From assembly GCF_048593235.1 (NCBI RefSeq), contig NC_133622.1, positions 241,893,198-241,957,197 of the forward strand: a stretch of DNA of 64,000 nucleotides. The letters are read 5' to 3'. The notes under the pieces were generated by a model. The model searched no databases. It saw nothing but the letters and a program-made list of their open reading frames with translations, and had not been told where the DNA came from. A program made the translations under genes and the position numbers. The stretch comes from Sminthopsis crassicaudata. Lineage: Eukaryota. This document shows, piece after piece, positions 1 through 64,000 of the stretch (within the stretch, counting starts at the first letter, position 1; each line of letters opens with the position of its first letter).

Positions 1-10818: not shown

Positions 10819-13513
10819 TTCAAAAATTTATTCTCAATGTAGCCTTGTCATTGTGATCAGTCACTTAACCCTGTTTGAGTTCATTTTCTCATATGTAAAA
10901 TAAATTGAGAAGACAATGTCAAACCACTCCATTATTTTTTTCAAGGAAACCCAAAATTGGGTCACAAAAAAGTCAAATTTAACTGTAAGAACTGTACAGC
11001 ATCAATGAACATTTGGCAAATTAACAAACACAATTATACATGAGAATCTCACACTTACTCATTAGTCAATAGATGAGAAATCTGTATATTAAATATAAAG
11101 GATGAAAGTATTCTTCAGACTTCAATAAATAGAATAACTTAAATTGGTACCTTTTCACAGAGTAGATTAGTGCACACAATTTGTGTCTATATTTTAACTC
11201 AAAAAATAACAAAAGAACTATTAAAACAGTGCTTAAAAGTTAAAAGTTAGGAAAAATTGATTTTCTATAGAAAAATATTATTCTTCTCCAAGCTATGTGA
11301 AATAAAAAAAAAATCCAAAATATGGAAACCAATCAAAAAAAATCAGACCAATTTTTTTTAATGGAATGAGTTATATATCATCAAAATGCTCCAAAAATAT
11401 ATTCTGTGAGTCTGTACACAATAAATTGACATCCTAATACTTAAAAAAAAAACAGTTTTCATCTATTCAGTCATCCACAGACTATAAATGAAATAAGATT
11501 ATCAATAGGTTTATGACTTACATAGGACAGAATTCTTTGTAAAATGATAATGAAGAAATAATGGTGATGACAATAAGGTCTTAAATTGAAATGTGTCGAC
11601 TTTTGTAATTTTCAAAATGTTTTGGATGCATAATTTCAATTAATCATCAAAACAAAAGGAAGGCAAAGCTGGAAAGATGTTTTCCCTTTCACAGATGAGA
11701 AAACTAATACTTGAGAATTGCAATATCTAAATTCAGTTTATTGATTTACATTATGATGGACTTAGAACTCTAAATGAAATCCAATCATATACATCATCTA
11801 GTGTAAAACTAAGTATTTCTTTGCCTTTTCTAAGATTCAGAAATAGAGTTTGAAGATGGGTGACAATAAAAGCTTAAATGATACTGACATTCTCAGAGAA
11901 TCATAGACATTAACCTGAAAGGAATCTCATAAATTACCTATGCTAATCTCTTTATAATATAGATGAGTAAGTTAATACCCAATAAAATTAAAAAGTGCAG
12001 ATAATAAGCAAGAGAGACTCAAATATGTATTTTGTGAATATAGATTCATTGTGTTTCATACCTTTATTCAATTAAAAGAAGAGTTTGTTTTTATTTTCTT
12101 ATTGTTTTGCTTTAATAAATATTAATCCCCTGCATCTGCATATTCATTAAAAACCCAAGGATTACTACTCCATCATTTTACTTATTTTTTACATGAAATA
12201 GATTGACCAGACTCATGTCTTAGCTAAAGTTGAAATGCAGTATAATTCAACATGGTAATGTAATATGCATGCATTTGTAAGTCCATATATGTATATGCCT
12301 GTATATATGTATACATGCCAACATATACACATATAAGTGTATATATGTATGTACACATGCCAAAATATTTCTGTGTTATTTTAATGTAAAATCCTCTGTT
12401 TAATATACACTGAATTAGGATTAAATAGACAAAGAGTTCACATAAAATATTGAAATGAGGAGAAAGATTTAATGAATTGAATGTGATCATTTGTTAAGAC
12501 AGATGAATGAATCTATAAACATGGTATTTTAAACATTAACCACAAAAAATAAATATTTATGAAGAGGAAGTATCCCTCAACTCATTTATGTATTTCCTTA
12601 AATGCATGTTCAATAATCACCTGTTGTGTTCAAAGTTCATGAATATATACAAGATATGATTAACATGTAAAATGACTTAGAATCATGGAACCAACATTGG
12701 GGGGGGGAATGTATGTGTGTATATGTATACACTAGTTAGCAAATTCATTATATAAATTTCATTATGCATTCATTCATAGATGTAGAAATGTCAACTAAAT
12801 AAGATCAGGAAATATCACACAGAAGAAATAATGAAGTTGAGACAGGTCTTGAGAGAATTGGATGATTCTGATGACAGTTATTTAATAAAAATTATCCAAG
12901 CAAAAAAAACAATTTTGAACAAAGCTAAAAGGGGATAACATAAGAAACCACATTAGACTAGTACTAGGTAGGGAAATTAATGATATATCTAATTTTTTTC
13001 ATATATTCAATATCTTATATGAAAGCTATATAGCTTCTGGTATCAGGAAAGAACTACTTTGAAAATAAAAAATGTTAACTATGAAATGGTGTATATGAAA
13101 TTTATGGATTATTTCAAAGTTTTTACTAGATTCCCTCTCTTAGATCTATTTCCTTTTCATCCAAATATACAAGAAAGGAAGTGATAGAACATTACTACAC
13201 TATATGATACAGAGTCAATCAATATTTAACCAAAATTCACTGAAAAATTGGTCCTTGTGACAGAGAAAATTGAATGATAACACTTAGAAGTAAACCTTCA
13301 AGAATGAAACATTAAATCCTAACTACAGAATGGAAGATTAATATATATGCATGTTTGTATATGACCTGAATGATATGGGAAATCATTTAAATAGTATCCT
13401 CTGTGTCCCCCTCTGCTCCATACTTTTTGTTTTTCTATCATAGAAACTGATGCCTTGGGAAAGAAAGTGGCTGATTCTGATAAATATTTCCACAATCAAA
13501 AGAAATTGACCAA

Positions 13514-14449
13514 ATGGAAAAGGGCAATGTTACATTAGTGCTGGAATTCATCCTCTTGGGATTTGCTGACCTTCCCAACTTCCAACATCTTCTATTTGGA
13601 ATTTTCCTAGTCATCTATCTGTGTATACTTATAGGAAATGGTCTCCTCATTGTCATTACTAAGACCAATCCTGCTCTTCAAACCCCCATGTACTTTTTTC
13701 TTGGACATTTTTCCTTCTTAGAAATTTGTTACACATCAGTTACTTTCCCTAGAATGCTAAAAGATCTTTGGACTCAGAAGAGAAATATTCCATTCCTGTC
13801 CTGTGCTATGCAAATTTGCTTCCTTTATATTCTAGGAGCTGCAGAATGCCTACTTCTGGCTGTGATGGCTTATGACAGATATGTAGCCATCTGTAAGCCT
13901 CTTTACTATCCTCTCATCATGAATCACAGGGTATGTGTTCAACTTGTTATCGCTTCCTGGATCACTGGGACTCCAGTTCAGATAGGACTCACAGTACCAA
14001 CTTTTCTCTCTGAATTTTTGTGGCCTAATAAACTCAATCATATTTTTTGTGATGCTCCACCATTACTGGAAGTTGCCTGTGGAGACACATATCAGAAAGA
14101 GCTCTCTGTTCATTTTACTGCTCTCTTTTTTGTCATGATTCCCTTTCTGTTGATATCTGTATCCTATATCAAAATCATAGCCACCATCCTGAAGCTGCCA
14201 TCAACCTCAGGGAAATCCAAAGCCTTCTCTACTTGTTCTTCTCACCTCATGGTTGTATGTTTATTCTATGGTTCTGCGAGTATTGTGTATTTGAGACCCA
14301 AATCCAGTCATTCGGCAAAATCTGACAAGGTCTTTTCTCTTTTCTATACTATTGTGACTCCAATGTTAAACCCTTTGATATATAGCCTGAGGAATAAGGA
14401 TGTAATTGCTGCAATAAGGAAAATCCTTCCAAGGTGTCGTGATTCATGA
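13514..14449 (+). CDS. OR10AG1-like: Olfactory receptor (OR-B), OR10AG1-like, open 311 aa but with an 11-codon compensated frameshift in TM4/ECL2 (function uncertain)
   Basis: All OR motifs present, but codons 161-171 read VPTFLSEFLWP instead of YQ(I/L)FSLNFCG(S/P); C169 lost; TGA>TGT stop loss adds CRDS. Confidence 0.85.
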   Translation: MEKGNVTLVLEFILLGFADLPNFQHLLFGIFLVIYLCILIGNGLLIVITKTNPALQTPMYFFLGHFSFLEICYTSVTFPRMLKDLWTQKRNIPFLSCAMQICFLYILGAAECLLLAVMAYDRYVAICKPLYYPLIMNHRVCVQLVIASWITGTPVQIGLTVPTFLSEFLWPNKLNHIFCDAPPLLEVACGDTYQKELSVHFTALFFVMIPFLLISVSYIKIIATILKLPSTSGKSKAFSTCSSHLMVVCLFYGSASIVYLRPKSSHSAKSDKVFSLFYTIVTPMLNPLIYSLRNKDVIAAIRKILPRCRDS

Positions 14450-14788
14450 ATCATATGAATATAGAGAAAAAAAATTACTGTACCCTTTACTTGTCCCATT
14501 GGTACTAAGAAATTGATTTCTGTTCTGTCATAAGACATCTTCAGTATGCTGAAAAGAAAGTATGAAAATTTATATTTTAAAATGCCAAACATTGGCCTGA
14601 AACATCCAGTTTGTTTTACAAAGCCTTGATTGGAGTGCTGAAACTGTCCTTTTTCTCAAGTGGTGTCTATTTTCAACAGAAATATCAAGTGGAACTTTAC
14701 CACATTTTGTCCTTTTGTCTTAAAAACATTCATACTTTCTCCTTCTACTCATAATTTACTTCTTTATATATTGGCCATTGTAACTATA

Positions 14789-14791
<3 letters not shown>

Positions 14792-14836
<45 letters not shown>
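14792..14836. repeat. (TG)n microsatellite
   Basis: Direct read. Confidence 0.95.
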
Positions 14837-14841
<5 letters not shown>

Positions 14842-15040
14842 CAATTCAATTAACATTTTAATTGTCCACTATGTGGCAAGAAATGGGCTAAATACTGGGA
14901 AGAAATATAAGAAAAAGAAAGATCTCAAAAGTTTAAAATCTAAAGGAGTAAGAAAATATTAAAAATAAGCTGAAGTTTGGCTAGCAATTTGGGGTGGACA
15001 CTAAGGACTCCCTAGTGCTGAAGACATGATGTTTTATGAA

Positions 15041-15131
15041 AAGAAGGAGGGAGAGAAAGAAGAGAGAGAGAGAAAAAAAGAGAGAGAGAGAGAGAGACAG
15101 AAGGAGAGAGATAGTGAGACACAGAGACACC

Positions 15132-15195
<64 letters not shown>
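15041..15195. repeat. GA-rich microsatellite, orthologous to the purine tract at 1975-2170
   Basis: Direct read; same position in the duplicated OR 3' flank. Confidence 0.9.
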
Positions 15196-15198
<3 letters not shown>

Positions 15199-16467
15199 GT
15201 ACTTCAGATCACTCTTCACACTGCATCAAGATGAACAGGCTTCTGGCTTTCCAAGAGATATTCTAATCTTTCCCCAATAAATCAGCAAAGCAATGAATAA
15301 TCAATTTTCTTGTAGATATAGCTATACAATGGTCTCTACAGTAACATCATTGCAAATTTCTGAAAGTCCCAAATGATCTTGGAAAATGTTACAAATGTTA
15401 TTTAAAAAAAAAAAATGTTACAAAGAATAAAAAAAAAAATTCCAACATGGAGTAGAAGTAGACACAATTGTAATCATACATAACCTACTAGCCACTACAA
15501 TAAAAGACCTCAGCTCTTGCAACATTATATATGGAATAACAAAATAACTAATGTGATGGCTGAAAATATCATACCCAGAAAAATTGAGAAGACAAAATGG
15601 TTGTTCAATGAATTGTGAGAGAATCCTTCCCTTCTCTACATATATGACATGTAGACAATCCCTTGCTCTTCTAATTTCTCATGATGTCATACTTTGTCCT
15701 AATCATATACTCATTTTGCTTATTTCCTTGTTTATGGAACATTATTTATTCTTTGTGTTTTTTAGAATTTTTAAGTTCTAGATTCTCTCCTTAGCCTGAC
15801 ACACAATTAAGAAAAGAAATATGTGCAAAACATTGCTATACAAGTTAAGTTTTTATATGGATATAATAATTATTAAGTAGACATTATGCTCAGCACTGGG
15901 GATACAGATACAATAAGTAAAAAAGCCCTTACCCTCAAAGAGCTTACATTTTAAAACTCAGATGAGACAACCCAACAAGGGTATTTGAGTCAGCAAAATC
16001 ACAGGTATGGTGTGTAAAGTCATAAAGCAATTCATTGACCCCTCTTTTCTAGAATGGTAGTGTTGGTTTGACTATTATTCTTAGGTAAAGTTGGCAAGTG
16101 ATTAAAGTTGGATGTAAGGGGAGAAGTTATTTCCCTCCACTAGAAATATAGCATGAAGATAGTGTAGTGAGTCTGGGCCAAGTTACCTATGGTGAATTCT
16201 TACCAATCAGAGACCAGGTGTTCAAGGAACCAGAACAGAACTAGAGTTGAAGTGCCAGATTTGGGGTTAGAGAATAAAGTAAAAAGCATTTAACTTTAGT
16301 GTTGAATTTTAGTTACCAGACTGAGCATACAGAACAGAGTCAAATTAGAAATGACTGAGTAGAAGAAATTCTAATAACATAAAGATCAAGTTAGTATATC
16401 TCCTTCAATTCATTTCCATGAAGTTGATAAAATAATACAATAGAATAAGTCCTATCAGTTCTCCAAT

Positions 16468-16620
16468 CCCAGACAGAAAAACTGGGTTCAAATCCTCTCT
16501 TTGCACTTACTATTTTTTGACCATCAACAAAGCACTTCGTGAGACTCCAGTTTCCTCATTTGCAAAATGAAAGGATTGAATTACACAGCTTCCGATGACG
16601 CCTTTTTAACTCTAGACTAT
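16468..16620 (+). mobile_element. MIR-type CORE-SINE remnant
   Basis: CTGGGTTCAAATCC ... CAGTTTCCTCATTTGCAAAATG core. Confidence 0.65.
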
Positions 16621-16794
16621 AGTGTCCTGATTTTTCTAAAAGTCAAATTATGAAAGAAAACATAAATCTCCTACCTAAATGAAAATAAAAAACCTTAAGA
16701 AAAATTAAAAGAGAGAGAGAAGAGGAGAGAAAAAGAGAAAGAGAGAAAAAGAAAGAGAGAGAGAGAGACAGACAGATAGACAGACTGCTTCATT

Positions 16795-18452
16795 CTGAAT
16801 TCAGACACAATCAGTTTCTTCTCTGAGTATGGATAAAATTTTTCATCATAAGTTCTTTAGAGGAGTTGTGGATCATTGTATAGCTGAGTATAACTAAATC
16901 ATTCACAGTTGGTCATTCTGGAATACTGCTATTACATTTCACTTTGCTTGAATTCATAGAGGACTTTCCAGAATATGTTTTTTGCTTGTTTGTTTATTTG
17001 TTGTTGTTGTTTTTTTCCTGAGAGCATACTGTTCATCATTCTTCATAGAACTATATTGTTCTGGCACAAACACATACCAAGTCTATTGAGCCATTCCTCA
17101 GTTGATGAGTATCCCTTTAATTGTCATTTTTTTGCTTTAGAAGAGAGCTGCTATTTAAATTTTTTTTTTATATATAAATCATTTTCCTTTATTTCCTGAA
17201 TCTTTTTTGGTATTCATCCCTATCTGTAGTATTGTTAGGTCAAAGGATATGCATGACTTTATAGCTCATTGGTCACAGAACATGGCTTTTGATAATTTTC
17301 AACAGAGTCATGGCCCTTATTTTTTTCATAAATTTTATAAATTTCACTCAGTTCCATCTCTGTTTGAGAAATGAGGCTTATTAGAGAAACTTGCTTCGAA
17401 TTCTTTTTACAATTACTGTTGCTAACTATATTTCCTCCCATTTATTCTCTCTCCTTGAACCTTGTCCCTCCTCAATAGTGATTTACTACTGACCACTTTC
17501 TCTCCCAATATTCCCTCTCTTTTATTACCCTCTCCCTCTTTCCTTCCCCTCCTATTATCATGCAAGGTAAATATATATTTATATACTCTTTTTGAGTATG
17601 TATGTTATATCTTCTTTGGGCTAGTTCTGATGAGAGTAAGGTTCACTCATTCATTCTTTCCTCCTCTTTTTTCCCCTTCATTGTAAAAACATCTTTTGCC
17701 TCTTTTTATGGCAGATAATTGGCACCTTTCCACTTCTCCTACTCCCTTTATCCCAGCACATTCCTCTCTCCCCCTTTAATTTCATCAATATTTAAAACTA
17801 TATTATTCCTTCATATTCAACCTATACCTGTTCTCTCTGCCTATATATAATCTTTCTAACTGCCATAACAATGAAAACATTCTAATGAATTACAAGATCC
17901 ACCCATGTAGGAATGTAAACAGTTAAACATTATTAAAGTACCTTATGATATATCACTTGTCTGATTACTCCACTATGCTTTTCCAGAGTCTTGTATTTAA
18001 AAACCAAATATTCCGTTCAGCTCTGGCCTTTTTTATCAAAATGAAAAATTATGTTTCATTGAATGGCCACCATCTTTTTCTCTGAAGGATTATATAAGTT
18101 TTGCTGGGTAGGTGATTTTTTGGTTTTAATTAAAGTTCCATTGCTCTCTGGAATATCATATTCTCAACTCTCCAGTCCTTTAATGTAGAAGCTACTAATT
18201 ATTTTTGTTATCCTGACTGTGTCTCCACTAAACTTCTGGATTCTTGCAATATTTTCTCTTTGACCTTGTAATTGTTGAATTTTGCCATAATATTTTATGG
18301 GAGTTTTCATTTTGAAATCTCAGGAGATGATTGGTGGATTCTTTCTATTTCTATTTTACTCTCTGATTCTGGAATATCAGGACAAATTTCTTTAATAATC
18401 TCTTGATGGGATGTCCTGGTTCTTTCCTTTTTTTTTTTTTTCTTTTTTTCTT

Positions 18453-18485
<33 letters not shown>

Positions 18486-19350
18486 ATCATCACTTTTGGG
18501 TCAAAGAATAATTTTTAAATTTTCTAATTTTAATTTTTTTTTTTGTTTTCTTTATTGTATCTTGATTCCTCATAAAGTCATCAGCTTCCATTTGCTCAAT
18601 TCTATTTTTAAGGGATTATTTTCCTCAATAAGCCTTTTCTTCCTTTCCCAACTGGCCATTTTTTGCTTTTTAAAGTATTCTCCGGCCCTTTAGCTTTTGT
18701 ATTTCCTTTTGCAGCACTCTCACTTCTTTTCCTAATTTTTTCCTATATTTCTCTTGTTTTTCAAAATCCCTTTTTAGCCCTTCCATGGCCTGAGGCCAAT
18801 TCTTACATTTCTTGGATGCTTTGGATATATGAGTTTTGACTTTATTATCTTCTGAATGTGTGTTTTAATCTTCCTTCTCTCCATAATAACCTTTAACATT
18901 TATAAACTTTTTTGTTGACTTCCCATTTTCTTAGCCTATTACTTAGCTTATAGCTATTTGTTAAAGTAGATTTTTTTTTTTCCAGAGTGGAGGGTGTACT
19001 GTCCCAAGCTTCAGGGGTTTTGTTTAGCTTTTTTCAAAATCTTTCTAGGAATCTGACCATAAGCACTCTTAGGTAACCCCTGTCCTACTGTATCTATACA
19101 TTTAGGTAAAGCATCAGATCTCTGTTTTACTAACTCTGGGACCACCAGGGTTTGGGCCAGGGATCTCTTGATGTGATCTGCTCTGGGATTTACACTAGAC
19201 TTCTACCCCACTGACTGTGACCCTCTTTGCTAACTTTCCAAATCCTTCCTGGTATCACAGGATGAAGAGGGCCAGAAGCCTTCAGTACTGCTGTTGATTC
19301 ATTGATCCTTGATTAGGAAGGCCATAGTCAGTGCTAGGGTAGGGTTGGGG
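16795..19350 (-). mobile_element. HAL1-like L1 derivative (3'UTR, short ORF2 remnant, spacer, ORF1, 5'UTR)
   Basis: L1 3' end 16795-17255, same spacer/late-ORF2 junction (17381-17427) as at 6764-6812, ORF1 remnant about 17990-18960. Confidence 0.7.
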
Positions 19351-19599
19351 CCTATTTACATAATTTGTTATCTTTCTAATTTTCTGGCAGGTAAGATAGA
19401 TTTTTATAAAGTAATAATTTTATATATTATTCCCTCTTTCTCACAATATTGATGAGTGTAAAATTCAAATGATGTACATCTATCACTCTCCCATCCTTCC
19501 ATTCACTGTAAGAGATTTTTGTGTCCCTTCATATAAAAAAATACCCTATTCTATCTTTTCTTTCTTTCTGCATTGAGTGAACTCTTTTTTCATCATTTA

Positions 19600-20285
19600 A
19601 AAATATATTTTTGTCATTTCCTCAAATTCATCTTATATTGTTTCTGTCTGTTTCCTTGTAGATTTATTTTCATTGACCTCATAGTTCTGAAATTTGAATA
19701 TAATGTTGCTTGGGATTTTATTTTGGTATCTTTTTCATGAAGTGATCTCTGAATTCTTTCAATCCTCTTTTGTCTTATGATTCCAGGACATTTGGACAGT
19801 TTTCCTTCTTAATTTCTTGAAAGATGCTATCCAGACTACTCTTTTGATTATGTCTTCTATGGAGTCCAGAGATTCTGAGTTTGTGTCTCCTAGATCTAGT
19901 TTTCAGGTCACTTGTGTTTTTATTGAGGCATGTTATATTTTCATGTATTCCTTCATTGTTTTGAAATCTTCCACCTGGCCAATTATGATTTTTAAGGAGT
20001 TGTTTTCTCAGATTTATACTTCCTTTTATATTTGACCAGCTGAACGCTTTAAGTTGTTTTCCTCAGTGGATTTTGTATCCTTTTTAACATTTCACCATGT
20101 CAACTTTGTAAGTACTTATTTTCTTTTTCCTAGCTCTTATTTTTTCTAGACTTTTTTTTTGTCATTTTGCCAGTTTTTTGACATCGTTGCAGTCTTTTGA
20201 GTTTATGTCTTAATTGCCCCTGTTACCCCAATAACTTTTTATATTCAGATTCTTTTTTTGTTTTTACTTTTGCCCATGTTTTCAA

Positions 20286-20322
<37 letters not shown>

Positions 20323-20740
20323 AAAATGTAAGCTATATTCCAAGATTTAAAAAAAGGTCCAGTTTCAGGCTTGTTATTCTAAGGCATCAAGGCCTTGACT
20401 GTTTATCTGATGCTGCACTTAGAAGATGGGATGGTATCATGAATGGTGAAACTGAAGGCCATAGGGGTTTGACAGCTTACCTGGCACTGAGCTACGATTC
20501 TTGTAGTTGTTTCTGGCATATGCTAAATCCTATGGATTTTTTTCTACTTTTCTCTAGGGCTATGCTGAAACATAAGAGAACAGAAAACCCATGGAGGTTG
20601 CCTGTTTGTTCATGGTTGTGATAAACCACATAATGGTTTCTGGAGACAAAATCTGCTCATTCTCCTGGTTATGCTGAAGCATGTGGAAGATGGGGGAGAG
20701 GTTCATATTTTTATTTGCCTGCTCCACTGCACTGGGGCTC
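19600..20740 (-). mobile_element. Degraded L1 ORF1/5' region
   Basis: Reverse-strand ORF1 hallmarks (TTTCTTGAAAGATGCTATCCAG, CCTAGATCTAGTTTTCAGG) as in the other ORF1 copies. Confidence 0.55.
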
Positions 20741-21118
20741 AGGCTCTCCCAAAGGTTTGCTGATGTGGGTGTATTAATAATTTAAACAATATTTTCATGA
20801 AGTTGCTAATCATTGTCTTTTCTTCTTTTGTTAATTTTTCATCTCAGTTGACCATTTCTTTCATTAAGGAGTGGTTTACAATGTTATTTTTTGTCTGATT
20901 TAACAGTCACACAATGGTCATACTTGGTCATATTTATTATAACCATGTTTTCATTATAATATTTATCTTCTAATTCATTTTTGTCATGTTTGTTCTCTCT
21001 CCTCTTTCTATGTATGTCTTATAAATACTGCCCTCTGCTCTAAAAAATATGCAACTATGTCTATATGTAAAAGACTATTCATACTAAGGAACATTTTAAT
21101 GGATTCAATTAATGATAA

Positions 21119-21120
<2 letters not shown>

Positions 21121-21163
<43 letters not shown>
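21121..21163. repeat. (TA)n microsatellite
   Basis: Direct read; orthologous to the (ATCT)/(CA) tract at 7822-7880. Confidence 0.95.
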
Positions 21164-21167
<4 letters not shown>

Positions 21168-22034
21168 ACACATACATACAAAACAAATCAGAATCACATA
21201 CATGTATATACATAAAAGAGATTCAGCTGCAAAACAGGTGAAAGCAGATTTTAAGAATTAAACACAAGTGACTGTCAAGGTCCAAGTACATCAAATAATA
21301 CAGATAGATGGTATAGCAGTCACACAAATAAAAGATTAGGAAAGGAGAGTAGCCTAGGACTAATTTTTAGCAGGTTTTCTAGCCCTGAGTCCTTCCTTAT
21401 TTTAATTTTATCATTTTAATTGGTGGTTTTGTGCTAATTCAATTTCCCTATTCAAGATAGACAAGTATAAGAAACATGTAACTCAATCTGATGCATTCAG
21501 ATGAGATCACACTAAAAGAGTCAAATAACTGATATACAGTTATTTAATAAAAAAAGTAACAAAACAAAGATTCAAACCCATAAATTATCACTGACAATCT
21601 TAGGATTCCTTATGATTATATTCTGGGTATCAATGCACTATAAGGCTACTGCTATAACTTCATAAATATGAAGAGGAAATGCTAGGTAAAAAAACACCAA
21701 AACCTTACTTTCAGCAGTAGAGCCTAAAGAAAATATTGGGTTGATTACATGATACAAGCAGCTGATTGATTTTCACCTAATTGCATAGATTAAGCATAAA
21801 ATAATAAAATTTTATAATAATAAGTATGGTTATAGCATTCTACCTTTTGTTATCTTATTTTTTCATTGTAACATTAGGTATCAAAGAATTCAAAATATTA
21901 TCATTCCAACTTTGTGGAAACAGGTTAAGTAAAGAGTAATGACCTTCCAATTATTAGATAGTTAGGAATTAAGAAAGCCAGGGCCACCATATGGTCCCAT
22001 GGCTCAAATCCCTAGATGTCTACTCTGTATAACA

Positions 22035-22135
22035 CAGTCTCATTAAGTAATACTTAGAAGACCGGACTATGAGCCAGAAGACCATTTCCATTAAAATGTT
22101 GTTAGATTCATGGGAAATTGTCTCAAGAGAACATA
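22035..22135 (+). promoter_or_regulatory. Putative OR promoter of OR-C
   Basis: CTCATTAA 22039-22046, CCATTAAAA 22088-22096, TCTCAAGAG 22121-22129 (YYYCARRRR); homologous to 8685-8780. Confidence 0.7.
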
Positions 22136-22468
22136 GAAGGGCAGAAATCATTTCTACTTAAACAGTGTAGTAACTGGATCATTTTTGGAAGAGGTCTGAT
22201 TCCCCTTTCAAAGTTATATGAAATACTGTAGTAGATGATAATGCTTAAGAAAGTAAAAGAATGACTGGGAGGAAAGGTCTTGAAATCCCTGAATTCAAAA
22301 CTCCATCTGACACTGAGCCAAATTATTCAATATTTTGAAGCGCAGTCTTCTAATATATGAAGTGCTACCTATATTAGAAAAATGGAGTGAAAATAATAGG
22401 TAATAATATAGGTACAGAGCTTCCCAAACATTTAAACACCTTATTTTTGCTAATTATTATTTTCTCAG

Positions 22469-22527
22469 ATTGTTTGAATTAAGAGAAGCACCTGAATATG
22501 GTTTGATAACATCTAATAAAGGTAAGT
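22469..22527 (+). other. Putative 53-nt 5'UTR micro-exon of OR-C
   Basis: Branch-like GCTAAT, acceptor ttattttctCAG ending at 22468, donor AAAG|GTAAGT with GT at 22522. Confidence 0.75.
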
Positions 22528-24029
22528 GTGAACTCTTTTGCTTGACCCCCCCTGAAAAATCTCTGATTATGAGGAAGTTTATATACCTCTTCATCAAAAA
22601 GGTTCTTGAAGTTTTAAAATAGAAAAATAAATCATGACATTCCGGAGGGGCGGAAAATGGCCAAAAAATTAATTTTCCCACTCCAAACTAAGTTCTGATC
22701 TATCAGTTTACCAAGAAAAAAAATAATAAAAAAGCAAAAAAGTACTATGTATTTCATTTCCATGTAAATAACATCTTTTTTTCTGTTGTTGCTTATTTCT
22801 TATTTATAAATATTCCCAATTTTTTTTTCTATACCACACTTACCTAGTATAGTGCCATTCCCATATCTTTTGTAACAAAGAAAACATAAAAGAGAAAAAG
22901 CATTAAAGAAACCATATTTATAACATATTTAACTGTTTTAATAAACTGTTTTAGTTTCAAAATATTTTCTATGTCACTTACAAAGATAATATTTAACATA
23001 TTTTTCAAATTTTGAATTAAAATATAATCATTGTTTACAAATATGCAACTGATAAGTTTTTAATTCTCTACAACCATTTTTCTCTTGACCTAGGATATTA
23101 AGAGCTGCTGAAATGCATCTCTTCCAGAGGTTGATTGTTTATTAGAATTGATATTAATTCACCTGTGTCTTAATTTTCCCTGCATTCACATTACTATTAT
23201 TATTGTGGTTACAGTTATACTGATTGTATTTCTTTGCCCTGAAGATATTTATAATTTATTTTCCCCTATTTTAGTTCTTCACATACATTTTCCTCATATT
23301 ATGGCATTTCATTCATCCCCACCAAAAAACATTGTGGGTTTCACATCTAGAATTTTTTTTTTCATTCCATGTTTTTCCCCCTCTTTCATAAAGCAAAGAT
23401 AGTTTTTTGTATACTTTCTCACTGTGGGACCTGTGTATCACTGACTTCCTTAAAGCCACATTAGTGATATTCCTGAGTCAAAGGCTGTGGATAATTAATT
23501 GACTTATACTTGCATAATTCCAAAAAGTTTCTCAGAATATTTAGAAGATTTAACATTTCCGATAACAATGTACTAATATGTTTCTCTTCTCTAAGATGGA
23601 CAAAAAGTGATTGTCTAATTTTTATCCTATTAGCTACTTTGTGATTTGTGAAAAGGAAAACAAAGCTTTTAAATCATGATTTTTCATTTAGCAAAAATTT
23701 TCTTTATTAGTAAAGTGTTTTTAATGACTAATGATAATTTACAATTCATATTTTGTATATACCATCTGCTCATATTACTTTATTATCTACACAAGAATAA
23801 TGGATCTTGGGATTTTCTATCAAGGATAATTTCAAATGTATTTTGAATAACAAAGTTTGTCAGGCATATATTAAAATTACTTGTGCTTTTTTTTAGAATT
23901 ACATTTGCATCAACATTTTGGTAAAATAGCTTTTTTTATTTTGTCTAACTAAAATGACTTCTGTTGTTTGTGTTCTCTTTTGTCCCTTATTTTGTTATTC
24001 ACATCGCTTCTTATTGGAACATAACTGTT

Positions 24030-24240
24030 GGCATAGAATGAAGGAAGACATGAGATCCAATCCTTCTTCTGATATTTGATCATTCTAGGAACTTTGTCAA
24101 GTCAATTAAGCTCTCTGACTGTTATTTCCTCTGTATAAAGGAGATCACAATCACTCACACCTCAGAATTGCTTGTTTATTGAATAAGAGGGAGTATGTAA
24201 AATCCTTGACAAACCATGAAACCCAAAATAATAGCTACTT
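24030..24240 (+). mobile_element. MIR-type SINE remnant
   Basis: Degenerate head, core and ATGTAAAATCCTTG tail. Confidence 0.55.
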
Positions 24241-25174
24241 AACGGGTTATATAATCATAAATCTGTAATGGTCTTCCTCATTTTATTTACCTTTAAAAGT
24301 GATCTGATCTTGTATGTCAATAACATACACATTTAGCTGCTACTTCTAAATGATCAATTTTCATTATGAAGCAAAAATCTAAAAATTCTGGCAAGTAAAA
24401 TGAGAAGACCATAAAATATCTAATGGGGAAAGAAAGAAAACCTCTCTTGTTAGTGATTCTAAATTTAAATCATACTTTTAGAAAGATAGTAAGTGATTTC
24501 AGAGATCTTTTCTATGCAAGAGTATAGAAAACTAATTACTACACTGTCTGACACTGAAACATACGTGTCTACTCTTTGAATAGAAATGAAATTTAATGAT
24601 TAAGTATTTTCTGATATGGCAAATTTCCTGATTTATTTTACTTAGTTCTACTTTGCAATAAAGTAGAACCTAATGTGACTATGTGTGTTTGAGAGAATGT
24701 TGGAAGGGGAAGTAAAGAATCAGGATAAGTGAAAATAAGTGACAACAATGTAAAAAGCAACAATAAACACATAAAGGGAACTTTTGCTATTTTCTTCAAG
24801 AAGAGGAAGAAATATGTTTTAGTGAAGAAAATTAGAACTTAAGATAAATTTTCAAGGAGGAATAATTAAAGATTTGATCTTACATTTAAGTGAGGTTACT
24901 ATAAAAGTGACACAAATATTTATGCTAAGTCTTGGACTTTATGTTTACCTGTTTCATTCGATTGTGTTTTTCTTGTTGTTGATGTTGTTGTTTTCTTTTG
25001 TTTTTGCTGTTCCTTTTTTCAAAGTCACATAAGGAGAATGGAATAGCTTTTCCCAGTACATAGATTAATGACGATTTAGTCTAAATTATAACTTCAAATT
25101 TGGTTTGTATGTGAGTGGGAAGAGAAAACTTTGGCTTCACATAATTACCAACAGATATTTTACAAACACCTTCT

Positions 25175-25375
25175 TCCTGATTTCAAATCTGGCCTAAAAC
25201 ACTTATTCTCCTTGAAGCTTTATTGTTGTGATCAATCAATTAACCCTACATGTCTCAGTTTCCTCATTTGTAAAATGAATTTGAGAAGGAAATGTCAAAT
25301 TATTCTTCTGTCTGCCAAGAACACACTAAAGGGGTCAATCAGAAATGATTGTATGACTAAACAGCATCAATGATT
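25175..25375 (+). mobile_element. MAR1-type marsupial SINE; duplicated copy at about 10845-11025
   Basis: TTCAAATCTGGCC ... GTCTCAGTTTCCTCATTTGTAAAATGAATTTGAGAAGGAAATG ... TGCCAAGA. Confidence 0.65.
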
Positions 25376-27430
25376 ATTTGGCAAATTGGTGAACAGAATT
25401 TTACATCTGAATCTCACATTTTGCAAACTTATTCATTAGCAAACAGATAAGAAATCTGATACTAAAAATACAGAATGATATTAAACTTGGGTATTCAAAG
25501 AATAAACTAATTGAATTTGATGCCATTCACAGACTACAATAGTGCCCAAATTCCTGAGTAAGCTTAAAATCATTTAAAAAAAAAAAATTGCTGAAGTGCC
25601 CTTAAAATAGTGTTAAATACTTAAGTATTAAAAGTGAAGAACAAATGGATTTTCCATGCCAAATACTTTCTCTTAAAGCTATGTAAAATTAAAAAAATTC
25701 AAAATATGCAAGCCAATTAAAAGAAATCAGACAAATTTTTGAATGCAATTAATTATATTTTATCATATCATCCTAAAATGTATTCTTTGAGTTTCTTGAC
25801 AATAAGTTGATATCCTAATATTTTAAAAACTATTTTTCACAATACAAACTCCCACAGATCATTAATGAATTAGGATTATCAATAGAATGTGACTCAGTGG
25901 AACAGAATTCCATATAAAATAAACATGAAGGAACAATGGTGATGACAAAGATATCCTGAATTGAAGTGAGTCAATTTTTACAATTTTCAAAATATTTTGA
26001 ATGTAACATTTCAATTATTTTTCATTGTAAAAAGTGGGTGGAGCTTTAAATGTGTTTTCCTTTTTATAGATGAGAAAGCTATTGTATGAGAATTATTATA
26101 ATTTAATCCACCTTATTTATTTAATGATTGAATCACCATTCTAAATGAGATCCCATCATATGTTTTCTAGAATAGAACTGACAATTGCTTCATTTTTTCT
26201 AAGATTGAGAAAAAAAACGATGAAAATAGATGATATTAAAAACTTAAATGCTATTAATATATTCTCAAGACAGACAATCATAGACATTGACCTGAAAGGG
26301 ATTTCAGGAGTTAATTAATCTAATCCTTTTTAGTTTATAGGAGGAAGCCAAAGCCCAGGAAAATTAAATTACTTGTTCAAGGCAGAAGATAATAAGGCAC
26401 CAAGAGAAACTTCAATATATGCTTTATGATGTTACTTTCTATCATTAGTTTATTGGAATTGCTTTAAAGCATCTCATTGTTGAAATGAGCCAAGTCCATC
26501 ATAATTGATGATTACATAAGTTTGTTGTTGCTATGTACAATGTTCTATTTTGTTGTTGTTGATTTCTCAGCATCAATTCCTATAAAAAAATTGGAATTGA
26601 CATGTAATAAATATATGAAAAGATGATTGAAGGTAGCAGAAGGCAAACATATACTAGCTAGAAAATTCGGGATATAATTCTTATGAATTAGTAATTCAAG
26701 GACACGAGACATATTTGTTAATCAAGATGCCCAGGGAATGCCACACTGAGGAAAGAGTGAAGTTGAGATAGGCCTTAAGAAAATGGGGAGATTCAGATAA
26801 TGAAACATGAATAGGGAAAAAATATTCCCAGGGAGAAAGAAAATCATGAATAAAGCTTAAAGGGCTAACATAACAAGGAGTATAAGACAATGATATTTAG
26901 GAAAATTAATAATATATTAAATTTCTCCTATTTCATATCTTATATGAAAACTATAGTGTCTGGTATCAGAACAGAGTTACATTTCAAAATAAAAATAATC
27001 TGGAATGGTGTTTCTGGTGGTATATATGAGATTTAGGTTGATTTCCAAGGTTTTATTAGATGACATTTCTTAGATCCATATTTTCATTCAAATATCCAAG
27101 AAAGATAGTCACAGCATTTAGTACATTTCCTGATGCATATTAAATATTTAAACGAAATTCATTGGTTGCTTTTGGTTTTAAAAGAGAGAATATAGAATAT
27201 TAAGACTTAGAATTGACCTTGGAAAACAGAACATTACTTGTTAGATATAAAATGCATAATTCAACAAAAGTTATAAAAGCTAAGTGTGATACAGGAGATC
27301 ATTTAATCAACAATTTCTGTTCCTCCCACAGGCACATTTATTTTTCTGAGGTAGAAACGGAAGCCTAGGGAAAGAAAGGTATTTTCTGGTTCTGATTTCA
27401 ATATTTTCACACCCAGAAGAAATTGAGAAA

Positions 27431-28354
27431 ATGGAAAGAAGCAATGCTACATTTGTGATGGAATTCATCCTCCTAGGATTTTCTGACCTTCCCGATTTCC
27501 AAAGGCTTCTATTTGGAATTTTCTTAGTCATCTATATGAATATACTAATAGGAAATGGACTCTTGATTATCATAACTAAGACCAATCCTACTCTTCAAAC
27601 CCCCATGTACTTTTTCCTTGGAAATTTTTCCTTCTTGGAAATCTGTTACACATCAGTCATTCTTCCTAGAATGCTGATAGACCTTTGGACTCAGAAGGGA
27701 AACATTCCATTCCTGTCCTGTGCTATACAAAATTGCTCCTTTAATATTCTAGGAGTTGCAGAGTGCTTACTCCTGGCTGTAATGGCTTATGACAGATATG
27801 CTGCCATCTGCAAGCCTCTTTACTATCCTATCATCATGAATCACAAGATGTGTGTCCAATTGGTGATTGCTTCCTGGATCACTGGTATTCCAGGTCTGAT
27901 AGGACTCACATACCAGATTTTCTCTCTGAACTTTTGTGATTCTAACAAACTCGATCATATTTTCTGTGATTCTCCACCATTACTGGAGGTTGCCTGTGGG
28001 GACACATATCAGAAAGAACTCTTTGTCCATGTTGCTGCTCTGTTTTTTGTCATGACACCCTTTCTGTTGATACTCATATCCTATATCAAAATCATCACCA
28101 CCATTCTAAAGCTTCCGTCAACCTCAGGGAAATCCAAAGCCTTCTCTACTTGTTCTTCTCACCTCATGGTTGTTGGTTTATTTTATGGGTCTGGTAGTAT
28201 TGTGTATTTGAGACCCAAATCAAGTCATTCAGCCAAATCAGATAAAGTCTTCTCTATTTTATATACAACTGTTACTCCAGTATTAAACCCTATGATATAC
28301 AGCCTGAGGAATAAGGATGTAATTGCTGCACTGAAAAAAATCCTTCCAAAGTGA
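27431..28354 (+). CDS. OR10AG1-like: Olfactory receptor (OR-C), OR10AG1-like, intact 307 aa
   Basis: Full OR motifs and cysteines; about 33 amino-acid differences from OR-A by manual count; acceptor-like CAG ends at 27416. Confidence 0.95.
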   Translation: MERSNATFVMEFILLGFSDLPDFQRLLFGIFLVIYMNILIGNGLLIIITKTNPTLQTPMYFFLGNFSFLEICYTSVILPRMLIDLWTQKGNIPFLSCAIQNCSFNILGVAECLLLAVMAYDRYAAICKPLYYPIIMNHKMCVQLVIASWITGIPGLIGLTYQIFSLNFCDSNKLDHIFCDSPPLLEVACGDTYQKELFVHVAALFFVMTPFLLILISYIKIITTILKLPSTSGKSKAFSTCSSHLMVVGLFYGSGSIVYLRPKSSHSAKSDKVFSILYTTVTPVLNPMIYSLRNKDVIAALKKILPK

Positions 28355-28969
28355 TGTGATTCATGAATGAAATTGTCAAATTTAAAAATAATGTTTTCTT
28401 CTCCATTTATTCCAATGATGCTAAGAAATAAATTTCTGTGTTTTTTATAAAATATTTTCAAAATCCTGAAAAGAAAATACAGGAGATTATATTTTAAGAT
28501 ATCCAACACCTGGTTCAAATATATATTTTATTTTACTACACATTGATTGGTTATAAAAACTGTCCTTTATCTCAAATAGTACTACTCTCAACAGAAACAC
28601 TGAGTGCAGCCTTATTATATTTTGTCTTTTTGTCCTAAAAATGTTCAAACTTATTCCTTTTACTCATAACTTCATAATTTACTTATTTTTATATTGATCA
28701 CCTTACCATATATGTATGTGAGTGCATGTTAAATTCAAATAATCTTTTAAGGTGCCTGCTATGTGCCAAGAATTGGAATTGGTCTGTGTTGGAAATGAAA
28801 AAAAAAAAAAAAAAAAAAGCCAGCACTTGCCTTCAAGGGAGGAGAAAACATATAAAAGAAAAGAAGGTCAAGTTGGGCTGGGGAAATGTAGTGGGTCCCA
28901 AGGACTACTTAGTACTAGGAGCATGATGTTCCATGGAATCCAAAAACATGACTTGTTCTTAAGGAAATA

Positions 28970-29103
28970 NNNNNNNNNNNNNNNNNNNNNNNNNNNNNNN
29001 NNNNNNNNNNNNNNNNNNNNNNNNNNNNNNNNNNNNNNNNNNNNNNNNNNNNNNNNNNNNNNNNNNNNNNNNNNNNNNNNNNNNNNNNNNNNNNNNNNNN
29101 NNN
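28970..29103. other. Assembly gap (position of the GA-rich tract in the paralogous flanks)
   Basis: Run of N. Confidence 1.
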
Positions 29104-29979
29104 GGGAAGGATATTGAGAATGTTGCACTCAGTTTCATTTCATATCAGTTCTTAATTCCACATAAGATCAAAATATCTACAAATGAAAGTATAGAATATC
29201 TACAATAGAAAGTATTGAATCTTTCTTTAAAAAATAGAATATAGAATATAACAATTGAATTGAATTTAAAAGCATAAACCAATAAAGTTAAAGCTTGGGG
29301 AAACTTGAGAAAGAAAACATCATATCTCAGAGAAATCAGAGAAATATTATATAAGAACAAATTCATCTTTTCATTTATATCATTTATATAAAGTCAGAAA
29401 ATAAGTTAACTTCCTACTTTTGAATTCATTATGTAAGACAGTAAAAAAAAAAAAAATAGCAGGAGACAATTTTATTTTAATGGTCAAATTAATCCTCTTG
29501 TGATTTTTCTGACCCTTCTAACTTCCAGGGATTTCTCTTTAGGATTTTCTTATTTAATCTTCATTTTTATAAATAAAGGAAATATTGTCAATTTTGTTAT
29601 AACCAAAGTTGATCCAGCTTTTCAAACCTTTATCTACCTTTTTCTTGGAAACTTTTACTTTTTGGAAATAATCTGATCTTCAATCACTATCTGTAGGATG
29701 TCGTCAGTCCTTTGGAAAAAGAAGAGAATCATTTATTTTGTGTGCTGTGTTATACAACTCTGTTTTTTACATGTGGTGAAAGGCAGTATCCACAACAGGA
29801 TGTGATAGCTTATGATAATAAATGTGTTACCATCTGTAAGCTTCTCAACTATTCTCTCATCATGAACCACAAGGTGTGCCTCCTAAGAGTCATTTCCTCT
29901 TGGATTTGTGGTATTCCACTTTTTTTAGACAGATATGTCAGATATTCTATTTTCTTTTCTGTGGTCTCAAAAAAATAAT

Positions 29980-30425
29980 TATCCATCAACAAGATTATAT
30001 GATAATCAATTCTGATGGACATGGCTCTCTTTAACAATGAGATGATTCAAATCAGTTCCAATTGTTCAGTGATGAAGAGAGCCATATACGCCTAGAGAGA
30101 GGACTGTGAGGACTAAGTCTGGACCACAATTTTCATTCATTCAGTACATATTTGCTTGCATTTTGTTTCTGTTCTCAGGTTTATTTTTCCTTCTTGATCC
30201 ATTTTTTTTTCTTGTGCAAAAGATAACTGTCTTTATATAGAAATTGTGTATTTATATAGAATTTAACATATTTTAAAACATATTTAATATGTATTGAACT
30301 ACCTGCCATCTAGGGAAGGAGGTAGGATGAAGAGGGAAAAAATGGAACAGAAAATTTTGCAAGGGTCAATGTTGAAAAATTATCCATGTATATGTTTTAT
30401 AAATAAAAAGCTTTAAAAATGCTTC
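29980..30425 (+). mobile_element. L1 3'UTR fragment inserted in the pseudogene ECL2
   Basis: L1 3' end ending AATAAAAAGCTTT; possible AATAAT duplication at 29974 and 30426. Confidence 0.8.
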
Positions 30426-30521
30426 AATAATATATTCAATGATGTCTCATCCCTACTCAAAATGGCCTATGGAGACACCACTCCAAATGATTATTTTGTC
30501 TATGCTGATTCTGATAAATTT

Positions 30522-30573
30522 GCCTCCCAAATCCTGACTCCCGACTTCCGACTCTAACCCTAACCCTAAATTT
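30522..30573. repeat. Short insertion ending in telomeric repeats, with 7-bp TSD
   Basis: CTAACCCTAACCCTAA at 30554-30569; TAAATTT at 30515-30521 and 30567-30573; removing 52 nt restores codon colinearity with paralog TM5. Confidence 0.75.
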
Positions 30574-30828
30574 CTTTTGCTTCCCAAGCTATTGATTCTC
30601 ATATCATGTGTTAGAGTTAGTACCATCCTAAAATTGCTATCAATTTAGGGTAAATTCAAGGCTTTTTCCATCTGTTTTTTTTTTTTTTTCCCCACCTTAC
30701 AATTGTGGGACTATTTTATGGGACAGTTATCATTATGTATTTGTCCTAAGTTCAGCCACTAGCTAAAACATACCATAGTAAGCTCCATCTTTAACCCCCT
30801 AATATATAGCCTAAGAAACAGGTATGTT

Positions 30829-30905
30829 GGAGTAGCAAGATTGTGCAGTGGATAGAGCATGGCCCTGGAGTAAGGAGGATGTGAGTTCAAATCCAGCATC
30901 AGGCA
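30829..30905 (+). mobile_element. tRNA-derived marsupial SINE head (WSINE1/MAR1-like)
   Basis: GCAGTGGATAGAGCATGGCCCTGGAGTAAGGAGGATGTGAGTTCAAATCC with A/B-box-like segments. Confidence 0.8.
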
Positions 30906-32530
30906 GAAAGAAGGATGGAAAGAACGAATGAAGGAAGGAAAAAATAAAGAATAAAGGAAACAATTTTTTAAAAAGGAAAGGAAGAAAGAAACTAAGAAAG
31001 GAAAAGAGAAATAAAGAAATAAAGATAGAAGGATATTATAGTTGAACTTGAGAAGTTAGTACCAAAGAGGTTGAAGTAGTGAAGTAATATTCAAACTACT
31101 GGAGATTTGTTATTCTTTCTTAGCCTCCAGTCTGTGAACTCCTCTTTCTCAATCTTTACTTTATCTTTAGTATACACATTGCAATGCACAAATGCAATGA
31201 AGGCTGGAGCTGTTATCTTTGACAATATCAGACAATTGCCTGAAATTTGCATCTCAATGTTCTGAGTCTCCACAGAACCACTTAACCACTGTAAAGATTT
31301 ATTGTGAAGATTGGGTAATATCAGGATATCTTTATTTTTCTAATCCAAGACTGAAATTTCCTTGACCTATAATTTCCTAGAGGAATGAATTCCACTTCCA
31401 TGTTTCTGTTTTTGTATGAAAGGTTATTGTTTGTCCTTCATTCTTGAAGAAATCAATGATATCAGGGAGGTGATGACATGACAAGCAAGGGAGAGCTGGT
31501 GAATGAGGGATAATAGATTGACTGAGAGAGACAGAGAAAAACACAAATGAAGACAGACAGAGATCAGATTAAGAAATAACTTGAAGTTTTATAATCTTAA
31601 GGCACTTCTTTATCCTTGAAACTTATTTCTGAATACATTTAATCTTATATGCAACCTGTCCATAAAACATCCAATTTTGAAAATTATGTTCTAATTTTGC
31701 TATGACCAGGACAGAAATACTATACACTCCTCTATCCTGGATATTATGACACCATTAATATGATATAATTGCTTATTCATTTTCCATTAATATTACATTT
31801 AAACTCATTCAATTTTCAATCTTGTAATATACAATTTTTTAATTTAAAAAAGTATGCGAATTCATCTCAGTAAAATTGTCCATGTAACACAAGTTCTTGA
31901 TATAAGTAGGTTTTATGTTTAATTATATTGAATTATATTTTATTAAATGTCACTGAAGTTTGTTTCACATATTTTGTTGGGATATTAAATCTTCATCACA
32001 GTCTGTGAACTATTTCATCTATTTCTATAATAGTATGCATTCTAGAAATTTTCTTTTTCTTTGAATAGAATTCAAACTTTTGTCAGTCAGTTATGAGTAT
32101 ATTTAAACAAGTTAACTTTTTTTGTTTTTCAGTAAAATTTCCTCCAAAATCTCTTAATGGCTAGAAATGTGTTAAATTCATGCTCATTAAACTGCACCAG
32201 AAGCAAAAGAAAATAAGATATATGTGAATCCAATAAAAAAAAGTTTCCTGAAATAATTGGTTTGGATGATTTAAATTGCCCTTAATATATTAATATAGCT
32301 GTTCAATAGAGCTAACAATCTAAAAGACTTGTACTTTGTTCTCTTGCCTTATAACCTATTAATTTTTGACAATTACTCTGGAAACCCTTAATTATTTCAT
32401 ATCATCATTTCTAATAGAACAATAATTTTCCTTTAAAGTTCTATACCTAACTTGGTTTACCATTTCTTGGGTTGATGCTCCCCTTTTCAATATTCCCATA
32501 TCTTTGTCCCAATAAAAGCAGTTACTGAGG

Positions 32531-32561
<31 letters not shown>

Positions 32562-32617
32562 GTTTGTTTTTTAATAAATAAATCCTTTTACTTTCTAAAA
32601 ATATTTTTAAATAATAT

Positions 32618-32850
32618 TATTGTTGTTGCTCAGTTATACTTTTTATTCTTAAAGAGAATATATCAAGAGGGCAATGTCAACTTAATAAGTGATTTGGATT
32701 CAAGTGGAGCAGGGTTGTCTCTTCAAGACTCAACTGAGTTCAGTGACAAGACATAGATCAAAACAGCCCCAGACATAGTAGGGACCCTGGTCTTTTTAAG
32801 CTAAGTGGTTTTTTCCATGTTCTCAGTTTTTCTGAAACAATGTTTATTCA
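32618..32850. mobile_element. Marsupial interspersed repeat, family name uncertain; a shorter related piece at 31426-31500
   Basis: Shared TTGTT...TTCTTGAAGA...ATCAGGGAGGTGATG-type opening in both copies. Confidence 0.5.
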
Positions 32851-32864
32851 GTGTTTGAAATTTA

Positions 32865-33600
32865 GGTAAGCAGTTTATGCACAATTTTATGTTCTTTGGG
32901 CATAGTTATAAATTATCTTCTAGAATGGTTTGATCAGTCCACAGTTCTAATCAGACTGCATTTTTGTAAGTATTTTTCCATATTGCCTTCAGTATTTGTC
33001 ATTTTCCTTTTCTGTCATATTAATCTATCTTGCAGATGTGAGGTGATACCATAGAGTTCTATTTTTTATTGTTCACTTGAATAGTGATGTAGAACATTTA
33101 TTCATGTGACTATCAATAGTGTTTTTGTTTGTTTGTTTGTTTGTTTGTTTGTTTGTTTGTTTTCCGAGAACTGCTTTTTCAGGGAAAATGACCCACATGT
33201 GCAAAAATGTTTGTAGTAGCCATTTGTTTGTGGTGACAAGGAATAGGAAATTGAGTGCATGCCCATCAGTTGGGTGAATAAGTTATGGCATATGAATGTT
33301 ATGGAATATTATTTTTCTATAAGAAATGAGCAACAGGATGATTTCAAAGAGGTCTGGAGAAAATTACATGGACCGATGCTAAGTGAATCAAGAAAACATT
33401 GTACACAGCCACAACTATAATGGACTTGGCTCATTTCAACAATGAGAGGACTGAGAACAATTCCAATAGACTTATGAGGGAGAGAGCCAACTGCACACAG
33501 AGAAAGAGGTGGATAATGAATATGGATCATAACATAGTATTTTCATCTTTTTGGTTGTTCTTTGATTATTTAAATTTTTAAATTCTTTTTCATATCTTTG
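32865..33600. mobile_element. 5'-inverted (twin-primed) L1 fragment
   Basis: Minus-strand ORF2 C-terminal piece 32865-33180 abuts the plus-strand next ORF2 segment (GK.PTCAKMFV) and 3'UTR from 33181. Confidence 0.65.
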
Positions 33601-34049
33601 ATCATTTAGCAATTGAAAAATTCCTCTTATTAAAATGAATTTGTCTTGATATCACATATTTGAAAAGAAACTTTTAATAGAGAATCTTGCAAACATTTCC
33701 CTAATTTCCTATTTTTCTTCAAATTAATGGGAAAATATCCTTTGTTGACATATTATAAACAAAACAATCCATTTTATTTTTTTTTTTTGTAATCTATCCT
33801 TTGCTTTGGTCATAAACGTATGCTTTTCCAAGGGTCTAACAAATAAAATTTTTACTTCTCCATAATTTGTCCAAATTATGTGACCGTTTGGCTTACATTA
33901 TGAGATAGTGGCATCTGCCTAATGTCTGCCAAATTATCTTTGATTTCTCTCACATTTTGTTAAAAATAGTAAATTCTTATTCCTCAAATCTTGCATCAAT
34001 ACTACTTCTAAAAAAAAAGTTTAAAAAAGCCTAAGATAATACTTCTTTC

Positions 34050-36610
34050 ATTCTGGGATCAGAGATCAAATTTAAAAGAAAGGAAAAAAGTGCAAAAAAG
34101 TGAGAAAAAAAAAGAATCTGATGATAGAAAGTTGATGATGACAAGGAAGACCAAGACACAAACTGAAACAAGAACAGCATTTGTGAAACTACCTATTGAG
34201 AAAAATCATAAAGTAAAAGCAGTAAGTGGTCTTAAGTACAGAAGGAATATATGAAAGAGCTCAAAAAAAAAGAGCTTAAAATATATAAGAGAGGTGAAAT
34301 GAAGATAGAAAAAAGAAGAAAGAATGATGCAAAGTAATTATGGAAAAATTAACATTTTGGAAAACTGCTTAAAAAGTAGAACTGGACAAATAGAAAAGGA
34401 GATAGAGAATCCATTGAAGAAAACAACTCCTAAATAGTACATTTGGGCAAAAACTAAAGGACAGAAGGTAATTGAGGAAAACAACCTTAAAAGTTAAAAA
34501 GAGGCAAGGCGAAATTCACAACTGTCTGAGACAACAAGAATCAATCACCCATATTCAAAAGAATGAAAAAAAATAATAAAATACAAAATATCTCATTGGA
34601 AAAACAACTGACCTGGTAAACAGATTAAAGAGAAACAATATAGAATCAGTGGACTGCATGAAAGACATAAGCATAAGAAAAGACATAAGACATAAGACAG
34701 CATCTTTCAAGAAATTATCAAGAAAAATTACCCTGATATCCTGGGACCAGAGGGAAAAAGAACTTTGAAGAAATCTATCAAGTATCACAGTAAAGAGATT
34801 GAAAAATTAAAACTCCTAGGAACATTATAACAACATTTAAAAACTATCAGGTCAAGAAAAAAAAAATACTACAAGTGTCCAGAAAGAAACAAATCAAATA
34901 TTGGGAAGTCATAGTAAAGATTACACAGTTGAAACATTAAAGGATCAGAAGTTTTGGACCATGCTATTCCTCAAGGCAAAGGACAATTACAAGAAAGAAT
35001 CATTTACCCAATAATCAATGAAATTACCAATCAATGAAATGTAAAAAGTCCAAGATTTCATAAGTAGAATCAACTTCAAAATTTAATCAACAATATTAAG
35101 ACCTAAGAGAAGCATAAATAGGTAAAAAGGGAAAAGAAATGTGATTAAAAAGAATTAACCTGTTTATAGCACTCCATGAAAAAATTATACTTATAATCTT
35201 TAAAAAAATCACTAATAGCATAGCTAGAAAGAATATACACAGACAAAGAGTATGGGTATAAAGTGAATTTGAGGGAATGATCTTAAAAAAATTAAGGGAT
35301 GAAAAGGAAGTATACACTAAGTGGTGATGGAAGGGAGAGATGTAATGAACTAAGTTTTTACATGAAAAGTCATAAAACAAAACACTGATTCCAATAGAGA
35401 GGAAGGTGGGAAGGTGGGCAGTGAGCAGGATTTGACCCTTACTCTCAGCAGTATTTACTCAAAGTTGGAATAACATACCCAATAAATTGAATGTAGAAAT
35501 CTAACTTTCAGGACTGAGGTGTATAAGGGAAAGAAATTGCATAAGAGGACAGTTTTTTTTTTGGGGGGGATGGGTGGACTGACAAAAGGGAAGAAAGATT
35601 CGGGGAGATGATAGACGGAATAAAAATGATGTGTCAGGAAAGAAAAGGTTAAAAAATGGAGGAAAAGTGGATGGATAGATAGTAATCTTAACTTTTAATG
35701 TGAATGGGATGAATTCTCCCATAAAATAGAAGTGGATAGCAGAATGGATCTAAAACTGAAATCCTACACTGAGTTGTTTAAAAGAAATATATTCAAAGCA
35801 GACAGGTCCACAGACAATAAAGGGAACTTGAACAAAATCTATTATTCTTAAGCTGAAGTATTAAAAGCAGGGTTAGCCATCCTGATCTCAAAATAAAAGC
35901 AAAAAAAAAAAAATAGACTTAATTAAAAAGAGATGAGCAAGGAAACTGCATCTTACTAAAAAGAACTTCAAATAGTGAAGTGATGTAAGGGGCCTTTAAA
36001 TGGGTGCCACAGCGCATCGGGAGATTGAGGCCCGGAAGTAATTTCTGTGGATATTAGGACTGCCCTTGGGCGGGATCCTGGCCATATTGAGATAGCTTCA
36101 TAATGGGCGACTCTCTCGCTGATTGGCTGTGTGTGTGACCTCACAGGCCCTATGTAAGCCCACTGCAGGCATCAATCGCCCTCTTTAACCTGGTGTTCTT
36201 CACCTTGGCTTCCTAGCCTGGGTGGCCAAGCCAAGATGGATAGCCAAAAGAGGTAAGGGTTTTGGTAGTGAACACATGGGTCTTCTGACCAGGTGTTCAC
36301 TCGGGAACCAACAAGTCAGGGCATCAGTTAGGGCATTATGTGAGTAGGTATAATAAAGGCTTTTAAGATTACATGTGGCTGTTCTTGAGTACGCTACTGG
36401 TTATTAAGCTATAGATTCAAGAGATTGTGGCCAGAGACCTTTGAAGGCCTCAGAGGAGGCGAGCCGGGTAGAGTTCACACTGCAAAGGACAGTGGTCAAA
36501 GGTACTCTGGTGGGTCTAGGACAGACTAGTAATTGTAACTGCCGGGAGAGCACGTTACAAAGTGATATCAATATTAACATATTTGCACCAAATATTATAG
36601 CATCCAAATT
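34050..36610 (+). mobile_element. Old L1: ORF1 remnant, spacer, ORF2 endonuclease start; contains a solo LTR
   Basis: LTFNVNGMNSPIK near 35690; EVISIL/NIFAPN near 35975 and 36560-36595. Confidence 0.8.
35984..36559 (+). mobile_element. Solo ERV LTR, 576 bp, CpG-retaining
   Basis: TGTAA...TTACA inverted ends, 6-bp TSD AAGTGA (35978-35983 and 36560-36565), ATTGG box near 36122, AATAAA near 36352. Confidence 0.93.
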
Positions 36611-50253: not shown

Positions 50254-50402
50254 TGGACAAGATACTTAACCCTTTTTGCCTCAGTTTTCTCATCTGCAAA
50301 ATGATCTGAGAAAGAAATGTCAAAATACTCCCGTACTTTTCCAAAGAAAAACCGAAACAGGGCCACAAAGAGTTGGAAATGACTGAAATGAAAGAATAAC
50401 AA
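50254..50402 (+). mobile_element. MAR1-type SINE 3' part
   Basis: GCCTCAGTTTTCTCATCTGCAAAATGA ... GCCACAAAGAGTTGGAAATGACTGAAATG. Confidence 0.75.
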
Positions 50403-51039
50403 TAGGTAAGAATACTAGTCTCATTTCCAGGAGAACCTTCTATTTCTTGAAATACTGTCTCCAACTCTCTGAATATATGTGAAATGCCATATAAATCCAT
50501 GTCATTTTATTAACTATAAAATGTAAGTAGTTCACTTTACATTATATTACTTAGAATAGTTCTTACAATATTATTTTTTCATATTGCTGATTTGAGCATA
50601 GCTCTTAAATGAAATATTATAGTGTGAAATTATTTTATAAATCTCAAAAAATTTAGGAAAATAATAGCTGTTACCATGGCCTATTCTGAAACCATGCATA
50701 TGAACTCTATTATTTTTTCTTCCTCCATCAATCATCCCAACTACCTTCGCCTCATAACAATTCATCCATTTGCTTATAACTTCTATTTAAATGATTAATT
50801 TTAATGAAAAAATATATAAAATTCCTGGCTAGTAATATGTAAATCAGAGTTCTTCTATAACACAGGAAAGGAGAATGTTTCTCCAGTTCCTTAATGACTG
50901 TAAATGTCAATTTTTAATTTACTATCTAAATCTACTACTTCAGAGAATCATTCCTAAGTTCAACTAGGAATTTTGTTGCTAGTCCAGTGGAGGCATATAT
51001 TTATTTATTTAGTATTGATATTAGTTCCTCATCTATGTT

Positions 51040-52427
51040 CCATTTAAGTAGGATGTAGTTTCCTTTCTTATCCTTTATTTTATTTTAAATAGATCCATTA
51101 TTTTTTGCTTGTTCTGAGATCAGGATTGCTATGACTTTTTTTTTTTTTACTTCACCTGAAACATAATAGATTCTATTCTAGCCATTTACCTTTACTCTGT
51201 ATGTATCACTCTGCTTTAAATGTGTTTTCTGCTTTAAATTGTAGGATGCTGTCTTGTATCTGCTTCTGATATGGGAGTTCATCACACATCACATTCAGCA
51301 CCATCTATGTAGACCCATAACAGAGATACAGATATCAATGTATCATTTTCCCATGTAGAAATATAAGCTTTTTAAATTTTAAAAGATATTTATTTTTTTC
51401 TTTCCTTTTTATGCTTCTCTTGAGGCTTGTAGTTGAAGATCACATTTTCTATTCACTTCTAGTCTTTTCATTAGAAATAGATGAAATTCACCTGTTTCAT
51501 TGAAGGTCCATCTTTTTCCCTAAAGATGATGCTCAGTTTTGCTGAATAGTTCATTCTTGGCTACAATCCAAGTTCATTTGCCTTTCAGAATATCAGATTT
51601 CATGTCCTTAGATCTTTTAAACCTGGCTACTTGCAAAATTTTCTCCTCGATTTGATAATTCTGAAATTTAGTTACGATGTTCCTTGTAGTTTTCATTGTG
51701 GTGTCTTTGTCAGGATTTGATTGGTGAATTTGATGAGAGTTAGATAAAGGGTACCTGAATGAAATTAGGGTTAATTGAGGTCTAGTGGCAGGTTTGGGGT
51801 ACAGGGAGTCAAATAGAGCTCTCCTATAGGAGATTGGATTCAGTGCAAGGATACAGAGTTAAATGAAGTCTAGTAGTGGCACAGAGTCCCCTATAAAGGA
51901 ATTTACAGATCTGAAAACCTAGATTAATAAAAAAGGTTTATTTGGGGATTTGGAAGTAAAGGTAATGGTAGAAAAATGCCAGGGCCAGAACTGATGCCGG
52001 GTGGACAGGAACCCTGACATGGCCAGCATGAGGATGCCATGTTTGGGGCTCCTGCAAAGAGTGGGCTCTAGGGTTCCCTTTTTTATAATTGGGGGCTTTT
52101 GGTAATCTTGAAGGTGATTGGAGTCCCAGGCTCCTGGCTGGTTTCAGCCAGGATTAGAATTGAATAGAATTCAATGGGTTTTTAGATAAGAAACTGTTTG
52201 TACTGGGGATGGGGGTTGGGAAAACCTGAGCAGATCATTAGAGTAGGGGCTGAGACAGCCCAAGGTAGCTCAGATCCAGTGGGGGCTGGGAAAGCCCAGA
52301 TATCTTCCATTGGGATTCATGGGGCTGGGAATTAGAAAGGAATATGTAATCCCTATTTTACCCTCTGTTTCTGGGACATTCAGGCAGTTTTCATTGGTAT
52401 TGGTGATTTCTTGAAAGATGATGTCTG

Positions 52428-52459
<32 letters not shown>

Positions 52460-53030
52460 CATTATGGTTTTCAGGAAGTCTGATTATTCTTATATTCTCT
52501 GTGCTATATCTATTTTCCAGGTCAATTATTTTTCCATTGAGGTATTTTACATTTTCTTCTATTTTTATTGTTTTGGTTTTCTTTGACTGATTCTTAAAGT
52601 CATATTGAGTCATTCACTAACATTTGTTCAATTCTAATTTTAGTGAATATTTTCTTGTTAGCTTTTCTATCTCCTTTTGCATTTGGCCAGTTCAACTTTT
52701 AAATGAGGTATTATATTGTTTGCATTTTTTTCTATTTCACAGATTTTGTTTTTAAATGAATTGGTTTCTTTTTCCTATGTATTTTCTAAGGAGTTTTTTT
52801 TTTTTTTTTTTCCATTTCATCAAATCTATTTTAAAGGAGTTTTCTTCAGATCTTCAGATCTTTTTGTTTTTCCTTTTCCATACCTTCTTGTAAAGATCTC
52901 ATTTTCTTTCCCCATTTTTCTTCTAACTCTATTTTAAGATACATTCTGAATTCTTCCAATAGAGCCTTGTGAGATGGAGACCAATTCATATCACCCTTTG
53001 GGGCTTCATCTGGAGCTGAATTGCCTTTAG
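51040..53030 (-). mobile_element. Old L1 (ORF1 and ORF2 endonuclease start), split by an LTR
   Basis: Reverse EN remnant 51040-51300; ORF1 remnants 51420-51730 and 52345-53030 (minus ORF ..KIIDLENRYSTENIRIIRLPENH). Confidence 0.75.
51731..52340 (-). mobile_element. Probable solo LTR inserted in L1 ORF1
   Basis: GC-richer block starting TG; reverse AATAAA (GGTTTATT near 51936) and TATA-like TTATAAAAA near 52080; the L1 frame resumes on both sides; TSD unclear. Confidence 0.7.
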
Positions 53031-53089
53031 GATGATTAACCTAATTATCTATTGAAATCATAGAAATAGTATATGGCACTTGTAAAGTA

Positions 53090-54200
53090 TCAAATACTTA
53101 ACCATGGTAAGCAAAATAATAAATGTATTTTTGCCTCTTTATCTATCCCTGCCACTCTATCATTGTAGATCTCTCCCTTCATCTCTGCTACTCTTACTCT
53201 CTCTCTCTTCTCTCTATCTGTCTCCCTCTCTATTATTACCATAAATGAATATCTTTATTTTTTAAGAAAAGTAAAATGCCCTAATATTTTAATCAAATTT
53301 TCTTCTCTCTATCATTCCATTGCAAAGTATAGAATTTGGTATGTTCATCCCACAACATGCTTTATGTCCTAAATCTGAAGATGATTTTGAGATAGCAGAA
53401 CAGTGCTAAGAATGCTTGTTTTTGAATACAAGGGAAAGGGTGCAAATCCCAGCTCCCCTGCTTGCCATTTTGGCTTTGAATAAGTTATCTCCTTTCTTTG
53501 CATCTCAGTTTGCCTAAAAATAGGATGTTGTAATATATTTTATTTCTAGTTCTTCACCTTCAATTAAGGCCACTATTATTCACAGCAATTGGCCAGGTAG
53601 ACATGATTTAGCATGAATGTATATAAGAACTGGAAATAGATTATATGTAATTATATATCAATTGTTTTATTTATGTATGTGATAAATATGAACAATTATA
53701 CATAAACTTTTCCATATATGCTCACAACTATATATAGTGCATATATATATATATATAAAACACTTTACTATGTATTAATATTTGCATATATTTCATTATA
53801 TANNNNNNNNNNNNNNNNNNNNNNNNNNNNNNNNNNNNNNNNNNNNNNNNNNNNNNNNNNNNNNNNNNNNNNNNNNNNNNNNNNNNNNNNNNNNNNNNNN
53901 NNNNNNNNNNNNNNNNNNNNNNNNNNNNNNNNNNNTAATAAATGTAGCACACTATTCTGCATGTCTATGTGATGTGTAGTAAATTATATAAATATTTGTA
54001 TATATGCATGTATATCTGCTTTATATGTTTTTGTTCACATATAATGTCTACTAACAAAATTCTAGAGAATGCCTACAGATAACATGTATATGTATATATT
54101 TATTTATAATTTGCATATGTATACACACATTTACATACAGATACTCATTATATATACATTTAAATTATACATACATACTGGCACATGTATAATTATATGT
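53090..54200. repeat. Direct duplicate of about 61620-62450 (5' flank of OR-E)
   Basis: Shared AAGGGTG..AATCC.AGCTCCCCT and CCTAAAAATAGGAT (53513 vs 61962), followed by the TA-rich tract in both. Confidence 0.8.
53803..53935. other. Assembly gap
   Basis: Run of N. Confidence 1.
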
Positions 54201-54724
54201 ATGTAAATGTGTCTATGCATAATAATTGGCTTCACTCTTTTTCTATGTCTCTGAGTGTGCATTTGTATGTGAATAAACACAAAGAGAGATTTGCTCAAAA
54301 AGAACAATAAATAACTTAAAAATAAAGTTCTCTATTGGCACTATAATTATAGGATATATTTTTTAACCTACTAGTTTCTAATTTTACTTTAATAAATCTA
54401 TGTAACATGAAAACATGCATGTGTAATGATCCATAGAGTAATGATAAGGAAAGTGGAGTTACTCTGCCATATTGCAATATCTCAAATATTTGAGATCATT
54501 TAATACCAATGATAAAAACAAAAGATAGCATTTATTCTGATGACCTTTTAAGGTCAAATAAAGCTAGGAGAAAGGGATTACAAGATTAGTTAGTCATATT
54601 ACTCCAATTCTGGTTCAGTACAAAAGAATATTCAAGGGACTAACAAATAATGGATGTAATTAACAGACCAAAAAAGCAAAAAAAAAAAAAAAAATCATGC
54701 ATTGAGAATGAAATTTACTTTGTG

Positions 54725-54935
54725 ATTCAATCATTTCAGTCATGTTCACTCTGTGACTTCATTTAAAATGTTCTTTGCAGAGATACTTGTTTTTCATTTC
54801 CTTCCACAGATCATTTTACATCTGGGAAAACTGAGACAAACAGACTTTTTTGTTTGAGTGTTTGATTAGGGTCACACAGCTGGTAAGTGTCTGAGTTCTG
54901 CTATTAGTTCAACATGAAGAGTCTACCTGACTCCA
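54725..54935 (-). mobile_element. MAR1-type SINE remnant
   Basis: TTTCAGTCATGTTCACTCTGTGAC ... GAAAACTGAGACAAACAG ... GGTCACACAGCTGGTAAGTGTCTGAG. Confidence 0.7.
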
Positions 54936-56539
54936 AGCCATTGTGATAATTAGACAAATGCAGTTTATTTAGAGAAATATTTAAAATATTTGGTTGGGTT
55001 TCAAAAATCTCTTGTTATTATTAAGTTACCACATTGTTGAGTTTTTTTAACCTATGAATAGATGCAGAATTAGTTTAATAAATGAGATAAATAGCTGAAT
55101 AATTTTGTTATCTGTGAATTCATTGACAGTGACATAATTTCATGACAATAAAAGCTGTTGAAATAATTGGCTGCAAAAAATGTGTCATATAATTCAGATT
55201 TAGAAAGCAAGTATACTAATGTGCTATGTTAGATTAATGGTGGAAAATGATGTTCCATTTGGCATGCCATTAAAAAAAATCCACCATTAGTAAATATCTT
55301 GCAGAAGGTGAACAGGGAAATTAAGGGATACCAGGTACGATTCTAGTCTTGAATTAAGAAATTGGCTGTGAAGACAGAAAGGACAAATGATCATTGTCAT
55401 CATGAATGTGAAAGTCTCTCATGTAAGGGAAGAAGTTTAGAGATATTTAGCTTGAACCTAAAGAGAAAAATAATTAATGCAAATATTAGAATTGCAGAAA
55501 AGTAAATTTAAGAGAGTCCTAATGAAAGAATCTTCAAATCATAAGAATTATCCAAAAGGGCAAAGGGCTGTCTTGGGTTATATGAGACTATAACTCCAAG
55601 TGCAAAAACTTAGTATACATGATTTAATAAGACATTTGTGAAAAAGTGAAGTTTCATCACTGAAATAAGAATTCATTTCCAGTGCAAAGTGCCATAAATT
55701 AACTCTCATGTTTGTTATAAATTTATTTTCCTTAATTTATATCATAATGATGTAGAAAGCTTATTCTCAATCTTTTATAATTCTACTCATTATTTTTCCT
55801 TCTTAATTATGTACAGTTATGATTCTTTATTAAATATTTTATTTTCTCAGTATAATAACTTACTCAGAGACAGAAAACACATTAGCATGATTTTAGATAA
55901 TTTTACTGTACATGGAAAGGGAGAATTATTAAAATGAAGACATAGAGCTACTTGCTCTAAATTGAATGATAAGGAGGGCTATGGAATTGTAGAAATATTT
56001 TATATGTCTTAATTTGCCCAAAGAAAAGAAATATTCTTTCTGTTTCTGTGTCTCAATTTCTCTGTTTTTATACTCCTCCCCCAAACTGATTCTCTCTCTC
56101 TCTGCCCACAAATATGACTGAATTTCTCTCTGTCTTTTTCTTGCTTTTATCTTTCTCTTTTAACCTCTTCCTCTCTCTTTCTTAAACACAAAGCCACAAA
56201 ATCATAATTAAATTGAAATTTTTAGGAAAAATTTTTCGTGTTGATAGAAAACTAATAGAAAGTATAATAAAATGGCACTCAAAGTACCTCTTGATCTTTG
56301 TCATTATTTAAGATATAGTAAAAGGTTTCAACCTCAGTCACACTTGACTTAAGGAAAATGGAAATTTCAGGCCAGTTTTTTATATTTTCAAATAGAATCT
56401 CTTGACAGACTCACTTTTAGTACATTTTAAATGCAAGGGGAAAATAAGCTGAATTTTTTTGTTTGTTTTTTTATATAGGAAGTATGACAAAAGAGAATGT
56501 TAATGCATTTAGATTTGACTAATTGCTCTATACATGGAT

Positions 56540-57463
56540 TTACTTAGGAAGTAGTTTTCTCAGTGCAGCAATGACATCCTTATTTCTCAGACTGTAGATG
56601 AGGGGGTTAAACAATGGAGTCACAATAGTGTAGAAAAGAGCAAGAACTTTGCTAGATCCTGATGATTGACTGGATTTTGGCTGCAAATATGCAATACTTC
56701 CAGTCCCATAGAAAAAGAACACAACCATTAGATGAGAAGAACAAGTAGAGAAAGCTTTGGCTCTTCCTGAAGTAGAGGGCAATTTTAGGATCGTAGTTAT
56801 GATTTTGATATAGGAGGCAAGTATAAACAAAAAGGGAATTATAACAAATAGTAGAGCCACAACATGGACAGAGACCTCTATCTTATATGTGTCTGTGCAG
56901 GCCAATAGGAATAAAGGTGGGGCATCACAGAAAATATGATTGATTTTATTAGGGCCACAGAAGTTCATGGAAAAAATCTGATATGTCTCACCAATCAGGG
57001 CTGGGACCGCAGTCAACCAGGAAGCCACAACCATTTGGACACACGCTTTGTGATTCATGATGAGAGGATAATAGAGAGGCTTAGTGATTGCCACATAACG
57101 ATCATAAGCCATCACAGTCAGGAGAAGGCACTCTGCCCCTCCAAAAATATAAAGGAAACAAGCTTGTATAGCACAGGCTATGAAAGAAATAATTCTCTTC
57201 TGGGTCCAGAGATCTGCCAACATTCTGGGCAGAGTGACTGATGTGTAACAGATTTCCAAAAAGGAAAAGTTCCCCAGGAAAAAATACATAGGGGTATGGA
57301 GAGCTGGATCAGTCTTGGTTATAACAATGAGGAGGCTATTTCCTATTAGTATACTTAGGTAGATGATAAAGAAAATCCCAAAGAGAAACCCTTGGTGATT
57401 GGGAAGGTCAGAAAATCCCAGGAGAATGAATTCCATCATATTTGTGAGATTGTTCGCTGTCAT
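56540..57463 (-). CDS. OR10AG1-like: Olfactory receptor (OR-E), OR10AG1-like, intact 307 aa, convergent with OR-D
   Basis: HTPMYFFLGNFS, MAYDRYVAIT, FCGPNKINHIFCD, KAFSTCSSHL, NPLIYSLRN; acceptor tcatttccaCAG at 57480 on the minus strand. Confidence 0.95.
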   Translation of the reverse strand: MTANNLTNMMEFILLGFSDLPNHQGFLFGIFFIIYLSILIGNSLLIVITKTDPALHTPMYFFLGNFSFLEICYTSVTLPRMLADLWTQKRIISFIACAIQACFLYIFGGAECLLLTVMAYDRYVAITKPLYYPLIMNHKACVQMVVASWLTAVPALIGETYQIFSMNFCGPNKINHIFCDAPPLFLLACTDTYKIEVSVHVVALLFVIIPFLFILASYIKIITTILKLPSTSGRAKAFSTCSSHLMVVFFFYGTGSIAYLQPKSSQSSGSSKVLALFYTIVTPLFNPLIYSLRNKDVIAALRKLLPK

Positions 57464-58769
57464 TTGGTTTTTCTTCTGCCTGTGGAAATGATGAATTCAA
57501 AATGAAGCAATCACTTTCCAGCTCTGGTCCTCTCTTTCCCTCCTTCAAACAGGAAGAGTTGGATTAGAAGATCCGCCTAGATTTAATTTTACATTTTTAT
57601 CACCAACTCCAATATTCAAGGTTATATTCTTTCAATTTCTTTTTCATTTCTAACATTCTATATAATTGGAGAAAAGTCCAAATCAACCAATAAGGAATTA
57701 TTAAATCTCTATCCTGTGCCAAGGACTCTAATCAAATTTTATAACCATACTTTTAAGTTAAAATTTCCCTTAAAATCTTAATTTTAAATAAGAACAAAAT
57801 TATATACCATATTGAAATTCTGTTGTATGATTTTGCCATTATTTTCAAATTTTATCTTATTTCTTTATCTTCCACTATGTAATCTTCATTTGTATTTGCT
57901 AGGCAAAAATCAATTCCTCCCTTTCTTGAATCACTATTTTATAGCATTTATTCTAAATGTTTGTCAATTAACAAATGTTTGCTACTTAACCTTAGTAATG
58001 TATTCCATGTGTATATCCTATACTTGTGAGATATTTTCAAAAAATGATAGACATACTCTCTAGACCATTTGATCATTAAAAAAAAAAAAGAGCCCAACTG
58101 GTTATTAATGAATGGATGATTATTTCTTCATCTCTCTTAGAACAAAGACAACCATGTTGTGGGTTCACAGTTTAAAACTTATTCCAATGGGGACTGATGC
58201 AACATTATAATATCACCTGTGGATAAAGAAAATTTCTAGGGCATAGAGGACTCCTAGTCTTGATCTATCCAGAAAAAATGATCTGTCTCCATACAACTGC
58301 AGTAGCACAGGATAACATTCCATACCTCGGATTATATTCCTGACAAGATTTGGGTGGGGTTTGACCAAGATGGAACAAAGTCAATGTAATCTAATTATCA
58401 GTAATACCATTTTGATGAAAAATGATCTTATTAAATAAGGAATTTAGAAGAGAGAGCCTCAGAATTTCCCCAGCGTACTTTTTTTTTTTTTTTAAATAAT
58501 TTCTCACCCTTGGTCCTGGGTTCTTAGTACCTGAAAGTTAGTGAACATGCATTTTGCAACTTCATTGATTTTGAACTGAATTCTGCACAAAACAAGAATT
58601 TAATAAATGTTTCACTGAACTTCTGTTGAAAGAAGGAGCTACATACTTCTGTGTTAGTCCACTGAAGTAAAAAAATATTTGATAAATATTCTGATTTTCT
58701 TTTCTTTCATTTTAACACATTTGCTGATGTCATTTTTCAATAATGCTGAACACTCCTTGATACTGTTTG

Positions 58770-58960
58770 AGATTTTCTTGCAAAGATAGTGTAGGGATTT
58801 GTCCTTTCCATCTCCACCTCATTTTACAAATGAGAACCTGAGTCAAAGAGTTAAAGAGGTTGCCCATAATCACTCCTAGTTGTGAGGCTGGATTTGACCT
58901 CAATGAAACTAATTCTGCTTCCAAATTCAGTGCTTTATTAATTATATCATCTATCTGCCC
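58770..58960 (-). mobile_element. MIR-type SINE remnant
   Basis: CTCATTTTACAAATGAGAACCTGAG ... GGATTTGACCTC. Confidence 0.6.
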
Positions 58961-59220
58961 CATCCTCTATTAAGATTAAAAACCCAAATCTCTTTAACTT
59001 GCTATTTTGTTGTACTATAATATTTAAATAAAATCCTGTAGCAAAATCTTTTTCATTTTTAAAATATTTGTATTTATTTTGTCAATTGTTTTCCTAATTC
59101 TGCCTATTTTGCTTTTGATGAGCTCATACAAGTACTAATAATGGTTAGTAGCATTTACATATAATTATTTGACATCTGTGAAATATTGTATAATCACAGT
59201 CAGCTCATTTATTTTTGTTT

Positions 59221-59257
<37 letters not shown>

Positions 59258-59541
59258 GATTCAAAATTTGCTCTCCATCTTTTCTTATGTTATGACAATA
59301 GTGTGACAAATAAGTGTAAAATATTGCATAGCATATATATGTGTGTATATATATATATACACAAATATATTTCATTTAGTATTATCCTTTCTTATAACAA
59401 TGCTGCAGCAAATAATTGAAATATATAATCACAGTCAACTCATTTAAACTTCATTATACACACACACACACACATATATAAATTTACTCAACATCATTTG
59501 TTATGTTATAATATTGTAACAAATAACAAGCTCTTTCTTAA

Positions 59542-59542
<1 letters not shown>

Positions 59543-59587
<45 letters not shown>
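59543..59587. repeat. (CA)n microsatellite
   Basis: Direct read. Confidence 0.95.
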
Positions 59588-59588
<1 letters not shown>

Positions 59589-60863
59589 GGGCAGTCAAAA
59601 TGGCAAAGAGGGGAGCCAGGATTTACAATCTTGTCCTTGTATTTATAATTGGGTCTTCCTGACTATAGGGCCAGTATTTTGTCCATTATGCAACCTAAGT
59701 ACCTTTAAGTATTTGACTTATGTCCCATAGTTAATAGAACAAAGAATATCAATGCATATTTCATTGTTATTATTTATGTGACAGAAAAATGAAAATTAAT
59801 ACAACTTTCTCTTTGACAGCATATCTATTAAATTAGTTTACTTTAAAAAATTAAAACACAAAAAATTTTGTTTTATCAATACTAAAGTTCTAGCAAGAAG
59901 ACAATAACAATGATACTCTTGGTAATTGATCCATGATTCTCAAAATCCATTTGGAACTTTGCAAGAAAAGTCATTGAACTAGTCACTCTACTTGGAACAG
60001 CAGCTGATTATTGTAACAAATTCTGGAAGGGTATCAATGACAGAAAGAAATATCCTACAGATAGCAAATTTTCATAGTACTATTTGTGTAAACAAAACAA
60101 ACATTCAAAATATGGAATGAAATCGATATTCACAGTGAATATATAAACATTTGTTGATATGCTACTTTAACTAGGGATTATACTAAAAAAGATGGCAATA
60201 TGAGAAATAAAATATAATGAATTAAGAAGAAATTTAATGAGAAATTAATTGAGAAAAAAATTGAGAAAAAATTAATGAATTGAGAAGAATAGAGTATCAA
60301 ATTCTGTTCAACCTTACAGTGAATTGACAATAGTAAAAGGAAGCTCAGTTGAGATTGTTTGCACTAACAATTATCTTGAAGAACAAATGACGAAGCCTGC
60401 TTTCCTGTTCTTAGAAATGAGAGTTGAGGGGAATATAGCTCTGCAGTATTGGATTAGTGCTTCAGTATTGTTGCTCCAATGTTTGTTTTTCTTTAAATCT
60501 TTCTAAATTCTTTATTAAAAATAAAATTAAGTGGTTGGGATGTTTAGAGAAATGGTTGTGCTTAAAAATAAATTATAACATACTTTTAAATATAAAATGA
60601 TTTACAAATAAGCTACAAATTGTATTCATTTGGCTATTTTTATGTATGCTGATGAAGAGTCATACTTTGATAATTTGAATGGTAAGATGAGAGGGGATAT
60701 TCTATATAAAATCCTTCCTTTTTTGCACACCCTCTTTTCTTAGTCTCTATCCTTGAGAGGGTTCATAAAATTCAGGCCTAATACAGAACTCATGGTTCAG
60801 AGTTCAAACCATGAATTTCTTCCATATAAGACAAATTCAAAGATTGACAACAAAAGAGACCAC

Positions 60864-60910
60864 ACTTACCTTTCTCAGATGAAAATAATCATATCCAGCT
60901 GCTTATTTCT
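60864..60910 (-). other. Putative 41-nt 5'UTR micro-exon of OR-E
   Basis: Minus strand: GCTAAT ... tattcttCAG (60911) | exon | GAAAG|GTAAGTGT (GT at 60869). Confidence 0.75.
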
Positions 60911-61329
60911 CTGAAGAATATAGTAAAATAATATTAGCACATAAGTGGCATCCTTAAATTTCTTTAGTGCTTATAAAGATGTTTAACATATAATTTTATC
61001 TAAACCTCATATCAAAACTAAAGGACAATATTCCAGGTGTTTCTATTTTGCAAATTAAGAGACTCCGATTCAAACAATCTGAGTAACTTTTTTCAAAAAA
61101 TCACAATGATTGTCAAAGTAAGGATTGAAACCCAGTGTTTTTATTACTTCTGCTTCAGTACTCTACTAGATATTTCTCACACAAGAATTACATTATCTCC
61201 AAATTACATAATTACAATATCTCATATTAAAGCCATATCCTGCAAAAATGATCAACTTCTCTGCTCAAAATGACTCTTTAATCAAAGTTGATGACCTTTA
61301 TAAATAGAAATGGTTCCTGACTTTTTAGC

Positions 61330-61432
61330 CCTGTGGGGACAGCACTTCTCCCATGCTACTTATGACATTTTAATGAAATGGATGATATACTGGCTCAAAG
61401 TCCAGTAAGCTGAGCACCTCTTAATGAAGGAA
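61330..61432 (-). promoter_or_regulatory. Putative OR promoter of OR-E
   Basis: TTTTAATGA 61368-61376, TGGCTCAAAG 61391-61400, CTTAATGAAG 61420-61429; O/E-like site has one mismatch; homologous to 8700-8780 in reverse. Confidence 0.7.
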
Positions 61433-62267
61433 TATTACATATTAGAAAAATCTGAGGGTTTTACTCAAGAGATCACGTTTCATTTTTCCTTCAGACCTTA
61501 TAATTTATTTAACTAATGCACAATGTCTATTCAACTGTCAGCCTGAGTTTTCTATCTGTAAAATGTTGTTTTACATTCCTTGTATTCATGATTTTTTTGG
61601 TGAAAATTATAATTAGGAAGTATTTTCAGTCACAGTAGTTATTATCATAAATAATAATTACTCAATTCTTCATTTTATTGAGAAAAGTGAAAAACTGGAT
61701 ATTTTTAACAAAATTATCTTTTGTATATCATCTCACTGAAAATTATAAAACTTGTCATGTTTACTCCATCACATGTTATAAGTTCCAAATCTGAGAATGA
61801 TACACCTGTACATCTGTGTACTCTTAATGTATTGAGATAAGAGAAAAATGTTAAGAATTCTGGATGATGAATACTATGACAAGGGTGTGAATCCTAGCTC
61901 CCCTCTCCCTTGTCTTTTTGACACTGAGTAAGTTATTTATCTTCTTTGCTCCTTTTTTGTACCTAAAAATAGGATCTTGTAGTATATTATGTCTTTCACC
62001 TTTACTAAAGGCAATATATATTCATAGCAGTTGGCTAGTAAGCATTATTTACTGTGAATTTATATAAGAATTAGAATTAATATGCTGTATAATGATGTAT
62101 ATTATGTTGTATTTCTATATATAGAGTAAATATGCATATTCATGAAATTTTACACATTTGCATATAACTATATATCACACATAAATGTGCACATATGTGA
62201 ATTTACATCCATATGTAAACCTGCACTTTGCATGATTATATGATTATGTTTCACTGTATACTCTGTG

Positions 62268-62309
<42 letters not shown>

Positions 62310-62489
62310 TTTGTGTGTTTACACATATACATATGGTAATACATAATATATATATATATATATACATTTATTATACTCCACATTCCTTATACAGATACAT
62401 GATGTGAAGTATATTATATAAGTATTTGCATTATAAGTATTTGTTCACATATAATATCTATGATCACAATCCTAAAGATACCTACACAT

Positions 62490-63073
62490 GGAGCCAACAT
62501 AGCTGAGAATAGACATATATCTATCTGACCTCCACCAGGTTTCCCTCAAATTAACAGCAGATTAAGGCTCTGAACTGGTTTTGGAGTGACAGAACCCACC
62601 AATATTTGGAGTAAAACAAATTTTCAGAAGAAGATACTTTGGAAGAATTTCAGAAAAGGAAGGTTTTTGTAGGGTGAGGGAGAGCTGCCAAGTTCAGACC
62701 CAAGCAAAGGGAGGCCGGGGCAGGGAGCTGGAGAGGGTACCCAAAGTGTTGCAGCATCTGTGCACCAGGCAAATCTACTGAGGGCTTTTAGGTGACTCTG
62801 TCCCGGTTACACGTGAGTGGCTCAGCAGATTTGTTCTAATAAAGTCAAAGCAATTACACAAGGTAAATTGTGAGCCTCTGAACCCCAGGACCCCAGAAAA
62901 ATTGGACTTAGCCCCACCTACTCAGCACCAGAAGCCAGTTACTAGCACAGGCCTTAGGACCAACTGAAGCAGCTATTGTCCCTTTCTTGTAAGAGCAAAA
63001 CTCAACCTTTTAAAAAAAATGAACAAAAAAAGTAAAAAGAAATGACATTTCTTTTATAGAGAAATGGAAGAAT
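62490..63073 (+). mobile_element. Old L1/HAL1 5'UTR and first ORF1 codons; similar to the 2882 element
   Basis: GGAGCCAACATAGC start; CTCTGAACTGGTTTT..TGACA.AACCCAC.AAT.TTTGGAGT.AAACAAATT shared with 2960-3015; ORF1 ATG at 63019. Confidence 0.8.
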
Positions 63074-64000
63074 GGGGGCGGAGCCAAGATGGCGGAGAGG
63101 AAACACACGACTCAGTGAACGTCCTCACTCCCTCACAACCAATTAGATAAATTAAGTCTCAAAATTAGCTCAGGACTGATAGATACCACAAGGACTGGAA
63201 GCACGACTTACCAGCTGAAGAGAATCTGGAGTTTCAACAGGAAAGGTCAGTTCTCAGGGGAGGAATAAGAAAGACCAGCACAGACGGTGGGGTAGGGGCA
63301 CACTGCGCCCATTGCGCTGGGAAGGGCTCTGGGATCAGAGAAGCCACTGAGGTAAAGGAATCTGGCACAGGCTGTTAGCTCTTCTCTGCTAATTATTTAG
63401 CAGTTCAGAAGAGAAAGCCAAAATATTTTAAAACTCAGATTAGATTTTCCCCGATCCTGGGGGTGACTCGGCACCAGGGGGTGTGGCCTCAGCTACCTCC
63501 TGAGAATAGTTAAGAGACTGACAAGTGGGTGGATACGGCCCAAGGCAACACACACTGCCTAGCTTAGCTGGAGGGAGTGGAACTCAGCTCCAGGAAGTCC
63601 CAGAGAAGCGGAACCTTTGAACTAGGGACCGCGGTTTCTGGCAGACACTTCCAGTTTGAGCGCAGGGGCTTCTTACGTCACCTGCTGCAGACACCCACTC
63701 CCCACCCTGACACATAGCCTGGGCTTCCTGCAGTCTTCACTATTCTACGCCCTCGAAGCACAGCAGTGCTAATCACCTCTGAGGCACTCCCAGGGAGAGG
63801 GTGGGGAACTCTCTCCCAGAGCTCTCTCTTAGCTCAGGCTCAGGAGCCGCTGCATCCATCCCGTCTGGGAGGAAGCTGGTAAAGAAGTAAATAATTTCCT
63901 ACCCCAGAGACAGACCCCAAAAGATTTTTTTTAAGTATGAACAAAAAAGCTAGAAAAACCATAGATTCCTTCTATACAGAGAAAGAGCGGGTGTCCAACC
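63074..64000 (+). mobile_element. Young L1: complete 5'UTR and ORF1 start (ATG 63937), continuing beyond the window
   Basis: GGGGGCGGAGCCAAGATGGCGG start, many intact CpGs, open MNKKARKTIDSFYTEKERVSN at the window end. Confidence 0.9.

Follow-up and report, generated by a model that had tools for sequence, protein, structure and literature searches.

Pairs of frameshifting indels that compensate one another (pCFM) are a described class of mutation (PMC8935012; TOGA2 preprint, bioRxiv 10.64898/2026.06.30.735536), for which Biba et al. favoured a route via an uncompensated intermediate (PMC8935012). In olfactory receptors (ORs), an OR-specific second disulfide, Cys45.40-Cys45.60, has been described within ECL2 (PMC13486327). 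Removal of one partner of this bond, in OR51E1 C191Y, lowered or abolished surface expression, and in natural ORs that lack either of these cysteines, an N-terminal one often takes its place (PMC13486327). Here, we analyse a dunnart (Sminthopsis crassicaudata) OR gene, OR-B, in which an inserted base and a lost base together replace Cys45.40. We consider it likely that this is a real compensating pair of 1-base indels (+G at 13994, -G at 14022-14023), acquired in the Sminthopsis lineage by an otherwise intact OR10AG1-like gene.

In the window, which is the whole stretch of 64,000 nucleotides that was analysed, OR-B lies at 13514-14449 on the forward strand, a single-exon coding sequence of 311 amino acids plus stop that the list of open reading frames, Pfam and NCBI/UniRef identify as an OR10AG1-like class II OR. 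Its frame runs uninterrupted from ATG to stop and equals those of its orthologs in length, in agreement with the earlier note. The translation matches PF13853 (Pfam 7tm_4) with 158.1 bits, far above the gathering score of 27 that we used as the threshold for membership, and the paralog OR-A scores 170.2. It contains MAYDRYVAICxPL at the end of TM3, KAFSTCxSHL at the start of TM6 and NPxIYSLRN in TM7, as well as an N-terminal N-x-T site. Its best matches are named olfactory receptor 10AG1-like (Sarcophilus, Antechinus and others, 84-94% identity), and solved consensus class II ORs are matched with E-values of 2e-76 to 2e-96. Upstream, the polypyrimidine tract and AG splice acceptor of the coding exon (13420-13443, forward strand) are conserved with the orthologs, as is the 5′ UTR. 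No uncompensated frameshift, premature stop or start loss is found, and the 936 nt hold no lesion besides the indel pair. An identical 311-aa protein is present in NCBI and UniRef, located on CM109186.1 of GCA_048593235.1, so that the expectation that pipelines would count this gene as intact is borne out. Among the replacements specific to OR-B that can be clearly polarised, three of the four (R3K, S4G and G90R) fall in the N-terminus or ECL1. Codon 249 in TM6 (14258-14260) carries G249C in dunnart OR-B alone among the orthologs, Cys being found there in paralogs P0010 and P0014 too.

The ORF list and DNA alignment provided four standard-frame comparator paralogs in the window: OR-A (405-1328), OR-C (27431-28354) and OR-D (47024-47962) on the forward strand, and OR-E (56540-57463) on the reverse strand. 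All four are intact, share 77-88% DNA identity with OR-B and align with their relatives without indels. In the five-gene DNA alignment only OR-B has the extra G and one base missing between 14022 and 14024, and the corresponding protein alignment opposes VPTFLSEFLW to YQIFSLNFCG, with collinearity on both sides. Six runs of N, of 133-150 bases each, interrupt the window (9658-9803, 28970-29103, 40067-40216, 49065-49202, 50104-50253 and 53803-53935), none of them close to OR-B.

The inserted G at 13994 (forward strand), already recognised by comparison with paralogs in the earlier note, is the first base of the shifted stretch and is absent from the four paralogs and from three orthologs. It is flanked by A and T, outside any homopolymer context. 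The compensating loss had been placed at 14024-14026 and read as a C; comparison with the orthologs shows instead that a G of the ancestral GGG (TGT GGG CCT) was lost, leaving GG at 14022-14023 (forward strand), within a short G run. The added and the lost base of OR-B are thus 29 letters apart. Between them, DNA and protein alignments place codons 161-170 (13994-14023, forward strand) in the +1 frame, giving VPTFLSEFLW for Y/C-QIFSLNFCG. Ten codons are therefore shifted, not the eleven residues first proposed, and eight residues are altered, the T-rich sequence recreating F164 and F168; P171 is read in the normal frame. Within this stretch, comparison with the orthologs also reveals an adjacent double substitution, GA>AC, at 14000-14001 (forward strand), which in the new frame turns Asp163 into Thr163 and in the old frame would give Q162Q and I163L. 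The ancestral residue 163 is indeed I, and the L previously assigned to it came from reading the dunnart GA>AC in the old frame. Over the segment, OR-B and its orthologs are identical at 28 of 30 DNA positions and at only 2 of 10 residues, which is the signature of a frame shift and not of substitutions. The segment spans the end of TM4 and the start of ECL2, the TM4 helix covering residues 138-165 in AlphaFold2 models of both OR-B and the Antechinus ortholog.

Each indel alone would close the frame. When simulated on a devil ortholog, the insertion without the deletion leads to a stop after residue 171, the TAA found at 14026-14028 (forward strand) ending the +1 frame with a 171-aa product, and the deletion without the insertion leads to a stop after residue 207. 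The deletion at 14022-14023 directly precedes the TAA that would close the +1 frame. Together, +1 and -1 sum to restore the frame with ten open codons between them, as in the pCFM class. Four changes are packed into 30 nt here, whereas the branch as a whole shows about 2% change.

At the syntenic locus we found three orthologous genes, one in Antechinus flavipes and two tandem copies in Sarcophilus harrisii. The 90% cluster containing OR-B comprises one dunnart sequence, one protein of Antechinus flavipes and three entries of Sarcophilus harrisii, the last from two tandem loci. Antechinus and devil flanks align collinearly with window positions 10819-15956 (about 5 kb) at 86-89% identity, which establishes the loci as orthologous. 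Ortholog DNA reads ACA T(A/G)C CAG ATT TTC TCT CTG AA(T/C) TTT TGT GG(G/T), followed by CCT or TCT, and all three orthologs are in the standard frame, with C169 and with neither indel. Orthologs carrying one indel only plus further lesions, the pattern that the earlier note had said would refute its reading, are thus absent in Antechinus and devil. Because the orthologs carry neither change, the pair is, on these alignments, specific to the dunnart lineage and arose after its split from Antechinus and Sarcophilus. The devil copies (L003:3001-3936 and L004:3001-3936, on Sarcophilus LR735559.1) lie about 30 kb apart, and the annotation gives the second one odd C-termini produced by splicing (326 and 332 aa) despite a plain 311-aa single-exon frame.

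The clustering of the four changes would be expected if the segment had been copied in one step, by gene conversion from a shifted paralog or by a template switch. We regard this as very improbable. Even when up to 3 mismatches are allowed, the derived 16-mer has no second match in the window, inverted copies within 400 nt do not exceed 7 nt, and the shifted peptide occurs in none of 120 relatives and in no database protein fragment. Indeed, a search with residues 120-220 against a large protein collection returned two unrelated OR fragments, neither of them with the shifted peptide.

The evidence for both indels comes from a single assembly of one species, and at least one of them could be a long-read consensus error. 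If both were errors, the true gene would have a standard ECL2; if only one were, it would be a plainly frameshifted pseudogene. This artefact reading gains from the fact that, in contigs of four read runs (1,401 bases, likeness 92), positions 13958-14004 are bare in all four. However, the bare runs include two devil runs at 30-50x, recognised as such because their variants match the two devil copies. These runs must contain the region and are bare there nevertheless, so the hole is technical and uninformative. The deletion, GGG>GG, is a run-length change, and a contig of the Illumina-based run X1 has one base fewer than the assembly at the A8 run at 14467-14474, both of which are in keeping with consensus error. 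On the other side, the added G lies outside any homopolymer, the longer T runs (5-6 T) of the OR-B coding sequence are in frame, and the four other OR genes of the window are free of indels relative to their relatives. Moreover, two independent errors of opposite sign inside 30 nt are very unlikely, and errors take no account of the reading frame. On balance we consider an artefact unlikely and retain the real compensating pair as the better account. A Nanopore T2T dunnart assembly (PMC13408496) appears to be later than, and different from, GCA_048593235.1.

Two of these contigs, both from organism A, show further features. The short-read contig of run X1 has the ancestral R3 and S4 codons (13521, 13523) where the window has K3 and G4, and carries ATC inserted after 14457; these codons, the insertion and the A8 difference are either polymorphisms or assembly differences. 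The contig of run X3 joins the window at 14022 (14022-14109), and its upstream part is OR-B-like and in the standard frame with GGG, with four differences that are all synonymous. We rejected it as an unshifted OR-B allele, because its downstream part diverges by about 3% and it has variants in common with a third devil paralog; in view of this divergence, it probably derives from a close paralog.

If the pair is real, the receptor may nevertheless be dead, the second indel being a chance hit in a young pseudogene whose open frame hides the loss. We hold this to be a serious possibility, although short of probable. The selection acting on the remainder of the gene bears on it directly, and all figures given here omit codons 160-172. 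Dunnart and Antechinus differ by 23 synonymous and 9 non-synonymous changes, with an NG86 omega of 0.11 and a dS of 0.123, which is about the divergence of the flanks. In a branch model (our own GY94 implementation, 8 sequences), omega on the dunnart branch is 0.15 and matches the 0.226 of the background (LRT p = 0.46), with a profile interval for the dunnart branch of about 0.045-0.43, and omega = 1 is rejected on this branch (p = 0.0005). The computation of dN/dS outside the segment, which had been suggested in the earlier note, therefore reveals constraint, and not the relaxation to an omega near 1 that would mark a pseudogene on the OR-B branch. If loss of function means an omega of 1, the neutral share of the branch is at most about a quarter, and a loss younger than that would be compatible with the data. 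The constraint implies that the pair is either young or tolerated, two cases that the omega test does not separate.

Three further observations speak against a dead receptor: the 936 nt without other lesion, the position of the compensating base inside the only 30-nt stretch that avoids a stop, and the loss of the 169-189 bond elsewhere in the subfamily, where it is tolerated. Against this, a genome contains well over a thousand OR loci, and it is plausible, by our own rough estimate, that about one pseudogene with two lesions has been compensated by chance.

The cysteines of OR-B define what the shift removed. Cys97 (Cys3.25, 13802-13804) and Cys179 (Cys45.50, 14048-14050), both Cys in 115 of 115 relatives and both encoded on the forward strand, are kept, so that OR-B retains the two cysteines of the TM3-ECL2 disulfide. 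C169 (Cys45.40) is replaced by Leu. Cys189 (Cys45.60, 14078-14080, forward strand) is seen in the alignments to be kept with its partner gone, leaving the intra-ECL2 pair incomplete, and the N-terminus contains no Cys. The loss of C169 with retention of C179 and C189 had been correctly noticed beforehand, and C97 can be added to the cysteines kept. The same observation had presented C169-C189 as a conserved ECL2 disulfide of ORs. This holds in so far as it corresponds to Cys45.40-Cys45.60 (PMC13486327), but the bond is not obligatory: among 115 OR10AG1-like relatives, Y169 is found in 7 and C189 is missing in 6. A marsupial orthologous group carries Y169 (P0088, P0095, P0098, P0103, P0110 and P0114, from devil, bilby, koala, wombat and opossum). 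From opossum to wombat, this group mostly keeps C189 and mostly has no N-terminal Cys, and its spread indicates that the ECL2 disulfide has long been absent in intact genes. In a dasyurid group (P0010, P0029, P0031, P0012), C189F is found with C169 kept, except that P0012, from Antechinus, has neither cysteine. As relatives without C169 or C189 exist, loss of C169 alone is, from this survey of relatives, no mark of a dead gene in the OR10AG1-like subfamily.

The unpaired C189, with no N-terminal Cys to join it, may still weigh for loss of function, given that OR51E1 C191Y loses surface expression (PMC13486327). The other new residues weigh in the same direction. V161, P162, L165, S166, E167, L169 and W170 each occur in 0 of 115 relatives, so that seven of the eight new residues are unprecedented among them. 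The sole exception is T163 (3 of 115), which owes its presence to the GA>AC change alone. Among the replacements are a Pro within the final turn of TM4 and a Trp for G170, and four residues that are each conserved in some 90% or more of the relatives (Y161, L166, C169 and G170) have all been replaced. AlphaFold2 models built on 102-row alignments reached a pLDDT of 61 for OR-B and 52 for the Antechinus ortholog; both are poor and the control is the worse, so they give no usable comparison of ECL2.

Returning to the real compensating pair, the following path can be proposed, in which the order of events is inferred. A first indel would have closed the frame after residue 171 or 207, and the resulting null allele could have persisted, single OR genes being dispensable. 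The first event may have been complex and have included the neighbouring GA>AC. A second indel at a distance of ten codons, immediately ahead of the stop, would then have reopened the frame. The predicted product would be a full-length seven-helix receptor that has new sequence in the final turn of TM4 and in the five residues that begin ECL2, and in which the Cys45.40-Cys45.60 bond could not form. Given a real pair, function and a young cryptic pseudogene seem to us about equally probable. All three outcomes named in the earlier note, a cryptic pseudogene, a frameshift-rescued receptor and an assembly artefact, keep some probability. We propose only tentatively that OR-B encodes a working receptor, with a TM4-ECL2 junction made in one stroke by frame shift and with neither the Cys45.40-Cys45.60 bond nor an N-terminal Cys. 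If so, OR-B would be a natural example of a receptor with a remodelled lid above its odorant pocket, and its tuning might be altered.

Provided that the pair is real and that the receptor works, the locus offers a natural test of how much loss in ECL2, the lid of the odorant pocket, an OR can bear, and it allows direct comparison with 94%-identical orthologs in which the loop is of the standard form. A dead receptor would show that tallies of intact OR genes which rely on open frames contain concealed losses. As one of more than a thousand such genes, and with both its type of mutation and the absence of this cysteine in ORs already on record, OR-B has a modest general significance.

How, then, does OR-B compare with the systems from which we started? 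The receptors OR51E2, OR52M1, OR5L1/2, OR2AT4, OR4D10 and OR10A7 studied by Muto et al. (2026, PMC13486327) resemble it in that one partner of the ECL2 disulfide is missing and the TM3-ECL2 bond is retained. In those receptors, however, an N-terminal cysteine pairs with the orphan ECL2 cysteine, whereas OR-B has no N-terminal Cys; moreover, they lost their cysteine by substitution, OR-B by a frame shift that rewrote seven neighbours too. A further comparison is offered by the marsupial Y169/F189 relatives (P0088, P0095, P0098, P0110, P0010, P0029, P0031 and P0012), which belong to the same subfamily, lack the bond and mostly have no N-terminal Cys. Unlike OR-B, they differ by single-residue changes that leave the YQIFSLxF-G motif otherwise intact, and they are conserved across marsupial orders, whereas the state of OR-B comes from one assembly of one species.

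As a mutation, OR-B agrees with the routine class of TOGA/TOGA2, in which compensating frameshifts over short stretches are treated as non-inactivating (bioRxiv 10.64898/2026.06.30.735536). That class is an annotation rule which makes no functional claim, and the benchmark gene set of the preprint excludes olfactory receptors. With the pCFM survey (PMC8935012), OR-B shares two indels of lengths that are not multiples of 3 and that restore the frame, the absence of a stop between them, a short novel peptide, nearby substitutions that may soften the change, and a likely path through an uncompensated intermediate. The survey does not mention olfactory receptors, and its high-confidence set was obtained under stringent quality filters, whereas the derived state of OR-B is known from a single species. 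OR-B also differs in the place of its shifted stretch, which hits a structurally defined motif rather than a poorly conserved region.
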